Assembly (NCBI GenBank): GCA_963847855.1
Contig: CAWKBM010000002.1
Span: 112,177 to 176,176, forward strand
Reading direction: 5' to 3'
DNA length: 64,000 nucleotides
From: an uncultured Acidimicrobiales bacterium
GTDB taxonomy: Bacteria; Actinomycetota; Acidimicrobiia; Acidimicrobiales; DATKAS01
Shown here: positions 1 to 64,000 of the stretch, one piece after another
Numbering within the stretch: position 1 is the stretch's first letter
How the letters are laid out: each line of letters starts with the position of its first letter
The notes under the pieces: generated by a model
The model's input: only the letters and a program-made list of their open reading frames with translations
Database searches by the model: none
What the model was told of the DNA's origin: nothing
Position numbers and translations under genes: made by a program

Positions 1-577
1 TACTTTTCGAACGGCACGGTGTTGGAGATCGGACCCGACCGGGTGCCGTCGTCGTTCACGATCCCTGGTCTCGAGTGGAAGACAGCGGACATCGCAGCCG
101 AAGCACTGGAAGGGGGCGCTGTCGACTACAAGATGACTGAACCGTACGTCATTCCCGGTCGACGCGGAGTCGTTCGATGTCGTCTTCTCGGCCCAAGTGC
201 TCGAGCACGTCCCGAGGCCATGGCGATGGATGCCGGAGCTCGCCCGCGTCTGTCGTCCCAGCGGATACGTCATCACGATCAACCCGACAAGCTGGCCTTA
301 CCATGAAGCTCCGGTTGATTGCTGGCGTGCCTACCCCGACGGGATGCGCGCACTTTGCGAAGACGCTGGGCTTGAAGTCATCGAGTCGGTCTGCGAATCG
401 CTCGAGCCCCGACGCAGCTTGGTCACCTATCCAGGACTGGGCGCCCTCACGGAGACGAGAGAAGAGCGTGCTCCCAACTGGCCACCAAGGGCGGCGATTC
501 GTGCCCGGCTCCGTCGCGCGCTTCACTGGCCCGAACCGATCGCGTTCGACACGCTCACCGTGGCTCTGAAGCACTGA
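1..577 (+). CDS. class I SAM-dependent methyltransferase, 5' end outside window; apparent +1 frame break near 160
   Basis: Frame 1 reads ..LEIGPDRVPS..AVDYKMTEPYVIP to ~160. It continues in frame 2 as VDAESFDVVFSAQVLEHVPRPWRWMPELARVCRPSGYVITINP (Methyltransf_11-like) to the stop at 575-577. Confidence 0.6.
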
Positions 578-585
578 GGTCGCGC

Positions 586-1443
586 GTGACCAACTCCGCC
601 ATTCCCGGCGCGTCTGTTCGGAGGTCAGCTGTGGTCACGCCGTCATCGCCTGAACCTGCGGCTCTCTACCTCGACCTCATGAAGCGCATGCTGCGCCGAT
701 CAGGATCTGAGTCCCTGAGCATCGAGATCCGCGCAACGAATTGGAAGCGCCACGTCCTCGCGCCTCTTCAAGCGGCTTTGAGGGCGAGAGGGATCCGCAT
801 GGTTTCCTCCAGCTCTCGTTCATCCTACGAGGGCGAGACGATGATCAGCCGAGAGCGGTTGGACAACCTCCAGGATTGCGTTGAACGCGTGATCTCTGAC
901 TCTGTGCCCGGTGACCTCATCGAGACAGGCGTCTGGCGGGGCGGCGCGACGATCTTCATGCGAGCGATCCTCGCTGCCCATGGGATCGCCGACAGGACGG
1001 TGTGGGTCGCCGATTCGTTCGAGGGTTTTCCGGCAGCTGAGACTCGGAAGCAGAAGGTTGACCAGGGGGTCGATTTCAGCGCAGGGTGGGGTGACGCCGT
1101 GCTCGCCGTCGACGTCGACACCGTGAAGAGAAACTTTGAGCGGTACGGCCTGTTGGACAGCCAGGTCCAATTTCTGGTCGGGTGGTTCGCTGACACTCTG
1201 CCGAGAGCGCCGATCGAGCGGCTGGCAATCCTGCGGCTCGACGGCGACCTCTATGAGTCAACTTCGGACGCGCTTCATGCGTTGTACCCGAAGCTGTCGG
1301 CCGGTGGCTACTTGATCGTCGACGACTACGGCTGCTGGGAGGCGTGTCGGTCCGCGGTCGATGACTACCGCCGCCAGGAAGGGATATCTGAACCCATACA
1401 GGAGATCGACGGCGAAGGCGTCTACTGGAGGCGGCGAGAATGA
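586..1443 (+). CDS. TylF/MycF-family (macrocin-type) O-methyltransferase
   Basis: 285-aa ORF with ETGVWRGGATIFMRAIL and LRLDGDLYESTSDALHALYPKLSAGGYLIVDDYG motifs typical of the family. Its stop overlaps the next start (ATGA at 1440-1443). Confidence 0.8.
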   Translation: MTNSAIPGASVRRSAVVTPSSPEPAALYLDLMKRMLRRSGSESLSIEIRATNWKRHVLAPLQAALRARGIRMVSSSSRSSYEGETMISRERLDNLQDCVERVISDSVPGDLIETGVWRGGATIFMRAILAAHGIADRTVWVADSFEGFPAAETRKQKVDQGVDFSAGWGDAVLAVDVDTVKRNFERYGLLDSQVQFLVGWFADTLPRAPIERLAILRLDGDLYESTSDALHALYPKLSAGGYLIVDDYGCWEACRSAVDDYRRQEGISEPIQEIDGEGVYWRRRE

Positions 1444-2369
1444 GCACCTCTTCGCCCATTGTGTTGGTCCTCGCTGCGGACGCCACGTTCGCGAAGCAGC
1501 TCGGGGCAGCGATTGCGAGCATCACGAGATCAGCGACACGCGAGCACCAAGTGTTCGTGCTTCACGATGCGTACGAGCCCGCTCTGATCGAGCAGATATC
1601 CGGGATCGCCGGTGAAGCCATCAGCCTCCGTTGGCTCGACGCAAGGTCCAGCACGCTGGATGGCGCCCAGCTCCCGTCCTATCTCTCGACAGCGACCCTG
1701 TTCCGACTGCGAATCGGGAGTCTGCTACCCGACGAGATCGAGCGCGTGCTGTACATCGACTCGGATTCCGCGGTTCGACGCCCACTCGACGAACTTTGGG
1801 AGACGGACCTCAACGGGTGTGTACTCGGTGCCGTACGAGATGCTGTCGTGCCCTGGGCTGGGGCTCCCGCCGGTCTGCCGTGGGAGGAGGTGGGTGTCGC
1901 CCCAGACAGCGCATACTTCAATGCGGGTGTCCTCGTCATTGATGTAGGCCTCTGGCGCTCCCAGCGGATCAGCGAAGATGCGCTTCGGCTTCTCGCCCTG
2001 CATCGGTTTCTCTACGCCGATCAATGCGCGCTCAACACAGTCCTCGCCGGTCACTGGACTCCCGTCGGTCCCCGTTGGAACCTCCAGGCCGGTCATCTCA
2101 CGAGCGGCGGTTCTCTGGCCTGGGTCACGGAGTCTCAGGAAACCCTGGCCGCTGCCATCGGCGATCCGGCCATCGTCCATTTCAACACCTCCTCGATGGG
2201 AAGACCGTGGGAGCGTCAGTGCACACACCCCTATCGCGATCTGTGGTTTGAGCTTCTCGACCTGACGCCTTGGGACGGCTGGCGACCAGCCGAGCCACCC
2301 GAGCCAAGTCGAGCGAGGAGCTTCGCGAGGCGTGTGCGCAGGGCGGGAGCAATCCTGATCGGGGGTTGA
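1440..2369 (+). CDS. family 8 glycosyltransferase
   Basis: 309 aa with YIDSDSAV (DxD) and YFNAGVLVIDVGLWR motifs characteristic of GT8. Translationally coupled to the upstream methyltransferase. Confidence 0.8.
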   Translation: MSTSSPIVLVLAADATFAKQLGAAIASITRSATREHQVFVLHDAYEPALIEQISGIAGEAISLRWLDARSSTLDGAQLPSYLSTATLFRLRIGSLLPDEIERVLYIDSDSAVRRPLDELWETDLNGCVLGAVRDAVVPWAGAPAGLPWEEVGVAPDSAYFNAGVLVIDVGLWRSQRISEDALRLLALHRFLYADQCALNTVLAGHWTPVGPRWNLQAGHLTSGGSLAWVTESQETLAAAIGDPAIVHFNTSSMGRPWERQCTHPYRDLWFELLDLTPWDGWRPAEPPEPSRARSFARRVRRAGAILIGG

Positions 2370-2447
2370 TCTCCTCGACTCAGGAGCCCGCGTGCATTCT
2401 GCTCAGCACCGACCTGGGCAAACGAGGCCGAGCTATAGCCTCGCCGA

Positions 2448-3227
2448 ATGGGCGGATACGTCGATGTCGCGGGGCACGCCACGTGGGTCGAGCAAACAGG
2501 CGCCGGTGACGAGACGGTCCTCCTGCTGCACGGAGGGCTGTCGAGCTGTGACGACCTGCTCGGCACGGTGGGCCCGACGCTCGCAGAGCACTACCGAGTC
2601 GTCGCGTTCGATCGGAGAGGTCACGGCCGCACAGCAGACACCGACGCGCCGTTCCACTACGCCGACATGGCGGACGAAGTGCTCGGCGTCCTCGAGGTCG
2701 TCGTTGGTGGCCCCGCGCATCTGGTCGGCTTCAGCGACGGCGGAAACATCGCGCTGCTCGTCACGCTCGATCACCGCGAGCTCGTCGGAAAGATCGTGAC
2801 CATCGGGGCGAACTTCCACCACTCGGGCCTCATGGCACTGCCACTCGCGCCCGACTCGCCGGCGGTCGACATGATCGCCGACGCCTACGGACGCCGATCG
2901 CCCGACGGGCGCGAGCACTTCCCGGTGGTGTTCCAGAAGACCGAGGTGATGTTCGCGACCGAACCGACTCTGACGGTCGACGATTTGGGCCGCATCACCA
3001 GCCCGACGCTCGTGATGGCCGGCGACGACGACGCGATCCGCCTCGATCACACGTGCGCGCTGTACGAGGCGCTGCCCGCGGGCGAGCTCGCCATCGTGCC
3101 CGGCGCGTCGCATCTTCTCCCCATCGAGAAGCCGCTCGACACCGCTCGGCTGATCCTCGACTTCTTGCAGAGTGCGGGGCCCCCCGTCACGTTCATGCCG
3201 ATCAGGAGAGGCCCCGCGACTGCCTGA
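2448..3227 (+). CDS. alpha/beta-fold hydrolase
   Basis: 259 aa with an LLLHGG oxyanion region, a GFSDGG nucleophile elbow, and a C-terminal PGASHLLPIEKP region carrying the His. Confidence 0.8.
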   Translation: MGGYVDVAGHATWVEQTGAGDETVLLLHGGLSSCDDLLGTVGPTLAEHYRVVAFDRRGHGRTADTDAPFHYADMADEVLGVLEVVVGGPAHLVGFSDGGNIALLVTLDHRELVGKIVTIGANFHHSGLMALPLAPDSPAVDMIADAYGRRSPDGREHFPVVFQKTEVMFATEPTLTVDDLGRITSPTLVMAGDDDAIRLDHTCALYEALPAGELAIVPGASHLLPIEKPLDTARLILDFLQSAGPPVTFMPIRRGPATA

Positions 3228-3236
3228 GCTCTGGGG

Positions 3237-3911
3237 TCAGGACACCGGGCAGTGGACGTTCGGGTTCCACATGGCGAACGTGCCGCTGGGGTTGAACTTC
3301 CAGATCCACGCGTGGAGTGAGTAGTAGGCCGGCAAGCCGAAGCGGTTGTTCGCGTCGGTGGCCATGAACGTCTGCCCGAACAGCGATGGCGGGCTGGTGT
3401 GGTTGGCATTCCACTCCGCCTGCAGGATGAGGTACTCGAGCGCGACGAGCTTGAAGTGGCCCTGTCCATCGGGCTCGTACACGAGCAGCTCTGGCTTGCT
3501 CGCGTCGATTGTGTCGGTGACGTTCGGGTCGTTGCTCAGGTCGATGAGTGACGGGTTCAAGAAGTGCACGCCCATCGCTCCCACGCTCGGGACGGTCGGG
3601 TCGGCGATGCAGGTGATGTTCTTCATGTCCTGGACCTCGTGGACGTAGCCGCCGACGTTCGGAGCGACATCGAGGCTGTGGAACGGAGCCGTCGCGATCG
3701 CGGCGCGGAAGAGATCGAAGATCGATCCTCGGATGCTCGTGCTTTGCGTCGCTGCCATGCCGTTCATGCCGGGCATGTTGCCCATGCCGTTCCCCATGCC
3801 GCCGCTTCCTCCCGACGTCTGGGCATCGGCAGTCGCCGCGAGTGCGAGCGTTCCCGCGAGCATCGCGACGCACACGAGGGCGCGCACCGAGAGGTGTCTG
3901 TGATTGTTCAT
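3237..3911 (-). CDS. secreted protein of unrecognised family, paralog A, with Met/Gly-rich tract
   Basis: 224 aa. Signal peptide ..AMLAGTLALAATADA, then SGGSGGMGNGMGNMPGMNGM. The C-terminal NRFGLPAYYSLHAWIWKFNPSGTFAMWNPNVHCP is nearly identical to that of the 5619-6194 product. Confidence 0.7.
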   Translation of the reverse strand: MNNHRHLSVRALVCVAMLAGTLALAATADAQTSGGSGGMGNGMGNMPGMNGMAATQSTSIRGSIFDLFRAAIATAPFHSLDVAPNVGGYVHEVQDMKNITCIADPTVPSVGAMGVHFLNPSLIDLSNDPNVTDTIDASKPELLVYEPDGQGHFKLVALEYLILQAEWNANHTSPPSLFGQTFMATDANNRFGLPAYYSLHAWIWKFNPSGTFAMWNPNVHCPVS

Positions 3912-4027
3912 GTGAGTTCCCTTCGTCTCGGGATGTCACGACGAGCCTGCGCTCACCGATCGTCACCGACATCGGGAGTCGCTCCCCATTTCGGTCCGCG
4001 AGCAGGAGGGGTTGGGGTTCGAGTCCT

Positions 4028-4990
4028 TCAGCGCAGCGGAACGCGGCCGCGCAGCAGCTCGCGCTCTGCCTCCACCGAGAGGGCTCGACTTCCGTCGTCA
4101 CCCGGATGAGCCATGGCGCCGCGAATTGTCTCGGTCAGCGGCCGGTGCGTCAGGCCGGCGCTCATCGCGAGCGCGATGTCGACGCGATTCGCCGCCTCCC
4201 AGCCCGTGGCGGCAATCCAGAGCGGCACGCCCATCCATGGGTCGACGCCCGCGGCGAGGAGCTCGATTGACGGCACCCAGAACAGCTCGGATTCGACTTC
4301 CCTGTGGCGGCAGGCTTCGAGCAGCTCCTGGAACCGAGCCTCCGGCCCGGTGACGTTGAAGATGCCAGGCGTCCCGAGCACCGCTGCACGCACGAGCCAC
4401 ACGGCGAGATCGCGCACGTCGATGAACTGCAGGGGATCCTCTGGACTGCCCGGCGCGAGGACAGAGCCGCCCTCCGCCATCCGGCGCGGCCAGGCGACGA
4501 AGCGGTTGGTCCGGTCGTGAGGTCCGACGATGAGCCCCGCCCGGGCGATGGTCGCGCGCGGGCCGAACGTCTCGAGCACGACACGTTCGCAGCCAGCCTT
4601 GCGCGCGCCGTACAGCTCGCTGGCGTCGGCGACGTGGCCGATGTCGAGCAGCCGGGCGGCCTCCCGCTGTGCCTCTGTTGTGCTGTGGTCTGCATACACC
4701 GAGAGGGTCGAGACGAAGACGTACCGGCCAACGCTCTTGGCGAGCGTGTCGACCGAACGCCGGACGATGCCGGGGTCGTACCCGGCGACGTCGACGGCCA
4801 CATCCCACTCGCGACCGGAGAGCGCCGAGAGATCGGAGGTGCGGTCACCCCGCAGCTTTTCGACGTTGGGAAAGAGGTCGGGATTGGTCAACCCGCGGTT
4901 GAACACGGCCACCTGATGTCCGTCCGCGAGCGCCTCAGTGACAAGTGCGCGTCCGACGAACGAGGTTCCTCCGAGTACGAGCATCTGCAC
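4028..4990 (-). CDS. NAD-dependent epimerase/dehydratase family protein
   Basis: 320 aa with the N-terminal Rossmann motif VLGGTSFVGRAL. Confidence 0.85.
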   Translation of the reverse strand: MQMLVLGGTSFVGRALVTEALADGHQVAVFNRGLTNPDLFPNVEKLRGDRTSDLSALSGREWDVAVDVAGYDPGIVRRSVDTLAKSVGRYVFVSTLSVYADHSTTEAQREAARLLDIGHVADASELYGARKAGCERVVLETFGPRATIARAGLIVGPHDRTNRFVAWPRRMAEGGSVLAPGSPEDPLQFIDVRDLAVWLVRAAVLGTPGIFNVTGPEARFQELLEACRHREVESELFWVPSIELLAAGVDPWMGVPLWIAATGWEAANRVDIALAMSAGLTHRPLTETIRGAMAHPGDDGSRALSVEAERELLRGRVPLR

Positions 4991-5009
4991 GGCGGCATGC
5001 TGTCATGCG

Positions 5010-5600
5010 TTAGCGCACGGGCCGTGCGAGCCGGATCTCGCCGCCGATCGTGCCGGCGAAGTAGAGGACGTCTGGGTCGGCGCCGCGGCGAAGCGGTGTC
5101 ACCGTCGTTCCGTCCCCGGTGTAGTAGCCCTCGGCTCCCTCGAAGATCCCGGTCCCGTTCGAGAACTTGCCGATGAAGGTGGAGCGATATTGCCCGTCGT
5201 CGACCACGACCGTCACCGTGAGGTCGGTGTCGATTGTGTCGGGCACTCGCGCAGTGCCGCTGTTGTGCTTGAACGTCGTGCTGGTGATGACGTCGTGGTG
5301 GTGGAGGATGTAAGAGCCGTTCAGCGAGATCGGCTCCTGATCGCTCACGATCGTCTGGAAGGTGCCATTGAGCACGCCGGACGCGAAGTTCTGACCGGTC
5401 TCGATCTCACCGTTCGGGCCCGGAGAGCGTCCAGTCCAGACTCCGTGGATGGGGATCGCCTGCTGGCCGGGAGTGGGATCGGCGTTGACGGGCGTGGCTC
5501 CCGTCCACACGAGCGCGGCGACGCTCACCGAGGCGGCGATGACGAACACGTGAGCGCGCCTCGAACGACGCCCCGCTGACGTTGAGTGAGGGTTGGACAC
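5010..5600 (-). CDS. secreted hypothetical protein
   Basis: 196 aa. The N-terminal basic region RRSRRAHVFVIAASVSVAALVW looks like a signal or anchor. GC3-rich codons. No family recognised. Confidence 0.55.
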   Translation of the reverse strand: MSNPHSTSAGRRSRRAHVFVIAASVSVAALVWTGATPVNADPTPGQQAIPIHGVWTGRSPGPNGEIETGQNFASGVLNGTFQTIVSDQEPISLNGSYILHHHDVITSTTFKHNSGTARVPDTIDTDLTVTVVVDDGQYRSTFIGKFSNGTGIFEGAEGYYTGDGTTVTPLRRGADPDVLYFAGTIGGEIRLARPVR

Positions 5601-5618
5601 GTTTGTCTCCGTTCGGGA

Positions 5619-6194
5619 TCAGGGGCAGGTGACGTTCGGGTTCCACATCGCGAATGTGCCGCTCGGGTTGAACTTCCAGATCCAGGCATGCAGCGAGTAG
5701 TAGGCCGGCAGGCCAAAGCGGTTCGACGCGGGCGTGAACATGAACTCCTGACCGAAGAGCTTCGGGGGACCGGAATGGGTTTGGAGCCATGTCGCCTGGT
5801 CGACGATGTACTCGAGCGCGACGAGCCGGTTGTGGCCCGCGCCGTCGGGCTCGTACACGAGCACTTGGGGCTTGCTGGCTTGGACCGCGTTGTCGAGAGC
5901 GGAGAGGTAGTGGACGCCCATCGCGCCCTGCCCGGGCTCCGCGATGCAGGTGATGCCGTTGATGTCAGCAACTTGGGTCGCGTAGCCACCCGGAGCCGCG
6001 TTCTCGAACCGCAGGAACGGTGCGGTCGCGACAGCAGCCCGGACGAGCTCCACGAACGCTCCCGGGCCACCCCGTGTGTCGTTCATCCTGCTGCCGTCCC
6101 CCATCGTGTGGGCGCCGGCCGACGTGGCCAGAGCGAGGGGGCCGGCAAGAACAGCGAGAGCCGAAGCGAGGAGCAAGAGGTGTCGTCTGAGCAT
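5619..6194 (-). CDS. secreted protein of unrecognised family, paralog B
   Basis: 191 aa with signal peptide MLRRHLLLLASALAVLAGPLALATSAGA. By eye about 60 percent identical to paralog A across the mature region, and the 3' ~100 nt are also similar at the DNA level. Confidence 0.7.
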   Translation of the reverse strand: MLRRHLLLLASALAVLAGPLALATSAGAHTMGDGSRMNDTRGGPGAFVELVRAAVATAPFLRFENAAPGGYATQVADINGITCIAEPGQGAMGVHYLSALDNAVQASKPQVLVYEPDGAGHNRLVALEYIVDQATWLQTHSGPPKLFGQEFMFTPASNRFGLPAYYSLHAWIWKFNPSGTFAMWNPNVTCP

Positions 6195-6292
6195 GCCTTG
6201 GAGAGTGCGACATCGGCCTCACGGACCGCTCACCGGCGCTCACGAACCGCTCATGGGACCCCGCAAACCGCTCCTCGGTAGATTGGCGCGCA

Positions 6293-8292
6293 GTGGTCTG
6301 CTCGTTCGGGATCCTCGGACCCGTCCTCCTGGAGATCGACGGCGTCGACATCACGCCCTCCGCCCCGAAGGAGCGCGCACTCCTCGCGATGCTCGTCATC
6401 CATCACGCCCGCGGAGTCGGGGTCGACCAGCTCGTCGAGGAGCTCTGGCCCAAGCTCGACGCTGATCGGGCGCGTCGGGCGCTGCAGGTCCGAGCAGCGG
6501 CGGTGCGCAAACGGCTGAAGGACGCACACGGCGCCCGAAGCCAGTCCCGCGGCGGTGACCCATGGGCGGCCGCCGCGTCGCTCACGGAGGCGATCGGGCT
6601 CTGGGCGCGGCCCCGCGCTGGCCGATGTCCGAGGCGGTGTGAGCGTCGACGCGGAGGCCGCGCGACTCGACGAGGCTCGAATGGACGCGATCGAGGACCG
6701 GATCGACGCGGAGATGGCATGCGGCCGACACCGCGAGCTGCTCCCCGAGCTCGATCGGCTCGTGGCCGTCGCTCCTCTGCCGCGAGCGGCTCTGGGCCCA
6801 ACGCGTGCTCGCGCTGTACCGCGACGGACGACAGACCGAAGCGCTGCAGGCCTGCACCTCGATTCGCCGGCGACTTGCCGACGAATGGGGCGTGGAGCCG
6901 GGCCCGGCGCTCCGCACGCTCGAGACAGCCGTCCTCGAGCAACGGCCTGAGCTCGACGCCAGGGCGGTCGCGAGCGTGTCGCTGCCGGCCCACCGATCCT
7001 CGGACGCAGCCATGCCGAGGGTGCACTACGCGAAGGCGAAGGACGGCGTCAGCCTCGCCTATCAGGTGACCGGCGACGGACCGACGGATCTGATCATCAT
7101 TCCCGGCTACACGTCCCATCTCGAGACCTGGTGGGAGGCGTGGTCGGGTCGGCTCGTTCGGCAGCTCGCGTCGTTCTCGCGACTGATCCTCTTCGACAAG
7201 CGCGGGACGGGCTTGTCGGATCGCCCAGAGCACGTCGACCTCGACGACTGGGTGGAGGACGTCGCGGTGGTGCTCGACGCTGTCGGGTCGGAGCGTGCGG
7301 CTGTCCTCGGCGTGTCCGCAGGCTCGCCCATAGCGATCCTCTTCGCCGCCACCTATCCGGAGCGAACCCGGGCACTCGTCCTGTACGGCGGATATCCGCG
7401 GGTTCTCTGGGACAAGGACTACCTCTTCGGCGTCGCCGCGGAAGAGCTGCGCGAGGGAATCGAGTCCCTGGAAGCCGGGTGGGGGTCGCCCTCTGCGCTC
7501 AAGTATTGGTGTCCGAGCGCTCGCGACGACCCGGTTGCGCGAGAGCAGTTCGGTCGCTATCAGCGGATCTCCGCGAGTCCGGCCTCAGCGACCGCGTACC
7601 TCCGGCTTGTGACGAGCATCGACGTGCGACATGCGCTCCCAACGGTGAGCGCGCCGACGCTCGTGCTGCACGCGGCTCGGGACGTGCGTACGCCACTCGA
7701 GTGCTCGAGGTTCATGGCCGAGCGCATACCCGACGCCACCCTCGTCGAGCTCGACAGCGCGGACCACCTGATCTGGTTCTCAGACGCGCTCGATGCGATG
7801 ACCACGCACATCCAGGACTTCCTGACGGGCGCGCACCCAGAGCGCGAGGTCAACCGGGTGCTCGCGACAGTCCTCGCCGTGATGCTCGCCGATGGATCTC
7901 AGATCGACCCTCGACCTGCGTGCGAGCTCATCAAACGGTTCCGCGGAAGAGTCCTGCGCACAAGCCCGCACGCCTTCGTGGGTTCGTTCGACGGGCCCGG
8001 TCAGGCGATCCGATGCGCGGTCGCGATCGTCCAGGACCTGGCATCGAAGGGCGTCGGGGCTCGCGCGGGTCTCCACGGTGGCGAGTGCTACGCCACCGAT
8101 GGTGAAGTCGGCGGCCTCGCCGTCGAGATCGCCGAGCACGTGTGCGCTCTCGCTCGTCCGGCGGAGGTGTTCGTCTCGCAGACGGTTCGTGACCTCGTCT
8201 ACGGGAGCGCGATCACGTTCAGCGACTGCCGGGGAGATCATGTGGAGGGTGTGCCGCGCGACTGGCGGGTCTTCGCCGTGACCCAGGCGTGA
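6293..8292 (+). CDS. SARP/BTAD-type regulator fused to alpha/beta hydrolase and a degenerate class III cyclase-like domain; two +1 frame breaks (~6560, ~6772)
   Basis: Frame 2: winged-helix-like ILGPVLLEIDGVDITPSAPKERALLAMLVIH. Frame 0: BTAD segment ALADVRGGVSVDAEAARLDEARMDAIEDRIDAEMACGRHRELLPELDRLVA. Frame 1: RERLWAQRVLALYRDGRQTEALQ, then a hydrolase (LIIIPGY..GVSAGS) and a C-terminal cyclase-homology-like region. Confidence 0.7.
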
Positions 8293-8297
8293 GACGC

Positions 8298-8333
8298 GAC
8301 GAAGCCCGGGCCCGTGAGGGCCCGGGCTTCGTC
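8298..8333. terminator. perfect 16-bp GC-rich hairpin between convergent genes (possible bidirectional terminator)
   Basis: GACGAAGCCCGGGCCC-GTGA-GGGCCCGGGCTTCGTC lies 6 nt after the stop at 8292 and 15 nt from the stop of the minus-strand gene at 8348. No U-tract. Confidence 0.55.
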
Positions 8334-8347
8334 AACGTGATGGGGTG

Positions 8348-9007
8348 CTAGCTCCGCGAACGCAGCAGGCGAGTGCCACCCACGAGGAGGGCACCGAGGG
8401 CGATCGCGGCGATCGCCACGAACAGCGGGGCCTGGGTCGAGCTACCGGTCGCGGGGAGCGTGCCGGCCGCAGTCGTCGTCGGTGCGACGGTCGTCGTTGC
8501 CTCGGTGGGAGGCGGTGCGACGGTCGTCGTCTCGGCGACTGTGGTCGTCGCCGCCACCGTGGTGGTTGTTGCCTGACCGACGGTCACGCTTGCCTGTGCC
8601 TTCGAAGCGAGCGTTCCGCCCGGAACTCCGGCGTTGGCGTTGAAGATGACCGTGCCACTGCTGACCGGGACCTCGATCACGAGCGTCTGCGGTGAGACGT
8701 TGGGAGCCGGCGTCGACCAGCTGCAGGTGACGCTGGTGCTCGCGGTCACGCAGGACGACAGCCCTGCCGTGAACGACACCAGCGCGGGTGCGCCCCCGCC
8801 GGCGTACGTGATGCTCACCGACGCCGCGGTGCTCGGTTGCGGAGACGTGAAGTTCGCCGTGACGACCACGTTCGTGCCCGGTGCCGGTGCTGAGGGCGCG
8901 GCTGTGATCGTCGCTGTGATGTCGGCGGGAGTCTGAGCGCTCACTGGAGCACTCAGAAGGACAAGGGCGGCGGCCAAAACACCGAACGCCGAGAACACCT
9001 TCTTCAT
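8348..9007 (-). CDS. LPXTG-anchored cell-surface protein
   Basis: Signal peptide MKKVFSAFGVLAAALVLLSAPVSA, a Thr/Ala-rich stalk, and a C-terminal LPATG followed by a hydrophobic stretch and RLLRSRS. ATG 9007 is preceded by GAGAGG; a GTG at 9016 is an alternative start. Confidence 0.8.
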   Translation of the reverse strand: MKKVFSAFGVLAAALVLLSAPVSAQTPADITATITAAPSAPAPGTNVVVTANFTSPQPSTAASVSITYAGGGAPALVSFTAGLSSCVTASTSVTCSWSTPAPNVSPQTLVIEVPVSSGTVIFNANAGVPGGTLASKAQASVTVGQATTTTVAATTTVAETTTVAPPPTEATTTVAPTTTAAGTLPATGSSTQAPLFVAIAAIALGALLVGGTRLLRSRS

Positions 9008-9144
9008 GTGCAACACCTCTCGGTTGGGTTACCTCGTGTTCATCTTTCCCTGCTTGCGCCATGTGCGCCACTCGAAGCAGCCACACACGTCGATCAGCAC
9101 TACCCAGAATCCGGGAAGTTCAGGCACACCCGAGATCTTCCTGG

Positions 9145-9429
9145 TCAGGGAGCAGGTCGGGACAGTACCCGGAACCCGGCCCAGTCGCCATGATGCGGGC
9201 TCTCCGTGACCTCGACCGTCGTCACGGTGGCGCGGGGCGGCCCGACCCGCATCCACGCGATGAGCGCATCGACGGCGTCGGGGGTTCCGTCGATGTCGGC
9301 CTCGACGGATCCGTCACTTCGGTTCGCGACCCAGCCTCGGACATCGAGCATCTCCGCCTGGTTGCGACAGCTTTCGCGGAACCACACGCCCTGGACTCGT
9401 CCTGATACGACGACGCGGCGATGCGTCAC
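9145..9429 (-). CDS. acyP: acylphosphatase
   Basis: 94 aa with the VSGRVQGVWFRESCRNQA and GWVANRSDGSVE motifs. Confidence 0.85.
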   Translation of the reverse strand: MTHRRVVVSGRVQGVWFRESCRNQAEMLDVRGWVANRSDGSVEADIDGTPDAVDALIAWMRVGPPRATVTTVEVTESPHHGDWAGFRVLSRPAP

Positions 9430-9438
9430 TGCCGAAGG

Positions 9439-10454
9439 TCAGCCGCGCCAGAGCTGCAGAGGCGTGCGATCGCGCGGCCCCGTGAACGGCACCGCGACCT
9501 CGGAGCCAGCCGCTGCAGCGGATGCGTACGCGGCACAGACGACGTCGAGCACGGCACGCCCGAAGCGCGCGTCCATCAGCGGAGGCGTGGCACCAGCGAA
9601 CGCCGCGAGGAAGGCCTCGAGCTGGCCGACGTAGCCGTACTGCTCGAGCTGGGGGATCGGTGCCGTGACGGTTGGGAGCGTGAGCACGTCACCGTTGCGC
9701 TCGAGGAGTGGCGTCGGCAACAGCTCAGCTCGCACGACCCCCGTCGCGCTCGCCGCCTGCGCGCTCCACTCGGGCACCTCGCCGCCGCGCCAGCTCGACA
9801 CGACAGTCGCGTTGAAGCCGTGCTCGAACGTAAGGGTCACCACTGCGTGCTCGTCCGTGGGATGGTCGTCCGCTCCTTCGAGCAACGCGGACACCGACAC
9901 CACGTGTGATCGTGCTGCGAGCATCGCGATCGCGACCGGGTGCACACCGAGATCGAAGAGCGCGCCGCCACCCCAGTCTTCGGTGAGGAATTCTCCCAGG
10001 TAGGGCGGCTCTGCACCGTACGTACCTCGAGATGCTGGAGGTCTCCGAGCTGCTCGACCTCGGAGACGAACTGCTGCACGATCGGCGCGTACGCGAGGTT
10101 CTCTGCGTACCCGATGCGAGCGCCGGCTTGCTCCGCGACAACCAGTGCATCGGCGGCGGCGAGCGTCGTGCACAACGGCTTCTCGATCACGACCGAGGCG
10201 CCGCGGCCGATGGCGTGCAGCGCGTGGTCGGCATGGCACTGAGGCGCGCTGCACACGACGACGAGCTCCGCGTCGCCGGGCAGCTCGTCGTAGCGGCAGG
10301 CGATCGCGCCCATGCGGGTCGCCATCTCCTTTGCCTTCTCGTGGTGCCGTGATGCGACGCGGCTGATCGGAAGGCCGAGCTGCTTCGAGGCGAGACCGTG
10401 CACGGCTGCGATCCAGCCCGCGCCGGCGAACGCGACGCGAGGGGCGTCGTTCAC
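9439..10454 (-). CDS. Gfo/Idh/MocA-family oxidoreductase; one frame break near 10020
   Basis: The N-terminal Rossmann half (RVAFAGAGWIAAVH..EKPLCTT) is in the 9837-10454 ORF. The C-terminal half (GGGALFDLGVHPVAIAML..) is in the 9439-10254 ORF. Confidence 0.75.
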
Positions 10455-11386
10455 GTGCCGGCGAGTGCGGTCACCACGGGGGCGAACGGCTCGACGTCGC
10501 CGGTGCCGACGATCACGTAGGAGAACCCCCAGCGCTCTCGCCGTTCGTGCAACGTCTCGACGATCTGCTCGACGGTGCCGACCAGCGCGAACGGCGTGCG
10601 CAGCGCGGCGTCGGGAGTCATCCCGAAGCCTCCCGCGAGGCGTGCGGCCAACCCCTCACGGTCGTCGGTCACGCTCACGACGAAGGCGCGCACGTTCATC
10701 TCGAGTGACGCGAAACGTGGGCCGGCGGCGAGCTTCACGATCGCGACCTTCTCGTCGACCGCGTCGGGTGTCATCGATGCAAGCGCCTCAGGCCCGATCG
10801 CACCAGCGGCCATGGTGCCGTTGATGCCCACGATGTCGGCCTCGCGGGCCGCGATCGACAGCACGCGTTTGCCGCCGCCTCCGATCAGGATCGGCACGCG
10901 CGACTGCACCGGCTTCGGAAGGCCGTCGAGCCCGGTGACGGTGTAGTGCTGCCCGGTGAACGAGAACGGACCCGGCCCGAAGTGGCCCTTGATGACTGCG
11001 AGACCCTCCTCCAGACGATCGATGCGTACGCCGGGAGGGTCGTAGGGGATGCCGGACCAGTCGTAGTCCGCGCGCTCCCATCCCGCTCCGATGCCGACCT
11101 CGAGACGACCATCCGAGAGCAGATCCATCGTGGCGAGCTCCTTCGCGAGCACGACAGGATGCTTGTAGTCGTTGTCCCAAACGAGGGCACCGATGCGCAG
11201 GGTGGTCGTCACCGCGGCCGCCGCCATGAGCGCGGGCACCGGGGCCATCTGGTTCCCGAAGTGATCGGGCATCGTCAGCGTCGAGTAGCCGAGGTCTTCT
11301 GTCTGACGGGCGAGCTCGCTCCACTCCTTGCCCGACATCGGGCTCGACGCCTGGATGCCGAAGCGGAAGCCGTGGTGCTGACCCAT
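10451..11386 (-). CDS. LLM-class (luciferase-like) F420-dependent oxidoreductase
   Basis: 311 aa with LGYSTLTMPDHF and RLEVGIGAGW motifs. Confidence 0.8.
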   Translation of the reverse strand: MGQHHGFRFGIQASSPMSGKEWSELARQTEDLGYSTLTMPDHFGNQMAPVPALMAAAAVTTTLRIGALVWDNDYKHPVVLAKELATMDLLSDGRLEVGIGAGWERADYDWSGIPYDPPGVRIDRLEEGLAVIKGHFGPGPFSFTGQHYTVTGLDGLPKPVQSRVPILIGGGGKRVLSIAAREADIVGINGTMAAGAIGPEALASMTPDAVDEKVAIVKLAAGPRFASLEMNVRAFVVSVTDDREGLAARLAGGFGMTPDAALRTPFALVGTVEQIVETLHERRERWGFSYVIVGTGDVEPFAPVVTALAGT

Positions 11387-11448
11387 CGAGGCACGTTATC
11401 GCCGGGTCGCGCACGCGCGACCCAAGTCAGACAAGGGCGGCGGGTAGT

Positions 11449-13747
11449 TTGGAGGGGCTGTGCGCGCCCCGGCACCCTTCTCCGACTCACCTCCGTCATC
11501 GTTCTGGCCGGTGTCGGCGCGGCAGGTCTCACTGCGGCGATCCTGCCGCAGGCGGCCGACCTCGTGAGCGCCCATGTCGAGACGGCGTCGCTGCCGGAGC
11601 TGAACCCGCTCGCGCAGCGGTCGGTGATGTACGCGGCCGACGGCTCCGTGATGGCGGTGCTCAAGGCCGAGGAGAACCGCAAGCCGGTGGCGCTGGCCCA
11701 AGTGCCGCAACCGGTGATCGACACCGTGCTCGCGGTCGAGGACGCCGAGTTCTACCACCACCGCGGGGTCAACGCTCGGTCTCTGATCCGGGCGCTGCTG
11801 GCCAACGTCTCCGCCGGCGGGGTCACACAGGGCGGGTCGACCATCACGCAGCAGGTCGTGAAGAACGCCCTGCTCACACCGAAGCGCGATGCCAACCGCA
11901 AGCTCAAAGAGGCAATCTACGCCGTGCGCCTCGAACGCACGATGACGAAGGACGAGATCCTCGAGCGCTACCTCAACACCGTGTACTTCGGAAACGGCGC
12001 GTACGGCGTGCAGGCCGCTGCCGAGCTCTACTTCGGTACGGATGTCGGTCAGCTCGGCTACCCGCAAGCCGCGTTCCTCGCCGGCCTGATCCGCAACCCG
12101 GTCGGCTATGACCCGTTCCGCTTCCCGGTGCGCGCCACCGATCGGCGTCGCGTGGCGCTCAACCGTCTCGTCGACGTCGGGAAGCTGACGCGTGAGCAAG
12201 CCGACCTCATCGACGCAACGCCGGTCCCGACCTCGCCTCAGACGACGTCGAGCTCGCCGCCCCCCGAGGACTACTTCGTCGAAGAGGTGAAGCAGCAGCT
12301 TCTCGACGATGTACGGCTCGGCGACACCGCGCAAGAGCGGTACAACGCCGTCTTCAAGGGCGGGTTGCAGATCTACACGACCTTCGACCCGAAGATGCAG
12401 CAAGAGGCGCTGCAAGCCCGCAACGACCAGCTCCCCGATACGGGCGGCAAGTTCACGGTCGCCCTCGTGGCGATCGACCCTCAGACGGGCGCCGTGAAGG
12501 CGATGGTCGGCGGCCCGGGCTTCGAGAACGCGAAGTTCAACCTGGCGACGCAAGGTATTCGGCAACCGGGCTCGTCCTTCAAGACGTTCGTGCTCGTCGC
12601 CGCGCTCGAGGCGGGCGTGCGGCCGACTGACATCATCGACGGCACCAGCCCCTGTCGCTTCCCGCTCCCCGGAGGCCAGCCCGACTACGTGATCGCGAGC
12701 GAGGGCGCCGGCGTCGGCCCGATCTCGAAGATGATCGCCCTGTCGATCAACTGCGCGTTCGTGCGACTCGGGCTCATCGTGGGTCTCGACCGCGTGATCG
12801 ACACGGCCCGGCGGATGGGGATCACGTCCAAGCTCGATGCGCTCCCCTCGATGAGCATCGGCTCAGAGGAGATCTCGCCTCTGGAGATGGCGTCGGCGTA
12901 TGGCGTCCTGGCTGCTGATGGGGGGCGTCATCCTGCGTACTACGTGGACAAGATCTTGGACAGCAGCGGCGATGTCATCATCCAGCACGACGACTTGCAG
13001 GCGGAACAGGCCGTCGACCCTGGCGTCGCCCGTCTCGCGACGCAGATGCTGCAAGGCGTCGTGAAGAGCGGCACAGGCAAGCGAGCCGCTCTCGCCGATC
13101 GCCCGGTCGCCGGCAAGACCGGCACGTCGCAGGACAACGCTGACGCGTGGTTCGTCGGCTATACCCCACAGCTCGTGACGGCTGTGTGGATGGGCGCACC
13201 TGAGGGCCGAATACCGATGCGCAACGTCGGCGGCATCAATGTGACTGGTGGTTCGTATCCTGCGAAGGTGTGGCATGAGTTCATGGCGAAGGCTCTCGAA
13301 GGCCAACCGGTAGTGCAGTTCGGCGATCCGCCTGACTTGTCCGACCGTCGTCCGGCGCGCCTGTACCTCCCCTACGTCGAGTGTGGATACGACCCGCCCA
13401 CGAGCGTGGTGTTCGGCGGCGGCACCACCTCGACGAGCGGCGGCGCGGCGAGGCCCGGCCGCACGACGACGACCTCGTCGACCACGACCACGACGATCGA
13501 CCCTGCGCTGACGACGACGACGCTTCCGCGCAACCGACCGGTGCCGTCCGTGCCAACCAACTACGTCGTGACGAGCTGTGGCCGCTTCAACCTCGTCCAG
13601 CCGCGCAGTGGGCCGACGACGGCTCCGCCTGACACAGGCGCGGTCTCGCAGGAGCCGACGGGTGCCGGCGACGATCCTTCGATCACGGTGCAGTTCCCGG
13701 TGCTCAGCCCGCAAGGCGGCGGGCCCCCGACGACGGTGGCGCCGTGA
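11449..13747 (+). CDS. class A penicillin-binding protein (transglycosylase/transpeptidase)
   Basis: Glycosyltransferase motifs EDAEFYHHRGV, GGSTITQQVVKN, RKLKEAIYAVRLE; transpeptidase motifs SSFK and KTGT. Start uncertain: the main frame has no start codon upstream of the TM helix. TTG 11449 (frame 1, after AAGGGCGG) joins the main frame if one C of the run 11467-11470 is ignored. The ORF-track extension back to 10946 is antisense to the LLM gene. Confidence 0.85.
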
Positions 13748-14453
13748 CCCTTCAGGATGACCTTCTCGCCCTTCAGCGCTCTGACACGCACCTCGACCAG
13801 CTGCACCACCGCCACTCCCATCTCCCCGAGCGCAAGGACATGGAGGTGCTCGACGCGGCACTCTCCGATCTCCGCGGAGATGCCGAGAAGCTCTCCACGC
13901 GGCAGACGGACCTGTCGCGCAGCCAGCGCCGGCTCGAGGACGAAGTCGCGTCGATCGAAGGCAAGCGCGCCGAGATCGACCGCAAGCTGTCCGCTGGCAC
14001 GATCCACGCGAGCTGCAGGCATTGATGGAGGAAGCGGACGCGTGCAAACGTCGGCAGCGGTCGCTCGAAGACGAGCTCCTCGAGATCATGGAGCTCGCCG
14101 AGCCTGTTGCCGCGCAGCTGACCGGCCTGGCGGAGCAGCAGGAAGACCTGCAGTCCCGGCGCGCCGCGGCCAAGGAGCGGGTCGATGCCGCCGAGGCCGA
14201 GATCGTCGGAGAGGTCGCCTCGGTGGAGTCGCAGCGCACGTCGGAGGCATCGGCGCTCTCAGCGCAGGTGCTCGCGGAATACGACCGTCTGCGTTCGCGC
14301 ATGGATGGCGTTGCCGTCAGCGAGCTCATCGGCACGACGTGCACCGGATGCCACACGACGCTCGCGGCGATGGAGTGCGAGCGAATCCGGCGTGAGCCGC
14401 CCGACGCGATCGTGTACTGCGAGCCGTGTGGCCGCATCGTGGTTCGTCACTGA
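13744..14453 (+). CDS. coiled-coil / C4 zinc-ribbon protein (DUF164-like); one frame break near 14005
   Basis: The GTG overlaps the PBP stop (GTGA). The N-terminal coiled coil is in the 13744 ORF. The 14022 ORF supplies ELQALMEEADACKRRQRSLEDE.. and the C-terminal CTGC..CEPC ribbon. Confidence 0.7.
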
Positions 14454-14456
14454 CCT

Positions 14457-15027
14457 GTGCTCGTCGTCGTGCGCCACGGCCGCACCGCCGCGAACGCCGC
14501 GGGCCTGCTGCTCGGACGTCACGATCCTCCGCTCGATCTTCTCGGCATCGAACAGGCGGGTCGCGTGGTCGCGCGCCGTGGGGCCGGTGACCCGAGTGGT
14601 GTCGAGCCCGTTGCGTCGCGCGTGGGAGACCGCAGAGGGATTCGGGCTGCCGGTCGAAGTCGACGAGCGTTGGACCGAGCTCGATTACGGCGAGTTCGAC
14701 GGGGTACCCGCGACGGACGTGCCCGAGGCGATATGGGAGCAGTGGCGGGCCGACCCGGACTTCGCGCCCCCCGGCGGAGAATCGAACGCTGCGCTCACGC
14801 GGCGAGTGCACGCGGCGTGTGACGACCTCTGCGAGCAAGCCCGCGAGGTGACGGTCGTCGTCGTGAGCCACGTCTCGCCGATCAAGGCGGCGGTCGCGTG
14901 GGCGCTCGGAGTCGGACCTGAGCTCGCGTGGCGCACGCATCTCGACCCAGCGTCGATCACTCGCATCGTGATCGGTCGACGTGGCCCGGTGCTGCGCACG
15001 TTCAACGAGGTCGCGCACCTCGACTGA
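14457..15027 (+). CDS. histidine phosphatase (CobC/phosphoglycerate mutase-like) family protein; one +1 frame break near 14565
   Basis: N-terminal VVVRHGRTAAN (RHG motif) is in frame 0. The remainder (VVSSPLRRAWETAEGF..VVVVSHVSPIKA) is in frame 1. Confidence 0.7.
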
Positions 15028-15590
15028 CTCGGATGACGCCTTCGGCCGTGCGAGCTGGTCGGGGTTGGGTGAGCGAGTCATCCGAGGCCGTGCCGAGGTA
15101 AACGAAGGCGAGGATCAACGCGGTCTCGGAGAGCGCGAGCGCGCTGCGCACCATCGGGTCATAGCAAGGCTCACCTGTGCGCCACATCGAGCCGATGCCG
15201 AGCGCGGTGGCCGCGAGCAACAGGTTCTGCACCGCGGACGCTCCGGCGCTCACTTGCTCGATGGTGGGGATCGCGCCGGGGACTGGCTCGATGGCGACCA
15301 CGATCACCATCGGCGCGCGGCCGAGCTTCGTGCGCTCCTTGTCGAGCTTCGCTGGGATCGGGTCGACACCTTCTGCGCGACACCGCTGGACATACGCGTC
15401 GGCGAGCACGGCTCCGAAGTCGTCCTTTGCCTCGCCCTCGAGGACGAAGAACCGCCAGGGTTTCAGCGATCCGTGGTCAGGCGCGCTGGCGGCAGCATCG
15501 AGCAATGTCGACAGCTGTTCGGCCGTTGGTGCGGGCGCGACCAGCCTGCCGGTGGAACGTCGGAGGGCGATCGCGGTCGAGCGCGTCCAT
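15002..15590 (-). CDS. nitroreductase family protein; probable frame break near 15575
   Basis: AIALRRSTGRLV..APDHGSLKPWRFFVL..AVQNLLLAATALGIGSMW. ATG 15590 (MDALD) is in the adjacent frame and joins if one base is ignored. The long N-terminal extension to 15715 looks non-genic. Confidence 0.7.
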
Positions 15591-15775
15591 CGCTGCAGCA
15601 AAGCACACCGGGTTTGTGGGTCGCCGCCCGTTGGGGTGGGGTGAGCGGCGACCCACTGCGGAGCCCCCGGTGTGGTGGGTGCGATGGAGGCACCGATTGC
15701 GAGAGTACGTGGCAATGCTTGCGCTCTTCAAGAAAGTGACGGTGACGACACCACTGATTGCCGACGATTGTTCCG

Positions 15776-16961
15776 TCAGCCGAGACGCAGTGTCTCCAGA
15801 GGCTCGAGTCGCGCGGCTTTCACCGAGGGGTACAGCCCCGCGACCACAGAAACCGCGACGGCGAGTCCGATCCAGAGGGGCATGCGCCCATAGTCGATGA
15901 CGACCACCCAGCCCGCGAGCTTCGAGATCAATCGCACGATCGCAACGCCGAGCGCGGCCCCGAGGAGACCACCGAAGAGACCGACGAAGATCGCTTCGAG
16001 AAGGAACTGTGATGCGATCGTGCTGCGCGTGTGTCCCAACGCGCGGCGAATGCCGATCTCAGATGACCGCTGGATCACCGAGATCGACATCACGTTCGCG
16101 ATGCCGAGACCGCCGACCGCGAGCGCGAGCAAGCCGGCGAACAGCGCGGTCTGCTGCAATGTCTTGTCTGCCTGAGCGCTTGCCTTCAACGCATCGCTCG
16201 GAACGTCGACGGCGACCTCGTCGGTGCCGCCGAGAGCGATGGCCGTCGGGATCAACACGGCGGTCTGTGGTGTCTTGCCGTCCTCGCTGCGGATGTACAC
16301 CTTCGTCGGGTCGCCCTTCGCTCCGAAGTCAGCCTTGGCCGAGTCGAGCGTGATGAAGACCGCATTGCTCAGTCCCGGGTCGAGGTCGACGTCACCGAGC
16401 ACCCCGACGACCCCGTAGTCGAGCCCGTTCAACCGAATCGTGCGCACTTCGCCAGGTAGGTAGCCGTACTGCCGCCGCGAGCTGTTTGCCGATGACGGCC
16501 GCGTGGATCTTCGCGCCGAGGTCAGCCTGGCCGAACCAGCGGCCCTCGACCACCGGCACCTGCAGCACCCGAGGGAGGTTCACGTCGGCAGCGAGCACCG
16601 GGACCGGGAACGCCTGGAAGTAGTCGGCAGCGCCTTGGTACGGGATCGACACGACGCCGTTGATCTCGGCCACCGCCGACGCTCCTGTGACCGATCCCAC
16701 GCGTTGCACTCGGTCGACGACGTCGTCGGGGAGCGTGGGGTTCTGATCCCCGAACGCGCCGCCCGCCTTCGCGACGATCAAGCTGGTGCCGAGCTGTGAC
16801 AGCTTCTCTTTCAGGTCGCCCTTCGCGCTCTCGGTCAGGCCAACCGCACCGACCATCGCGGCGACGCCGACGATCGGCCCCAGCATGATCAGGAACGTGC
16901 GGATGACGCGGGCGGTGAGACCCGCCCATGCGACGCCCAGCAGGTCCCTGAACCCGCTCAC
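15776..16961 (-). CDS. MacB/FtsX-type ABC transporter permease; one frame break near 16450
   Basis: The N-terminal TM plus periplasmic domain is in ORF 16392-16961. The C-terminal FtsX 3-TM bundle (..SVIQRSSEIGIRRALGHT..) is in ORF 15776-16447. The GTG start overlaps the ATPase stop (GTGA 16958-16961). Confidence 0.8.
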
Positions 16962-17635
16962 GACTCGTCCCCGACGATCTGGCCGTCCCGCATCGAGATC
17001 TTGCGGTGGGCGGTGGCGGCAACGCCGAGATCGTGCGTGACGATCACGACGGCGCGCTCCGGCGACTGCAGGTCGCGGAAGATCTCCATGACGTTTGCCG
17101 CGTTCGTCGAGTCGAGCGCACCGGTGGGTTCGTCGGCGAGCACCATCAGCGGGTCAGTGACGATCGCGCGTGCGATCGCGACGCGCTGCTGCTCGCCACC
17201 CGACATCTGCACGGGACGGTGGTGCGAGCGCGGGCCGAGCCCGACGCGCTCAAGCGCCTGCAGAGCGCGGTCCCGCCTCACTGACGGGCGGATGTCTCGG
17301 TACAGGAGGGCGGTCTCGACGTTTCCGAGGGCGGTCAGGTGGGGGATGAGATGGAACTGTTGGAACACGAAGCCGATCGACTGCCCGCGCAGCTTCGAGC
17401 GGTTCGCGTCGTCGAGCGTCGTGACATCCACACCGCCGACCCGGATGACTCCCTCGCTGGGGAGGTCGAGGCACCCGAGCAGGCCGAGCATCGTCGACTT
17501 GCCCGACCCGGACGGACCGACGATCGAGACGTAGTCGCCCGCGGAGATGGTGAGCGACACGTCGCGCAGCGCGTGCACCAACACCTCGACCCCGTAGGTC
17601 CGCGTGACACCCTCGAGCTCCAAGAGCGCGGTCAT
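16958..17635 (-). CDS. MacB/LolD-type ABC transporter ATP-binding protein
   Basis: 225 aa with Walker A GPSGSGKST, signature SGGEQQRVAIARA and Walker B LADEPTGALD. Confidence 0.9.
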   Translation of the reverse strand: MTALLELEGVTRTYGVEVLVHALRDVSLTISAGDYVSIVGPSGSGKSTMLGLLGCLDLPSEGVIRVGGVDVTTLDDANRSKLRGQSIGFVFQQFHLIPHLTALGNVETALLYRDIRPSVRRDRALQALERVGLGPRSHHRPVQMSGGEQQRVAIARAIVTDPLMVLADEPTGALDSTNAANVMEIFRDLQSPERAVVIVTHDLGVAATAHRKISMRDGQIVGDES

Positions 17636-17653
17636 CAGGACGCGCTCATCAGA

Positions 17654-20083
17654 TCACGGCTTGGGCGTGTCGACTTCGACGACCACGACCTCGTCGCCCT
17701 TCAGCCCTTGGGTGACTTCGATGAAGCTGCCTTCGCTCAAGCCGGTCGTGACGGGCGTCTCGGTGATCTTGCCGCCATGGTCGAGGTCGATGACGCGCAC
17801 GACGTCCTCGCCCTGGCCGTTCTGCTTGACGGCCGCAATCGGCACGGTGAGCACGTCGGTCTTCTCCTGGATCACCACGTCGAGCGTGACGAGGGCGCCG
17901 TCGGCCCCTCCGAGATCGCCTTGCAGCTCGACCTTCCCTTCGTAGCTCTGCTCACCGGTGTCTGCCTTGACCGTCGCGTTGTCGTCGAGCTGCGAGATCG
18001 TTCCCTGCGCCGTCTCGGTGCCACCCACGAGCGTTGCGGTGACCTGCTGCGCGATCTGCAGCTTCGTACGGTCTGATGCGGTCGCCTTCAAGGTCACGGT
18101 GAAGCCCGAGTCGGTCAGTGAGAACAGCGCGGTGCCGGATGGCACGAACTGCCCTTCGTCGACGATCATCTGGCCGAGCCGGGTCGGCCACTTTCCGACG
18201 ATCATGTCGGTCGGCTTGAACGTGACGTCCTCGTTGACCGTGAGCACTGCGATGCCCGCCACCGTCTGGCCCTTGTGGAGCACGACTGTGCCCGCGAGCG
18301 GTTGGAAGTCCTGGCCCGGCTGTGCGCTGCCCTGCACCGAGTAGTTCACCGTGGTGTCCTGCGAGGGCGCCTGGTCGGCGACGATCGCGAGTCGTGATGC
18401 TGATCCCCCGAGCACGCGTACGGTGCCGCCGACGAGCTGCAGCTCGGGCAGGTCATCCGACTGGATCGTGACCGTGCCGCCCGACGGGTTGCCGACCGCA
18501 TAGGTGTTGCTGGGCGCGAGCGCGACTGAGACGACCTCGTCGGGTTCGACGAGGTCGTCCTGCACGGTGGGCACCGATATCTGCATCGACGACTGCCCAG
18601 CCGGAAGCACGAGGCGTCCCGCCGGACGCAGGTAGTCGATGCCGTCGGATGCGGTGCCGCTGAACTGCAGGATCAGCTCGACGTCGGCGGCGACGGCGCT
18701 GTTCGCGCTCAGGCTGAAGTTGATCGGGCTGCCTTCGGTCACGCTCGTCGTCAGCGGCGACAGCGTGAGCATGGGCTTGGCCGCATCACCCGTGGCGCCC
18801 TGGATGGTGATGACCGCGGTCGAGATCTTGCCCACCTTGTAGTTGGGGGACTGCGCGATGCTCACGATGATCGTCTCGTCGGGCTCGATGATCGAGTCGG
18901 TGAGCGTCTGCACGTCGAACGTGGCGCTCGACGCGCTGTTCAGCGTGACGACTGGCGTGATCGGGTTGTAGTCGATGCCGGCCGTCGCGGTGCCGCTGAT
19001 CTGAAGTGCGACCTGCACGTCGCCACCCGCGTCGCCACCGCTCACTGCGAGCGTGAACTTCCCCCCTTCGACGACCGTGCCCCCCGCCGTGATGGTGATC
19101 TCGGGGAGGTCGTTCGGTGAGGTGATCAAGGTCGTCGCGGCGGGGGAGTCGCCGAGGTCATAGGTGTCACCATCGACGAGGTTGACGGTGAGATCTTCGT
19201 CGCTTTCCGCGACACCGTCGGCGACCGTCGGGATGCTGAGCGGCAACTGCCGTGCGCCGGCGGGAAAGGTGATCTTGCCTTTCGGAGCGACGACGTCGGC
19301 GTCGGACGCCGTGCCAGTGAGGTTCACCGTGAAGTCGATGGGTTGCGTGATGTCCCGGTCGACCTCGACGACGAACTGCGCGGGCGTGCCCTCCTGCGTC
19401 TTCTGACTGAGTGCCCGGATCGAGAGGCGGGGAAGCCCGCCGCCACTCTGGCGGGGGTGGGACCGTCCGACCGGACCCGACGGCGTGCCGAGATCCGGGC
19501 CGATCGTCACCGCGGCGGTGTTCTGCGCGCCGATCTTGTAGCCGTTGCCGTTGGGCTGCAGGCTCACCGTGACGGTCTTGGCCGTGCGCGAGCTCGCACC
19601 GGGATAGTTGTGATCGGCCTGCCACTGCGCGAGCGCGAACCGTGTCTGTTCGGTGTAGAGCTCGTCGATCGGGCCGGGGTTGTACCCCGCGGTGGAGAGG
19701 ATCTGCTCGAGCTGCTTCACGTCGGGGCCCTGCGCCCCGACGTCGAGCGGTCGGTAGAAGGGGAAGTCGCCGGGCTCGGCCACGGCGTCGCGACCGTCGA
19801 TGGCAAGGATCGCCTGGCCGGGCTGCACGTCGGCGCCGTCGTCCAGATAGGTGCGGCTGATGCGCCCCTCAGTCGGGGCGTTGACCTTGCGCTGCTCCAC
19901 TCGGCCGAGCGTGCCGCTCAGCGTGACTTTGTCTTGCAGCGTCTGGCGCTTCACCGCCGCGGTGATGACCAGGTCCTTGTCGGACGCGCTGCCCTTGTCG
20001 CGTGAGGTGAAGACGACCGCACCCACGACCACGAGCGCGACAGCGAGAGCCGCGCCGATCCACTTCTTCCTCGATGAGCTCAT
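17654..20083 (-). CDS. membrane-fusion (HlyD/MacA-like) adaptor with inserted peptidoglycan-binding domain and four Calx-beta repeats
   Basis: 809 aa, intact. N-terminal TM (res 8-25); lipoyl-like VNAPTEGRISRTYLDDGADVQPGQAILAID; PG_binding_1-like QGPDVKQLEQILSTAGYNPGPIDELYTEQTRFALAQWQ; four ~100-aa repeats (res ~217-625); then beta-barrel/MP-like C-terminus. Confidence 0.8.
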   Translation of the reverse strand: MSSSRKKWIGAALAVALVVVGAVVFTSRDKGSASDKDLVITAAVKRQTLQDKVTLSGTLGRVEQRKVNAPTEGRISRTYLDDGADVQPGQAILAIDGRDAVAEPGDFPFYRPLDVGAQGPDVKQLEQILSTAGYNPGPIDELYTEQTRFALAQWQADHNYPGASSRTAKTVTVSLQPNGNGYKIGAQNTAAVTIGPDLGTPSGPVGRSHPRQSGGGLPRLSIRALSQKTQEGTPAQFVVEVDRDITQPIDFTVNLTGTASDADVVAPKGKITFPAGARQLPLSIPTVADGVAESDEDLTVNLVDGDTYDLGDSPAATTLITSPNDLPEITITAGGTVVEGGKFTLAVSGGDAGGDVQVALQISGTATAGIDYNPITPVVTLNSASSATFDVQTLTDSIIEPDETIIVSIAQSPNYKVGKISTAVITIQGATGDAAKPMLTLSPLTTSVTEGSPINFSLSANSAVAADVELILQFSGTASDGIDYLRPAGRLVLPAGQSSMQISVPTVQDDLVEPDEVVSVALAPSNTYAVGNPSGGTVTIQSDDLPELQLVGGTVRVLGGSASRLAIVADQAPSQDTTVNYSVQGSAQPGQDFQPLAGTVVLHKGQTVAGIAVLTVNEDVTFKPTDMIVGKWPTRLGQMIVDEGQFVPSGTALFSLTDSGFTVTLKATASDRTKLQIAQQVTATLVGGTETAQGTISQLDDNATVKADTGEQSYEGKVELQGDLGGADGALVTLDVVIQEKTDVLTVPIAAVKQNGQGEDVVRVIDLDHGGKITETPVTTGLSEGSFIEVTQGLKGDEVVVVEVDTPKP
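18209..19435 (-). repeat. four tandem Calx-beta-like domain repeats (protein level) inside the adaptor gene
   Basis: Each unit carries SGTA(S/T)xG(I)DY..G.L.LPAG....I.V.TV.D...E.DE...V.L. An example is QFSGTASDGIDYLRPAGRLVLPAGQSSMQISVPTVQDDLVEPDEVVSVAL. Confidence 0.7.
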
Positions 20084-20848
20084 CCGCCGCCCGACGCTCC
20101 GGTGTCCGCCTGTGATTGCTTCGCGCAGTCCGCGAAGTCGCTGCTGTCGAACATGTCACCCGTCTGCCCGGCAGGGGGCTCGATCTGTGGTCCGCTGCTG
20201 TCCGCCGAGAACGAAAGCAGACGGCCCTTCGAGTCCGGCTTCGGCTCGGGCACCTTCCACCCGTGCTCGATCATGCAGTCGCGCCATGCGAGGTACTGCT
20301 TGTTCTGCGCCTCGATCTGGTCGGGCGTCAGGTCGTTCTGGGCGGTCTGCATCTCCTGCAACGCCTGCACGATGTTGCTCTGCGCGGCGCAGGTCTGGAG
20401 GCCTTTGATGTAGGCCGGGTCGTTCGTCGGCGAGTCTGGCTTGTTCGCATCAGGCACTCCGAGGAACGAGAGGCCCTGGTTCTTCAAGCACGAGCGGAAC
20501 GTGCCGAACGCGGTGAAGAACTTGGTGACCGGATCTTGCTGCGCGAGGGGGATCGTGTCGCTCGGCGCGGCGGTCGTCGCGGCTCCCGACGCGGCCCCTG
20601 CCGCCACTTCGCCGACCGGGGCGCCCGCTTGCCCTCCCGCTGCCGCGCTCGACGACGGCGCGGCCACTTGCTCGCCAGGCTTGGTCAGCGTGTAGCCGTC
20701 GGGCAGCTGGATGTTGACCTGGCCCGCTTCGATGATGTTGTCGCCGGCGGTGTTACTGCCGCCGCCAGCACGACGTGAGGACGAACGCGGTCAGCGCAAG
20801 GCCCGACGCGACGATCGCGCGCCACCGAACCCCCCGACCCCCCGGCAC
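20080..20848 (-). CDS. Cys-rich lipoprotein, first gene of the ABC operon; one extra base near 20768
   Basis: GTG 20848, then VPGGRGVRWRAIVASGLALTAFVLTSC (lipobox). Ignoring one T restores ..TSC-GGGSNTAGDNIIEAGQVNIQLPDGY.., which continues into ORF 20080-20667. The stop overlaps the adaptor start (ATGA 20080-20083). Confidence 0.6.
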
Positions 20849-20880
20849 CTTGGCAAGGTACCAAAGGCGCCTCGGCCGAC

Positions 20881-21987
20881 CTAAGCAGGTCGGCGGGCTC
20901 GGAGCGCGACGAAGGCGGGCTCGAGGTTCAGTCGTCGGTGCATGCGGGGGCTGACCGCCGCCCGGTCGGCGGGCGGGACCGGTTCGACCAGACGATCGAG
21001 CACGAGTCCTGAGCCCAGCACCTCGTCGAGGAGGACGCCCATCGGGATCCGCCAGAACGGCACCCGCCACAGTCCGCCGAGCCCGTCGAAGAACGCGTCG
21101 ACGCGCTCGACCGTGAAGTAGCTGCCTCCCGACTGCAGCCAGTCGGACGTCGGGTGGCTCGTCGACAGCACCAGCCACCCGCCGGGCCGGAGCACGCGGC
21201 AGACCTCCGACAGCAGGCCCGCCCGGTTGTCGATGTGGTGGTACACGAGTGGCATCAGGGCGCCGTCGAAGGACTCGTCGTCGAACATCGTCAGCGGACG
21301 TTCGAGGTCGTGCTCGACGAGCTCGACGTCGGCGCCCACGCGGGCGCGGGCACGCCCGAGCTGCTCTGCGCTCCCGTCGACGCCGACGACATCAGCCCCC
21401 CGCCCGATGAGCTCGGTGAGGTAGAGGCCCGACCCGCATCCGATGTCGGCGAGCCGCAGTCCGCCGACATCACCGCAGAGCTCGAGCACCGCGGGACGGT
21501 CGTAGTGCGCGTTGTAGAAGCCATCCTCGGCGTGCTCGTCCCACCACTCCGACATCTCGTCGTAGACCGCGGGGACGTCGCTGACGACGGACTGCTCGAT
21601 CCGCGGGTCCGTGAGGCGTTGGATCGTCGATGCGAGCTCGGCCCGAGTGGGGGCTCGGGATGGATCGGGCTCCTCGGCGCGGAGGTGGAGCTCCACGTGT
21701 GTCGCTGAAGCACCCGAGATCTCGTAGGAGATGCGCGGTGCACCAGTCACATCTCGCAGTGCTCGCGCGGCGAGGAGTGCCTCCTCCCAGAAGCGCCTGC
21801 GATCGAGCCCGAGCAGCTCGAACGGCTCTCGCACGTGATGACGGGACACAACGCGCACCGCGGTCACGGGCTCGGCGGCGGACGCGATGACCGCTGACGA
21901 GTCGAACGCGAACACCGTGCCCGGGTCCTCGCCGAACTCGCAGAGGTCGCATGCGGGGCCAGGAGCTGTCATCCGCACAGCATGCAA
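20881..21987 (-). CDS. HIT-like domain fused to class I SAM-dependent methyltransferase
   Basis: The N-terminal ~120 aa have CDLCEF.. and a degenerate triad THVELHL. The C-terminal part has SAM motif I DIGCGSGLY and LRPGGWLVLS. ATG 21972 is an alternative start. Confidence 0.7.
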   Translation of the reverse strand: MHAVRMTAPGPACDLCEFGEDPGTVFAFDSSAVIASAAEPVTAVRVVSRHHVREPFELLGLDRRRFWEEALLAARALRDVTGAPRISYEISGASATHVELHLRAEEPDPSRAPTRAELASTIQRLTDPRIEQSVVSDVPAVYDEMSEWWDEHAEDGFYNAHYDRPAVLELCGDVGGLRLADIGCGSGLYLTELIGRGADVVGVDGSAEQLGRARARVGADVELVEHDLERPLTMFDDESFDGALMPLVYHHIDNRAGLLSEVCRVLRPGGWLVLSTSHPTSDWLQSGGSYFTVERVDAFFDGLGGLWRVPFWRIPMGVLLDEVLGSGLVLDRLVEPVPPADRAAVSPRMHRRLNLEPAFVALRARRPA

Positions 21988-21992
21988 GATGA

Positions 21993-23828
21993 GTGCCAGA
22001 TGGCGTTCAAGAGAGCGAAATCTCGGTGGGGCAGGATCTGCACACTGTGGCGGACCTCCCCCTGGCTCGGGTGCTTGCGTCCATGACCGAGCGCGTGGCC
22101 GCGATCGACGATGGCCTCCCTGCGACGTACATCCCCGTCCTCGCCGAGGCCGACCCGAGGTGGTTCGGGATGGCGCTCATCACGATGGACGGGCATAGCT
22201 ATTCGTCGGGCGACTCCGACCGCGCCTTCACGATCCAGTCGGTGTCGAAGCCCTTCGTCTTCGGGTTGGTCGTCGACGCGCACGGCCCGGACGCGGTCGC
22301 TCGACGCGTCGGCGTCGAGCCGACCGGCGACCCGTTCAACTCGATCGCCGTCGAGGAGGAGTCACGACGCGCCCACAACCCGATGGTGAACGCGGGCGCC
22401 ATCGTCGCCACGAGCATGGTGCCGGGCAGCGACCGCGAGGAGAAGTGGACCTACCTCAGGGAGGGCTTTGAGCGGTTCGTCGGCCATCCAGTCCGGGTCG
22501 ACGAGCGCACTTTCGCTTCCGAACAGGCCACGGGTGATCGCAATCGGGCGATCGCGTACTTCATGCGAGCGTTCGACATGCTGCCGACCGACGTGGAGGA
22601 CGTGCTCGACCTGTACTTCCGCCAGTGCTCGATCCTCGTGACCGCTGAGGACCTCGCGGTCATGGCGGCGACGCTCGCCAACGGCGGGGTCAACCCGGTG
22701 ACCGGCGAGCGGGCGTTGAGCGAGGCCACCGCGGTCAGGGTGCTGAGTGTGATGACGACGTGCGGCATGTACGACTTCTCGGGCGAGTGGATGTACCGCG
22801 TCGGGCTCCCAGCGAAGAGCGGCGTGTCGGGCGGCATCCTCGCTGTCGCTCCCGGACAGCTCGGGTTCGCGGTCTTCTCGCCGCCGATCGATCGACGGGG
22901 CAACAGCGTGAGGGGGATCGCCGCGTGCGAGGAGCTCGCCGGTCGGTTCCGTCTTCAGCTGCACCAGGCGCACGAGGCGGGGCTCAACGCGGTGCGGAGG
23001 CAGTTCCGCGGTGACGTCGTCCATTCGAAGCGTCGCCGTCCGATGTCCGCGATGGCGTGGCTTCGAGACCACGGGTCGCGGATCGGCGTCGCGGAGCTGC
23101 AGGGAGAGCTGTTCTTCGCGTCGGCCGAGGTCGTCTCGCGGGCGGTTTGCGAGGTCTTGCCCGACCTCGACTACGTGATCCTCGACGGCCGGCGCGTCAC
23201 GACTATCGACACCGGCGCGCGGGAGGTGCTCGCCGCGCTGCGAGACCTCGCGGCGGCGCAGGGCGTCGAGATGATCGCGTCCGCACTTCCCGGAGCGCAG
23301 ACCGAGGCGATGTTCGCCAGCCTCGACGAAGCGCTCGAGTGGTGCGAGGACTCGCTCATGCGAGACATGGACGAGGTGGAGAGGGAGGCCGACTCAGGTG
23401 AGTTCGCCGCGCAGCAGCTCTTCGCGGGTCTCGACGCCGATGCTCGCCTGGCCGTCGACGAGATCGCCGAGGTGTGCACGATCGAGCCCGGGCGCGAGGT
23501 CTTCGCGGAGGGGGATCCCGCCGATGGCATCTACTCAGTCGTGGCCGGCTCGTTGAGCGTGTGGATCTGCAAGGGCGACGAGCGCCAGCGTGTCGCAACG
23601 CTGGGGGTCGGTTCGACGTTCGGCGAGATGGCGTTCATCGACGGGCGACCGCGCTCCACCACGATCGTCGCCGACACGACGGTGGTGGTGAAGCGACTGA
23701 CCGAAGCGAGCCTGACCGCCCTCGAGGAGCGCGTGCCTCACGTGCGATCGGTGCTCTTCGCGAACCTCGCGCGCGATCTCTCGTCGCGGCTGCGCGACGC
23801 CAACGACGAGATCAGGGCGCTCGCCTGA
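21993..23828 (+). CDS. glsA: glutaminase A fused to STAS and cyclic-nucleotide-binding domains
   Basis: Glutaminase motifs YIPVLAEADP, QSVSKPFVF, NPMVNAGAI. STAS-like VAELQGELFFASAEVV. cNMP-binding FAEGDPADGIYSVVAGS..FGEMAFIDGRPRSTTIVA. The start may be internal (GTG ~22026 or ATG 22083), because only 5 nt separate it from the divergent gene. Confidence 0.85.
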   Translation: MPDGVQESEISVGQDLHTVADLPLARVLASMTERVAAIDDGLPATYIPVLAEADPRWFGMALITMDGHSYSSGDSDRAFTIQSVSKPFVFGLVVDAHGPDAVARRVGVEPTGDPFNSIAVEEESRRAHNPMVNAGAIVATSMVPGSDREEKWTYLREGFERFVGHPVRVDERTFASEQATGDRNRAIAYFMRAFDMLPTDVEDVLDLYFRQCSILVTAEDLAVMAATLANGGVNPVTGERALSEATAVRVLSVMTTCGMYDFSGEWMYRVGLPAKSGVSGGILAVAPGQLGFAVFSPPIDRRGNSVRGIAACEELAGRFRLQLHQAHEAGLNAVRRQFRGDVVHSKRRRPMSAMAWLRDHGSRIGVAELQGELFFASAEVVSRAVCEVLPDLDYVILDGRRVTTIDTGAREVLAALRDLAAAQGVEMIASALPGAQTEAMFASLDEALEWCEDSLMRDMDEVEREADSGEFAAQQLFAGLDADARLAVDEIAEVCTIEPGREVFAEGDPADGIYSVVAGSLSVWICKGDERQRVATLGVGSTFGEMAFIDGRPRSTTIVADTTVVVKRLTEASLTALEERVPHVRSVLFANLARDLSSRLRDANDEIRALA

Positions 23829-23838
23829 TCGCCCGGCG

Positions 23839-24387
23839 CTAGCGCTTCTTGGAGACCAGCTTCTCGAGCAGATCCTCGATGCGGTCGAGCCGCGCGCCCA
23901 CGTCGCCGTTGCCGTCGCTCGTCGCGTGGCCGTTCTCGGCGGCACACAGCTGGTCGTAGCACCCGTGCAGGAGTCGATCGCTGTCGCGCTCCTCCGCGAT
24001 GTAACGACCGAGCAGCGCCCCGGTCTGGATGTCGATCGACTTGTCGTCGAAGAACTTCGAGAAGATGTCAGGGGCCGACTCGTCCCGAGCGCGGGAGAAG
24101 CCGAGCTTCTCGAACTTCTCGCGGTCGGTCAGCGACTTCGACCCGGCGATGGCCATCTTGTCGTCGAGCTTGGGATCCTCGCGCGGGAGCACCGTGTAGC
24201 CGAGCTCGCAGAGCCGCTTCGCGAATGCCTTGCCGTGCTCGCCCTCACGAAGGGCGACAGTCGAGATCACCTGTCGCACTCCGTCGTCGGGAGTGACTGC
24301 GGCCCATGCGTTCAGGTAGCACTCGGCTTGGCTCTCACCGTTCGCGACAGCGTTCAAAAGGCCGAGGTAGGAAGGCTTGTCCGACAT
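23839..24387 (-). CDS. hypothetical protein, possibly ferritin-like helical
   Basis: 182 aa from ATG 24387, preceded by AAGGGGGAA. GC3-rich, no family recognised with confidence. Co-directional with the upstream LLM gene. Confidence 0.5.
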   Translation of the reverse strand: MSDKPSYLGLLNAVANGESQAECYLNAWAAVTPDDGVRQVISTVALREGEHGKAFAKRLCELGYTVLPREDPKLDDKMAIAGSKSLTDREKFEKLGFSRARDESAPDIFSKFFDDKSIDIQTGALLGRYIAEERDSDRLLHGCYDQLCAAENGHATSDGNGDVGARLDRIEDLLEKLVSKKR

Positions 24388-24454
24388 CTTGAGTTCCCCC
24401 TTGTCGAGATGCTTGCAGACTACAGACACCGGTTTGGGCCCGGCAACGGGGACC

Positions 24455-25339
24455 TCAGCCGATCGACGCGGTCGGCTTGATCACTCGTTCGGCGAACGCC
24501 TCCATTGCGTCGCGCTCAGAGGGCTTGCGGAGCAAGAAGGCGGGCACGATGACCCGGCCGACCCCGAGCTCGGCGAGCTCCTGGGCCGCGCCCACCGGGT
24601 CGTCACCGAAGATTGCCGCGCTGCCTGCGGTGACGGAGATCGCCTCCGGGTCGCGGTCGTGCGCGGCGGCGGTCTGGCGCACGATGTCGATCATCTCGCG
24701 CAGCTCGGCGGGGGAGCCCTTGCCGGGGAAGAAGCCGTCGCCGAGCCGCCCGGCGCGTTCGGCAGCGACGCGCGAGTGGCCGCCGATCACGATCGGGATC
24801 TGCCCCTGGGGTGGCTTCGGGTTCGACGACACCCGGGTGAACGAAGCGAAGTCGCCCTCGAAGCTCGCTCCGTCGGATGCCCAGAGCGCGCGGATGGCGG
24901 CGACGTACTCGTCAGTGCGCGCGCCGCGGCGCTCCCAAGGGATGCCGAGCGCGTCGAACTCCTCGCGGAGCCAGCCGACGCCGATGCCGAGCTCGACGCG
25001 TCCGGCCGACAGCTCGTCGAGCGTCGCGAGCTCCTTGGCGAGCACCACGGGGTTTCGTTCGGGGAGGATCAGGATGCCGGTCGCCAACCGGATCGACGTC
25101 GTCACCGACGCCACGAACGCGAGCCAGATGAGCGGATCGGGGATCGGCGTCGACGCCTGCGCCGGCATCTTGCCGTCGGGGCTGTACGGATAGGGCGAGC
25201 TGTAGTCGTCCGGGTAGACGACATGCTCGACGGTCCACAAGGACTCGAACCCTGCGTCGTCGGCCGCACGAGCGAGCTCGATCGCGCCAGGACCCTTGGT
25301 CCACTGCATGGTGTTGACGAAGGCGAGTCCGTACTTCAT
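24455..25339 (-). CDS. LLM-class F420-dependent oxidoreductase
   Basis: 294 aa with GFESLWTVEHVV, RVELGIGVGW and PIVIGGHS motifs. Confidence 0.8.
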   Translation of the reverse strand: MKYGLAFVNTMQWTKGPGAIELARAADDAGFESLWTVEHVVYPDDYSSPYPYSPDGKMPAQASTPIPDPLIWLAFVASVTTSIRLATGILILPERNPVVLAKELATLDELSAGRVELGIGVGWLREEFDALGIPWERRGARTDEYVAAIRALWASDGASFEGDFASFTRVSSNPKPPQGQIPIVIGGHSRVAAERAGRLGDGFFPGKGSPAELREMIDIVRQTAAAHDRDPEAISVTAGSAAIFGDDPVGAAQELAELGVGRVIVPAFLLRKPSERDAMEAFAERVIKPTASIG

Positions 25340-25367
25340 GGGGCGACGCTACTCATGGGTGCTCGCC

Positions 25368-25526
25368 TCAGCACTTGATCGTGGTGCCGCTTCCCGCGCC
25401 GGCGAGGTTCGCGGCCGTGCAGTCGAATCGCTGCTGCGTCTTGTCTTCCTGTTGCGTGGCGCCGCTCGTCTTGCAGCCCGCGGACGTCACGAGCGTGAGG
25501 AGGGCGGCGATGGCCACGCGGCGCAT
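25368..25526 (-). CDS. small lipoprotein (52 aa)
   Basis: MRRVAIAALLTLVTSAGC lipobox, with further Cys in the mature part. The ORF-track start at 25586 looks too far upstream. Confidence 0.45.
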   Translation of the reverse strand: MRRVAIAALLTLVTSAGCKTSGATQQEDKTQQRFDCTAANLAGAGSGTTIKC

Positions 25527-25569
25527 GGACTCAGGGTAGGGCGCACGAGACCGGCGATACCGTGATCCG

Positions 25570-25923
25570 GTGACTGCTCGGTTCAAGGACCTCTGCCTCG
25601 ACGCCGCTGATCATCAATCGCTCTCGGATTGGTGGTGCGCGGCGCTCGGCTACGAGCGTCACCTCGAGCCAGGGGAGGTGCGCCCGCGCGAGAAGTCGGT
25701 GCCGATCGTCGATCCGGGCGGAGCCGGGCCCCTCATCTGGGTGATCCCCGTGCCCGAGCACAAGGTCCTGAAGAACCGAATGCACATCGATGTGTGGGGT
25801 GACGTCGACGAGCTGGTCGCTCTGGGCGCGACTGTTGTGCTCGCGAGAGGCGACGACCGATGGTGGGACGTGCTCGCTGATCCCGAAGGCAACGAGTTCT
25901 GCGTCTTCGCCCCTCGGGCGTAG
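25570..25923 (+). CDS. VOC (glyoxalase/bleomycin-resistance) family protein
   Basis: 117 aa with KNRMHIDV and the C-terminal LADPEGNEFCV motif. Confidence 0.75.
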   Translation: MTARFKDLCLDAADHQSLSDWWCAALGYERHLEPGEVRPREKSVPIVDPGGAGPLIWVIPVPEHKVLKNRMHIDVWGDVDELVALGATVVLARGDDRWWDVLADPEGNEFCVFAPRA

Positions 25924-25924
25924 A

Positions 25925-26911
25925 TCAGGCGATCGCTGCCGCAAAGCTCGCCTTGAGCGTCGGCAACAAGACTGACCCGTCCTCCGACTCTGTCGCGCTG
26001 GCCCACGCGTGCAGGATGTGCAGCGCCTCCCACTGACGCACACGGACCGGATCCAGAGGCTGCGCGCGCTGCTGGGCGCGGAGATACCGATCGGCGAGCC
26101 GTCCGAGGGCAAGGGACATCGCGGCGCGCTTCACAGGATCGGGCGCGGGCGGCCCACCCCCGGTGCGCAGCAGCCAGGCGGTGCGCGCGACGTCACCGTG
26201 GCGATCGCCCAGAGCAGAGTCCGTCCAATCGATGACCGTCGCCGTTCGATCGGCAACGAGCACGTTCAGAGGGTGGAAGTCGCCGTGGCATGGCACGACG
26301 GGTCCCGTTTCGAGCGACGGGAGCAGTGGTTCGACGCGGTCGAGTGCATCGGTGAGCTCGGCGTCGCGGGTGGTCGCGACGACTCGCCGGACGAGACCCA
26401 AGCGACGTTCCGCGAGACGGGGTGCTCCTCCCTCCGGCCATCCGTCGACGGGCAGCTCGTGCAGTCGACATTGGAGAGCTCCCAACCGGTCGATCATCTG
26501 CGCGGCCTTCCACGGTGCGTGCTTCCCGGCGTCGAGCATCGCGACGCCCCGTGCGCGCTCCATGATCTGGACAGGGAGGGGGATCAGCTCACCCGGGGCG
26601 AAGAGCGCCAGGACGCGTGGTGCGGGGTATCCACGCTCGGCACACCACTCTTGGATCGCGGCCTCGCGGGCGCTCGCGTCTGCTTCGCGCGCTGATTGGT
26701 GGATGCGCACCACGAGCGGTTCGGTCCACTCGCTCGGAAGGTTGGGGCCCGCGAAGCGCACGAGATGGATCAGGGTTGCCCGCCCTGCGCTGTTGGAGCG
26801 CGCCGGCTCGACCCCATACACACGCGCTCCGTAGATGTGCTCGAGCCACGTCCGGACCGCTCCGGCGACGGCTTCAGAGCTGCGCGCGTCGACCTCGTGG
26901 GCCTCCGCCAT
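25925..26911 (-). CDS. aminoglycoside/choline-kinase-like phosphotransferase (APH family)
   Basis: 329 aa from ATG 26911. Catalytic loop CHGDFHPLNVLV followed by IDWTDSALGDRHGDVA. The ORF-track N-terminal extension to 27160 overlaps the next gene. Confidence 0.75.
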   Translation of the reverse strand: MAEAHEVDARSSEAVAGAVRTWLEHIYGARVYGVEPARSNSAGRATLIHLVRFAGPNLPSEWTEPLVVRIHQSAREADASAREAAIQEWCAERGYPAPRVLALFAPGELIPLPVQIMERARGVAMLDAGKHAPWKAAQMIDRLGALQCRLHELPVDGWPEGGAPRLAERRLGLVRRVVATTRDAELTDALDRVEPLLPSLETGPVVPCHGDFHPLNVLVADRTATVIDWTDSALGDRHGDVARTAWLLRTGGGPPAPDPVKRAAMSLALGRLADRYLRAQQRAQPLDPVRVRQWEALHILHAWASATESEDGSVLLPTLKASFAAAIA

Positions 26912-26913
26912 CG

Positions 26914-27276
26914 TCAGGGGCGAGCTTCGTGGAGGCGCAGGTCGTCGAGCGTGATCCACTCGAGCGCGCGGGCATGCGTCGCCGACAGCACCACCCGCGG
27001 CGCGGCGCCCGCATCGAACGCCTCGACCCAGCGATCCGCGCACACGCACCATTGGTCGTTCGGCTGCAATCCCGCGAACCCGAACGCAGGCTGTGGCGTC
27101 GAGAGGTCGTTGCCGGCGGCCTTGCTGAAGGCCAGGAACTCCTCGGTGACGCGCACGCACACGACATGCACGCCGAGATCGTCACCGCCGGTGTCGCAGC
27201 AGCCGTTGCGGTAGAAGCCGGTGAGTGGGTCGAGGGAGCACGGCTCGAGCTCGCCGCCGAGCACGTTCTGTGCCAT
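26914..27276 (-). CDS. DUF2237-family protein
   Basis: 120 aa: NVLGGELEPCSLDPLTGFYRNGCCDTGGDDLGVHVVC..GNDLSTP..WCVCADRW. This is the C-terminal part of ORF 26914-27714. Confidence 0.7.
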   Translation of the reverse strand: MAQNVLGGELEPCSLDPLTGFYRNGCCDTGGDDLGVHVVCVRVTEEFLAFSKAAGNDLSTPQPAFGFAGLQPNDQWCVCADRWVEAFDAGAAPRVVLSATHARALEWITLDDLRLHEARP

Positions 27277-28247
27277 CAGGCCGCCGCGCTCGACGGATAC
27301 GTGACGCCGGTGAGCCCTTCGGACATCGACCAGAGCAGCGCTGCCGCAGCAGGATCCTGAGCGCCCTTCGAGCGCCGCGCCTTGGTCACGCCGCTGCCGG
27401 TCATCTCGAGGAAGCCAGACGGCCCGTAGTAGCCGGCCCCGACCGCGTCGAGGTTCGTTGCTGCGTAGAGCGTGGGGAGCGCACCCTGCGCTGCATCTTG
27501 TGCCACACCGGGAAGTCGCATGGGCAGCTCGATCAGCGTGCTGCGCAGGCTGCCCTCCCCGCCGAGCGTTGGGCCGCTGGTCTGCAGGTTCGTCCGTGTC
27601 GAGCCGGGATGAGCGGCATCGCTGAGGATCCCCCAGCCGTTCGCCTCGCTCAGTCGCTGGAGCTCCTGCGCGAACAAGAGGTTCGCCAGCTTCGACTGTG
27701 AGTACGCAGTCCACGCGTGGTAGCCGCGCTCGAGCTGCAGATCGTCGAAGTGAATCGAGCCCATGCGGTGGGCGATGCTGCTGATCGTCGTGACCCGCGG
27801 CGAGGTTGCGGCGCGCAGAAGAGGGAGCAGGCGTCCCGTCAGCGCGAAGTGTCCGAGGTGGTTGGTGCCGAGCTGCAGCTCGAACCCGTCACTCGTCACA
27901 TGTCGCTTCGGTACCGCCATCACGCCCGCGTTGTTGACGAGGAGGTCGATCGGTCGGCCCTCGGCGGTCATCGCACCCGCGAACTCCTCCACGGAGGCGA
28001 GGCTCGCGAGGTCGAGCGCGCGCACGCTCACGGCTGCCTCGGGCGCGGTCCCTTTGATGTCGTCCGCCGCGTCGGTGCCCTTCGCGATGGTGCGCACTGC
28101 GAGGACGACCTCGGCGCCTGCCATCGCGAGGCGACGCGCCGCCTCGAGCCCGATGCCGCTGTTCGCTCCTGTGACGACGGCGAGCCTGCCGGTCTGATCG
28201 GGGATGTCGATCTCGGTAGCCTCGCCGCGGGCAGTTGTACGGTGCAA
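27276..28247 (-). CDS. short-chain dehydrogenase/reductase
   Basis: [28 protein letters not shown] and the catalytic YSQSK. Likely TTG start at 28247; the longer ORF-track N-terminus overlaps the divergent LLM gene. Confidence 0.8.
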
Positions 28248-28250
28248 CCT

Positions 28251-29526
28251 GTGAAGTTCACCTGGTTCAACCTCATGCCGTGGCCCGATCTGCCGGATGA
28301 CTTCCGGGACACCGAACGCTCGGTCTGGGTCGACATCCCGAGCTCGCTGTTCGACCCGAGCGGGCGCAACGCGGTCTACAACGAGTACATGGATCAGCTC
28401 GAGTACGCCGACGTCCGTCGGCTTCGACGGCATCGGCGTCAACGAGCACCACCAGAACGGCTACGGCATCATGCCGAGCCCGAACATCATCGCCGCCGGC
28501 CTGGCGCGGCGCACGAGTCAACGCGGCGATCTGCGTGATCGGCAACTCGATCGCGCTGTACAACCCGCCGATCCGTGTGGCCGAGGAGTTCGCGATGCTC
28601 GACTGCATCTCGCGGCGGCCGGCTCGTCGCCGGCTTCCCGGTCGGCACGCCGATGGACACGAACTTCTGCTACGGCCAGATCCCGGCGCTGACCCGCGAC
28701 AAGTACCGCGAGGCGCACGAGCTGATCATGAAGGCGTGGGCACGAGCCCGAGCCGTTCGCCTTCGACGGCAAGTACAACCAGCTGCGCTACGTCAACTGC
28801 TGGCCGCAGCCGATCCAGCAGCCGCATCCGCCGATCTACATCCCGGGCGGCGGGTCGATCGAGACGTGGGACTTCTGCCTCGACCACGACTACAACTACT
28901 CCTACCTCTCCTTCGGCGGCTACATGGCCGGCAAGACGCTGCTCGACGGCTACTGGGAGCGGCGTCGCGGACGCGGCGACAAGGACGACTCCCCGTACCG
29001 GGCCAGCGTTCGCCCAGATCATCTGCGTGGCCGACACCGACGAGGAGGCCGAGAAGCTCTACGCCGAGCACATCCTCTACTTCTTCAACCGCTGCCTGCA
29101 CGTGTACCCGGGCTTCTCCGACCCGCCCGGCTACCGCACGGTCAACACGATCAAGGCCGGCATGCTCGACCAGTTCCGGGCCGAGAACGCATGGAGCTGT
29201 TCCCGAAGCTGACCTGGAAGGACCTCGTCGACGGCGGCTTCGTGATCGCCGGCAGCCCCGACACCGTGCGCGACCGGATGGAGGACATGATCCACGTCGC
29301 TGCGGGTCGGCCACGTGTTCTGCCTGATGCACAACGGGCAACATGCCGGACTGGAAGACGCGCTACTCGACCCAGCTGTTCGCCGAGAAGGTGATGCCGC
29401 AGCCTGCGCAACATGTGGCCCGACCACGAGGGCGACGATCGGTGGTGGATCCATCCGCTCGAGGAGCGGGTGCATGCCGACGAGACGTTCGCCGACGCAC
29501 GCCGCCACGGGGAGGTCCCGCAGTGA
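28251..29526 (+). pseudogene. LLM-class flavin monooxygenase interrupted by about 9 frame breaks
   Basis: The family-like sequence can be followed through frames 0>1>2>0>1>2>1>2>0>1. Segments: [18 protein letters not shown].. / [29 protein letters not shown] / AICVIGNSIALYNPPIRVAEEFAMLD / GGRLVAGFPVGTPMDTNFCYG / FAFDGKYNQLRYVNCWPQP..IYIPGGGS / FAQIICVADTDEEAEKLY / MELFPKLTWKDLVDGGFVIAGSPDTV / LRVGHVFCLMHNG / MPDWKTRYSTQLFAEKVMPQ / LRNMWPDHEG..*. Confidence 0.7.
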
Positions 29527-30354
29527 CCGACGTCGCGAGCGCACGGCACTCGAGCGCACGACGGTCACCACCCGACGAGGCATCACATGCGAGGTGCTCG
29601 TCGGCGCACCGGCATCGGGTCAGGCCGAGGGCTCGGTCGTGAGCTTCCACGGTGCGACCGGACCTCTCGGCGGTGAGCCGATGCTCGCGCGACCTCGCCG
29701 CGCGACTTCGCGCGTGTACGCGCCGATCTGGCCGGGCTACAGCGAGCAGGGCGGCGAGGAGAAGCTCGAGGACATGCTGGACTTCGCCCTGCACGGCGCC
29801 GACGTCGTCGAGGCGCTCGACTTGCATCGTCCTGCATCTCGTCGGGCACTCGATGGGCGGCATGATCGCCGCGGAGATGGCGGCCGTGGCACCCGAGCGC
29901 CTACGGCAGGCTCGCGCTGATCGCACCGCTCGGGCTGTGGCTCGACGACCACCCGATCCCCGACATCTACTCACTGCTGCCGTTCGAGTTCCCGCCGTTG
30001 CTGTTCCACGACGCGGCCGCCGGCACGGCGTTGATGGCGGGCGGGCTCGACTTCAACGACACCGAGGCGATCAAGACGTTCCTCATCGCGAACAGCCGTC
30101 GCCTGGGCACCGCGGGCAAGGTGCTCTTCCCGATCCCCAACCGTCGGCTGGCCAAGCGGCTCTACCGGATCACCAGCCCGACGCTGCTCGTGTGGGGTGA
30201 CGACGATCGATACGTGCCGAGCGCGTACGCAGACGCGTGGCAGGGTGCGATCGAGGGGGCGAGCCTCGAGGTCATCCCGGGCGCAGGGCACATGTCGCCG
30301 TACGAGCAGCCCGCGGACGTCGCAGCCGTGATCGGAAGGTTCTTCGGGGTGTGA
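29523..30354 (+). pseudogene. alpha/beta-fold hydrolase interrupted by about 5 frame breaks
   Basis: The GTG overlaps the LLM stop (GTGA). Fragments: SVVSFHGATGPLGGEPMLA / RVYAPIWPGYSEQGG..HGADVVEALDL / HLVGHSMGGMIAAEMAAVAPERL / LALIAPLGLW.. through to ..GAGHMSPYEQP, ending at 30354. Confidence 0.65.
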
Positions 30355-31910
30355 CGAAGGCCGAGCATCCGGTGGTCATCTCCGGCGGAGGGCTCGTCGG
30401 GCTCTCCACGGCGATGTTCCTCGCGCAGCACGGCGTGCCCTCGCTCGTGGTCGAGCGTCTGCGTGGCGCCTCACCGCTGCCTCGCGCGGCGCACTTCCAC
30501 CTCCGCACCATCGAGCTCTTCCGTGCTGCGGGGATCGAAGACGAGGTCAAGGTGCAGTCCGGGAAGGAGTTCCTCCCCGAAGGCGCCATCATCAGCATGG
30601 ACTCGCTCGCCGGTCAGAAGCTCGCCGACATCATCCCGGGCTTGAACGTCGGCGTCGACGACACGTTGAGCCCGTGCCGGCGCCTCTTCATCACGCAACG
30701 CGGACTCGAGCCGATCCTGCACGCGCGGGCGAGGGCTGTTGGGGCCGAGACGATCGAGGGGAGCGAGGTCGCCGGCTTCGTGCAGGACGCCGACGGCGTC
30801 ACGGTCACGATCGGCGATGTCGAGAGTGGCGAGCGTCGGGACGTCCGCGCGGAGTACCTCGTCGCAGCGGAAGGTGCGCACAGTGCCGTGCGGGAGTCGC
30901 TCGGCATCGCGTTCGAGGGCCGTGGGGTGTTCTCGAACAGCATGACGATCTACTTCACGGCTGATCTCGCCCCCCAGCTGCTCGGCAAGCCGCTGAGTGT
31001 GATCTACATCAGCAACGAGGTCCTCGGCGGCTTCTTCCGTGTCGACAAGGACTGCCAGTCCGGGTTCCTCGTCGTGAACACGCTCGGCGATCCGGCGACG
31101 GGCGTCGACGTCGCGGACGCCGCGCGAGACACGAGCGAGGAGCACCTCGTGCGGCTCGTGCGAGCGGCAGCCGGCGTGCCCGATCTCGACGTGCGGATCG
31201 ATGGCGTGGCCCGTTGGCGCGCGAGCTCGGATGTCGCGGCGCGCTACTCCGATGGCCGTGTATTCCTCGTGGGCGACGCGGCCCACGTGATGCCGCCGAA
31301 CGGAGGCTTCGGAGGGAACACCGGCATCCACGACGCGTACGACCTCGCCTGGAAGCTCGCGCTTGCAGTGAAGGGCGAGGCGGGGCCGGCTCTGCTTTCC
31401 ACCTATGGCGAGGAGCGTCGACCCGTGGGTCGGCTGACGGTCGAGCAGGCGTACACGCGGTACGTGACCCGAACTGCGACCTATCTCGGTGCGACCGACT
31501 TCCAGCCGCTGGTGGCGGACCTCGAGATCGAGCTCGGCTACGTCTACGGCGACCCGACGACGACCCACGCCGATCCTCGGGCCACGCTCGGCAGACCGGG
31601 GAGGCGCGCGCCGCACCTCTGGATCGAGAGAGACGGCCACCGCGTCTCGACGCTCGACTTGTTCGGGAAGTCGTTCGTCCTGCTCGCCGGCGCGGGCGGG
31701 GGCGAGTGGCTCAACGCCGCCTCGTCACTCGGACTGGCGCACCACCGGATCCTGGTGCCGGAGTTCGCCGAGACCTATGGCCTCGGAGCCGCTGGCGCGT
31801 CCCTAGTGCGGCCGGACGGGTTCGTGGCCTGGCGCTCGCCGGGGCCCGTGGACGACCCCACGGGCGTCGTGACGCAGGTCATGGCGAATGCCCGTAGACA
31901 AATACTCTGA
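30351..31910 (+). CDS. FAD-dependent aromatic-ring monooxygenase (PheA/TfdB-like)
   Basis: GTG 30351 overlaps the upstream stop (GTGA). VVISGGGLVGLSTAMFLA (GxGxxG) and GDAAHVMPPNGGFGGNTGIHDAYDLAWKL. Intact. Confidence 0.85.
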   Translation: MTKAEHPVVISGGGLVGLSTAMFLAQHGVPSLVVERLRGASPLPRAAHFHLRTIELFRAAGIEDEVKVQSGKEFLPEGAIISMDSLAGQKLADIIPGLNVGVDDTLSPCRRLFITQRGLEPILHARARAVGAETIEGSEVAGFVQDADGVTVTIGDVESGERRDVRAEYLVAAEGAHSAVRESLGIAFEGRGVFSNSMTIYFTADLAPQLLGKPLSVIYISNEVLGGFFRVDKDCQSGFLVVNTLGDPATGVDVADAARDTSEEHLVRLVRAAAGVPDLDVRIDGVARWRASSDVAARYSDGRVFLVGDAAHVMPPNGGFGGNTGIHDAYDLAWKLALAVKGEAGPALLSTYGEERRPVGRLTVEQAYTRYVTRTATYLGATDFQPLVADLEIELGYVYGDPTTTHADPRATLGRPGRRAPHLWIERDGHRVSTLDLFGKSFVLLAGAGGGEWLNAASSLGLAHHRILVPEFAETYGLGAAGASLVRPDGFVAWRSPGPVDDPTGVVTQVMANARRQIL

Positions 31911-31917
31911 TTCGTAT
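31902..31917. promoter_or_regulatory. candidate PadR operator: ATAC-N8-GTAT inverted repeat
   Basis: ATACTCTGATTCGTAT sits in a locally AT-rich stretch 13 nt upstream of the padR ATG and overlaps the monooxygenase stop codon. The 4-bp arms are weak evidence on their own. Confidence 0.3.
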
Positions 31918-31929
31918 ATCATCGCCCGT

Positions 31930-32526
31930 ATGTCCGGACGGGGAAGATCCAACCCTTTGGCGTTGGCGGTCCTGTCGTGCCTCTATGAGCAGCCGATGCA
32001 CCCCTACGAGGTGTCGCAGACCCTGCGATACCGCGCCAAGGACGAGAGCATTCGGCTGAACTTCGGATCCCTGTACAGCGTCGTCGAATCCCTCGAGAAG
32101 CGTGGCTTCATCGTGGCGAGAGAGACGGTGAGAGAGGGCAAACGGCCGGAGCGCACGATCTACGCGATCACCGACACGGGCAAGCGCGAGCTCATCGACT
32201 GGCTCTCGGAGCTGGTCTCCACGCCCGTGAAGGAGTACCTCAGCTTCGAGGCCGCCCTGTCGCTGATCGCCGGCCTCCCGCCTGAGGATGCGACGAGGCT
32301 TCTCGTCGATCGTTGCTCGGCGCTCGAGGTGCGGCTCGCGCAGTCACGAGCGACTCGGGCAAGTGGCGACACGATGGGCCTTCCGCGGCTCTTCATGCTC
32401 GAGGACGAGTACCGCGAGCGGCTGATGGAGGCCGAGCTCGGGTTCGTGCAGGAGCTCGTGAAGGACATCGAAGGCCGCTCGCTCGAAGGCATCGAGCAGT
32501 GGGTGGGCTTCCACCAGACCAGCTGA
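31930..32526 (+). CDS. PadR-family transcriptional regulator
   Basis: NPLALAVLSCLYEQPMHPYEVSQTLR..GSLYSVVESLEKRGFI..RTIYAITDTGKREL, with a C-terminal dimerisation helix. Confidence 0.85.
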   Translation: MSGRGRSNPLALAVLSCLYEQPMHPYEVSQTLRYRAKDESIRLNFGSLYSVVESLEKRGFIVARETVREGKRPERTIYAITDTGKRELIDWLSELVSTPVKEYLSFEAALSLIAGLPPEDATRLLVDRCSALEVRLAQSRATRASGDTMGLPRLFMLEDEYRERLMEAELGFVQELVKDIEGRSLEGIEQWVGFHQTS

Positions 32527-32572
32527 TCGGACGCCGCCGTCGCGGCGGACCACGTGCAGACAGGAGAGACAC

Positions 32573-33518
32573 ATGAGACCGATTGTTGAAGCGCGCGCGC
32601 TCACGAAGCGGTTCGGGAAGATCGAGGCGTTGGCCGGGCTTGACCTCGTCGTCGAGCCCGGCCAGGTGGTCGCGCTGCTCGGGCCGAACGGAGCGGGCAA
32701 GACCACGTTCGTGCGAGCAGTTTCGACCTTGCTGCGCCCTGACGGGGGCACCCTTCGGGTCGGGGGCTACGACGTCCTGACCCAGTCGTCCTCTGTGCGT
32801 CAGCTCATCGGGCTCGCCGGTCAGTACGCCGCGGTCGAGGGCGCGATGACAGGACTCGAGAACCTCGAGATGGTCGGCCGGCTCTACGGGCAGACGCGCC
32901 GTGAAGCGAGGGCGAACGCGATGGCGACGCTTCAGAGCCTCGGACTCGCCGAGGCAGGGGCACGACTCGTACGCACCTACTCCGGCGGCATGCGCCGCAA
33001 GCTCGATCTCGGGGCCAGCCTCGTGGGAGCACCCCGGCTGTTGCTGCTCGACGAGCCGACGACGGGCCTCGACCCAGGAAGCCGGATCGACCTTTGGGAG
33101 GCGATCCGTGGGCTCGTCGAGCGCGGCACCGACGTGCTGCTCACCACGCAGTACCTCGATGAGGCCGACCAGCTCGCCAACCGGATCGTGATCATCGACC
33201 ATGGGACGGTCATCGCCGACGGCACCCCGAACGAGCTCAAGTCGCTCGCCGGGCGTGACGTCGTCGAGGTGCAGCTGCGCGACGCTGCCGGTCTCGAGGA
33301 TGTCGCCGACGCTGCTCCGCTCAGTCGGCGTCGACGAGCCCACTGTCGATGTCGCGACCCGCCGGGTGTCCGTCAGCGTCGCCGGCGGCACCGAACCGCT
33401 CTTGGCCGCGGCTCGCATCCTCGACGAGCGCGGGCACGTCGTCGACAACCTCGCGCTTCGCCGTCCGACGCTCGACGAGGTCTTTCTTTCCCTGACCGGC
33501 AGCGGCGTGGCCGCCTGA
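32573..33518 (+). CDS. DrrA-like ABC transporter ATP-binding protein; one +1 frame break near 33300
   Basis: Walker A GPNGAGKTT, signature YSGGMRRKLDLG, Walker B LLLLDEPTTGLD. The C-terminal 70 aa (..VDVATRRVSVSVAGGTEPLLAAARILDERGHVVDNLALRRPTLDEVFLSLTG) are in the 33201 frame. Confidence 0.8.
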
Positions 33519-33532
33519 TCCGAGGAGCACTC

Positions 33533-34363
33533 ATGACCGCAACGCTCATTCCGACCCAGTCCTCGACGATGTCGAGGACCAACCCCGGTGCCTCATGGAC
33601 GGCGAGCACCCTGGCGATCGCGAACCGCACGATCCGCAAGTTCATGCGGACGCCGCAGCTCGTGGTCGTCGGGACGATCCAGGGCGCGATGTTCCTCCTC
33701 ATCTTCCGGTACGTGTTCGGCGGCGCCATCGATGGGGGCGCCGTACCGTACGTCGACTTTCTGGTCCCGGGCTTCATCACGACGACCGTGCTCTTCGCCG
33801 GCACTTCGGTGTCCGCGGGCGTCGCCGAGGACGTGGAGCAAGGCTTCCTCGACCGCCTACGCAGCCTGCCCATCCCGCGGGGGTCGGTGCTCGCCGGGCG
33901 AGCGCTCGGTGAGACGGTGCTCCTCGCGTGGATGCTCGCGGTCACGACCGCCATCGGGTTCGCGGTCGGCTTCCGGCTGCACGGCTCCATCGGTGAAGCA
34001 CTCGCTGCGTTCGGGCTGTGCATGCTGTTCGGCTTCGCGTTCAGCTGGCTGTTCGTCCTCCTCGGGCTTGTCGCCGGCAACGCGCAAGCCGCGCAGGGCA
34101 TGTCCTTGCTCGTCTTTCCTCTGGTGTTCGTCTCGAGCGCGTACGTCCGTACCGACACGATGCCCGGCTGGATGAGCTGGGTCGCTGAGCATCAGCCGAT
34201 CACCGCGATGGTCGACGCCGTCCGGGCGCTGACGCTCGGGGATCGGTCGGCCGAGGTGCTCGGCCACGGTCCTGGTCACTACGTCCTGCCGGCGCTCGTG
34301 TGGTCGGTGGTCCTCGTGGCGGCCTTCGCCCCGATCGCGATTGCCCGTTCCCGGCGTGCGTGA
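33533..34363 (+). CDS. ABC-2 type transporter permease
   Basis: 276 aa from ATG 33533 with six predicted hydrophobic helices (..RTPQLVVVGTIQGAMFLLIFRYVFGG..). The 596-aa ORF-track fusion with the ATPase is a read-through artefact of the frame break. Confidence 0.8.
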   Translation: MTATLIPTQSSTMSRTNPGASWTASTLAIANRTIRKFMRTPQLVVVGTIQGAMFLLIFRYVFGGAIDGGAVPYVDFLVPGFITTTVLFAGTSVSAGVAEDVEQGFLDRLRSLPIPRGSVLAGRALGETVLLAWMLAVTTAIGFAVGFRLHGSIGEALAAFGLCMLFGFAFSWLFVLLGLVAGNAQAAQGMSLLVFPLVFVSSAYVRTDTMPGWMSWVAEHQPITAMVDAVRALTLGDRSAEVLGHGPGHYVLPALVWSVVLVAAFAPIAIARSRRA

Positions 34364-34473
34364 TTGTCCACAGGGCTGACCTGCAGGTATCAGAGGATCA
34401 CCAAAGGTCGCGAAAAGACCCACTACCGTCGCCCGCTTGATCGACATCCTGATGGCGGTCCGGGCGGCAACAC

Positions 34474-34966
34474 GTGGGGGCCGCTTTGGACCACCAGACA
34501 CTTCAACCTGAGTTCTCGGACGCGATGGCGTCGGCTTTGGCCGGCGCTCGCTCCGTACGAGTCCAAGGTTGGATGGCCGAGGAGTGCGAGGCAGCGGCGC
34601 TCGAGCGCCTGGCTCGCCACTGGCCTCGAGTGCACCGAGATCCCTCGAAGGCGTACGCCGTCGGCAGGGGTGCGGCGCTCGACGAGCTGCGCCGGCTGAC
34701 TGGGTGGCGGCGACGGACGCGGATGTCCCTCGTGCCGCTCGCTCCCGACGACATCGACCAGCCGGAGATCGAACCTGGTTTCGAGCTCGTCGATGCCGCC
34801 GACGAGCTGTCCCGCAAGCTCCAAAGGCTGCGGCCGCGTGATCAGGAGATCACGTTGCGACTCGCGTCCGGGTGCACCGGGTCGAGAGGTCGCGGCCGGT
34901 CTCGGCGTCTCGCCGTCGATCGTGTCGGTTGCTCTGCGCAGGATCAGCGCGCGCTTCGGCCGCTGA
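34474..34966 (+). CDS. small sigma-70 region-4/HTH-like protein; frame break near 34870
   Basis: ..ELSRKLQRLRPRDQEITLRLASG continues in the next frame as REVAAGLGVSPSIVSVALRRISARFGR*. Codon usage is less GC3-biased than in neighbouring genes. The start is uncertain. Confidence 0.4.
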
Positions 34967-36342
34967 CCTCCGCGTCCCATGCGTCTCCGGCCTCGTCGAG
35001 GAGAGCGGTGACGTCGCGGGGGAGGAGCACACCGGTCGCTTCCGCCACGCGGGCGGCCTCCTCGAATCGAGCGAGGAACGTCGCGCGGTCGCCGTAGCGC
35101 TCGATCGAGCGCGTCGCGGCCGAAGGGGTGCGACGACCCGCCGAGCATGCTGTACACGTCAGGAGCGAGCGGGATCGCACTGTTCGTCGCAATCGGTGCC
35201 ACGACCTGAGGGAGCCGGATCCCTCCTTGGGCGATGCCGTCGGCGTCGCGCACGACTTGCGCGGGATCGCCCGCGAACTCGATCTTCGGCTGCGATGGCG
35301 GAGGGGGTCCGCCGTTGATCCACTCGTGCATGTGGCGCATGCCGGCGTCGAACAGCGGGACCATCGGGATGCGGTTGATGCCCGTGGCAACCTGCATCGG
35401 CGCTCCGAAGTCACGCTCGTACTTCGGCGACCGAGCCGCTTGACCCTGTGCGGAGACGTGGCACGTGCCCGCGGACTCCCACCAGCAGAAGCGGTCGGTG
35501 TCCGGCTGGCGCACTGGGTAGCACACGATCGCCTCGAGCTCGGAGTTCACGATCATCACCGGCACGTCGAGGTCGTCACGGATGAGGTTGCTTCCGCGGA
35601 GCCGCATGCGGTTGTTGCTTCCGCTCGCGAGCTGCGGGTCGTTGAGGTTCAAGACGTAGTCGCCGACCTCCAAGGGGGAGCCTGCACCGAAGTAGATCTG
35701 CAGCAGGTAGCCGTCGAACGCGTGCGACAGCGGATGGATGGCGTTCACGTAGGTGCCGAGCCGTGCGGCGGACTGTGACGCGCCGAGTGCGACGAGATGA
35801 CGGACATCGAGGCCACCCATCGGATCGACGCCATCGCGAGGCCGGTCGGGTGCCACCGCTCGTGCAGCCTGAGTGAAGATGTCGAACGAGTAGTCGTCGC
35901 TCGGGATCGACAGCGACCCGTAGCGTTCCTTGTCCCAGTCGACGAGACCGAGGTTCATCGGCGCGATGCCGTGCACCCCAACACGTTGGGGAGTGACGCC
36001 GACGAACGCATAGCCGCCTTCGAGGATCTCGCGGCTGTCGCCACCGAAGAGATCGTGTCCCGCGCTGACGTTGTTCCACGACACGATGACGGTGCCGTTG
36101 AACCGAGCGGGATCGGCCGGCCGGTAGACCACGAAGCGGGTCTTGAACGGCATCGACTCGCAGGGCTCGACGTCCCACTTCCCGTCGCGCCCCAGCGGGG
36201 TGCCCGACTTCTCGCGGAAGCGTGTGGCGCTCCCTTCGAGGAAGAACTCGTCCGAGGCATAGCCGATCGCTGCGAAGTCGATCGTCGGCCCGCCGAACGC
36301 CCACCCGCGCTCGCCGCCTGTGACTGGTCCGGTGACGCCCAT
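34944..36342 (-). CDS. conserved hypothetical protein, probable alpha/beta hydrolase-like; one extra base near 35110
   Basis: ATG 36342 (MGVTGPVTGGERGW..), with a candidate nucleophile elbow in LVALGASQSAARLG. The C-terminus ALIERYGDRATFLARFEEAARVAEATGVLL.. is in ORF 34944-35414. Confidence 0.55.
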
Positions 36343-36380
36343 CGGCTTCCCCCTGTCTCTCGGTGCGTACCGTTGCACAA

Positions 36381-37454
36381 ATGACCGGCCAGAGCAGTGG
36401 GGGGATCTCGCGCCGAGGGCTGCTGGCCGCCGGCGCGGTGGCGGCCGTCGTGCCCCGGCTTCGCCTCCCCGAGCTGGTCGTTCCGCGCGAGCCGGTCGCG
36501 GTGGCGCCCGGACTCGCGATCTGGCCACGCGACTCGTGGGCACCGGCGCCGCCTACGGGACCGCTCGCCGAGGAGGACGTGCGTTTCCTCCTCGTCCACC
36601 ACACCGCGGCCAACACCGAGCATCGGGGCGACGAGGTGCCCGGCTTGCTTGCCGCGATGTACCAGTTCCACACCGGAGAGAAGGGGTGGCACGACATCGC
36701 GTACAACTTCCTCGTCGATCGAGAAGGCGGCGTGTGGGAAGGACGAGCCGGCAGCCTCGCCGGCCCCGTCGCCGCAGACGCGACAGGTGGAAGTCAGGGG
36801 TTCGATCAGCTCGTGTGCTTCATTGGTGACTTCACGGCCGTGACGCCGACTGCCGCGGCACTGGAGGCCGGAACCCGCACGCTCGCGTGGCTCGCCGGCC
36901 GCTATCGCATCGACACGTCTGCGGGGGCGAAGGTGACGTTCGTGTCCCGAGGATCGAACAAGTGGCCCGCCGGAGCGCGTGTCACGACCGCGACTGTGGC
37001 GGGTCATCGCGAGATGTCGACGACCGCGTGCCCGGGCAATGCGTTCTATCCCTATGTCCGCGACCAGATGCAGGGCGCCGTGCAGGAGCTGCGCGGCGGC
37101 GCCGCGCCGGCGACCGTTGCTGCGACGACGACGACCGCCGCGACAACGGCGCCGACGACGACCGCAGTTGCGACGACTCCTGCGCCGACCACGACGACCG
37201 CGCCGACCACGACGGCCGCGCCGACCACGACGGCCGCGCCGACGACGACGGCCGCGCCGACGACGACGGCCGCGCCGACCACGACGACCGCCGCACCGAC
37301 GACGGTCGCGCCGAGGGCTGCCGGCGACGCCGCTGCTCCCGCGGGCGGGGGCGGGAGTGGATTGCCGGTCGTGCCGATCGGCGCAGCTGCCGTAGTTGGG
37401 GCCGGCGCCGCGCTGGTGTGGCTGCGACAGCGAGTGCTGTCTGAGAAAGACTGA
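36381..37454 (+). CDS. Tat-signal N-acetylmuramoyl-L-alanine amidase (Amidase_2/PGRP type) with Thr/Ala-rich linker and C-terminal TM anchor
   Basis: SRRGLLAAGA twin-arginine motif; FLLVHHTA..WHDIAYNFLVDREGGVWEGR..GHREMSTTACPG; an (APTTTA)n linker; C-terminal LPVVPIGAAAVVGAGAALVWL. Confidence 0.8.
   Translation: MTGQSSGGISRRGLLAAGAVAAVVPRLRLPELVVPREPVAVAPGLAIWPRDSWAPAPPTGPLAEEDVRFLLVHHTAANTEHRGDEVPGLLAAMYQFHTGEKGWHDIAYNFLVDREGGVWEGRAGSLAGPVAADATGGSQGFDQLVCFIGDFTAVTPTAAALEAGTRTLAWLAGRYRIDTSAGAKVTFVSRGSNKWPAGARVTTATVAGHREMSTTACPGNAFYPYVRDQMQGAVQELRGGAAPATVAATTTTAATTAPTTTAVATTPAPTTTTAPTTTAAPTTTAAPTTTAAPTTTAAPTTTTAAPTTVAPRAAGDAAAPAGGGGSGLPVVPIGAAAVVGAGAALVWLRQRVLSEKD
37182..37307 (+). repeat. 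about 7 copies of an 18-bp tandem repeat (GCGCCGACSACGACGRCC) encoding APTTTA
   Basis: Read directly: successive 18-mers at 37182, 37200, 37218, 37236, 37254, 37272 and 37290, with 0-4 mismatches. Confidence 0.85.
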
Positions 37455-37504
37455 GAAATATTGAAAGGGGTGTTGATTTGCGAACAGGTGTTCGGTAGTG
37501 TGGA

Positions 37505-38850
37505 GTGATGCGGGAGTCGGGGCGGGCGAGGGAGCTGGAGGCGCGGGTCGGGGTGCTGCTCGCTCAGCAGCACGCGTTGGGCGCCGAGATCGTCGAGTGT
37601 CTGGCTGAGCTCGACGAGCTGGATGGCTGGCAGGGTGAGGGGTATCGGTCGTTGGCGCACTGGCTGTCGGTGCGGGGCAAGGTGACGTTGGCCGAGGGCC
37701 GCTCGTTTCAGACCGCGGCGTTACGGCTCGGCAATGTCGGGTCGATCCACGCCGATGCGCTCGCCGGGAAGCTGTCGGTGGGGGTGTTGGCGATGGCGGC
37801 GCGGGTCGCGACACCCGACAACGAGGCGCTCGTCGCGCAGGTCGTGCGGGACACGGTCCCGACCCAGGCGGCGCGGATCTTCGCGAAGTACCGCGAATGC
37901 CGGAAGCCCGATGAGCCCGAGCTGGGACCTGATCCGGATGTTGACTTCTGGGAGAAGCATTGGGTCGACGACCTCGGCCGTGACCGTTACGACCTGGCGC
38001 TCGACGCGGTCACGGGCGCGCTGTTCGGGCAGGCGTGGGCGGCGGCGCGTGCGGCCGGCGAGAAGGATCTCGACCCGACCGACATGCGAGCAGCGCCGCC
38101 GGTTGAACGCGAACGAGATCGCGGCGCGGTTCGCGCAGGCGATGCTCGACGCCGCGGCCGGGGCGGGTCTGCGCGATCGGGGCGACGAGCGCTTCTGTGT
38201 GCAAGTCTGCGTCGACCTGGCGACGCTGGCCCGGGTGCTCGGCTACGACCTCGACGTGGGATCACCGGTCGGGCTGGGCACCCACTGCTTCATCCCGACC
38301 ACCGGGCAGCGGCTCACCGACGGCGAGCTGGCCCGCATCATGTGCGGGGCGAGCGTGCAGATGCTGATCCACCAAGACGGGGTGCCGCTGTGGCTCGGCG
38401 GCGAAGTCCGATCCGCGAGCCGGCATCAGCGTCGAGCGTTGCGGTTCCGTGCCGGAGTGACCGGCTGCGAGTTCCCCGGATGCACCCAGACCCGCTACGT
38501 CGACGCGCACCATGTCCGCTTCTACCGACATGGTGGCCCCACCGACCTCGACAACCTCGTGCTGCTGTGCGGCTACCACCACCGCCAGATCCACGATCAC
38601 GGCTGGACCATCACCACGAGCGGCGATCAGGCCTTCACGTTCTGGCGAGGCGAACGCTGCCTCGGCACCACCACCCGAGGCGACACCACCGACGGGCGAC
38701 CACCCGACCTCGCCGCACTCCCGCTCATCGAACAGCTCCCCGACCCGCCGCGTGGCATCGGTCCCGACACCGCCACGCGCGACCAGCGGCGGCGAACGAC
38801 TCACCACCTACGCACTCAGCGTCTACCTCGAACACCTACTCGCGGCGTGA
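37505..38850 (+). CDS. DUF222 / HNH endonuclease protein (REP13E12-like); two +1 frame breaks (~38085, ~38790)
   Basis: DUF222-like N-terminus (..LDELDGWQGEGYRSLAHWLS..). HNH core CEFPGCTQTRYVDAHHVRFYRHGGPTDLDNLVLLCGYHHRQIH in the 37734 frame. The last ~20 aa are in the 38512 frame. Confidence 0.75.
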
Positions 38851-39795
38851 GTCAGCTCCGTCGTCTGTGACGTCGAAGAGCCGGGTCGCGGGCACGCGGT
38901 TGATCGTGAGGCGCAGCACGTCGGGACGCGAGTAGTGACCGCCGACGTCGCACAGCGCCTTCGCCGTGTGCAACAGGTCGTGCGACCCCTTGGCCATCAA
39001 GATCTCCTCGCCGGCGCAGGGACCTGCGATGACCTCGCCGGTCGGATCGATGATGCAGCTGTCGCCACTCAACGGCCGCAGCATGCCCACGACCTCGCGG
39101 AGCAGTGGCTCGGTGATGTCGTCGACGGAGAGGAGTCCTCCCACGAGCATGACGTAGGCCGCGGCCTGGGAAGCGAACGCACGGGAGAGCAGAGTCTGGC
39201 GAGTGCCGCCTCCGGCTGACTCGTAGCCGGGGAACGCGGCGACGTGCACCTGGGTGCCTTGTGCCATGAGCGCGTAGCCGGGAAGCACCATGTTGTGCTC
39301 CCAGCAGTTGAGGCCGCTGATCCGGGCGTAGGGCCGTTCGTGCACGCGCAGACCGCTGCCGTCGCCCTCACCCCAGGCGAAGCGCTCGCCGTAGGTCGGC
39401 TTGAGCTTTCGGTGCGTGCCGAGGATCTCGCCATCGGCACTGATGAAGACGAGCGTGCAATACGTCGTGCCCCGCGAGACCGGATCGAGCTCCGCGATCC
39501 CCAGGACCACATCGACACCGCAACGCCGCGCGGTGGCTCGCACCAGGTCGACCTCCGGTCCGGCGACCAGCACCGACGCCGCGAGGTAGCGACCACCGAG
39601 CTCACGCTTGATCCCGACGTCGACGGGTGCGTTGATCCAACGCGGGTAGCCAGGGAGCCAGGTCTCGCTGAACGCCACGAGGTCGGCGCCTTGCGTCGCC
39701 GCCTCGTCGATGAGCCGGCATGCCTTCTCCGCCGATGCGGCGGGGTCGAGGAAGACGGGGGCGGCCTGCACCGCGGCCATCACGAAGTCGCTCAT
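38836..39795 (-). CDS. nitrilase / carbon-nitrogen hydrolase family protein
   Basis: 319 aa from ATG 39795. Catalytic triad contexts AFSETW (Glu), HRKLKPT (Lys), LNCWEH (Cys). Confidence 0.85.
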   Translation of the reverse strand: MSDFVMAAVQAAPVFLDPAASAEKACRLIDEAATQGADLVAFSETWLPGYPRWINAPVDVGIKRELGGRYLAASVLVAGPEVDLVRATARRCGVDVVLGIAELDPVSRGTTYCTLVFISADGEILGTHRKLKPTYGERFAWGEGDGSGLRVHERPYARISGLNCWEHNMVLPGYALMAQGTQVHVAAFPGYESAGGGTRQTLLSRAFASQAAAYVMLVGGLLSVDDITEPLLREVVGMLRPLSGDSCIIDPTGEVIAGPCAGEEILMAKGSHDLLHTAKALCDVGGHYSRPDVLRLTINRVPATRLFDVTDDGADSRRE

Positions 39796-39865
39796 GCCCA
39801 GGTCAGCGGGCAGGGACGTCGCGGGGTCCTCACCAGCTCCAGGGTACGTGCCACGGTGGAGCGCC

Positions 39866-40499
39866 ATGTCTGGCGCGACCGTGCTCCTCGTGTACGACCG
39901 CGACGCCACCCTCGAGCCGGCGCTGCACTTCCACGGCTTCGATGTGCAGACCGGAAGACGGGCCGCGCGCGCTTGCAGCTGCAGTCGACCCGACCGTCGA
40001 TGAGTGTCTCGAGGTCGACTGGCCGACATCGACGGGTCGAGGTGTGCGCGGGGGAGGGGGGAAGAGGGGGGGGGGACCAGGATCGAGTCCGCGGCATCTC
40101 GGTCGGCGCCGACGACTACATCGCGAAGCCTGTCGATCTCGAGGAGATCGTCACCCGTCTGCGTGTCGTCATGCGGCGGGCGAACCCTCCTCGGCACATC
40201 GCCCGGCTCGGCGCTCGCGGACCTCGAGCTGAACGACCATGCGCACCTCGTGACTCGCGCCGGCAACCCGGTGCTGCTGTCACCGACGGAGTACCGGCTC
40301 CTGCGCTACCTCCTCGAGAACTCAGCACGAGTGGTGTCGAGAGGGGAGCTGCTCGATCAGGTGTGGCATCGCGACGAGGAGGAAGGGACCAACGTGGTCG
40401 ACACCTACGTCGGCTATCTCCGACGCAAGATCGACCACGTCGATCCCAAGCTCCTCCACACGGTCAGAGGCTTCGGCTACGTGTTCGCGTTGGCCGCTG
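39866..40499 (+). pseudogene. OmpR-family response regulator (RR1), at least 4 frame breaks and a G-tract replacing the beta4 region
   Basis: Fragments: VLLVYDRDATLEPALHFHGFDVQT / EDGPRALAAAVDPTVDECLEVD / LADIDGSRCARG / DQDRVRGISVGADDYIAKPVDLEEIVTRL / LLSPTEYRLLRYLLEN..VVDTYVGYLRRKID..VRGFGYVF. The 3' end is uncertain. Confidence 0.6.
40050..40075 (+). repeat. G-rich tract G5-A-G6-AA-G-A-G10
   Basis: Read directly as GGGGGAGGGGGGAAGAGGGGGGGGGG. This is the longest homopolymer I noticed in the window. Confidence 0.9.
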
Positions 40500-40509
40500 A
40501 CCTTGCTGG

Positions 40510-41666
40510 TCACACGCCGGGCAGCAGGAACACGTTCGCCGCGAGACCCGTGGCGTCGGAGTTGCGCTGCACGAGCTCGGCGAGCGTCGTGCGGTAGGTG
40601 ATGTTGAAGCGTTGTTCGATCACTCGCAGGGCTGGATCGTTCAAGTAGAAGAACCGATCTCCGTCACGGAGTCGGGTGAACTGGTCCTTCCAGATACGCG
40701 TTCTGCAGCTCGCCGAGCTCGCTCCCGGGGAGGTGCTGCTCGGAGAGCATCCCCGTGAACGCGTCCAGCCGGTCGGGTGAGCTGAAGACGGCCTTCAGTC
40801 GGGCGGCGACCGTGGTGCGCCGCACCTCGCGCACCGCGTCGGCGGCGGCGGCTTCTGACCCGAGAGGGATCTTGTTGCCGCTGCGATCGAAGAGCGCGAG
40901 GACGTCCAGGATGTTCGGGTCGTTGATGGGATCGCGTGGATTGATCAGCGGATCCCGGGGGAACGACTCTGTCGACTCACCGGTGATCGCGGTGAAGGAC
41001 GACTTTGGGGCGAGCCCGTACGCGCTGACGCAGATCGTTGTACACGGGCATCCCATGGTCGCGGCCGCGCTGCACGTCGATCGCTCCGAGGTCAACGACG
41101 CCGCGGAAGCACGACGGCGGTGCATCGGCCCCGACACACAGTGCGGGATCGGAGCCGGGTGCGGGCAGCTCGAACAACGTGCTGCGCATCTCGTTGTCCA
41201 TCTGCTCGTCGTTTGCGTACTGCGACTCACCGCCGAGGGCGGCCAAGACCGGGCCGAGGCCGATCTGCTGGACGAGCGCAGGGCTACCGAAGGCGACGTC
41301 GAGGGGCACTGCGAGCACGATCGCCGTGCCCTCGTCCTCCACGACGATGCCCTGCTTCCTGAACGCATCCAGCTCGGCGGCACTGAAGTGTCCGGGTGCG
41401 ACATCGATCTCGAACTCACCGTGGATCATGCTGTGCATGCGGTAGCCGACCGTGGCGAACTCGTTCGAGAGCGACGCGTCGACGTGTGGGTCGTAGCCGC
41501 GATAGCGGTCCAGCTGCACGCCGACGGCGGGAAGGAACTCGTTGTACGTGATGTACTGCTCCTCCGCGCCGACGACTCGACGGGCGATCTCGAACTTCAG
41601 CTGTTCGGACAGGTTGCGCGGGAAGCATTGGTCGGGGAGAGCCTGAGAGGCGTCGGCAGAGCCCAT
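40510..41666 (-). pseudogene. animal-haem-peroxidase (peroxidase-cyclooxygenase) family fragment, N-terminally truncated, 2 frame breaks
   Basis: ARRVVGAEEQYITYNEFLPAVGV..NEFATVGYRMHSMIHGEF..VVDLGAIDVQRGRDHGMPVYNDLRQ / AYGLAPKSSFTAITGE.. / IWKDQFTRLRDGDRFFYLNDPAL..NVFLLPGV*. About 180-200 N-terminal residues of the domain (distal haem side) are absent. Confidence 0.65.
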
Positions 41667-41720
41667 TGGCAGAGACGTGGCAGGTCGGCAAGAGCCGGTG
41701 GGCGTTCGGTCAGCCGATGT

Positions 41721-42354
41721 CGGTTCGAGCACGTAGCCCACCGATCGCACGCTTCGAATCGCCACCGACTCGGGAAGCTTGCGCCGGAGGTATCCGACGT
41801 AGACGTCGACGACCTTGGGTGAGCAAGCTCGGCTCCCCATATGGAGAAGGAGGATCTGGCGGCGCGTCACGATCTGGCCGCCGTTGACGATCAGATATCG
41901 CAGCAGGCGGTACTCGGTGAGCGACAGCCGATAGGGCTTCCGTTGTGCAGCACCGCCCCCGTTCGTCGTCGATCGAGATGTCGGCAACGTGCAGGTCCCC
42001 GCGGCGTTGATGTCGATCCTCCAAAGGATCCTGCGTACGCCGCCGACAAGCCGTTGACGCTCACGGGACGCATCAGGACAGCGTCACCGCCCGCGAGCAG
42101 GGCGTCGATCCTCGCTTCCAGATCGGCGCGCGCGACACGAACACGATCGGGATGTCGATGCCCCGACTCCGCCAGCGCAGGCACAGCTCGACGCCGCCGA
42201 CGGGCTCGAGCGCAGCGTCGAGCACGACAAGATCGGGTCGCCGAAGCTGAGCGCATGTCGCTTCGTCGCTGTGCGCGTGACGAGAACCTGCAGGCCGTCG
42301 CGAACGTGGCCCGCAGAAGGCCTCGGGAGTGCTCGTCGTCGTCGGGACGAGCAC
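41721..42354 (-). pseudogene. OmpR-family response regulator (RR2), at least 6 frame breaks
   Basis: Fragments spread over all three minus frames: VLV/VDDDEHSRGLLRATF / DGLQVLVT / LRRPDLVVLDAALEPVGGVELCLRWRSRGIDIPIVFVS / ARADLEARIDALLAGGDAVLMRP / LHVADISIDDERG / YRLSLTEYRLLRYLIVNGGQIVTR..VVDVYVGYLRRKL..VRSVGYVLEP. Confidence 0.55.
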
Positions 42355-42487
42355 GCGAGGGGTACCCCGGTCGACAGGGAAGGTCGTGATGGCGCTCCTC
42401 GGCGTCCTCGCAAACGATCCGTGCCCGAGAGTCATCGACACAATCCCGCGAAAGCGTGAGAGGAAATCGCGGCCTACGGTCTGCGGC

Positions 42488-42883
42488 GTGGAGCTGACCG
42501 AGCTGGTTGCCACGATGCCCTTTGCGGTCACGCTCGGCATCGAGATCACTGCTGCCGCACCGGAAGGCGTCACGGGCTCGCTCGATCACCGGCCCGATCT
42601 CTGCACGACCGCCGGCGTGCTCCACGGGGGAGCGCTGATGACGCTCGCGGACACGGTGGGAGCGGTGTGCGCGTTCCTGAACCTTCCGGCCGGAGCACGC
42701 ACTTCGACGCTCGAGTCGAAGACGAACTTCTTACGTGCGGTGACGGCCGGAAGAGTCACGGCAGCTTGCGCGCCGGTGCACGTGGGGCGATCGACGATCG
42801 TGCTGCAGACTCAGGTCCGCGACTCGACTGATCGTCTCGTGTCCCTCACGACTCAGACTCAGACGGTCCTGACCAGTCCTTGA
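42488..42883 (+). CDS. PaaI-family hotdog-fold thioesterase
   Basis: GTG 42488; MPFAVTLGIEI..GVLHGGALMTLADTVGA..ESKTNFLRAV. The ORF-track N-terminus (42329) overlaps RR2. Confidence 0.75.
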   Translation: MELTELVATMPFAVTLGIEITAAAPEGVTGSLDHRPDLCTTAGVLHGGALMTLADTVGAVCAFLNLPAGARTSTLESKTNFLRAVTAGRVTAACAPVHVGRSTIVLQTQVRDSTDRLVSLTTQTQTVLTSP

Positions 42884-43304
42884 AGTCCGCCGGGGTGAAG
42901 TCCTTCGTCTCGACGAGCACGAGCCAGTTGCCCGAGTTGTCGCGGATCAGCGCCTCGACTCCGTAGGGGCGGTCGGCCGGGGGAGCGATGAACTCGACGC
43001 CCTTCGCCGTGAGCTCTTCGTAGGTCTTCTGGCAGTTGTCGGTGTGCAGACCGAAGCCGCCCATGGTGCCGTTCGCGAGCGACCGGCGGATCGACTCGAC
43101 CATCCACTCGTCGAGGGGAGGGCCGGGCTTCATCAGGGTGAGCTCGAGCTCGGGATGGTCAGGGTGGCTCACGGAGACCCAGCGGAAGCCCTCGCCCATC
43201 GTGACGTCGGTGCGCTCCACGAACCCGAGCTTCTCTGTGTAGAACTTCTTCGCTTCGTCCTGGTCGTTCACGTACACGGTCATGAGGGAGATGTTCGTGA
43301 TCAT
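42846..43304 (-). CDS. VOC/glyoxalase family protein
   Basis: 152 aa: MTVYVNDQDEAKKFYTEKLGF..DRPYGVEALIRDNSGNWLVLVE. Confidence 0.8.
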   Translation of the reverse strand: MITNISLMTVYVNDQDEAKKFYTEKLGFVERTDVTMGEGFRWVSVSHPDHPELELTLMKPGPPLDEWMVESIRRSLANGTMGGFGLHTDNCQKTYEELTAKGVEFIAPPADRPYGVEALIRDNSGNWLVLVETKDFTPADFKDWSGPSESES

Positions 43305-43322
43305 GCGGGGACGGTACGACGA

Positions 43323-43772
43323 TCACGTGCTCGTTGGCTTCTCCGAAGTTGCGGTCTTGGAAGTTGTCGTCTTCGTGCGGCGGTCGCTGAGGCCGTGCAT
43401 CAGCACGTAGCAACCGGGGATGTGAGGGGCGCCGTCGGCGAAGCTCGCTTGGTACTCCGAGGGGGAGAGGCCGACGAGGTCACGGAACTTCGTGCTGAAC
43501 GACCCGAGGCTCGAGTAGCCCACGAGCATGCACACCTCTGTGACGGTGAGGTTCGTCGAGCGGAGCAGGTCCTGCGCGCGTTCGATCCGCCGCTCGGCGA
43601 GGTACACGGCGGGCGTCTTGCCGTACGTCGCCGCGAAGCAACGAAGGAAGTGGTACTTCGACACCGCCGCGGTCGCCGCGAGCTCATCGAGGTCCAGGGG
43701 CTCGGCGTAGTCGCGGTCGATGAGATCCCGAGCTCGCCTCAGGTGCACAAGGAGCGGCTCGGAAACGCGCAC
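43323..43772 (-). CDS. AraC-family transcriptional regulator (short, HTH-only type)
   Basis: GTG 43772. LDELAATAAVSKYHFLRCFAATYGKTP and VCMLVGYSSLGSFSTKFRDLVGLSPSEY are the two HTH units. Confidence 0.75.
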   Translation of the reverse strand: MRVSEPLLVHLRRARDLIDRDYAEPLDLDELAATAAVSKYHFLRCFAATYGKTPAVYLAERRIERAQDLLRSTNLTVTEVCMLVGYSSLGSFSTKFRDLVGLSPSEYQASFADGAPHIPGCYVLMHGLSDRRTKTTTSKTATSEKPTST

Positions 43773-43774
43773 TG

Positions 43775-44008
43775 TCAGAAGGTGAGGGCGCTGTTGGTCG
43801 CTTGGATCGCGGTTTCGGGGTCGGAGTACGCGCCGAGGACGACTGTGGTGTTGCGCGCGTTGTCGAGCGCGGCCTTGATCGTGCTGCGATCGCCTGTGTG
43901 GTAGATCTCGATCGAGATCAGCTTGTCGAGCCGGATCCAGCTCTCGGGACCGGTGCGCGCCCACTCGCCGTTGTGGGAGATCTCGATCGGAACATCCTCA
44001 ATGGCCAT
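43775..44008 (-). CDS. hypothetical 77-aa protein
   Basis: MAIEDVPIEISHNGEWARTGPESWIRL..; its stop abuts the AraC start. No family recognised. Confidence 0.35.
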   Translation of the reverse strand: MAIEDVPIEISHNGEWARTGPESWIRLDKLISIEIYHTGDRSTIKAALDNARNTTVVLGAYSDPETAIQATNSALTF

Positions 44009-44535
44009 GGCCTGAGCCTTCCACGGGCCGACGTGCCGGCTCAGATCGCGTGCCTCCCAGATTGCCTCTACTCGTCCGTGCCAGCTCCTGCCGCGCGGTC
44101 CTCGTCGGTGAGCTCCTGCTTCGGGATGTCGAGCTCTGCCATCGCCGCTTCGAGATCCTCGTCCGTGGCCCGATGGGGCGAGCTGGTCGTGAACTGGACG
44201 AGCATCCACGCGGACAGCGGGCGGCGAAACGGGCACACCTTTCGTCGATCACAAAGACATCGAATGGGATGCTCTCGACGGCGAGAAGCTCTTGCGGGCT
44301 GAGGCGGCGCTTGTGGCGGCGTGGGCCGGAGTACTCGCCGAGGAGCGCGTCACGGACGTCTACAACGAGGAAGGGGCGAAGGACGACCTCGACTACGGCA
44401 CGTCGTGCACGGCGGCCCGTACACCTTCGCCGACGCCGCGCAGGCGACGGCCTTCGTCGCCGAAGCGGTCGAGTCGCTGATGTATCTCGGCTGCGACGTC
44501 TACGCCGAGTAGCGCCCGCGTTCAACGGCGCGCGC

Positions 44536-45069
44536 CTAGGTACTCGTCCATTCCGGCGCGAGGAGGCCGAGGACGACCTCGTCCGCGAACGCGCCGTCGA
44601 CCCAGGCTCCGCCTCGCAGTGTTCCTTCGTGCGTGAAGCCAACACGCGTCGCCGCCTTGATCATCGGCTGATTGTCGGCGAGCGTCTCGAGCTGTAAGCG
44701 GTGTAAGCCACGAGTGCCGAAGCCGTAACAGCAGAGCACGCGGAGCACGTCGACGCTCAAGCCGCGACCGCGGAAGCCCGGACGCAGCGAGACTCCGAGA
44801 TGGGCGGCCCTGTTGTGCAGATCGATGCCCCAGAGGAGCGCTTCGCCCGCGAGCTCCCCGCCGGCGCACTCCACTACCGAGAAGATTGCGACATCCGCAG
44901 CAGGCTCCGCCACGCGGTACGGCGAGGCGGGCGAGTCGGCCGAGAGCGGCACCCACGGGCGCGAGTCGGCCCGCGACCGCGTCGGGACGTCGTCGTAAAG
45001 CTCCGCGTGCAGCACTGCGACGTCTGCATCGCTGCGCGAGCGCAGGTCCACCTTCTCTCCCCGGAGCAT
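44536..45069 (-). CDS. GNAT-family N-acetyltransferase
   Basis: 177 aa with the acetyl-CoA loop region RPGFRGRGLSVDVLRVLCCYGF and GFTHEGTLRG. Confidence 0.8.
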   Translation of the reverse strand: MLRGEKVDLRSRSDADVAVLHAELYDDVPTRSRADSRPWVPLSADSPASPYRVAEPAADVAIFSVVECAGGELAGEALLWGIDLHNRAAHLGVSLRPGFRGRGLSVDVLRVLCCYGFGTRGLHRLQLETLADNQPMIKAATRVGFTHEGTLRGGAWVDGAFADEVVLGLLAPEWTST

Positions 45070-45333
45070 CTCGACAGTTCTACCTTTCTCGACGCGATGA
45101 CACTCGCGCGTGCGGGTGGAGATATCGACCGAGCGCGCTCGTGCAAGGTGATGCTCCGCTGTCTGACGGCGACCGTGCTGGCCGCCCCCATCATGGTTGC
45201 GTCGGTCGCCGCGGTAGCCGACAGGCTCCTCACGCGTGGGGAGCTGTTCGGCGACCGGGTCGACGAGCTGCGGCCGCCGAACTAGGCCACCGCGCGATGG
45301 CGGCCGACGACCAGCTCGCCCCGCTCGACCTTC

Positions 45334-45486
45334 GAGCCGGCGCCGCTCTCTTCACCCGAGGCCGCCGAAGATGCCCTCAGGCTCCTCGATGCCCGCGGCC
45401 AGACACTCGTCGCGCACGAGGCACCCGGCACAGATCGCCTTCGTACGCGCGCACGACTCGCCTGTGCCCGACGACGAGGATCGCAC
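45334..45486 (-). pseudogene. WhiB-like remnant with in-frame TGA
   Basis: The minus frame reads ..GESCARTKAICAGCLVRDECLAAGIEEPEGIFGGLG-TGA(45354-45352)-RERRRL. This matches the WhiB CxxC-x5-C and G[IV]WGG..ERRRL signatures. The first-Cys region is unclear (an SCDP lies in the adjacent frame). Confidence 0.35.
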
Positions 45487-45622
45487 GAGGGCCGCGGTCG
45501 ACGCGGTGCTCGTCGGCTCTGTGTGCTCACGCGTCGCTGCCCTCTGAGGGCTCCCCGGCTGGGTCAGGGGGTTGCGCGTCTTCGATCCCGTAGAACCATC
45601 GGGCGAATCGGTTGCGATGGAT

Positions 45623-45889
45623 CTACCGGTTCAGTCGAGACTCAGGCACCACGGGGATGTCCAGCCATCTCGGTCCGTGACCGGTCAGGCAGTAGGAGCA
45701 GAGTTCGACGGGGACCGTCGGGGTCCAAGTACTCGAGGAGGCGTTGATTGGCCTGCCGCATCTCGCGCAACGATCGGGTTCACCCACCGCTCGACATTGT
45801 GATGCGCCCTCGGGGAAGTCGCCACCGAAGCGACGCGGGCACTCGTGGTCGCGTGTCACGGCCGTGTCATGGCGTCCGGCGGAGGGCAT
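45623..45889 (-). CDS. possible small Cys-rich (zinc-ribbon-like) protein
   Basis: 88 aa from ATG 45889 with CPRRF..CRAV..CARCGRPI..CSYC. Codon bias is only moderate, and it starts ~30 nt after the rnpB 3' end. Confidence 0.3.
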   Translation of the reverse strand: MPSAGRHDTAVTRDHECPRRFGGDFPEGASQCRAVGEPDRCARCGRPINASSSTWTPTVPVELCSYCLTGHGPRWLDIPVVPESRLNR

Positions 45890-45917
45890 ATAATCCCAGG
45901 TCAGCGGCCGTAGTGAC

Positions 45918-46281
<364 letters not shown>

Positions 46282-46316
46282 GTCCCGACCAGTGTGCCAG
46301 CCGCGCTCGGGGCGCG

Positions 46317-47072
46317 TCAGACGTAAGCGGCGGTGCCGACGGCGAGGGTGACGTTACCGAAGGGCGAGGGGAACAGCTCCTCGTCCGGGATGACCGAAAC
46401 GAGGATGATCGAGTGGCGGCGTTCCACCGCGCCGACCGACTGGATCGTCTGGCGCAGGTCGGGGGTGGTGAACATCGGCACGAACACCTGATAGGTGCCT
46501 CCGGCCGTGTCTTCGAGCTCGAGGGCGAGGTTGACGACGTCGATCTCTTCCTTCACCGACGGCAGGATCGTGTCGACGACCTTCAGCTGGATGTACGGGT
46601 TCGCCATCGTGTACGGCTCGCCACCGGCTTCGGTCGTCGCAGCCGTGAACAGCTCGTTGTGCTGATGATGCTGATCGCGGAAGAGCTTCGCGGCGTCGGC
46701 GAGCGCGGGAGTGGTCAGGAGCCCCGAGGCCAACGCCTTCTCATAGGTCTCCACGGCGAGGATCTCGATCGACGATGCGGTGCGCAGCAACGTCACGTCG
46801 TTGACGGGAGGCGGAGCGATCGTCACCGTCGTCGGCGTCGCGTCGCCGCCTTCAGGCACCTGCGGCTTCGCTGAGTGATCCGCGCACGCGGCCAACGCCG
46901 CGGCCATCAGCCCACCACCTGCGATGAGCAGGCCCCGTCGATTGAACGAACCGTCGCCGCCAGCGAACCGCATGATCGCGTCGCGGAACGGACCCATGGA
47001 CTCGCGCTGCGCCTCTTCGGCGTCGCGCATCTGCCTGCGCAGCTCGTCACGGCCGATCCCCATGTCGCTCAT
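46317..47072 (-). CDS. Tat-signal ferritin-like domain (lipo)protein
   Basis: FNRRGLLIAGGGLMAAALAAC (twin-Arg plus lipobox). Four-helix di-iron-type ligand contexts: EILAVETYE, DQHHQHNE, LELEDTAGG, AVERRH. ATG 47072 overlaps the upstream stop (ATGA). Internal ATGs closer to the Tat motif are alternative starts. Confidence 0.7.
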   Translation of the reverse strand: MSDMGIGRDELRRQMRDAEEAQRESMGPFRDAIMRFAGGDGSFNRRGLLIAGGGLMAAALAACADHSAKPQVPEGGDATPTTVTIAPPPVNDVTLLRTASSIEILAVETYEKALASGLLTTPALADAAKLFRDQHHQHNELFTAATTEAGGEPYTMANPYIQLKVVDTILPSVKEEIDVVNLALELEDTAGGTYQVFVPMFTTPDLRQTIQSVGAVERRHSIILVSVIPDEELFPSPFGNVTLAVGTAAYV

Positions 47073-47695
47073 CCGAGCACCGGGAACTCGGCGGGCCGGA
47101 ACGCCCCGACGACCGACTCGAAGGCGGGGACGAAGGTGGCCGTGGGCAAGCTCGCCGCCGAGCCGAGCACGGTGGCGTGCTGCGCCTCGATCGAGAGCAC
47201 ACCTGAGGCGAAGCCCGCCGCTCTCGGCGCTTCGTAGGTGCCGCAGGCGAGCACGTAGGTCGACGCCGCTCTTGTCTCGAGATCGAAGAGGACATCGAAG
47301 AGGTCGTCGACGGTGCTGGCTGTGCGCACCCTGCCGGCGTAGGCGTTGACCATCTGTCCGTTCGTGCCGTTCACGGTGCTCGAGCCGAAGCCGCCGAGGG
47401 CTCCCGCGGCCACCGCGTGCTCGTCGTGGTGGTTCTGGAACTGCACGGCGTACGCCGTTTGCGCGTCATCGAAGAGCTTTTTGTCGAGGGCGAGGCCGTA
47501 GATCTCGACGAACGCCAGCTCGATAGAGCGGTGGAAGGCGGTGAGCTGAAGGTCCGCGGCCGAGAGGTTGCTGGCCGTGGACTGCGCCTGGGCGACGCCG
47601 GCGAACGCAGGGATGGCACCGATCGCCACCGCCGCGGCGCCGACTCCCGCACCGACCAGGAGGTGTCGTCTTGACGGATCCTGAGTTGAAGTCAT
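47069..47695 (-). CDS. Tat-signal ferritin-like domain protein
   Basis: SRRHLLVGAGVGAAAVAIG..AQA signal. Ligand contexts IELAFVEIYG, NHHDEHA, FDLETRAA, SIEAQHA. The start overlaps the cupredoxin stop (ATGA 47692-47695). Confidence 0.7.
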   Translation of the reverse strand: MTSTQDPSRRHLLVGAGVGAAAVAIGAIPAFAGVAQAQSTASNLSAADLQLTAFHRSIELAFVEIYGLALDKKLFDDAQTAYAVQFQNHHDEHAVAAGALGGFGSSTVNGTNGQMVNAYAGRVRTASTVDDLFDVLFDLETRAASTYVLACGTYEAPRAAGFASGVLSIEAQHATVLGSAASLPTATFVPAFESVVGAFRPAEFPVLG

Positions 47696-48183
47696 GAGAC
47701 GACGATGCTCCCTGTCATCGAGTTGTGGATGCCGCAGAAGTACTCGTAGGTGCCGGGCGTGTCGAAGGTGACCGTGTAGCTCTGGCCGACACCGATGGTG
47801 CCGTCACCGGGGAAGGGATCGCCCTTCGAGACGATCTGGTGGGTGACCGAGTCGTTGTTCGTCCACGTGACCTTCGTGCCCGTGGTGACGTCGATGTTCT
47901 GCGGATGGAACGCGAAGTCGACCGCGACGATCTCCGCCTGTCCCGAGGCCTTCGTGACCGTCGTCGTGGTGGATGCCGCCGTCGTGCTGGCGCTCACCGC
48001 GGCGGTCGTCGCAGCTGCGGCGGTGGTGGCCGCTCCGGCCGCAGCGGTCGTCGCGGCCGCCGCGGTGGTCGCTCCGCTCGCGGGCACGCCTTCGTCGCTC
48101 GGATCGTCTCCGCATGCAGCGAGGACGGTTGCCAGCACGAGAGCACTGCAGACCAGCAGGGCTCGGGCACGGCATCGGGTCAT
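47692..48183 (-). CDS. cupredoxin (amicyanin/plastocyanin-like blue copper) lipoprotein
   Basis: Lipobox VLAAC, a Thr/Ala-rich linker, then VTWTNNDSVTHQIV and YEYFCGIHNSMTG (Cys-x2-His-x2-Met type 1 Cu ligand spacing). Confidence 0.8.
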   Translation of the reverse strand: MTRCRARALLVCSALVLATVLAACGDDPSDEGVPASGATTAAAATTAAAGAATTAAAATTAAVSASTTAASTTTTVTKASGQAEIVAVDFAFHPQNIDVTTGTKVTWTNNDSVTHQIVSKGDPFPGDGTIGVGQSYTVTFDTPGTYEYFCGIHNSMTGSIVVS

Positions 48184-48210
48184 CGGGGTCTCCTTGTTCG
48201 CCGGGGCACT

Positions 48211-49657
48211 CTAGAAGTCGAGCGACGAGAGTTCCGAAACCCACCCCTCCGATCGGGAGCGAGCCTCGAGCCATCGTGCCCGGTCGAGCTTCCCGGCCGG
48301 CTCGATGACGGTACGTGGTCGCCAGGTCGCCGCGATGTCATCCATGCCCTTCCACGTGCCCGTGGCCAGCCCGGCCAGGAAGGCCGCGCCGAGGGTCGTG
48401 GCCTCGAGCACAGGCGAGACCTCGACCGGCCGCTGTGTGGCGTTGGCCAGAGCCCCGAGGAACGTCGGGTTCGCGGTCATGCCGCCGTCGACCCGGAGGT
48501 GGTCGATCGGGAGGCCCGTGTCGGTCTCGGCGGCCTCGACGAGGTCGGCCCCGCGCTGCGCGACTCCCTCGAGCACGGCCCGCACCAGATGGGCCCGGGT
48601 CGACCCTCGGGTGAGCCCGAAGAACGAGGAGCGGGCGCCGTAGTCCCAAACCGGCGTGCCGAGCCCGAGCAGCGCGGGCACGTACACGACACCGTCGGTG
48701 TCCGCACACTGTGAGGCGACGTCATGTGACGCGGCAACGCTGTCGATCACGCCGAGATCGTCGCGTAGCCATTCGACGTTGGAACCCGCGGTGAGCATGA
48801 TCGCTTCGACACCCCACGTGATCTCGCCGTCGCGTCTCCACGCTGCGATCGGGAAGGTGCCGCCCTCCCCGCGGCGCTCGAACGCCGGACGCTCGGGCAG
48901 CGAGGCACATGTCGAGCATGCCGCCGGTGCCGAACGTCGCCTTCGCGAGCCCGGGCAAGACGCAGCCCTGCCCGATGAGCGACGCCTGCTGGTCGCCCGC
49001 GATGCCGGCGATCGGAGGCGAGCCCGGCAGCGCGCTCGCATTCCCGACGACGCCGGTCGAGTCGACGATCTCCGGGAGCACCGCGCCCGGGATGCGGAGG
49101 GCCTCGAGGATGTGCTCGTCCCACCCCGTGCCGTCGGAGCGCACGAGGCCCGTGACGCCGACGTTCGACTGGTCGGTGACGTGCACGGCTCCCTCGGACA
49201 GCAGCCAGGCGATCCAGGTGTCGACGGTGCCGAACCGCAGGTCGGTGCGCATGCGTTCGGGGTCGACCGTGTCGAGCAGGAAGGCGAGCTTGGTGGCCGA
49301 CTGGTTCGGAGCGAACCGGAGACCGTCCGCAGCCAGCACGAGGCACATCCCGGCGGTGCGCAGATCCTGCCAGCCGATGCCAGGACCGACGGGCTTCCCC
49401 GTGTGCGCGTCCCACACGATCGTCGAGGCGCGTTGGTTGGCGATGCCGACGGCGTCGACCGGGCCACCCTCGTTCACGGCCGCTGTCGCGACCTCGAGCG
49501 CTGCGGCACCCATCTCGACCGCGTCGAACTCGACGAGGCCGGGGGAGGGGGAGGAGGGCAGCACCTCGCGGTGGTGGACGTGATCGACGGTGGCGTCCGG
49601 GTGCACGATCGCGGCGCGGACGCCACTCGTGCCGACATCGACGACGAGGATGCTCAT
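48211..49657 (-). CDS. FGGY-family carbohydrate kinase (glycerol-kinase-like); one frame break near 48900
   Basis: The N-terminal half (MSILVVDVGTSGVRAAIV..GIAGDQQASLIGQGC..ATFGTGGML) is at the end of the 981-aa ORF. The C-terminal half (..VYVPALLGLGTPVWD..HLRVDGGMTANP..) is in ORF 48211-49467. Confidence 0.8.
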
Positions 49658-50056
49658 CCGCTGGGCTCCGCCTCGTGTCGCAGTCGTCCGCCGATCAAGC
49701 CGCCCACCGTGCCGGCGACCATCGACAGCAGCGCGCTCGACAAGATGCGCGACCACGACACGTCCTCGCTCGTCGGCGAATCGACGCAGCACTCCGATGC
49801 CCTGCACGAGAGCGAAGGTGACGATCGCCGCCACGATGCCGTGCACCAGCGGCGCGTCGAGCTGCTGTCGTCGGGCCGCGACGGTTGCGCCGACGACCAG
49901 ACCCGCGAGCACGAGGATCGCGAGGAACGAGACGACGGCCGACGGGTTGTCGCTCGACGACCGGTCGTCGAGCGCCTGGCCGATGAGTGCGGCGGGCACG
50001 CAGATGATCAGCGCCACGACGATGCCGACGGCGAGTGCCGCGCGGTCGAGCTTCAC
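49654..50056 (-). CDS. small integral membrane protein (about 133 aa, 3-4 TM); frame break near 49770
   Basis: The GTG overlaps the oxidase stop (GTGA 50052-50056). VKLDRAALAVGIVVALIICVPAALIG..VVSFLAILVLAGLVVGATVAA..IVAAIVTFALVQGIGVL, then in the next frame ..ILSSALLSMVAGTVGGLIGGRL..*. The stop overlaps the kinase ATG (ATGA). Confidence 0.5.
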
Positions 50057-51556
50057 GATGCCTCCACGGGCCAGGGCACCTCGCCGAACGGTGAGGGCAG
50101 GCCGAGCTTCCCGGGGTTGAGGATGCCGTTCGGGTCGAGCGCGGCCTTCGTCGGCGCGCAGCACCTCGAACGCAGGCCCGAGCGCCTCGACCATGAAGCG
50201 GCTGCGGTTCAGCCCGACGCCGTGGTGGTGGGAGAGCGCACCCCCGTGCGCGAGCACGGCTCGTGTGCCTGCGTCCCATGCCGCGACGTAGAAGGCCTCG
50301 CGTTCGTCGGCCGGCGGGCGGCCCGCGAACGTGAAGTACAGGCATGCGCCGTCGGTGTACGCGTGCGACTGGTGCGCGGTGGCGGCAGCGGCATGGGGCA
50401 CCGCGGAGATCGCGGCTCGAGTGGCTTCGTAGATCTTCGGCAGGTCGCGCCACCGGCCAGCGATCTCCATCGTGTCGACGACGAAGCCCTTGCGAGTCAG
50501 TGCCTCCAACGCGCTCACGTCGTTGCGGTGGTGGAACCAGCGATCGACCAGCCCGACGTCGGCTCGCTCTCCTCCGACTGCATCGCACTCTTCGGCGACC
50601 ACGCGCATGACCGCATCGACGAGCGCAGCCTCTCCTTCGTCGTAGACGAGCAGGACATGACGGTCGCCGGTCTGGTAGCTGCGGTTGGCCTCGACGTCGT
50701 CGTAGAGACGCAAGACCGCGGGCGTGGCGCCCCGGCGAAGGATGCGACGGCACGCGTCGAGGCCCTCGACGAACGAGGAGAAGCTCCACGCATCGCGCCG
50801 TTCGGCGACCGGCGCGGGGTGCACGCGAAGGCGGGCGCCCGTGATCACGCCGAGCGTGCCCTCCGAGCCGACGAAGAGCTGGGTCAGGTCCGGGCCGGCG
50901 GCCGCACGCGGAGCGCCTCCCGTGCTGATCGCTCGTCCGTCTGCCAGGACGACGTCGAGACCGACGACCATGTCCTCGATCTTGCCGTACCGCGTCGACA
51001 GCTGACCGGCACCCCGGCACGCGAGCCATCCGCCGACCGTCGAGATCGCGACGGATTGCGGCCAGTGGCCCAAGGTCACGCCGTACGCCGACCGCAGCTC
51101 GGCCTCGAGCGGCTCGCCGAAGGTTCCCGGACGCACGTCGAGCACGAGCGACTGGTCATCGACATCGACGATGCCCGCGAGGCCGCACAGGTCGAGCACG
51201 ACGCCTCCATGCACCGGCACGCTCGCACCGCACACGCCACTGCGACCTGCGGCCGGAGTCAGCGGCACGAGGTCCGCGTTGCACACCGCGAGGACCGCGG
51301 CGACCTCTTCGACGCTCTCGGGCCGTGCGACCACCGAGGCGAGCCCCGGCACCTCGCCCTCGAGTGCCCACTGCATCGCGAGCGGCCACCAGTCACGGCT
51401 CGCCTCGGCGACCTCGTCGACGTCGGTGGCGACCGCCGCGCAGGCGCCTCTCAACCGAGCGAGCGTCGCGTCGCCGACCACGACTCGACGCGCCGCGAGA
51501 TGTGGTCGGGGGGCGACCTCGACGCGCTCCAGAGCGATCGGGCGGACGGGCCTCAT
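50052..51556 (-). CDS. FAD-linked oxidase (FAD_binding_4 / alkyl-DHAP-synthase-like); one extra base near 50135
   Basis: PESVEEVAAVLAVCNADLVPLTPAAGRSGVCGASVP..WPQS..GGWLACRGAGQLSTRYGKIEDMV..GSEGTLGVIT.. Ignoring one G restores the canonical tail LRATKAALDPNGILNPGKLGL. The ATG overlaps the glpD stop (ATGA 51553-51556). Confidence 0.8.
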
Positions 51557-53196
51557 GCGCCGATGGTCGCGTCGAGAGCCGTCTCGGGGAGCGCAGCAGC
51601 GTTTCGTTCTGCGGCGACCGAGTCGCGGAAGGCCGTCACCTGGCGTTGACGTTCGTCGTCCGACCATCCGAGCTCGGGGCCGATCAGCGCCGCGACGTCA
51701 TCGGCGACACGGGCAGCGTCGTCACGCGCGAGCAACCTCGCTCGCGTCCGCCGGCTCAGGATGTCGTCGAGCGTACGCGCCATCTCATGACGGACCGCGT
51801 GGATCGCCTCGGCGCGCACGTACGGCAGACCGGGCACGAGCGGCCGAGCCAAGTCGGGATCGCTGGCGGCGAGCAACGCGACGACTTCGGCTTCGGTGCC
51901 GAAGCGTGAGGCGAGGTGCGCGTCGAGACCCTGCCGGGGCCGATCGGCGTCGAAGCCGTCGCCTCCGAGGAGCACGACGTGCTTCGTGGAGCTGCGCCTG
52001 CGGATGTCGAGCATCTCGCCGACCTCGTCGACCGTGTCCGAGGCCATGCGGCGGTACGTCGTGAGCTTGCCGCCGGTGATGGTGACGAGCCCGCTCGGCG
52101 AGCGCCGCACCGCATGGCGTCGGGATAGATCCGCGGTGCGTTCGCTCGTAGCGTCGGTGACGAGCGGCCGGAGGCCGGCCCACGTGCCGAGGATGTCGGC
52201 CCGCGTGACCCCTGTGGTGACCGACGCGTTCAAGGCGCGGAGCACGTAGTCGATGTCTTCGGGCGTGCACTGCGGGTCGTCGAGCGGGCCGTCGTAGTCC
52301 GTGTCGGTCGTGCCCACGTACGCGAGGTCGCCCCACGGCACGACGAAGAGCGAGCGCCGGTCCTTCGGGACCGGGATCACCGCGGCGATGTCGTTCTGCG
52401 TCTTGTTCCAGGGCACCGTGATGTGGATGCCCTTCGCCGGCCGGATCGAGCGCGGGTGCACTCCCTCGTCGAGCGCGCGGAGGTCGTCGGCCCACACGCC
52501 GGTCGCGTTGACGACGACCTTCGCCCGGACCTCCCTGTCCTCGCCGTCCGCCTCGACGATCGCTCCGGCGGCCTTGCCGTCCGCGCCCTTCACCAGCCGC
52601 CGCACCGACACGTAGCTCGCGACAGCGGCACCGTGCGCCGCTGCGGTGCGAGCGATGGTGAGCGTGAGCCTCGCGTCGTCGGCCTGCGCGTCGTAGTACA
52701 GGTACGCGGACGCGAGGCGCTCTGCCGGCATCGTCGGCATGTGCGCGAGTGCCTCGGCCTTCGTGAGGCGCTTGTGCAGCTTCCCGATGCGCAGGCCTCC
52801 GGTCAGGTCGTACATCCACATCGCCGACCCGAGCGCGCGTGCCACCTTCGGATTGATCAAACCGTCGCGGGAGAAGATCGGGATGAGGAAGGGCAGCACC
52901 CGCACGAGGTGGGGGGCCGTCTTGCGGAGGCGCTGGCGTTCGGCGAGCGCCTCATAGACGAGGAGGTACTCCCGCTGCTGCAGGTATCGGAGCCCACCGT
53001 GCACGAGCTTCGATGACTTCGACGACGTGCCTGACGCAAAGTCGTGTCGCTCCACGAGTGCGGTGCGCAGCCCCCGGGTCGCCGCATCGAGCGCGACGCC
53101 CGCGCCCGTGATGCCGCCTCCGATGACCAGCACGTCGAAGTGCTCGTCACTCAACCGCGCCAGCGCCCGCGACCGGTCGAACGGAGGGAGCGACAT
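51553..53196 (-). CDS. glpD: FAD-dependent glycerol-3-phosphate dehydrogenase
   Basis: 547 aa, intact: FDVLVIGGGITGAGVALDAATRGL..FASGTSSKSSKLVHGGLRYL. Confidence 0.9.
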   Translation of the reverse strand: MSLPPFDRSRALARLSDEHFDVLVIGGGITGAGVALDAATRGLRTALVERHDFASGTSSKSSKLVHGGLRYLQQREYLLVYEALAERQRLRKTAPHLVRVLPFLIPIFSRDGLINPKVARALGSAMWMYDLTGGLRIGKLHKRLTKAEALAHMPTMPAERLASAYLYYDAQADDARLTLTIARTAAAHGAAVASYVSVRRLVKGADGKAAGAIVEADGEDREVRAKVVVNATGVWADDLRALDEGVHPRSIRPAKGIHITVPWNKTQNDIAAVIPVPKDRRSLFVVPWGDLAYVGTTDTDYDGPLDDPQCTPEDIDYVLRALNASVTTGVTRADILGTWAGLRPLVTDATSERTADLSRRHAVRRSPSGLVTITGGKLTTYRRMASDTVDEVGEMLDIRRRSSTKHVVLLGGDGFDADRPRQGLDAHLASRFGTEAEVVALLAASDPDLARPLVPGLPYVRAEAIHAVRHEMARTLDDILSRRTRARLLARDDAARVADDVAALIGPELGWSDDERQRQVTAFRDSVAAERNAAALPETALDATIGA

Positions 53197-53220
53197 CGGC
53201 GGTCATCCTAGGATCGGGTC

Positions 53221-54033
53221 GTGGAAGCGGCGGAATCAGAGGCCGTTCGCACGCCCCTCACGCCGCAGTGGCTCAGCGACGTCTTGTCCAAGCCGGTCCG
53301 TGAGGTTCGGATCGAGCGAATGGGTGAGGGTGGCGTCTCGGGGGACCTCGCCCGACTGCACCTCGACGACGGCTCCACGTGGGTCACGAAGCGGCCCGCG
53401 ACCGATCCGGTGGTACGAGACCGCCAACGAGCGCTCGGGATGTACGAGCGAGAGGCCCGCTTCTACCTGGAGATCGCGCCGCTGCTGCCTCTACGCACAC
53501 CGCGGTGCGCGTTCGCGTCGGCCGATCTGCTTCTGCTCGAGGACGTCGCGCCCGCGGTGGCCGGAACCTTCCGGGAGGGCCTCGTCCCCGAGCAGATCGA
53601 CGCGGTCCTCGACGACTTCGTCGCATTGCACGGTCCGTGGCAGGGAGCCGGCGGCCTCGACGATCTGACCTGGCTGTGGCGCGTCGCCCCCGACGAAGCA
53701 GGCCGCTGGCAGCACCACCTCGAGGAGCGGTTGCCCCGCTTCATCGATCGTCACCGTGCGCAGCTCACCGCTGCCGAGGTCGTCGTGGCCGAGGCGGTGA
53801 CCGCGCGACTCGGGGCACTGATGCTCACCGCGGCGAAGCTCCCCCCGACGCTGTGTCACGGTGACCCGGGACCACCGAACCTGATGTTCGGCCACGCGTC
53901 GGGCGGGGTCGTCCACGTCGATTGGCAGCTCGCCGCGGCGCGCAGCGGCGCACTCGACCTGGCGTGGCTCATCGTGCTGGGTGTGCCGGTCGCGCTCCGC
54001 GAGGCTCGCAGCGCAGAGTGGGTCGCGCGCTGA
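53221..54033 (+). CDS. phosphotransferase (APH/choline-kinase-like) family protein; the 3' end probably continues past 54033 after frame break(s)
   Basis: LCHGDPGPPNLMF catalytic loop and VDWQLAAARSGALDLAWLI. Downstream frames still read protein-like (YRERLGLERDDLQRAFDLGVALGA..) to about 54210. Confidence 0.65.
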   Translation: MEAAESEAVRTPLTPQWLSDVLSKPVREVRIERMGEGGVSGDLARLHLDDGSTWVTKRPATDPVVRDRQRALGMYEREARFYLEIAPLLPLRTPRCAFASADLLLLEDVAPAVAGTFREGLVPEQIDAVLDDFVALHGPWQGAGGLDDLTWLWRVAPDEAGRWQHHLEERLPRFIDRHRAQLTAAEVVVAEAVTARLGALMLTAAKLPPTLCHGDPGPPNLMFGHASGGVVHVDWQLAAARSGALDLAWLIVLGVPVALREARSAEWVAR

Positions 54034-54252
54034 CCGCGAGCGGCTCGGCCTCGAACGCGATGATCTCCAGCGCGCGTTCGACCTCGGCGTCGCGCTCGGC
54101 GCTGCGAGCGCCGATCTGGATGGGGGGCGCGCCCGACGCCGAGCGGAGCCCGCATGTCGATGCGTACGCCGAGGCCACGATTCCCCGAGCGTTTGCAGCG
54201 GCTATGAACATTGATCTCTCATCTCTGGACGGCGAGAAGAAGGGGAACGGCT

Positions 54253-54672
54253 GTGGCTGACCTCAAGGGCAGCAAGACGGAAGAGAACCTCAAGGCTGCG
54301 TTCGCAGCGGAGAGCCAGGCCAATCGCCGGTTCCTGTACTTCGCGCAGAAGGCCGACATCGAGGGCTACCCCGAAGTCGCGACACTTTTCCGATCCGTGG
54401 CGGAAGGCGAGACCGGCCACGCGTTCGGCCACCTCGACTTCCTTTCCGCCGTCGGCGATCCGGCGACCGGGGAGCCCATCGGCTCGACCGAGGACAACCT
54501 GCGTGCCGCCATCGCGGGTGAGTCACGCGAGTACACCGAGATGTACCCGGACTTCGCCCGTACGGCTCGGGAGGAGGGCTTCGACGAGATCGCGGAATGG
54601 CTCGAGACGCTCGCTCGGGCCGAGAAGAGCCACTCCGGACGGCTCACCCAGGGCCTCGAGACGCTCGGCTGA
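54253..54672 (+). CDS. rubrerythrin-family ferritin-like protein (no rubredoxin domain)
   Basis: GTG 54253 after [67 protein letters not shown]: two ExxH pairs. Confidence 0.8.
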
Positions 54673-54788
54673 CCGAACCCTTCCGTTTGGGCTGGCCGTA
54701 ACCGGAAATCAGCCCGTACCATGGGGTTTCGGCTCCTCCGGAGCCAGCAAAACCGGCCCCTTCGTACTCTTTTGGAAGCGAAATCCTC

Positions 54789-55025
54789 TTGAGCAACTCG
54801 TCGTCATGGCGCGATCAGGCTGCCTGCCGTGGTCTCGATCCCGAGGTCTTCTACCCCATCACCGAAGAAGAGGAAGCGACCGCAAGGAGCATCTGCGCCG
54901 ACTGCACCGTTCGTGAGACCTGCCTCGAGCACGCCATCACCCACCGGGAGAAGGAAGGCATCTGGGGCGGAGCGACGGAACGGGAACGGCGGCGGATCAT
55001 CCGCCAGCGGCGCCGTACCGCCTGA
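54789..55025 (+). CDS. whiB: WhiB-family transcriptional regulator
   Basis: 78 aa: [51 protein letters not shown]. Four Cys and the GIWGG turn are present. Confidence 0.9.
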
Positions 55026-55040
55026 CCGAAGGGGACGCTC

Positions 55041-56097
55041 GTGGGGGACGCGCCCAGCCTGGAGGCGCTCGGCGGATGGCGTGTCGTGCTCGGCCGCCTC
55101 ACCAGTCGTGACGACCTGAGCCGCGACGAGGCTCGAGCCGCGATGGCCGAGATCCTCGAGGGTGCCGCAACTGCCGCTCAGATCGCGGGGTTCGCGGTCG
55201 CATTGCGGATGAAGGGGGAGACGGTCGACGAGCTCGACGGATTGCTCGACGCGATGTTCGCCGTGGCCGCGCCGGTGCACGTGCCCCCGGAGGTGCACGA
55301 ACGGCTCGTCGACGTCGTCGGCACCGGCGGCGATCGCAGTCACACGATCAACGTGTCGACGCTCTCGGCGCTCGTCGTGGCAGGCGCGGGTGTGCCCGTC
55401 TGCAAGCACGGCAACCGCGCGGCCTCGTCCTCGTGTGGCGCGGCCGACTTGCTCGAGGCGCTGGGCGTCGTGCTCGAGCTCGACGGGGACGGCGTTGCCC
55501 GCTGCATCAGTGAGGCCGGCATCGGGTTCTGCTTCGCGCCGCGGTTCCATCCGGCGCTGCGTCACGCGGGTCCGTCTCGCCGCGAGCTCGGCATCCCCAC
55601 CGCGTTCAACTTCCTCGGGCCGCTGGCGAACCCGGCCCGCGCTCGGCGCCAGCTGGTCGGCGTGAGCGATCCCACGATGGCGGACCGCATGCTCGGCGTG
55701 CTCGCGGCGCGCGGCTCACAGCACGTGCTGCTCGTCCACGGTCACGACGGGCTCGACGAGCTCACGACGACGACGACCTCGACGGTGCACGAGCTCGAGA
55801 ACGGCACGATCCGCACCTGGGTGCTCGATCCCGAGGATGTCGGGTTGCCGCTCGCCAAGGCGGAAGATCTCCGCGGCGGCGATCCCGAGACGAACGCTGG
55901 CATCGCGCGGCGCAGTGCTGAGCGGCGAGCCCGGGCCGCATCGCGACGTCGTCGTGCTGAACGCGGGAGCGGCGCTCGTCGCGGCGGGCACCGCAGTGTC
56001 CGTTGGTGAAGGGATCGGGCTCGCAGCGGCCTCCCTCGACGAGGGGCGTGCCGCGGCGGCGCTCGACCGTCTCGTGGCAGTGTCGAACGCCGGCTGA
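55041..56097 (+). CDS. trpD: anthranilate phosphoribosyltransferase; one extra base near 55905
   Basis: VDVVGTGGDRSHTINVST..CKHGNRAASSSCGAADLLEALG..FCFAPRFHPA. Ignoring one A (cgc-a-gtg) restores ARRVLSGEPGPHRDVVVLNAGAALVAAG.. to the stop at 56097. Confidence 0.85.
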
Positions 56098-56111
56098 GAA
56101 GGAGAGCTCTC

Positions 56112-57413
56112 ATGGGTCAGTCCGAGCTGCTGCATCGTCACCGCGCAGTCATGCCGTCGTGGCTGGCGCTCTATTACGAGTCGCCCATCGAGCTCGTGAG
56201 CGGCGAAGGGTGTCGTGTCACTGACCACGAGGGCCGCACCTACCTCGATCTCTTCGGCGGCATCCTCACCACGATGACTGGGCACTCGGTGCCCGAGGTG
56301 GTTGAAGCGATCCGTGAGCAGGCGGGCAAGCTGCTGCACACGTCGACGCTGTACCTCATCCGCCCGATGGTCGAGCTCGCGGAGAAGATCTCCGGGCTGT
56401 CGGGCATCGCCGACGCGAAGGTGTTCTTCGTCAACTCTGGCTCGGAAGCCAACGAGACCGCGCTGCTCCTCGCCTCGGCGATGCGCAAGTCGAATCAGAT
56501 CCTCGCCCTGCGCAACAGCTACCACGGGCGGTCCTTCGCGACGATCGGTGTCACCGGCAACCGCGGGTGGTCGCCGAGCAGCTTGAGCCCGTTCAGCGTG
56601 CACTACGTGCACAACGGCTACCGCCTGCGCTCCCCGTTCCGAAACCTCGACGACGCCGGCTTCGTCGAGGCGTGCGCCGACGACCTGCGCAACATCATCG
56701 AGACGACGACGTCCGGCGACGTGGCGGCGATGATCGCAGAGCCGATCCAGGGTGTCGGCGGCTTCTGCGTGCCGCCCGACGGCTTCTTCGGGGCGATGAA
56801 AAAGGTGCTCGACGAGTACGAGATCCTCTTCATCTCCGACGAGGTGCAGACCGGCTGGGGCCGCACCGGGGAGCACTTCTGGGGGTACCAGGCGCACGAC
56901 GTCGTGCCCGACGCGCTCACGTTCGCGAAGGGACTCGGCAACGGGCTCGCGATCGCCGGCCTCGTTGCTCGCGCCGACCTCATGGACGCCATGCCCGCGA
57001 ACTCGCTCTCGACGTTCGGGGGCAACCCGCTCGCGACCAGCGGCACGCTCGCGAACCTGAACTACCTCCTCGACAACGACCTGCAAGGGAACGCTCTGCG
57101 CGTCGGCTCGTACATGCTCGAACGCCTGCGCCCTCTCGCCGATCGCCACGTCACGGTTGCCGAGGTCCGAGGGCGCGGGTTGATGGTCGGCATCGAGCTG
57201 GTCGAAGAGGACGGCCGCACGCCGAGCCCGCGGCTCGCCGCTGCGTGCCTCGAAGCGTGCAAGGCCGAAGGCGTGCTGCTCGGCAAGGGCGGCCTCTACG
57301 GCAACTGCCTGCGAGTCGCGCCCCCGCTCTGCATCACCCTCGAAGAAGCCGAGGAAGGCGCGTCGGTCATCGCCGACGCGCTCCACGCGGCTTTCCGGGG
57401 CGGAGAGGGCTGA
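56112..57413 (+). CDS. class III (omega-type) pyridoxal-phosphate aminotransferase
   Basis: 433 aa, intact: VNSGSEANETALLLA..AMIAEPIQGVGG..LFISDEVQTGWGRTG..TFAKGLGNG. Confidence 0.85.
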   Translation: MGQSELLHRHRAVMPSWLALYYESPIELVSGEGCRVTDHEGRTYLDLFGGILTTMTGHSVPEVVEAIREQAGKLLHTSTLYLIRPMVELAEKISGLSGIADAKVFFVNSGSEANETALLLASAMRKSNQILALRNSYHGRSFATIGVTGNRGWSPSSLSPFSVHYVHNGYRLRSPFRNLDDAGFVEACADDLRNIIETTTSGDVAAMIAEPIQGVGGFCVPPDGFFGAMKKVLDEYEILFISDEVQTGWGRTGEHFWGYQAHDVVPDALTFAKGLGNGLAIAGLVARADLMDAMPANSLSTFGGNPLATSGTLANLNYLLDNDLQGNALRVGSYMLERLRPLADRHVTVAEVRGRGLMVGIELVEEDGRTPSPRLAAACLEACKAEGVLLGKGGLYGNCLRVAPPLCITLEEAEEGASVIADALHAAFRGGEG

Positions 57414-57431
57414 CCAGTAGCCTCCGCGTCC

Positions 57432-58247
57432 GTGCTGGTCAGAGTCCCTGCGTCGTCAGCGAACATGGGTCCTGGCTTCGACGCGCTCGGTCTTGCTCTC
57501 GCGATGTACCTCGAGGTGCGCGTCGCGAAAGGCGACGTGCTGGCGGACGGACATCCGTCGCAGGTCGCGTTCACGTCGGCTGGCGGCGAAGGTCCGATCT
57601 CGGTGCGCTCGCAGATCCCGATGGGACGAGGACTCGGGTTCTCAGGAGCAGCCCGCGTTGCCGGCGTGCTCGCCGCGCTCGCGCAACAGCAAGATTCCGC
57701 CGACGTCGCGGCGCTCGCCGACGAGACCCTCGCTCGTTCTGCCGTGCTCGAGGGTCATGAAGACAACGTGGCTGCATCCCTCTATGGCGGTGTCGTCGCG
57801 GTCGCGGGGGGCCGAGCGGTCCGCGTGCCACTCGGCATCGAACCGGCGATCGTCGTGTGGGTGCCGACCGCTCGCACATCGACCGAGGAGTCGCGCGGCA
57901 AGCTGCCCACTTCGGTGAGCCTCGCGGACGCGTCGTTCAACGTCGGGCGCACCGCACTGCTCGTCGCGGCGATCGCCGCGGGCGACATCGGCGCGCTGCG
58001 ATCGGCGACGGCCGATCGGCTGCATCAGGACATCCGCCTCGCGGCTGCGCCCGAGAGCCGTCGCGCGATGGATGCGGCCGTCGACGCAGGGGCGTGGTGC
58101 TCGTGGCTGTCGGGGTCAGGCCCGACGATCGCGGCGATGGCGTCTGTGGACGATGCCCGCCGTGTCGCGGCAGCACTTCCGTCGACGGGCCAAGCGCGTG
58201 TGCTCGGGCTCGACCACGAAGGTGCGGTGATCGACCGTTCGGCCTAG
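57432..58247 (+). CDS. thrB: homoserine kinase-like GHMP kinase
   Basis: VRVPASSANMGPGFDALGLAL and IPMGRGLGFSGAARVAG motifs. At 271 aa it is shorter than a typical ThrB. Confidence 0.7.
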   Translation: MLVRVPASSANMGPGFDALGLALAMYLEVRVAKGDVLADGHPSQVAFTSAGGEGPISVRSQIPMGRGLGFSGAARVAGVLAALAQQQDSADVAALADETLARSAVLEGHEDNVAASLYGGVVAVAGGRAVRVPLGIEPAIVVWVPTARTSTEESRGKLPTSVSLADASFNVGRTALLVAAIAAGDIGALRSATADRLHQDIRLAAAPESRRAMDAAVDAGAWCSWLSGSGPTIAAMASVDDARRVAAALPSTGQARVLGLDHEGAVIDRSA

Positions 58248-58819
58248 GCGAGGTCGGTGTCGGTCGACGGTCGCGACCTCGTGTCGAGGCCGAGCTGGGA
58301 TTCGAGCCGGGCGATCTCGTCGTGCGCCTCTTCGAGCGCGTCGAGCTGCGCGTTCATCCGATCGATCGCGTCGGGAGTGGGCTCGGAGAGCTGGTGTTGC
58401 GCCGAACCCAACGTGACCACGCGTGTCGAGAGCGCCTCGAGCCCCGCGACCTGTGTCGCGATCTCGCTGAGGAGGGGGCGACGATGCGCGGACGGTGCTC
58501 TCGACGCGGTGACGATGTCGTAGTCGAGCGCGACGGCGTGGATCTCGATGTCGCGCGCCATGGCCGCGATCGGAGAGAGCTCGTCGTGACGGCGGCTGCG
58601 CTTCGGGAGCCATGGGCGAATCGATGTCACGACCCGTCGCAGGCGTCGGTGGAGCCGGGCCGAGCCCGAGGGATCGAACAGCCACCGCAGCGGTGCGATG
58701 CACTTGCCTCGCACACCGACACGATTCGAGTGCCGAAGGCTGCTCACCAGGGTGCCGCCGATGAGGAAGAAGCAGGCGACGCCGAAGATGAGCACCACGA
58801 TGACCGGTCCCACGGACAT
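58244..58819 (-). CDS. membrane-anchored hypothetical protein
   Basis: 191 aa from ATG 58819: N-terminal TM VGPVIVVLIFGVACFFLIGG, C-terminal helical region ..AIDRMNAQLDALEEAHDEIARLESQL.. The longer ORF-track N-terminus is antisense to the next gene. Confidence 0.5.
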   Translation of the reverse strand: MSVGPVIVVLIFGVACFFLIGGTLVSSLRHSNRVGVRGKCIAPLRWLFDPSGSARLHRRLRRVVTSIRPWLPKRSRRHDELSPIAAMARDIEIHAVALDYDIVTASRAPSAHRRPLLSEIATQVAGLEALSTRVVTLGSAQHQLSEPTPDAIDRMNAQLDALEEAHDEIARLESQLGLDTRSRPSTDTDLA

Positions 58820-58823
58820 GAGG

Positions 58824-60542
58824 CTATCGACCCCGGTCGAAGCCGTGGTCTCGGTTCTGTGATCGGGGCACGAGGGACGCGATGCGAGGAAGCGCCGACG
58901 CGAGACCGGCGTCGCAGTGCACGACGCGGACCCGCTCGGCTTCGGCGTCGAGCCACCGGGCAATGCAGCCGATCTCGTCGACGAGATCGGCGCGGAGAGG
59001 CATGCCTGCTTCGGGGCCGTCGGGCGGGGACTCGAGGATGTCGAGGCCCGCGAGCGTGGGATCCGCGTCGATCGGCGAGCATCGCACCAGCACTCCGTTC
59101 TGCACCTCGGCGCGGAACACGCCCGGACGTTCGATGACGACCGTGCCCGCATCACGAAGGCGTTCGACGTGCCGCTGCCGGCGAAGGGCGCCGGCCAACG
59201 CCTCTGCGCGGTCGCGAACGTCGGCCGCCTCCTCGAACCGCTCGGCGTCCGCGAGGAGGACCATCTGGCGTCGCAACGGATCGAGGAGCACCTCGGGCTC
59301 ACTCGTCAGCCCGCGGACCGTCCGCGCCACGATCGCCGAGTAGTCGGTCTCGGAGATCGCGCCCGAGCACGGGCAGGTCGCGACGCCGAGCTGAGCGGGA
59401 GCGCACGGAGCGGGCCGAGCGCAGCGGCCCGGTGACGTGGTGCACCGTCGGAGCGGCATCGCAGTCTGGATCGCTTCGATCACGCGGCGTGCTGCCGACG
59501 CGGACGGAAGCGGGCCGATGTAGTGCGCGCCGTCGGCACGCGCGGTCTGGGCCACAGCGAGTCGCGGGAATCGCTCGTTGAGCGTGAGCTTGACGTAGCT
59601 GTACTTGCCCCACTGCTTGCCCTGCCGGTTGAAGCGTGGCTGCAGCCGGTGGATCAGACGCAGCTCGAGGACGGCGGAGTCGAGCGCGCCGGTGCATGGG
59701 ATGTGGTCGATCTGCTGGGTCTCGCGGAGCAGCTGACCGATCTTGCGACGATCGTCGCTCGAGAAGTACGAGCGCACGCGTTGACGCAGGTTCGCCGCCT
59801 TCCCGACATAAAGCGGTCGTCCGCCTGCGTCTCGGAACAGGTACACGCCGGGACGGCGGGGGAGCCGATCGGTGAGCCGCAGCTTCGCCGCCTGCGGGTG
59901 GGCGTTGATGCGAGGGAGCGCGAGGAGGTCGTCGAGGCCGAGCACGCCGAACGCGGCGGCCCGCTCGAGCAAGAGGTGGAGGAGGTCTGCCGTCGCGAGG
60001 GCGTCGTCGAGCGCCCGGTGGGAGGGCTGGTGGGACAGCCGGAAGCGACTCGCCAGCGTCGACAGCCGGCAGTTGGGCACTTCGTCGCGGACGAGTCGCC
60101 GCGCGAGCGCGCAGGTGTCGACCCAGGGGTTCGTCATCGCCGCCCACCCCGCAGCGCGGCGAGCCGCGGCCAGGAACGACAGGTCGAACCGCACGTTGTG
60201 GCCGACGATCACCGTGCCTGCGCTGAACTCGTCGAAGGCAGCGAGCACCGGCTCGATGCGGGGGGCGGGCAGCACCATTGCGTGCGTGATGCCCGTGAGC
60301 ACGGTGATCTCGGGTGGGATCGCCATGCCCGGGTTCACAAGGGTCTGAAACGTGCCGAGGCACTGGCCCCCCCGCACCTTGATCGCACCGACCTCGGTGA
60401 TCGCACATCGCTCGGCCGAGCCGCCGGTGGTCTCGAGGTCGACCACACAGAACGTGACCTGTGCCAGCGGGGTGCCGAGGTCGTCGAACGTGCGCTGCAC
60501 CGGGCGACCATAAGGGCGAACAGGAGTTCGAAGCAAGAACAC
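58824..60542 (-). CDS. DEDD 3'-5' exonuclease (DnaQ-like) fused to GIY-YIG/UvrC-N-like domain
   Basis: 572 aa, intact: FCVVDLETTGG..IVGHNVRFDLSFL..HRALDDALATADL; then PGVYLFRDAGGRPLYVGKAANLRQRVRSYF. Confidence 0.85.
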   Translation of the reverse strand: MFLLRTPVRPYGRPVQRTFDDLGTPLAQVTFCVVDLETTGGSAERCAITEVGAIKVRGGQCLGTFQTLVNPGMAIPPEITVLTGITHAMVLPAPRIEPVLAAFDEFSAGTVIVGHNVRFDLSFLAAARRAAGWAAMTNPWVDTCALARRLVRDEVPNCRLSTLASRFRLSHQPSHRALDDALATADLLHLLLERAAAFGVLGLDDLLALPRINAHPQAAKLRLTDRLPRRPGVYLFRDAGGRPLYVGKAANLRQRVRSYFSSDDRRKIGQLLRETQQIDHIPCTGALDSAVLELRLIHRLQPRFNRQGKQWGKYSYVKLTLNERFPRLAVAQTARADGAHYIGPLPSASAARRVIEAIQTAMPLRRCTTSPGRCARPAPCAPAQLGVATCPCSGAISETDYSAIVARTVRGLTSEPEVLLDPLRRQMVLLADAERFEEAADVRDRAEALAGALRRQRHVERLRDAGTVVIERPGVFRAEVQNGVLVRCSPIDADPTLAGLDILESPPDGPEAGMPLRADLVDEIGCIARWLDAEAERVRVVHCDAGLASALPRIASLVPRSQNRDHGFDRGR

Positions 60543-60571
60543 ATGTTCGGCGGCCTCAGGCGACCGGTACC

Positions 60572-62043
60572 ATGTCGGCCGTGTCGTCGACCCGGTACCG
60601 ATGCACCTCGTGCGGGAACCTCACGCGCTTCGACGTCGTCACGACCCGGCGCACGGCCGCGTATCACCACTTCTCGGTCGCAGGAGACCTGTCCGTCGAG
60701 GACGAGCAGGTGCTCGACGAGGCGATCGAGTCGGTGACGTGCCGCTGGTGCGGGCCGGCGGGCGCGGTGCAGATCCTCGACGCCGACGAGGCCGACGAGA
60801 TCGCTGACTCCCGCGTGATCCCGGACGAGCTCATCCGTGGCGCGCTCGAAGCTGCCCTCGTCGTCGCCATCAAAGATCCGCTCGGCGCGCCCAAGCCTTT
60901 GCAGCCGTTCCTGAAGTTCCAGAAGATGCCGGCGCGGGCGATGCCCGTCGTGCGCAAGGTGCTCGACACCGACGAGGTGTTCCGCACCCGAGTGGCTTCG
61001 GTCGTCGCACTCGACCTGCTCGATCCACCCGCGGTGCTGTTCCTCACGAGACCCGACGCGTGGGAGACCGACCTCGAACGCCTCGCGGCCGAGGAGGACA
61101 AGGCCGAGACCGACGAGCGCGAGGCGAAGGCGGAGAAGAGCGCGGCAACGCAAGCTCCGCGCCGCGGAGGCCGCGCGCACCAAGGCCGAGGACCGTGCGA
61201 AGGAGCTCGGTGCCGAGCTCGACCGGGCGCGAGCAGTGGTCGAACAGGAGCGGGTCGCCCGGCGAAAGGCCGAGACCACCGCGCACAACGTGACGTGGGA
61301 TGTCGACAACCTGCGCAAGCAGGTGCGCGAGCTCGAGGCCGCGGCGGACACCTGGGCGAAGGAGCGAGACGAGCTCATCCGCAGCGGGCCGGCACCCGCC
61401 GACGCTGTTCCTCCCGAGCCGGCTCCTCAGCCGGACCTGAGCGGCCTCGTCGACGCGCTGCGCGACGCCCGTCAGTCGCTCGAGGCCAGCGCCCGCGCGC
61501 TCGAGCACGCGGCTGGCGGCCGTACCCGACCTGCCGCGTCCGGATGGCGTGAGCGATGCGCTCACCGAGGAGCGTCGGGTGCGCCCGCTGAAGCATGCGA
61601 GACGGCCCGGGCCGCTGCCGGGCGGTGTCCGCGACGACTCCGACGACGCGGCTCGCCATCTCATCGGCCTCCGCCACGTCGTCGTCGTGGTCGATGGCTA
61701 CAACGTCGCCAAGCGAGCGTGGCCCGAGCTTCCCTCGCTCGTCGACCAGCGCGATCGGCTCATCGATCGCATGGTGCGGCTGCACGCGAGCTCTCGGGCT
61801 GAGGTGCGCATCGTGTTCGACGGCACAGAGGCGGGCGCCGTCGCGGCGTCGAAGGGCCAGCCGGTCACCATCATCTTCACCGAGACGGGCGTGACCGCTG
61901 ACGACGAGATCTTGCGGCTCGTGCCCACGGTGCCGCGCGAGCGTCCTGTCGTCGTCGCCTCTTCTGACCGTGAGGTTGCCGATGGCGCACGACGCCTCGG
62001 CGCGAACGTGATCTCGGCGGAGCAGCTGCTCGCCGTGGGTTGA
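60572..62043 (+). CDS. zinc-ribbon / coiled-coil / NYN (YacP-like) domain protein; two +1 frame breaks (~61150, ~61530)
   Basis: YRCTSCGN..CRWCG ribbon. Coiled coil LRAAEAARTKAEDRAKELGAELDRARAVVEQERVARRKAE.. (61236 frame). C-terminal VVVVDGYNVAKRAWP..VRIVFDG..IIFTETGVTADDEI..VVVASSDREV (61549 frame). Confidence 0.7.
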
Positions 62044-62083
62044 ACGGCCGGGGAATGTCACACCCCAGTTGCACACTGCTCGT

Positions 62084-62275
62084 ATGGCGACGCTCACGAT
62101 CAGCTGCGACGAATGCATCATGCGTAACACCGAGACGTGTGATGACTGCGTCGTGACCTTCTTGTGCAACCGGCCCGAGGGCAGCGCGGTCGTGTTCGAC
62201 CTCGACACTGCGCGCACGGTGCGCCTGCTCGGTCAGGCCGGTCTGGTACCTCCGCTCCGGCACGCGACCCGGTGA
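62084..62275 (+). CDS. small Cys-rich hypothetical protein
   Basis: 63 aa: MATLTISCDECIMRNTETCDDCVVTFLC..; GC3-rich. Confidence 0.45.
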   Translation: MATLTISCDECIMRNTETCDDCVVTFLCNRPEGSAVVFDLDTARTVRLLGQAGLVPPLRHATR

Positions 62276-62305
62276 GCTGCCCCACGGCGCACCGCGACAG
62301 ATACC

Positions 62306-63400
62306 GTGCCGCCCGTGGCGGTTGCGGCCGACGAGCTCACTGACGCGGTGGTGGCGGCCGGGCGGCAGGCCGGCCTCGACGCGGTAGGTGTGGCACCCGC
62401 GACGCCGTTCACGCGAGCCCGCGAGGCGCTCGAGTCACGCAAGGCGGCGGGGCTCCATGGCGGCATGGCGTTCACGTACAAGAACCCTGCTCGTTCCACC
62501 GATCCGGGCGCTGCGCTCGAAGGCGCGCAGGCGATCGTCGTCGGCGCTCTCTCGTATCGCATCGCCGCGACCGACACGGTGTCGACTCGTCCGACGGCGG
62601 TCGTGGCCCGGTACGCGCAGCGCGATCACTACCGCATGCTCCACGACGGGCTCCGCTCCATCGCCGCCGAGCTGAAGGCGGCGGGCTGGAAGGCTCGCAT
62701 CGTGTCCGACGACAACGCGCTCGTCGATCGCGAGGCGGCGTACCGCGCCGGCCTCGGCTGGTACGGCAAGAGCGCCAACATCCTTCTCCCGGGGAAGGGC
62801 TCGTGGTTCGTGCTCGGTTCGGTGATCACCGATGCGCCGCTGCGCGTCGCCGCCGCACAGGTGGAGGACGGGTGCGGCACCTGCCGTCGCTGCATCGACG
62901 GTTGCCCGACCGGCGCGATCGTGGCGCCCGGCGTGGTCGACGCGCGTCGGTGCCTCGCGTGGCTGGTGCAGTCGCCGGGGGTGTTCCCCCGTGAGAGCCG
63001 CGCCGCCCTCGGCAACCGGCTGTACGGATGCGACGAGTGCCAAGAGGTGTGCCCTCCGAACATCGTCGTCGAACGGCGCGGCGACGAGCATGCGGCGGGG
63101 CGTGGCGTCGACGTGCTCGACCTGCTCGCCGCGTCGGACGCTGAGCTGCTCGAGCGCCACGGTCGGTGGTACATCGCCGACCGCGCCGTGCGCTACCTGC
63201 GCCGCAATGCGCTCGTCGTGCTGGGCAACACTGCGGACGGCCGCGACCTCGAGGTCGATGCCACCCTGCGCCGGTACCTCGCGGACCCCGACGAGATGTT
63301 GCGGGCGCATGCCGCGTGGGCCTGCACCTGTCTCGACCGTCTCGATCTCCTTGCCCTCGTCGCCGACGATCCGAGTCCGCTCGTGCGCGCCGAGCTGTGA
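62306..63400 (+). CDS. queG: tRNA epoxyqueuosine(34) reductase
   Basis: GWYGKSANILLPGKGSWFVLG..CGTCRRCIDGCPTGAI..RCLAWLVQ..LYGCDECQEVCPPN, plus a C-terminal HEAT-like region. Confidence 0.85.
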   Translation: MPPVAVAADELTDAVVAAGRQAGLDAVGVAPATPFTRAREALESRKAAGLHGGMAFTYKNPARSTDPGAALEGAQAIVVGALSYRIAATDTVSTRPTAVVARYAQRDHYRMLHDGLRSIAAELKAAGWKARIVSDDNALVDREAAYRAGLGWYGKSANILLPGKGSWFVLGSVITDAPLRVAAAQVEDGCGTCRRCIDGCPTGAIVAPGVVDARRCLAWLVQSPGVFPRESRAALGNRLYGCDECQEVCPPNIVVERRGDEHAAGRGVDVLDLLAASDAELLERHGRWYIADRAVRYLRRNALVVLGNTADGRDLEVDATLRRYLADPDEMLRAHAAWACTCLDRLDLLALVADDPSPLVRAEL

Positions 63401-64000
63401 GACATCTGCTCGTCACGAATGACTTCCCGCCGAAGCACGGCGGCATCCAGGCGTACCTCTGGGAGCTGTGGCGCCGCCTCCCTCCCGACGACGTCACGGT
63501 GCTGACGACGCCTCACGCCGACGCCCGCGCATGGGACGGGGCGCAGCCGTTTCGGGTCGTGCGCGACCGCGACCGCGTACTGCTGCCGACTCCCGCGCTT
63601 GCGCAGCGGATCAGCCGGCTCGCGGGGGAGGTCAAGGCCGAGCTCGTCGTGCTCGATCCCGCGCTCCCGGTCGGCTTGCTCGGCCCTCGCTTGTCTCTGC
63701 CGTATGGCCTCGTGCTGCACGGCGCCGAGGTGACCGTGCCCGGCCGGCTGCCCGTGAGCCAGCCCCTACTCGGTTCAGTGCTCCGGGGCGCGCGACTCGT
63801 GATCGCCGCGGGCGGATATCCCGCGGACGAGGCTCGTCATGCCGCCCGTGGCCCACTGCCCATCGTCGTCGTGCCGCCGGGCGTCGACTCGGCTCGATTC
63901 CGACCGCTCGACGCGCAAGAGCGCGCGAGTGCGCGGGCTCGGTTCGGGCTCGATCCTGACGCTCGGGTGATCGTCGGCGTGAGCCGGCTCGTGCCCCGCA
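63397..64000 (+). CDS. family 4 glycosyltransferase (PimB-like), 3' end outside window
   Basis: The GTG overlaps the queG stop (GTGA 63397-63400). Frame 1 is open to the window edge: RHLLVTNDFPPKHGGIQAYLWELWRRLP..VVLDPALPVG..GLVLHGAEV..VVVPPGVD. Absent from the ORF track because it has no stop. Confidence 0.7.
   Translation, partial: MRHLLVTNDFPPKHGGIQAYLWELWRRLPPDDVTVLTTPHADARAWDGAQPFRVVRDRDRVLLPTPALAQRISRLAGEVKAELVVLDPALPVGLLGPRLSLPYGLVLHGAEVTVPGRLPVSQPLLGSVLRGARLVIAAGGYPADEARHAARGPLPIVVVPPGVDSARFRPLDAQERASARARFGLDPDARVIVGVSRLVPR

Follow-up and report, generated by a model that had tools for sequence, protein, structure and literature searches.

Two paralogous exported proteins of an uncultured Acidimicrobiales bacterium belong to a large, undescribed family with a conserved cysteine pair and a His-Glu-His triad

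Results

The window, by which we mean the whole 64-kb stretch of DNA that was analysed, carries on its minus strand a series of genes that starts with paralogue B (191 aa, 5619-6194), followed after 18 nt by the gene of a third secreted protein (196 aa, 5010-5600), after a further 19 nt by a gene of the cytoplasmic NAD-dependent epimerase/dehydratase family (4028-4990; PF01370, E 1.2e-14) and, 116 nt beyond it, by paralogue A (224 aa, 3237-3911). A divergent regulator gene (6293-8292, plus strand) faces this set. The arrangement is that given in an earlier note on this DNA, and the ORFs of both paralogues were confirmed on the minus strand. A GAAGGGA Shine-Dalgarno-like site lies upstream of the ATG of A; the region 2500-7000 contains neither an Rfam match, riboswitches included, nor a consensus for a sigma-70 promoter or an intrinsic terminator.

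Pfam and NCBIfam matches, together with direct reading of the sequence, assign to the divergent regulator an OmpR-type winged helix (Trans_reg_C), a BTAD (SARP) region, an alpha/beta hydrolase and a LipJ-like cyclase domain (NF058673, 1.2e-84). It thus has the composition of the SARP/LipJ-type hydrolase-cyclase proteins, from which it differs in that its reading frame is broken twice: it is spread over three frames (from 6293, 6555-6950 and 6805-8292), with Trans_reg_C in frame 2, BTAD positions 37-94 in frame 0, and BTAD positions 103-146 and Abhydrolase_1 in frame 1. The frame breaks here, like those at 9439-10454, may be assembly errors or may mark pseudogenes. The 196-aa protein is an orphan, predicted to be all-beta and marked by a GTGxFxGAxG motif, with no match in Pfam, NCBIfam or PADLOC; a search of 5.8 billion proteins yielded just 7 homologues. 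Its AlphaFold model, built from these 7 sequences, was unreliable (pLDDT 41) and was left unused. At one other locus (L086), a B-type gene is likewise paired with a SARP-hydrolase-cyclase gene and is followed by a distant relative of the 196-aa protein. The epimerase did not recur beside family members elsewhere in our neighbour-gene survey. The local gene order described earlier is real, but the epimerase and 196-aa genes are specific to this lineage, and the context of the family at large is a different one, described below.

A and B are true paralogues of one family. BLASTP aligns them over 204 columns with 53% identity (E 2e-68) and a global alignment gives 62% over 190 aligned residues, so that the "about 60 percent" previously estimated by eye was fair; a family HMM scores them at 243 and 246 bits, respectively. 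Direct reading of their N-termini (positive charge, hydrophobic run, AxA site) reveals a typical Sec signal peptide on both, spanning residues 1-30 in A (cleavage after LALAATADA, before QT) and residues 1-28 in B (after LATSAGA, before HT). The conserved core covers residues 60-222 of A (3246-3734, minus strand), as delimited by aligning it with B and other members, and residues 44-191 of B (5622-6065, minus strand), as delimited by secondary structure, pLDDT and invariant columns. Their C-termini are near-identical, and the similarity of the 3' ends noticed at the DNA level is also genuine: aligned codons 198-212 of A share 87% of their nucleotides with B, against 69% for the whole gene, and encode 100% identical residues. 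Only 60% of these identical residues use the same codon, however, and recent gene conversion was ruled out because synonymous differences persist; the similar 3' ends reflect purifying selection.

Homologue searches returned 970 matches, the family comprises 4147 clusters at 50% identity, and at least 587 family loci are present in GTDB species genomes. Members are found in Actinomycetota, Chloroflexota, Gemmatimonadota, Alphaproteobacteria and haloarchaea; they are frequent in soil Actinomycetota and Chloroflexota and extend to rhizobia. All those that carry a name are annotated as "hypothetical protein". Relatives have signal peptides like those of A and B, and distant ones carry lipoboxes. 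Lipoproteins occur in the family, as do fusions to collagen-like repeats or to membrane domains; in two proteins (P0156 and P0162) the fusion is to an Amidohydro_2 domain. The family had been called unrecognised, and so it is: A and B gave no Pfam or NCBIfam match even at E<=1, and searches of PDB sequences with B alone or with profiles of 56 and 82 sequences returned chance matches only (E above 0.4). In the literature on SCO4226, DUF4242, PF14026 and TTHB210, we found no account of this secreted family or of its pairing with PF14026. In this large and so far undescribed group of Sec-exported proteins, to which A and B belong, the mature domain is about 145 residues long.

Two groups of residues characterize this domain. 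The first is a pair of cysteines, located in the first strand (..CI..) and near the C-terminus (WNPxVxC), which are jointly present in 329 of 330 sequences and include the cysteines already pointed out in A and B: that of ITCIA[DE]P (C101 in A, C83 in B) and the C-terminal one (C221 and C190). The second is a triad made of a His (GAMGxH; H116 in A, H95 in B), a Glu or Asp (LVAxEY; E159, E128) and another His (LHxW; H200, H169); of 364 unique domain sequences, 338 carry it. Where the Glu is exchanged, the change is a conservative one to Asp (12 cases), and the two His tend to disappear together: joint losses number five (R-E-R twice, Q-E-Q, Q-E-R and Y-Q-N) against one single loss. In the tandem proteins P0207 and P0226, the degenerate N-terminal domain keeps the triad despite the loss of both Cys. 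Alongside the triad stands a further polar and aromatic set (R159, Y129, Y166 and W171 in B), in which R159 is not conserved among distant members. Mean-field DCA of 323 sequences gave, for contacts within the triad, a signal dominated by gap artefacts and was set aside.

The AlphaFold model of B is confident (core pLDDT 92-98) and depicts an alpha+beta fold: two N-terminal helices come first, then six beta strands, and a long C-terminal coil leads up to C190. No significant Foldseek match was obtained in the PDB or BFVD. The best one, TTHB210 of Thermus thermophilus (PDB 3vg8), is itself an uncharacterised small alpha+beta protein, which sequence-profile searches fail to connect with the family; about 100 residues are aligned, with a TM-score of 0.32-0.44 normalised to the target, and we do not regard the match as significant because of its E value (0.18-0.63), probability (at most 0.38), rmsd (5.5-7.3 A) and identity (15-17%). 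A reading as zinc peptidases of the LAS/M23 type is not supported, given that the family alignments contain no conserved HxH or HxxxD and that the Foldseek probability for LytM/M23 is at most 0.06. Nor is one as microbial RNases (T1, barnase, Sa), since none of the 50 listed Foldseek matches in the PDB is an RNase and Arg159 is unconserved in distant members.

N-terminal to the core, A carries the Gly/Met-rich tract GGSGGMGNGMGNMPGMNGM (residues 34-52; 3756-3812, minus strand), with three consecutive MxxM spacings (M43/M46/M49/M52), and B the tail HTMGDGSRMND (residues 29-39; 6078-6110, minus strand), with only two Met and one His, His29 being the predicted first mature residue. Both had been correctly located. 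In the model of B, residues 24-38 have a pLDDT below 50 while the core is confident, which points to disorder of the segment equivalent to the clustered Met repeats of A. Among close homologues of A the tract varies: in the A-type orthologues (P0014, P0016-18 and P0020-22) a tract of this kind holds between 1 and 6 Met, and locus L004 also has one. B-type relatives start with AHTMG.., AHDMTDMHDM.. or AHTHGASTHG.. and, by prediction, likewise have His as their first mature residue. In the family as a whole, tails with at least three His/Met occur in 51 of 246 members (about 20%), at the N- or the C-terminus and never at both, so that some 80% of members lack one. Their His content is 6.0-6.2% against a background of 2.5%, a 2.4-2.5-fold enrichment in both tail kinds; examples are HGGHGGHGGHH, DHRDHRDHRDH.., MEDMPGMGD and DMTDMHDMHDM, and pure His/Asp tails outnumber Met tails.

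The genomic context of the family is dominated by signalling and regulatory proteins, the only conserved neighbours. Immediately upstream and on the same strand, 57 of 81 relatives have an SCO4226-like gene (PF14026, formerly DUF4242), separated from the family gene by -4 to 36 nt in eight loci checked by hand, and an AAA-TPR-LuxR regulator usually precedes the two. In Neorhizobium galegae a PF14026 gene also adjoins the family gene, and the gene order differs among phyla. The coupling thus crosses phyla, although the SCO4226-like partner is a separate protein of 82-90 aa, which is cytoplasmic and forms a ferredoxin-like dimer. It is a frequent, non-universal feature: it is missing in 21 of the 81 relatives, and no ORF of the window matches HMMs built from PF14026 partners. 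For the copies in the window, the SARP-hydrolase-cyclase gene stands in place of the AAA-TPR-LuxR regulator of most members. Of 20 loci that lack the partner, 5 have tails, compared with 6 of 61 that have it (Fisher p = 0.13), no more than a trend towards replacement of the partner by His/Met tails. The STAND-type neighbour had raised the idea of anti-phage defence, which is unsupported: A, B, the 196-aa protein and the PF14026 partner have no match in PADLOC, and the LuxR regulator matches by its HTH region only. The clustering of homologues with copper- or metal-resistance genes, which the earlier note proposed to check, did not appear either. No metal transporter, metallochaperone, multicopper oxidase or metal sensor is present among the 25 most frequent of 121 Pfam families from 148 neighbours, and a motif scan of the window revealed no copper- or metal-resistance gene and no HMA or P1B-ATPase motif.

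Discussion

The reading we favour, at about even confidence, is that the A/B family is an extracytoplasmic metalloprotein with metal-capturing tails. In the predicted structure, His95, Glu128 and His169 of B lie on three different strands and could converge into one candidate mononuclear metal site outside the cytoplasmic membrane, and the C-terminal coil would probably be pinned to the first strand by a disulfide between C83 and C190. By analogy with known exported metalloproteins, the disordered His/Met/Asp tails, such as the MxxM-rich tract of A or the tail of B that opens with the mature N-terminal His, may act as arms that capture metal and feed or buffer the putative site. In most lineages, the family gene forms a two-gene operon, as its second cistron, with the gene of the cytoplasmic PF14026 protein, and the AAA-TPR-LuxR regulator is adjacent upstream; in the lineage of the window the partner is absent, and the B-type gene is paired instead with the SARP-hydrolase-cyclase regulator. 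From the export signal, the motifs, the correlated loss of the two His, the tails and the synteny, all observed in the family, we infer metal binding, whichever the metal, by a protein that may be a chaperone or buffer or else an enzyme. The extracytoplasmic metal binding suggested in the earlier note is thus plausible, given the triad and the His enrichment of the tails, and its specificity for copper is not supported. Against the metalloprotein reading itself count the absence of recurrent metal genes nearby, the tailless majority and the variation of the Met tract among close A orthologues.

A His/Glu/His set may also be a metal-free catalytic site, and the family could accordingly consist of secreted enzymes, for instance hydrolases whose substrate is the wall, nucleic acid or a small molecule. 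The triad would then be catalytic, with or without a metal cofactor, and the PF14026 protein would serve inside the cell as inhibitor, immunity protein or chaperone, much as barstar does for barnase. We consider this unlikely. The residues H95, E128, R159 and H169, with Y129, Y166 and W171, do resemble an active site, and the order His...Glu...Arg...His is reminiscent of RNase T1, which we take to be a lead only; the Amidohydro_2 fusions and the closeness of a small cytoplasmic protein gene to the exported one, in either order across phyla, point the same way. But R159 varies in distant members, Foldseek yields no RNase, peptidase or other enzyme fold (TTHB210, at E 0.18, being the best match), and His/Met-rich tails would be unexpected on a metal-free enzyme. 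Moreover, the PF14026 partner is not an obligatory antidote, because so many relatives and both copies in the window do without it.

A copper-specific envelope protein, that is, a chaperone or sequestering protein for Cu(I)/Cu(II), is an equally doubtful version of the metal reading. MxxM repeats bind Cu(I) in Ctr1, CopA and PcoA, and those of A are of this kind; Met is mixed with His in many tails (as in MEDMPGMGD or DMTDMHDMHDM), and the N-terminal His predicted for mature B-type proteins would suit copper. His-rich tails are not metal-specific, however, and those made purely of His/Asp are commoner than Met tails, while the Met count of the A orthologues ranges from 1 to 6. A and B have no Pfam copper-family match, and no copper gene was seen among the most frequent neighbour families or in the window. 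When compared with CopC, PCuAC, YcnI/DUF1775, CusF, the cupredoxins and DUF1541/CopL, they show neither a model match nor a shared fold nor a linkage to copper genes. Finally, the sole partner with experimental data binds another metal: SCO4226 binds Ni2+ in vitro (PMC4186839). The "nickel" label carries little weight, because the affinity is low, with a Kd of 10 uM, and the sites involved lie at the surface and at crystal contacts (PMC4186839).

It is quite improbable that the family works without metal in the envelope or in signalling, for instance as a ligand-binding or structural protein that is secreted as the output of the STAND-LuxR or SARP-cyclase regulator and whose terminal tracts are functionless low-complexity linkers: the regulatory neighbourhood, the rarity and variable length of the tails and the lipoprotein, collagen-like and membrane-domain forms would suit it, but not the 2.4-fold His enrichment in both kinds of mutually exclusive N- and C-tails, nor the strict conservation of a buried-looking His/Glu/His whose two His are lost together, which is unusual for a purely structural protein.

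To return to the metalloprotein reading, the closest comparison is with exported metalloproteins that bear extensions, such as the Met-rich regions of CopA, PcoA and CueO, the "Mets" motifs of Ctr1 and the His-rich N-termini of some periplasmic Cu,Zn superoxide dismutases. The A/B family shares with them an extracytoplasmic location and a disordered Met- or His/Met/Asp-rich terminal tract joined to a folded domain with conserved His and carboxylates. It differs in that its core is unrelated in sequence and fold, that no copper or zinc linkage accompanies it, and that metal binding is here only predicted. To our knowledge, neither the STAND-LuxR nor the SARP-hydrolase-cyclase regulators include a known metal sensor. 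We would go further only tentatively, and suggest as a possibility that the new fold defines a new class of extracytoplasmic metalloproteins which, with PF14026 and a STAND-LuxR or SARP-cyclase regulator, forms an undescribed three-gene module of at least five phyla, from soil bacteria to haloarchaea, that may serve metal homeostasis or signalling.

In conclusion, more than 4000 clusters at 50% identity that had no name, no Pfam or NCBIfam model and no structural relative can now be defined as one family by a signal peptide, a Cys pair, a His-Glu-His triad and optional His/Met tails, with PF14026 as a strongly conserved genetic partner and with a regulator. Its function is testable in cultured carriers: Cellulomonas, Kribbella, Actinoplanes, Marmoricola and Neorhizobium galegae; the full module occurs in Cellulomonas sp. 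McL0617, Kribbella, Marmoricola sp. URHB0036 and N. galegae. For the SCO4226/DUF4242 family, which is poorly understood, the pairing would supply a functional context. Should metal binding prove true, the family would represent a new extracytoplasmic metal-handling domain; if it is false, a sizeable part of the "dark" secretome would still have been linked to STAND- and cyclase-type regulators.

Paralogues A and B and their neighbourhood

The minus-strand ORFs 3237-3911 (A, 224 aa) and 5619-6194 (B, 191 aa) encode the two paralogous proteins described in the earlier note, which share 53% identity by BLASTP (E 2e-68) and 62% over the 190 aligned positions of a global alignment. Direct reading of the sequences retrieves the other features attributed to them: a classical signal peptide at the start of each, two cysteines (C101/C221 in A, C83/C190 in B), almost identical C-termini, and the tracts GGSGGMGNGMGNMPGMNGM (residues 34-52 of A) and HTMGDGSRMND (residues 29-39 of B). 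The 3' ends do resemble each other more closely as DNA, nucleotide identity being 87% in the aligned codons 198-212 of A versus 69% overall. This reflects constraint on the protein, since only 60% of the identical residues in this segment share the same codon, and recent gene conversion was rejected on the same ground.

The gene order is as claimed: B, a 196-aa secreted protein with a GTGxFxGAxG motif (5010-5600, minus strand), a PF01370 epimerase and A, separated by gaps of 18, 19 and 116 nt, and divergent from a SARP-type regulator (6293-8292, plus strand). The latter combines a winged-helix Trans_reg_C domain, BTAD, an alpha/beta hydrolase and a LipJ-like cyclase, spread over three frames with switches near 6600 and near 6790, and its wHTH-BTAD linker appears shortened; it is either a pseudogene or the victim of an assembly indel error. 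The GFO_IDH_MocA oxidoreductase gene (GFO_IDH; 9439-10454, minus strand) is likewise broken, its two overlapping frames spanning 9837-10454 and 9439-10254. Because this second break lies within 4 kb and the orthologue in the related locus L081 is intact (338 aa), assembly indel errors are the likely cause of the frame breaks. Searches of the window found no PF14026 gene, no HMA or P1B-ATPase motifs and no further Met-rich protein.

Comparison of 2448-10454 with the related loci L081 and L086 defines the A/B region as a variable island between conserved flanks, namely GFO_IDH, an acylphosphatase and a surface protein of about 220 aa on one side and an alpha/beta hydrolase on the other. This Thr/Ala-rich secreted protein (8348-9016, minus strand, 222 aa), which has no Pfam match, ends in LPATG, a hydrophobic stretch and RSRS and has the look of a sortase-anchored surface protein; its gene is conserved beside the acylphosphatase gene in both loci. 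The only family gene in the L081 island is an A orthologue, which is accompanied by a Lipoprotein_15 gene and the remnant of an epimerase. In the L086 island it is a B-type gene, which diverges from a BTAD-hydrolase(-cyclase) regulator; next after it comes the gene for a distant relative of the 196-aa protein (7659-8117). A homologue of the same protein (7001-7552) lies near a Trans_reg_C-BTAD-hydrolase gene in a third locus, L087. The family of the 196-aa protein is tiny (7 homologues in 5.8 billion proteins), and its gene may belong to the same regulon; the epimerase is not recurrent beside family genes elsewhere. At 197-2369 (plus strand), a TylF-type O-methyltransferase gene (586-1443) and a family 8 glycosyltransferase gene (1440-2369), overlapping by 4 nt and preceded by a 126-aa ORF devoid of Pfam match (197-577), resemble a small cassette for sugar modification that has nothing to do with the A/B family.

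A large family with a conserved domain

The family is genuinely unrecognised, as had been stated: A and B have no match in Pfam or NCBIfam at E<=1, in PADLOC or among PDB sequences, and the 970 homologues retrieved by a word-indexed search are each unnamed or called 'hypothetical protein'. When a HMMER profile was searched in full against 1.84 billion cluster representatives, 4147 clusters were recovered at E<=1e-3, of which 2438 remain at E<=1e-10. In GTDB, surveyed with one genome per species, relatives are encoded at no fewer than 587 loci, in Acidimicrobiia, Thermoleophilia/Gaiellaceae, other Actinomycetota (including the cultured Cellulomonas, Kribbella, Actinoplanes, Paractinoplanes and Marmoricola) and Chloroflexota. 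A tblastn search of plasmids adds Gemmatirosa, Neorhizobium, Ensifer, Limimaricola and the haloarchaea Haloarcula and Halorarius, the genes being 'hypothetical protein' wherever the record is annotated.

In the AlphaFold model of B (56 sequences), the core, residues 45-190, is confident (pLDDT 92-98); it opens with two helices, continues with six strands and closes with a long coil, while tail residues 24-38 are disordered (pLDDT <50). The cysteines are jointly present in 329 of 330 cases, and the combination His95, Glu/Asp128 and His169 (B numbering) occurs in 338 of the 364 unique domain sequences over which conservation was counted. Only Asp substitutes for the Glu (12 times), and the histidines are usually replaced as a pair (R-E-R twice, Q-E-Q, Q-E-R, Y-Q-N), a single loss being seen in one sequence. 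P0207 and P0226 carry the domain in tandem, and their first copies have lost both cysteines but retain His/Glu/His. From this correlated loss and the export of the proteins, we infer that the cysteines form a disulfide and that the triad is the functional site.

The distant members from the profile search (P0156, P0162, P0245, P0128, P0185, P0207, P0226) have varied architectures, including tandem duplications of the domain, lipoprotein forms, its fusion behind a membrane domain resembling ICMT/PEMT and, in two independent clusters, collagen repeats with two domains and Amidohydro_2. The N-terminal region of another homologue, P0202, is extremely rich in His, Asp, Arg and Lys.

Genomic context

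Neighbour clustering over 80 loci reveals two dominant neighbours. One, present in 51 loci, is a LuxR regulator of the AAA_16-TPR-GerE type, about 870 aa long, or else a related protein of the cyclase type; the other is a protein of about 90 aa matching PF14026 ('SCO4226-like'). A search of all ORFs with partner HMMs places the latter directly upstream, on the same strand, of 57 of 81 family genes, with gaps of -4 to 36 nt in eight loci checked by hand; in Neorhizobium galegae the two are adjacent in the reverse order. Across L001-L080, the PF14026 gene is systematically sandwiched between the AAA-TPR-LuxR regulator and the secreted family gene. The 148 further neighbours include no other recurrent Pfam family (at most 4 occurrences each). 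Clustering with metal genes, which the earlier note had proposed to look for, is not seen, the most frequent neighbour families including no metal transporter, chaperone or oxidase.

The 'nickel' label of the partner is weak evidence, because the four Ni2+ bound per SCO4226 dimer (Kd 10 uM) occupy surface or crystal-contact sites (PMC4186839) and the gene lies within the phoU/phoRP region of S. coelicolor (PMC4991794). The NCBI label 'guanylate cyclase' carried by some SCO4226 homologues (PMC4186839) hints at a role for the PF14026 domain alongside signalling proteins of the cyclase or STAND type, rather than in the handling of nickel.

Proposed role

The model we propose, to which we give about an even chance, is that of an exported, disulfide-stabilised metalloprotein with a His-Glu-His site, bearing in some lineages metal-capturing tails, as both window copies would. 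A regulator of the STAND-LuxR or SARP-cyclase type would drive its expression, usually along with that of the cytoplasmic PF14026 protein. A secreted enzyme, for which the PF14026 partner would act as inhibitor or chaperone, is a distinctly less probable reading.

Of the 246 members whose ends could be scored, 51 have a tail with at least three His/Met residues, which either links the signal peptide to the domain or extends beyond the last cysteine; no member has such tails at both ends. His accounts for 6.0-6.2% of tail residues versus 2.5% in neighbouring proteins, and Met is enriched 1.3-1.9-fold. The predicted mature B-type relatives begin with His followed by Met/His/Asp repeats. The Gly/Met tract is conserved in kind among A-type orthologues, though its length varies and its Met count ranges from 1 to 6. 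The homologue P0003 is an apparent mosaic, its N-terminal tail being B-like and its insertion (NPGLIDLNDDPTVNDTIDASKPE) A-like.

These tails make metal binding, suggested in the earlier note, plausible though unproven; its copper specificity is unsupported. The family tails do not single out copper. A copper-specific version, which would be a sub-case of the metalloprotein model, is about as improbable as the secreted enzyme. The least credible reading is that of an envelope or signalling protein unrelated to metals, whose low-complexity tails would be meaningless; the recurrent, positionally interchangeable His-rich tails argue for a metal-related role over a mere linker.

What is chiefly new is that the family has been defined and shown to be paired, in a conserved manner, with PF14026 and a large regulator. 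It is one of many uncharacterised families, yet a large one, devoid of any structural relative and endowed with a clear, testable hypothesis.

Follow-up and report, generated by a model that had tools for sequence, protein, structure and literature searches.

Atypical response regulators, or pseudo-receivers, that lack the aspartate have been reviewed (PMC4395418, PMC12632262), and BldM and WhiI of Streptomyces are described in PMC4125116. The scheme of the peroxidase-cyclooxygenase superfamily and its G-Q-x-x-D-H motif were set out by Zamocky et al. 2015 (PMC4420034). On the technical side, homopolymer-derived indels are documented in Nanopore-only metagenome assemblies (PMC9262707), and two of the related loci used below, L003 and L005, stem from the MFD-LR MAG catalogue, which is Nanopore-only and was produced with Flye and one round of Medaka (PMC12313526).

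Here, we analysed a window of 64,000 nucleotides from an Acidimicrobiales bacterium, in which a haem peroxidase gene and two response regulator genes, RR1 and RR2, appear broken (Table 1). The reading that we favour, with moderate confidence, is that consensus noise overlies a conserved cassette which carries, in addition, one deletion that would be either recent or artefactual.

Table 1. Features of the cassette and of the dense indel patches, in coordinates of the 64,000-nucleotide window.
Feature	Coordinates	Strand	Description
Dense indel patch 3	28254..29901	+	Luciferase-like monooxygenase and start of alpha/beta hydrolase; 16-19 private 1-bp insertions
Nitrilase (CN_hydrolase)	38836..39795	-	Flanking, intact; no private indels; control
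Dense indel patch 1	39857..40212		About 10 private events in 355 bp, mostly 1-bp deletions
RR1, OmpR/PhoB-family response regulator	39866..40500	+	Orthologues in L001 and L003 are intact (224 aa)
G-rich low-complexity stretch GGGGGAGGGGGGAAGAGGGGGGGGGG	40053..40080		In place of about 60-65 nt of conserved receiver-domain sequence
Peroxidase remnant, peroxidase-cyclooxygenase superfamily	40510..41627	-	3' 52% of the gene
Deletion junction	41627..41628		Shortest loss 952 bp (against L001), longest about 1100 bp (against L003)
Kept part of the RR2-peroxidase intergenic region	41628..41709	-	Conserved repeat block; six-genome alignment with invariant blocks
Dense indel patch 2	41659..42488		About 15 private events in 830 bp; 12 of 13 single-base events are deletions
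RR2, OmpR/PhoB-family response regulator	41710..42435	-	Orthologous to an intact 246-aa gene of L001
4HBT thioesterase	42488..42883	+	Flanking, intact; GTG start; no private indels within the CDS; control

The cassette comprises, in order, a 4HBT thioesterase (divergent), RR2, a secreted haem peroxidase, RR1 (convergent) and a nitrilase. Five Acidimicrobiales loci carry it in synteny, with 75-88% nucleotide identity to the window, and both gene order and orientation are the same in the window and in these relatives. Among them, L083 (77% nucleotide identity) was the sole close relative obtained from a glyoxalase-anchored search of metagenome contigs; looking up the exact glyoxalase protein of the window in public collections gave no record. 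Intact orthologues are present in all five loci for RR2 (L001, L003, L004, L005 and L083), in L001 and L003 for RR1, and in L003 and L004 for the peroxidase; the full-length homologues and neighbourhoods that a preliminary description of this DNA had proposed to look for were thus found, within the same syntenic cassette. Judged from sequence comparison, a clade of soil Acidimicrobiales has conserved this cassette, and the locus is the copy that the present genome carries. When more distant loci from actinobacteria were examined, about one in five also had atypical regulators beside a member of this peroxidase family.

This conservation bears directly on the proposal, made in the preliminary description, of a rearranged accessory locus, possibly acquired horizontally. 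An island that entered by horizontal transfer and was rearranged on insertion would fit with the patchiness of the peroxidase family, which occurs in many Actinomycetota and in MAGs labelled Chloroflexi, Dehalococcoidia and Burkholderiales, and with a mobile-type DUF222/HNH gene at a distance of 1 kb, which neither L003 nor L005 has. We nonetheless consider such an origin extremely unlikely: the same order is kept in at least five related genomes at the identities given above, the suspected compositional deviation is not seen, the GC content being 0.658-0.671 in the cassette and 0.634-0.688 in the neighbours, and the window differs from the relatives by a single deletion, with neither inversion nor translocation.

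The genes first recognised from the letters alone do exist, as Pfam gives Trans_reg_C in both regulators (RR1, plus-strand frame 40004-40597, E 4.5e-25; RR2, minus-strand ORF 40977-41987, E 7.4e-14; both above the 26.2-bit cut-off) and An_peroxidase between them. The locus that we recovered consists of RR1 (+), the 3' half of the peroxidase (-) and RR2 (-), and it is crossed by about 25 frame-breaking indels; the many frame breaks announced earlier were therefore there, their number (at least 12) having been put too low. The arrangement had been pictured as a tail-to-tail pair of regulators converging on the peroxidase. RR1 alone converges, RR2 being located upstream of the peroxidase and co-directional with it, and RR2 starts at 42435 instead of 42354. 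Both regulators contain the motifs TEYRLLRYL and VDxYVGYLRRK, as had been observed, and they are paralogues at the level of the family; with 37% protein identity, they are not recent duplicates. The same value rules out a DNA-level inverted repeat between RR1 and RR2 that could have confused read mapping or caused an inversion.

Frames were assigned with a codon-usage HMM, which replaced a crude GC3 frame plot that was too noisy, and those of RR1 were compared with the L001 RR1 by tblastn. The ATG start and the ancestral TGA stop of RR1 are confirmed in the window. Its receiver half is scrambled, its winged-helix (wHTH) half (about 40210-40497) remains in a single frame, and 10-14 window-private frame-breaking indels were counted; about 13 such events, supported by up to five relatives, were found in RR2. 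Response_reg is reduced in the window to scraps of 17.7 and 19.9 bits in several frames, against a cut-off of 30.2 bits, and the intact L001 orthologues of RR1 and RR2 possess both the receiver and Trans_reg_C. The G-rich stretch within RR1 contains the only homopolymer of at least 7 bases in the 15 kb examined, and its presence over conserved sequence is implausible. The preliminary description had also read an open frame running from the RR2 winged helix into the peroxidase, and there is indeed a 336-aa ORF (40977-41987) that bears Trans_reg_C and An_peroxidase. What keeps this ORF open is the loss of 1 bp at 41715/41716: the RR2 stop codon (TGA, 41710-41712), which follows shortly after, is thereby out of frame. 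The fusion would thus be an accident of a single 1-bp error and of the deletion of about 1 kb.

The intact orthologues tell what the cassette looks like when undamaged. In L001, L003 and L005, RR1 has a Glu at the site of the phospho-acceptor Asp (VLLEVDL; position of PhoB D53 and PhoP D71). At the positions of T83 and K105, RR1 has Ser and Lys. RR2 orthologues keep the phospho-acceptor Asp; all five have His or Gln instead of the conserved Lys (PhoB K105), the acidic pair is often lacking or degenerate, and the L001 protein has Ala at the conserved Thr/Ser (T83). The PhoB reference residues (D53, T83 and K105) were placed with what we take to be the PhoB sequence; the PhoP alignments were computed. 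In the annotated relative L001, gene calls over 10 kb on each side include neither HisKA nor HATPase_c. The lack of a nearby sensor kinase, which had been listed among the signs of decay, carries no such meaning, since the intact orthologues are themselves atypical regulators without an adjacent kinase: the absence of the kinase is ancestral.

The peroxidase orthologues have an N-terminal signal peptide and a Ser/Thr-rich linker, and the intact protein, as predicted from its sequence, is likely a Sec-exported peroxidase encoded directly downstream of RR2. Between the two genes, intact relatives carry GCTCTTGCCGAC twice, 33 bp apart. The window has one copy at 41684-41695 and a second one, minus one T, at 41652-41662. 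This repeat block is probably an operator or promoter of the peroxidase, a candidate through which RR2 and RR1 would control the gene without phosphorylation.

Compared with all five related loci, the window shows one clean and collinear deletion, and the truncation that the preliminary description held to be a true structural difference is one. The missing piece starts 32 nt before the ATG of the peroxidase and extends to about codon 306-342, with no microhomology at the junction (41627|41628). The leader, the ribosome-binding site, the start codon, the signal peptide, the linker and the distal half of the haem pocket are lost, which confirms the N-terminal loss and enlarges it from the 180-200 residues first estimated to 306-342 codons plus 32 nt of leader. 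Neither the missing N-terminus nor the distal motif is found anywhere in the 64-kb window (tblastn best E 1.5), and the same search excludes a relocation of the N-terminus inside the window.

What remains of the peroxidase begins at ...PRNLSEQLKFEIARR and matches the L003 orthologue (715 aa) from residue 343 to residue 713, spread over three frames (tblastn) by two private +1 insertions at 40696 and 41026, both supported by five relatives. An_peroxidase (PF03098) is detected with 95.5 bits against a cut-off of 25 and covers profile positions 250-418 of 530, positions 427-470 matching in the next frame; the full-length L003 orthologue reaches 325 bits over positions 2-431 and beyond. The proximal haem-ligand His is kept, as YRMHSMIHG aligns to the yrvgHtm segment of PDB 8S6C. 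The distal G-Q-x-x-D-H, with the catalytic His and the ester-forming Asp (WGQFLDH in P0001, L003, L004 and L005), disappeared with the deleted part, and so did the R-x-x-E with the catalytic Arg and the second ester-forming Glu, which reads RANE in the orthologues and precedes the breakpoint. No enzyme can be encoded by what is left in the window.

The small indels have a distribution of their own. Patch 1, polarised by three relatives, starts in the spacer between the nitrilase and RR1 and stops inside RR1; patch 2 covers RR2 and both of its spacers up to immediately 5' of the thioesterase GTG; patch 3 lies about 11 kb away, in genes unrelated to the cassette, and stops inside a gene. Indel density reaches 2.8% in patch 1 and 1.8% in patch 2; the 1.45 kb that separates these two has about 0.3%, and the nitrilase, the thioesterase and the glyoxalase have no indels. 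Lone private frameshifts were also observed at 34878, 35105 and 38086, in three conserved genes (77-91% protein identity). All of the small indels are private to the window, as polarised by up to five relatives. Those of the two RR patches are nearly all deletions (65% A or T), and those of patch 3 nearly all insertions, mostly of C or G. Over 46 indel sites, runs of 1, 2 and 3 bases account for 59%, 33% and 9% of the events, against 62%, 27% and 7.5% expected, and runs of at least 4 bases contain none; homopolymer slippage and classical homopolymer error are thus excluded, since the run lengths match those of random positions. The deleted bases fall evenly over the three codon positions, which gives no support to a mixed-strain consensus, for which deletions at variable or third-codon sites would be predicted. 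By eye, no sequence motif, such as a methylation site, was found around the indel sites.

Substitutions tell a different story from indels. With the indels left aside, dN/dS is 0.109 (dN 0.040) for RR2 against 0.25-0.34 in intact orthologues, 0.228 for RR1 against 0.14, 0.127 for the peroxidase remnant against 0.10-0.13, and 0.178 for the luciferase-like monooxygenase of patch 3. Two control rows calculated in a wrong frame, one for the gene at 30353 and one for the thioesterase, were set aside. The dN/dS values of the cassette genes, at or near the intact level (0.10-0.34), speak against a long neutral phase, and the description of the locus as decaying is not supported. RR2 has 13 indels for 23 window-private substitutions (14 on the L001 branch), RR1 has 10 for 35 (29 on the L001 branch), and in the remnant 44 substitutions are private to the window, compared with 18 for L001. 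Neither the relaxed selection nor the proportionate excess of substitutions expected of a gradual pseudogene is seen in RR1, RR2 or the remnant. The large excess of indels over substitutions, the purifying dN/dS, the lack of a homopolymer bias and the presence of indels in unrelated genes together point to consensus noise and not to decay. Of the two options left by the preliminary description, a decaying accessory locus or a local mis-assembly, a problem of the sequence itself is the better one. The roughly 25 small indels are most probably not mutations; they would be errors left in the consensus of an assembly with low coverage, probably built from long reads, and grouped in patches of 0.35-1.6 kb, and RR1 and RR2 would not be decayed in the organism itself.

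Several observations do not sit easily with consensus noise. The outer edges of the RR patches lie 10-60 bp from intact genes, as selection against frameshifts predicts. With just 2 indels in 1.1 kb, the remnant separates the two patches, so that a simple low-coverage region would need to be discontinuous. The excess of substitutions in the remnant could reflect real relaxed evolution, and we know of no established technical cause that would make the indels so strictly polar and so biased in base. An alternative is a genuine and very recent pseudogenisation, in which a real deletion killed the peroxidase, the regulators then became useless and all three genes are gaining real frameshifts. The clean and collinear deletion, the flanking genes free of small indels, the patch edges near gene boundaries, the substitutions of the remnant and a larger nonsynonymous share along the branch of the window than along that of L001 are all consistent with it. 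Nevertheless, bacterial pseudogenes generally gain several to many substitutions per indel, and here 13 and 10 indels accompany mere excesses of about 9 and 6 substitutions in RR2 and RR1. Moreover, dN/dS of RR2 is below that of its intact orthologues, the homopolymer bias that replication slippage would give is absent, and the remnant, equally dead, has an indel density about 5-10 times lower than the RR patches. Finally, patch 1 stops inside RR1 as patch 3 does inside a gene, and the unrelated monooxygenase/hydrolase pair 11 kb off shows the same burst with the opposite polarity. On balance, we regard recent pseudogenisation as unlikely.

The deletion has to be considered apart from the small indels. 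The remnant gives no sign that selection has been relaxed for long, so that the deletion must be recent (it may be a strain variant) or else an artefact of assembly or reads. It is possible, though in our view somewhat doubtful, that the junction is a mis-join or a deletion in a single supporting read, and that the peroxidase is really full-length and the locus undamaged. The baseline purifying selection in the remnant, the lack of microhomology, the position of the junction between two low-quality patches and the other consensus errors in the window would all agree with this. An exact search for the 26-nt junction in JGI metagenomes gave no match, a result of low power given that the relatives come from ENA data. 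On the other hand, the DNA on either side of the junction comes from one locus and is oriented alike, which leaves no chimera of unrelated DNA, and the sequence on the peroxidase side of the junction is comparatively clean. Kilobase deletions are also uncommon as consensus errors, and strain-level deletions are common.

If the indel patches were real, a localised and polarity-biased frameshift mutagenesis would have struck RR1, RR2 and the monooxygenase/hydrolase pair in a very short evolutionary time, deleting A/T in one place and inserting C/G in another without raising the substitution rate and sparing the neighbours; we hold this to be highly unlikely. With consensus noise as the preferred reading, most of the apparent decay would be a matter of sequence quality, which makes the finding an ordinary one. 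It nevertheless calls for caution, since automatic annotation would yield a 336-aa Trans_reg_C and An_peroxidase fusion together with several bogus pseudogenes, and patches of this kind would inflate the pseudogene census of this genome. The ratio of indels to substitutions, combined with dN/dS against close relatives, tells noise from true decay without reads. As a modest by-product, the comparison shows that soil Acidimicrobiales of one clade maintain a cassette without a kinase, where a secreted haem peroxidase lies between two different atypical OmpR-family regulators. Together with the atypical regulators at the more distant loci, this offers a starting point for testing what bacterial 'animal-type' peroxidases do.

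How does the locus compare with known systems? As in Nanopore-only assemblies, private single-base frameshifts are found in the window, in L005 (one in the peroxidase and one in RR1) and in the Flye-style contig L001 (four in the peroxidase); they are absent from L003 and from the MEGAHIT-style (short-read-style) contig L004. The indels of the window differ from such errors by having no homopolymer preference, by their clustering and by a fixed polarity in each patch.

For the regulators, the nearest solved structure is M. tuberculosis PhoP (PDB 3R0J, 9JI3), which has the receiver and the winged-helix Trans_reg_C in common with them and with which the intact orthologues align end to end (RR1, E 3e-60; RR2, E 1e-34). 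A conserved direct repeat upstream of the neighbouring gene is also what is expected of the OmpR/PhoB family. They depart from it by the Glu that replaces Asp in RR1 (LLEVD) and by the His or Gln that replaces Lys in RR2, and the window copies are unreadable as they stand. RR1 and RR2 resemble the atypical response regulators in being orphans and in missing residues of the phosphotransfer quintet, a condition common in Actinomycetota, although RR2 differs from the aspartate-less regulators by keeping its Asp. In the literature consulted here, we met no description of a single secreted peroxidase flanked by two atypical regulators that differ from each other.

For the peroxidase, the nearest structure is PDB 8S6C, deposited as 'Lactoperoxidase' (528 aa), which the orthologue matches with E 3e-61. 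The full-length orthologues share with the peroxidases of the superfamily the distal WGQFLDH, the R-x-x-E (RANE) and the proximal His; they differ from the G-Q-x-x-D-H-D pattern by a Thr in place of the second Asp, and the window keeps the proximal half only.

The peroxidase locus is part of a conserved cassette. Used as a protein-search query, the repaired remnant (the 3′ part of a peroxidase-cyclooxygenase-superfamily gene) retrieved full-length homologues of ~630 aa and also two close matches with 85% and 92% identity. Starting from the contigs of the close matches and from a scan of species-representative genomes, we obtained close loci, counted as five, from a 559-kb ENA contig (L001), two MFD Acidimicrobiales MAGs (L003, L005), a MEGAHIT-style contig (L004) and JGI contigs (L002, L083). 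Each is collinear with the window (75-88% nucleotide identity), with glyoxalase, thioesterase, RR2, peroxidase, RR1 and nitrilase in the same order; RR1 and RR2 are response-regulator genes. RR2 is intact in L001, L003, L004, L005 and L083, RR1 in L001 and L003, and the peroxidase in L003 and L004. The cassette is therefore inherited vertically and is no rearranged island. The preliminary description of a rearranged accessory locus is thus not borne out: gene order is identical in the relatives, and the check for compositional deviation found an unremarkable GC content for the cassette (the window as a whole is GC-rich, 0.684).

In the window (37438-38859) and in L001 (12618-14063), a DUF222/HNH endonuclease gene adjoins the nitrilase, while L003 and L005 have only ~57 bp at this site, which suggests a mobile insertion common to part of the clade. 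Collinearity with L001 also breaks at 44024-45910, where 1.9 kb with a weak, fragmented coding signal face 5.1 kb of unrelated sequence in L001 (667-5808).

Pfam domains and the placed start and stop codons confirm the presence of two OmpR-type regulators and a peroxidase fragment. The An_peroxidase match covers profile positions 250-418 of 530 in the same minus-strand ORF as the second winged helix and carries on to position 470 in the next frame, while the receiver domains of RR1 and RR2 give only sub-threshold Pfam scraps. RR2 was rightly recognised but made too short, and it runs in the same direction as the peroxidase instead of converging on it.

Features of the locus and of private indels in the window
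Feature	Position	Strand	Remark
RR1	ATG 39866, TGA 40498-40500	+	ancestral start and stop placed exactly
RR1 winged helix (Pfam)	40004-40597	+	
Peroxidase remnant, stop codon	40510-40512	-	ancestral stop placed exactly
RR2	ATG 42435-42433, TGA 41712-41710	-	ancestral start and stop placed exactly
ORF with RR2 winged helix and An_peroxidase (Pfam)	40977-41987	-	
Patch 1	39857-40212 (355 bp)		~10 private events
Between patches 1 and 2	40213-41658 (1.45 kb)		~4 private events, including two +1 insertions in the remnant
Patch 2	41659-42488 (830 bp)		~15 private events
Nitrilase, thioesterase, glyoxalase	whole genes		0 private events
Patch 3	28254-29901		16-19 private one-bp insertions, mostly C or G
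170-aa protein gene (otherwise conserved)	34453-34960		private +1 frameshift at 34878
Abhydrolase_10 gene (otherwise conserved)	34961-36336	-	private +1 frameshift at 35105
DUF222/HNH endonuclease gene (otherwise conserved)	~37400-38771		private +1 frameshift at 38086

Frame breaks are indeed present, and the minimum of 12 first reported is too low, as we count ~25 events. Polarised with up to five relatives, the small indels are all private to the window and strongly clustered. Among 46 single-base events, 59%, 33% and 9% fall in runs of one, two and three bases (62%, 27% and 7.5% for random positions) and none (0/46) in runs of at least four; this match to random positions disfavours replication slippage. 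Deleted bases hit all three codon positions. Some 60 nt of conserved coding sequence are replaced at 40053-40080 by a low-complexity, G-rich string in which ten Gs stand in a row.

Substitutions lag behind indels in RR1 and RR2. Private substitutions in the window versus L001 number 35 versus 29 in RR1, 23 versus 14 in RR2, 29 versus 26 in the nitrilase and 44 versus 18 in the remnant, where the doubling affects synonymous and nonsynonymous changes equally. With indels removed, pairwise dN/dS between the window and a relative is 0.109 for RR2 (dN 0.040; intact orthologues 0.25-0.34), 0.228 for RR1 (0.14) and 0.127 for the remnant (0.10-0.13). Despite 13 frameshifts, RR2 is thus if anything better conserved as a protein than its intact orthologues, which excludes a long neutral phase. 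A decaying locus does not agree with dN/dS near intact-orthologue levels and with substitutions too few for the indel count.

Furthermore, the same pattern occurs elsewhere in the window. A codon-usage HMM and alignment to L003 and L005 revealed patch 3, which covers a luciferase-like monooxygenase gene and the beginning of the next gene, an alpha/beta hydrolase (88% identity to L003, dN/dS 0.178). Relatives are also affected: the L001 peroxidase has four private single-base frameshifts in its N-terminal half (9480-9945), and in L005 the peroxidase and RR1 carry one each (11975 and ~11450); none was found in the cassettes of L003 and the short-read-style contig L004. The catalogue behind L003 and L005 is Nanopore-only, assembled with Flye and polished by one round of Medaka, and its authors checked it for Nanopore-associated errors (PMC12313526).

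Indel density in the patches is 1.2-2.8%. Such densities are about those expected from raw long-read accuracy, and the patches would fit stretches whose consensus was built from a single read or very few. Nonetheless, several points speak against an artefact: intact genes neighbour the RR patches closely at their outer edges, polarity and base bias are fixed within each patch (A/T deletions in the RR patches, C/G insertions in patch 3), and the remnant between the RR patches is comparatively clean and carries the excess of private substitutions. Because of these points, we hold with moderate confidence that the small indels are a consensus artefact and not mutations, and consider genuine recent pseudogenisation of the cassette unlikely; these readings, and that of an artefactual deletion, are not mutually exclusive.

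The truncation of the peroxidase is, as first proposed, a structural difference beyond indel error. Alignment to every relative stops at 41621-41627 and restarts at 41628-41640, leaving 952-1100 bp of relative sequence unmatched, a single deletion that we doubt is itself an artefact. No microhomology was found at the 41627|41628 junction, and the lost part is absent elsewhere in the 64-kb window. The loss was larger than first estimated, comprising residues 1-342 of the 715-aa L003 protein. Measured on L001, the deletion begins 32 nt before the ATG, ends at about codon 306 and includes the GGAGG ribosome-binding site. The window peroxidase has lost its signal peptide, its Ser/Thr-rich linker and, by alignment to the nearest solved structure (8S6C), the distal WGQFLDH and RANE motifs, which define the haem pocket of the superfamily (PMC4420034); the proximal His is retained. 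Full-length orthologues in L003 (9572-11719), L004 and L005 have a basic, hydrophobic N-terminal signal peptide, then a linker of 60-80 residues rich in Ser/Thr/Ala/Pro that leads to the peroxidase domain, and differ from the canonical G-Q-x-x-D-H-D motif by a Thr in place of the second Asp. The RR2 frame is indeed open into the peroxidase: loss of a single base shortly before the RR2 stop codon shifts this stop out of frame, and the 83-nt intergenic remainder then happens to contain no stop and to keep the phase of the remnant. Altogether, the evidence best supports one structural deletion combined with a local problem of sequence quality, in preference to a decaying accessory locus.

The missing sensor kinase, correctly observed, is not a sign of decay: none was called within 10 kb in L001 either, and its lack is ancestral. 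Six genomes share an invariant block in the spacer that runs from the RR2 stop to the ATG of the peroxidase, GCTCTTGCCGAC(C)TGCCA ... CTGCCA-N5-GCTCTTGCCGAC, with two copies of GCTCTTGCCGAC 33 bp apart and two CTGCCA boxes between them (window 41652-41695, minus strand; L001 8785-8835). It is a plausible candidate for a regulator binding site, operator or promoter; the window retains this block, but all that followed downstream is gone. Of 75 more distant loci with this peroxidase family, 14 also have an OmpR-type regulator directly upstream or downstream of the peroxidase (L008, L016, L017, L019, L021, L022, L023, L031, L035, L045, L057, L059, L060 and L066). In several of these 14 regulators, the conserved Thr is replaced by Gly or the first acidic residue by Asn, His or Ser. 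The locus is of value as a flag for an annotation trap and offers a modest clue to a kinase-less regulator-peroxidase module. Compared with M. tuberculosis PhoP, the nearest solved regulator structure, RR1 orthologues have a Glu at the position of the phospho-acceptor Asp, whereas RR2 orthologues keep this Asp, with the conserved Lys replaced by His or Gln and a degenerate acidic pair; together with the lack of a kinase within 10 kb, these replacements point to both being atypical, pseudo-receiver-type regulators.

Follow-up and report, generated by a model that had tools for sequence, protein, structure and literature searches.

Three overlapping genes in the genome of an uncultured Acidimicrobiales bacterium raise the question of what a small copper protein and two ferritin-like proteins, all of them apparently destined for the outside of the cytoplasm, might do together. 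The genes, termed here cup, ferA and ferB, lie in a window of 64,000 nucleotides (assembly GCA_963847855.1, contig CAWKBM010000002.1, positions 112,177 to 176,176), and all coordinates given below refer to that window. A preliminary description of the DNA had suggested an extracytoplasmic redox module and was aware of no characterised example; a literature search likewise found no published characterisation of a cup-ferA-ferB system.

The three genes and their predicted products

In the ORF listing of the window, cup (47692..48183, 163 aa), ferA (47069..47695, 208 aa) and ferB (46317..47072, 251 aa) are intact ORFs, all on the minus strand and in the order cup-ferA-ferB. As had been described, they are joined by ATGA stop/start overlaps at 47692-47695 (cup/ferA) and 47069-47072 (ferA/ferB), and every motif quoted in the preliminary description was found in the sequence. 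A Shine-Dalgarno sequence (AAGGAG) is positioned 6 nt 5′ of the cup ATG. The start of ferB may alternatively be M4 (ATG at 47061-47063), which gene callers chose in the case of P0001, an identical protein (248 aa), and with either start the coupling of the three genes remains tight. Located 37 nt downstream of ferB, on the same strand, is the RNase P RNA gene (45916..46279; Rfam RF00010, 231 bits), a neighbour outside the module which may be co-transcribed with ferB, no terminator-like site being found in the gap between the two.

The cup product matches the Pfam families Cupredoxin_1 (PF13473; E = 3e-13, 50.1 bits, cut-off 27) and Copper-bind (PF00127; E = 1e-12, 48.6 bits, cut-off 21.2), both above the curated cut-offs for type-1 (blue) copper cupredoxins. 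It also matches 43 PDB cupredoxin sequences at E ≤ 0.01, including the C-terminal cupredoxin domain of NirK, plastocyanin and amicyanin. Its predicted copper ligands are H115 (in NNDSVTHQIV) and C150, H153 and M156 (in FCGIHNSMTG, a C-x2-H-x2-M loop), which align with those of the NirK domain and plastocyanin. Homologues for the ligand counts were taken from 80 related genome loci (64 for cup, 75 for ferA, 89 for ferB), and those of cup retain H115 in 64/64, C150 in 62/64, H153 in 60/64 and M156 in 59/64. The protein scores below the NCBIfam equivalog cut-offs for amicyanin (TIGR02657, 41 vs 110.2 bits), plastocyanin (TIGR02656, 44.8 vs 87.85 bits) and halocyanin (TIGR03102, 45 vs 93.8 bits). 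A signal peptide (MTRCRARALLVCSALVLATVLAAC; 48112..48183, minus strand) with the lipobox L-A-A-C at Cys24 can be read from the sequence and would be of the Sec/SPII type, since it lacks a twin-arginine motif; a strict lipobox pattern is present in 37/63 cup homologues. An Ala/Thr-rich low-complexity linker of approximately residues 25-80 (47944..48111, minus strand) would connect the lipid anchor to the cupredoxin domain, for which the Pfam match starts at about residue 67-85. The protein is accordingly predicted to be a lipoprotein whose type-1 copper site is complete, in line with the earlier assignment as a lipoprotein cupredoxin. An assignment as CopI was rejected, the match (E = 0.055) being confined to the low-complexity linker.

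The products of ferA and ferB both match Ferritin_2 (PF13668, gathering cut-off 24.7), with E = 4e-7 and 30.6 bits for ferA and E = 2e-11 and 44.6 bits for ferB, in the latter case across residues 91-224. Neither matches DUF4439 (PF14530) at E ≤ 1, and phmmer searches of the PDB with either single sequence returned nothing meaningful. The predicted Tat signal peptide of ferA (47585..47695, minus strand) consists of S-R-R-H-L-L (R9R10), a hydrophobic region and an A-Q-A cleavage motif at residues 35-37; it passes TIGR01409 (TAT_signal_seq, 17.8 vs a cut-off of 16.7) and matches Pfam TAT_signal at E = 4e-4. The RR motif occurs in 62/73 ferA homologues and a lipobox in none. In ferB the twin-arginine motif N-R-R-G-L-L (R45R46) is followed by a hydrophobic region and the lipobox L-A-A-C at Cys63 (46884..46940, minus strand). 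This protein itself gave no match to a Tat HMM, and its signal is recognised from conservation: R45 and R46 are kept in 80-83 of 89 homologues and C63 in 81/89, while a motif search found RR in 78/85 and the lipobox in 73/85. Ahead of the Tat motif ferB has a conserved N-terminal extension of residues 1-44, which includes DELRRQ (46941..47072, minus strand), with a predicted helix at 8-37 and with R12 and R13 kept in 76-80 of 89 homologues; such an extension is also found in Streptomycetaceae homologues. From these motifs both proteins appear to be Tat substrates and paralogous ferritin-like proteins, ferB as a lipoprotein and ferA in soluble form, which bears out the earlier reading of the pair.

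AF2 models (pLDDT 83 and 73, the latter for ferB) predict a four-helix-bundle ferritin fold of four long helices with a crossover helix, in which the proposed ligands sit on helices A-D. In ferB the domain covers residues 92-226 (46395..46799, minus strand) with helices at 92-116, 122-148, 176-200 and 204-226. Foldseek searches with the models returned ferritin-superfamily proteins only, every E-value being weak.

The metal site itself differs in part from what had been suggested. Of the E/ExxH-type sites proposed earlier, the ExxH on helix D holds for both paralogs (SIEAQHA being E170/H173 of ferA and AVERRH being E217/H220 of ferB), but helix B carries HxxH and not ExxH. The ligand sets are E59 / H90-x2-H93 (plus H89) / E140 / E170-x2-H173 in ferA and E103 / H135-x2-H138 / E187 / E217-x2-H220 in ferB, giving a common pattern of E-x6-Y / HxxH / E-x6-Y / ExxH with three Glu and three His. 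Helices A, C and D of ferB fit the canonical diiron-carboxylate pattern (E/ExxH/E/ExxH, with E-x6-Y on A and C) through E103..Y110, E187..Y194 and E217..H220, and the departure lies in helix B. Since His replaces the bridging helix-B Glu of canonical diiron sites, the site is possibly non-dinuclear or iron-free. The HxxH version is present in 124/143 best family representatives and the canonical version in 2. The proposed ligands are kept in 72-75 of 75 homologues of ferA and 83-86 of 89 of ferB, with all six retained in at least 93%; across the 80 loci the proposed ligands of all three proteins are thus conserved; a lack of such conservation had been named in the preliminary description as something that would refute its reading.

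Linkage, carriers and regulation in related genomes

The order cup-ferA-ferB is found in 46 of the 80 loci, and four more have an extra cup. Where the upstream DNA reaches far enough (about 75 loci), tblastn places cup upstream in about 61, and a Streptomycetaceae plasmid has the same motifs in a different gene order, fer-fer-cup. The co-occurrence that the preliminary description had proposed to analyse is therefore seen elsewhere, in dozens of genomes of Actinobacteria: cup, ferA and ferB are coupled and co-inherited. No other neighbour is conserved across the whole locus set. In about 15 of the 80 loci ferA-ferB stands without cup, and no CxxCH or cupredoxin-like ORFs were found within 5 kb of these. 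A cupredoxin-fused multicopper oxidase is encoded downstream in 10 loci; no multicopper-oxidase gene was found in the window. The hosts are mainly heterotrophic soil and freshwater Acidimicrobiia. Apparent ferA-ferB fusions (P0066, 463 aa; P0009, 408 aa; P0196; P0212) were rejected as Rosetta-stone evidence for a heterodimer, the sequence between the domains reading out of frame, which marks them as frameshift artefacts.

Paraburkholderia, Variovorax and Cupriavidus have a single predicted Tat-exported homologue with the same E/HxxH/E/ExxH set, followed directly by a CxxCH cytochrome c. Among betaproteobacterial metagenome loci with room for it, the cytochrome c gene is directly downstream in 61/62, which do not amount to 61 independent events because these loci are closely related (73-89% identity). 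Apart from this gene and a sigma factor, no consistent neighbour was found in the betaproteobacterial loci. The homologues of Ralstonia, Acidithiobacillus and Nostoc are without an adjacent carrier. Proteobacterial and Nostoc homologues match Pfam DUF4439 (E = 5e-13 and 6e-11). The replacement of the cupredoxin by a cytochrome c beside a homologue with the same ligands lends support to the dedicated one-electron carrier which had been postulated from the window sequence.

With regard to regulation, an ECF sigma factor gene is directly upstream in 40/54 betaproteobacterial loci. The order in Acidithiobacillus is ECF sigma, RskA anti-sigma, ferritin-like gene and in Nostoc ECF sigma, ChrR anti-sigma, ferritin-like gene, while one ferritin-like pair has a divergent FUR-family regulator. 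In 15-16 Acidimicrobiia loci there is a divergent SigK-like sigma factor together with an anti-sigma factor possessing an RskA_C domain. When the sigma gene and cup are divergently arranged, the motif CATCC-N16-17-CGTA faces cup in 10/10 loci and a copy or near-copy, exact in 8, faces the sigma gene, against a chance expectation of about 0.03 matches. This arrangement belongs to those 10 related loci and was not found in the window, where searches for ECF sigma, SigK-like and RskA-like genes gave none and the two matches to CATCC-N15-18-CGTA (11027 and 22770) are far from the operon and at chance level. A one-mismatch copy of the SigK-type promoter was read by eye inside glpK, approximately 130 nt upstream of cup. 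The divergent SigK-like/RskA_C pair and the promoter-like motif shared in both directions resemble the SigK-RskA system of mycobacteria, from which the present locus differs in that the pair is absent from the window; no ferritin-like genes are known in the mycobacterial SigK regulon (mpt70, mpt83, dipZ).

Proposed function and competing explanations

Proteins that take up their cofactor before leaving the cytoplasm are typically exported by Tat, single electrons in the periplasm can be carried interchangeably by cupredoxins and class I cytochromes c, and rubrerythrin uses a diiron site of high potential for its peroxidase activity. Against this background, the best explanation, which as a whole is given a probability of about 0.45, is that cup, ferA and ferB constitute one redox module outside the cytoplasm. 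While still in the cytoplasm, ferA and ferB would fold and load two redox-active metal ions (Fe and/or Mn); they would then be exported as a heterodimer, with ferB as the membrane tether, and cup, on its own flexible linker, would shuttle single electrons that link the respiratory chain with the dimetal sites. The flow would most likely be from carrier to dimetal site to oxidant, such that the module would act in the cell envelope as a reductase of peroxide or oxygen species, comparable to rubrerythrin and cytochrome c peroxidase, and its induction would depend in many lineages on an ECF sigma factor of envelope stress. A redox enzyme served by a carrier of its own is considered probable, while the oxidant-reducing direction specifically is put forward tentatively. 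It is also possible, though doubtful as yet, that the proteins represent a new class, a Tat-exported ferritin-fold dimetal oxidoreductase with three His and three Glu ligands, wired to the respiratory chain by way of a cupredoxin in Actinobacteria or a cytochrome c in Betaproteobacteria, induced by ECF sigma factors and removing envelope oxidants. The redox reading may be weakened by the helix-B His, the Zn/Mg phosphatases within PF13668, the non-redox proposal for Rv2844, the approximately 15 loci without cup, the homologues of Ralstonia, Acidithiobacillus and Nostoc that stand without a neighbouring carrier, and the lack of an ECF sigma, RskA or SigK-type promoter around the operon in the window.

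Electrons might instead run in the reverse direction, with the dimetal site of ferAB oxidising a substrate outside the cytoplasm, for instance Fe(II) or Mn(II) or a small organic reductant, and passing electrons through cupredoxin or cytochrome c to a terminal oxidase, in the manner of methylamine dehydrogenase with amicyanin or of a ferroxidase with a protein acceptor. The copper loop of cup has the amicyanin-type spacing and its gene lies within the operon of the enzyme, as in the mau cluster, where a dedicated carrier is likewise encoded; the ferritin fold and E-x6-Y motifs are also those of ferroxidase centres, and the FUR-family regulator beside one pair and the multicopper oxidase in 10 loci are in keeping with this direction. 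However, the neighbour survey of the loci found no conserved metal permease or transporter nearby, the hosts are mostly heterotrophic, control by ECF sigma, RskA and ChrR suits a stress response more than energy metabolism, and Tat export indicates a stable cofactor rather than substrate iron. Reverse flow is considered rather unlikely on these grounds, and ferroxidase and oxidant detoxification are indistinguishable from sequence alone. The linkage to electron carriers, which either direction of flow would use, is left unexplained if ferA-ferB is a non-catalytic envelope heterodimer regulating another envelope enzyme, as proposed for ML1560/ML1561 (Rv2843/Rv2844) acting on DacB. That system, also actinobacterial, has the same architecture, with genes for two paralogous Tat-exported ferritin-like proteins side by side; in Foldseek the ferB model matches Rv2844 (PDB 2ib0) best (target-normalised TM-score 0.85), a cross-phylum profile reaches it at E = 3e-4, and DUF4439 is the Pfam family that the proteobacterial homologues match as well. 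The six conserved ligands of ferA and ferB nevertheless stand against a degenerate set in Rv2844 (E, H-x-H, E, E..M), DUF4439 is not matched by ferA or ferB, and no peptidoglycan enzyme is a conserved neighbour, which makes such a role improbable.

The histidines of the site could instead point to copper handling, with His-rich bundles binding or buffering envelope copper and the cupredoxin, sometimes together with the multicopper oxidase of the 10 loci, oxidising Cu(I) in resistance or delivery. Some copper proteins are Tat substrates, the site has an HxxH motif, and CopM, a four-helix-bundle copper binder, is among the weak structural matches; it matches no better than Dps or bacterioferritin, however (E about 0.1), and the CopI match falls on the linker and is non-significant. 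The ligand geometry is the ferritin dimetal pattern with three Glu, no linked CopA, CsoR or CopZ genes were found, and the cytochrome c partner of the Betaproteobacteria has no place in a copper system, so that this explanation is very unlikely. The cytochrome c and cupredoxin linkage in two phyla would be hard to explain for a hydrolase. The only biochemically characterised members of PF13668 are nonetheless Zn/Mg metabolite phosphatases, namely RvFeMP-1 (PDB 8kce) and D. radiodurans DRB0118, activity having been shown for tardigrade and Deinococcus members (PMC11616004), and profiles reach 8kce at E = 9e-4 and E = 6e-8. Were ferA and ferB phosphatases of this kind, the cupredoxin would be a mere bystander. 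The sequence similarity is marginal, phmmer with either single protein giving no PDB match, and the ligands differ, with His for Glu on helix B and Ala for Asp on helix C; a hydrolytic function is consequently regarded as highly improbable.

The preferred reading, an oxidant-reducing module fed by its own carrier, would be of wider interest. We know of ferritin-superfamily dimetal enzymes almost wholly from the cytoplasm, and the present proteins would form an exported clade with a differing ligand set and its own electron carrier, comprising hundreds to thousands of sequence clusters in Actinobacteria, Betaproteobacteria and Cyanobacteria. If correct, this would give envelope redox and stress biology a new enzyme type, provide a function for many genes annotated merely as 'ferritin-like domain-containing protein', and supply a defined target for several ECF sigma systems (RskA, ChrR and PRK11922 types). 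The system is directly testable, as homologous operons occur in culturable Variovorax, Cupriavidus, Paraburkholderia and a Streptomycetaceae strain.

Comparison with known systems

The FeMP phosphatases belong, like ferA and ferB, to PF13668, and both groups show the ferritin fold in its simplest four-helix form, joined by a crossover linker, with E-x6-Y motifs in helices A and C. Further likenesses would be a dinuclear site to which each of the four helices contributes, assembly as dimers and a connection with stress. Their ligands are E51, E90, H93, E132, D135 and D162, that is E / ExxH / ExxD / D (PMC11616004), a carboxylate-rich Zn/Mg site hydrolysing phosphate esters, whereas ferA and ferB have E, HxxH, E, ExxH with a conserved Ala (A190 in ferB) at the helix-C +3 position. 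Unlike FeMP, ferA and ferB also have Tat signals, occur as a paralog pair with one member lipid-anchored, and are linked to one-electron carriers. The mycobacterial DUF4439 pair Rv2843/Rv2844 (ML1560/ML1561; PDB 2ib0), proposed to be non-redox activators of the DD-carboxypeptidase DacB (preprint 10.64898/2026.07.15.738315), is similar in its two adjacent paralogous genes, its actinobacterial origin and its Tat export to the envelope, and Rv2844 ranks first among the structural matches of ferB. It differs in the incomplete ligand set of Rv2844, the absence of a cupredoxin partner and the proposed role, and ferA and ferB are not scored by DUF4439.

Rubrerythrin, erythrin and bacterioferritin likewise possess a four-helix bundle that is internally two-fold symmetric, with E-x6-Y in helices A and C and ExxH in helix D, and electrons reach their sites from a one-electron centre, which is haem or a rubredoxin domain. 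The function proposed here is modelled on the peroxidase chemistry of rubrerythrin. These proteins differ in being cytoplasmic and in having the bridging helix-B Glu (ExxH), where ferA and ferB have His, export signals and, as the presumed donor, a separate cupredoxin or cytochrome c, and their matches to ferA and ferB are weak in both sequence and structure.

In the case of cup, amicyanin, plastocyanin and the C-terminal cupredoxin domain of NirK (PDB 9cck) have the same H...C-x2-H-x2-M site in a small Greek-key domain, and the cup gene, like mauC, shares an operon with the presumed partner enzyme. The protein is distinguished as a lipoprotein with a long Ala/Thr linker that scores far under the amicyanin, plastocyanin and halocyanin equivalog cut-offs, and its partner would be a ferritin-like pair and not a quinoprotein such as methylamine dehydrogenase. 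The dihaem cytochrome c peroxidase CcpA, with cytochrome c, azurin and pseudoazurin as donors, offers a functional analogy only, as an envelope oxidant reductase supplied by small periplasmic carriers, among which cupredoxin and cytochrome c are mutually substitutable. The inferred analogy involves no homology, the fold being unrelated and the cofactor haem as opposed to a dimetal-carboxylate site; if the new-class reading holds, ferA-ferB would in effect correspond to a cytochrome c peroxidase without haem.

Gene content and linkage of the trio

Three minus-strand ORFs are present exactly where the preliminary description had placed them, namely cup (47692-48183, 163 aa), coding for a lipoprotein cupredoxin, ferA (47069-47695, 208 aa), coding for a soluble Tat-exported Ferritin_2 protein, and ferB (46317-47072, 251 aa), coding for a Tat-exported Ferritin_2 lipoprotein. 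The ATGA stop/start overlaps and the sequence motifs claimed in that description were all found, the former at 47692-47695 and 47069-47072. An alternative ferB start at Met4, 9 nt downstream, was chosen by gene callers for an identical database protein (P0001); the tight coupling of ferB is unaffected by the choice of start. All three are genuine genes and not high-GC noise: cup matches the Pfam families Cupredoxin_1 and Copper-bind (E = 3e-13 and 1e-12, respectively), the two ferritin-like products both score above the cut-off of Ferritin_2 (PF13668), and that of ferA also clears the NCBIfam model for twin-arginine signals. The source is an uncultured member of the Acidimicrobiales. The corresponding proteins of one homologous locus (L001) share 94-99% identity with those of the window.

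The cup gene starts 27 nt past the stop codon of a frameshifted glpK. Within the minus-strand region 48211-51667, this glycerol kinase gene is split over two frames near 48900, and the FAD-linked oxidase upstream of it has lost its last ~20 residues near 50129, as judged by tblastn with the intact proteins of locus L003; these breaks are either long-read MAG indel errors or pseudogenes. Downstream lies rnpB (45916-46279, minus strand; Rfam RF00010, 231 bits), which specifies a class A RNase P RNA of bacterial type. It is read in the same direction as ferB and is separated from the ferB stop by 37 nt that contain no terminator-like site; its RNA may be transcribed together with the operon or released by processing of the operon transcript. 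In 20 of 80 related loci the same adjacency is suggested by a conserved shadow ORF that occupies the place of rnpB immediately after ferB.

These 80 loci, nearly all from Acidimicrobiia, came from scanning one genome per species, with genome sampling biased to sequences near the queries. The exact order cup-ferA-ferB is found in 46, with a second cup added in 4 more, and by tblastn cup lies directly upstream in ~61 of the ~75 loci with sufficient upstream DNA. About 15 loci with ferA-ferB have no cupredoxin or CxxCH protein within 5 kb. No further gene is conserved across the 80-locus set and the glycerol-metabolism genes and rnpB flank the trio in closer relatives only; the unit of inheritance is thus the trio itself. 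A Streptomycetaceae plasmid (CP108401) has genes for a ferritin-like protein, a Tat-lipoprotein ferritin-like protein and a lipoprotein cupredoxin, in that order; the motifs are shared although the gene order differs, and this arrangement constitutes independent evidence for functional linkage.

Two further features of these loci were observed. Typical Acidimicrobiia-type ferA-ferB pairs occur in MAGs labelled Burkholderiales and Bifidobacterium breve (L023, L032), probably owing to mis-binning or mislabelling. In addition, 10 loci (L014, L029, L030, L047, L051, L054, L058, L060, L068, L077) encode a ~455-aa protein about 2 kb downstream of ferB; its N-terminal cupredoxin domain is fused to a two-domain multicopper oxidase (Cu-oxidase_3 and Cu-oxidase_2).

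Exported proteins and the predicted metal site

In the cup product a Sec-type lipoprotein signal (lipobox LAAC, Cys24) is joined by ~55 residues of Ala/Thr-rich linker to the cupredoxin domain. The copper ligands of this domain, H115, C150, H153 and M156, are kept in 59-64 of 64 homologues. Its C-x2-H-x2-M loop is that of amicyanin, and the top PDB sequence matches of the protein are a C-terminal cupredoxin domain of NirK, plastocyanins and amicyanins. The protein falls far under the NCBIfam equivalog cut-offs for amicyanin, plastocyanin and halocyanin.

The ferA product carries a classical Tat signal (SRRHLL ... AQA) without a lipobox. That of ferB begins with a conserved helical extension of ~45 residues, followed by NRRGLL, a hydrophobic stretch and the lipobox LAAC (Cys63); the ferritin-like domain comes after a linker rich in Pro and Thr. 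The extension (residues 1-44, DELRRQ..., 46941-47072, minus strand) lies ahead of the true twin-arginine motif, and 76-80 of 89 homologues keep its own R12R13. Both Streptomycetaceae homologues have this extension too, whereas ferA and the proteobacterial proteins lack it. It could be where a Tat chaperone binds or where proofreading takes place.

Both ferritin-like proteins, distant paralogs with 24% identity, are modelled by AlphaFold2 as four-helix bundles with a crossover helix (pLDDT 83 and 73). Alignments of related-locus homologues reveal the same six conserved residues on the four canonical helices, these being in ferA E59 (helix A), H90-x2-H93 (B, plus H89), E140 (C) and E170-x2-H173 (D), kept in 72-75 of 75, and in ferB E103, H135-x2-H138, E187 and E217-x2-H220, kept in 83-86 of 89. 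From these residues a metal site of three Glu and three His is predicted. The E/ExxH-type description given earlier holds for helices A, C and D; helix B has HxxH, with His where canonical diiron sites have a metal-bridging Glu. A Tyr follows seven residues after the Glu of helices A and C. Among the 143 best family representatives of at most 400 residues, 124 have the full E-x6-Y / HxxH / E-x6-Y / ExxH pattern and 2 the canonical version, with an RR motif near the N-terminus in 138.

Electron carriers and regulation in the wider family

An exhaustive profile search returned 438 cluster representatives at E<1e-30, 2021 at E<1e-10 and 4318 at E<1e-3. One database protein (P0187, 1273 aa) is an unusual poly-ferritin-like array in which 6-8 Ferritin_2 domains stand in tandem (Pfam E = 9e-227). 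In Paraburkholderia, Variovorax and Cupriavidus each homologue is encoded by a lone gene, carries a Tat signal and keeps the same invariant residues; a class I cytochrome c is encoded directly 3′ of it. Across 80 betaproteobacterial-type metagenome loci, so closely related that they represent few independent events, the cytochrome c lies directly downstream in 61 of 62 loci with room and an ECF sigma factor directly upstream in 40 of 54. Comamonadaceae-type Betaproteobacteria (L084, 4204-5932, and L091-L170) display this as a stable operon of ECF sigma, Tat-exported ferritin-like protein and CycA-like cytochrome c; the sigma belongs to the NCBIfam PRK11922 type and is extended at its C-terminus, and no anti-sigma gene adjoins it. 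Homologues in Ralstonia, Acidithiobacillus and Nostoc have no adjacent carrier. In the periplasm, cupredoxins and small cytochromes c classically stand in for each other as one-electron carriers. Their exchange here is the strongest argument for the ferritin-like protein being a redox enzyme that passes electrons to or takes them from its neighbour.

A SigK-like ECF sigma and an RskA anti-sigma adjoin the trio in 15-16 Acidimicrobiia loci, mostly divergently. In all 10 loci in which the sigma gene is divergent from cup across a short intergenic region (L020, L021, L033, L034, L036, L039, L040, L042, L065, L067; ~1140-1600 nt upstream of ferB), a promoter-like motif, CATCC-N16-17-CGTA, faces cup, and a copy or near-copy, exact in 8, faces sigma; with a background rate of 2.3e-5 per position, ~0.03 chance matches are expected. 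Three loci without an adjacent sigma (L022, L024, L072) have the motif at the same position directly upstream of cup, and L017, lacking both cup and an adjacent sigma, has it upstream of ferA. A search of the window detected no SigK-like sigma or RskA gene, and no promoter-like motif at the operon. The gene order is ECF sigma, RskA-type anti-sigma and ferritin-like gene in Acidithiobacillus, and ECF sigma, ChrR anti-sigma and ferritin-like gene in Nostoc. On a metagenome contig (L088, 933-3053), a FUR-family regulator is divergent from an overlapping actinobacterial Ferritin_2 pair, a layout resembling that of PerR/FurA-type regulators adjoining catalase and peroxidase genes in actinobacteria.

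Possible function and known relatives

The analysis demonstrates which genes are present, their motifs, conservation and linkage, the swap of carrier and the promoter motif. The most likely role of the module is that of an extracytoplasmic dimetal oxidoreductase. Both ferA and ferB would be loaded with a redox-active metal pair before leaving the cytoplasm, which would account for the use of Tat, and after export would form a heterodimer tethered to the membrane via ferB. The cupredoxin, tethered separately, would connect the dimetal sites to the respiratory chain by shuttling electrons. Metal identity, electron transfer and substrate we infer; dimerisation is suggested by analogy with the dimeric phosphatases and the predicted mycobacterial pair considered below. 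As for direction, the ECF sigma/RskA/ChrR control and the precedent of rubrerythrin tentatively favour reduction of envelope oxidants (probability about 0.3), while the reverse flow, in which a ferroxidase or other substrate oxidase donates to the carrier, is somewhat less likely.

Other roles were weighed against the known relatives. The ferB model's top structural match is Mycobacterium tuberculosis Rv2844 (DUF4439, PDB 2ib0; target-normalised TM-score 0.85), and the adjacent pair ML1560/ML1561 (Rv2843/Rv2844), of which Rv2843 is a Tat substrate, has been proposed to bind and activate the DD-carboxypeptidase DacB (July 2026 preprint 10.64898/2026.07.15.738315). That pair is strikingly like ferA/ferB in its paired, Tat-exported architecture; however, the ligand set of Rv2844 is degenerate in the alignment and neither ferA nor ferB scores against Pfam DUF4439, and a similar role as regulator of an envelope enzyme seems improbable. 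Slightly more doubtful still is copper handling; CopM is among the remaining structural matches, which, like Dps, bacterioferritin and aldehyde-deformylating oxygenase, are weak and generic. The sole biochemically characterised PF13668 members, RvFeMP-1 (tardigrade; PDB 8kce) and DRB0118 (Deinococcus), are dimeric Zn/Mg metabolite phosphatases with the ligands E51, E90, H93, E132, D135 and D162 (PMC11616004). The match of the family profiles to the RvFeMP-1 structure is only marginal (E = 9e-4 and 6e-8), and ferA/ferB deviate at two of the ligand positions, so a phosphatase of this type is the least probable of these roles.

Full-text literature searches returned no description of the trio or of the sigma/ferritin-like/cytochrome c operon. 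The ferA and ferB products are predicted to be dimetal-type proteins of the ferritin superfamily, unusual in ligand set, location and partner, and if the proposed module reduces envelope oxidants, it would correspond functionally to cytochrome c peroxidase.
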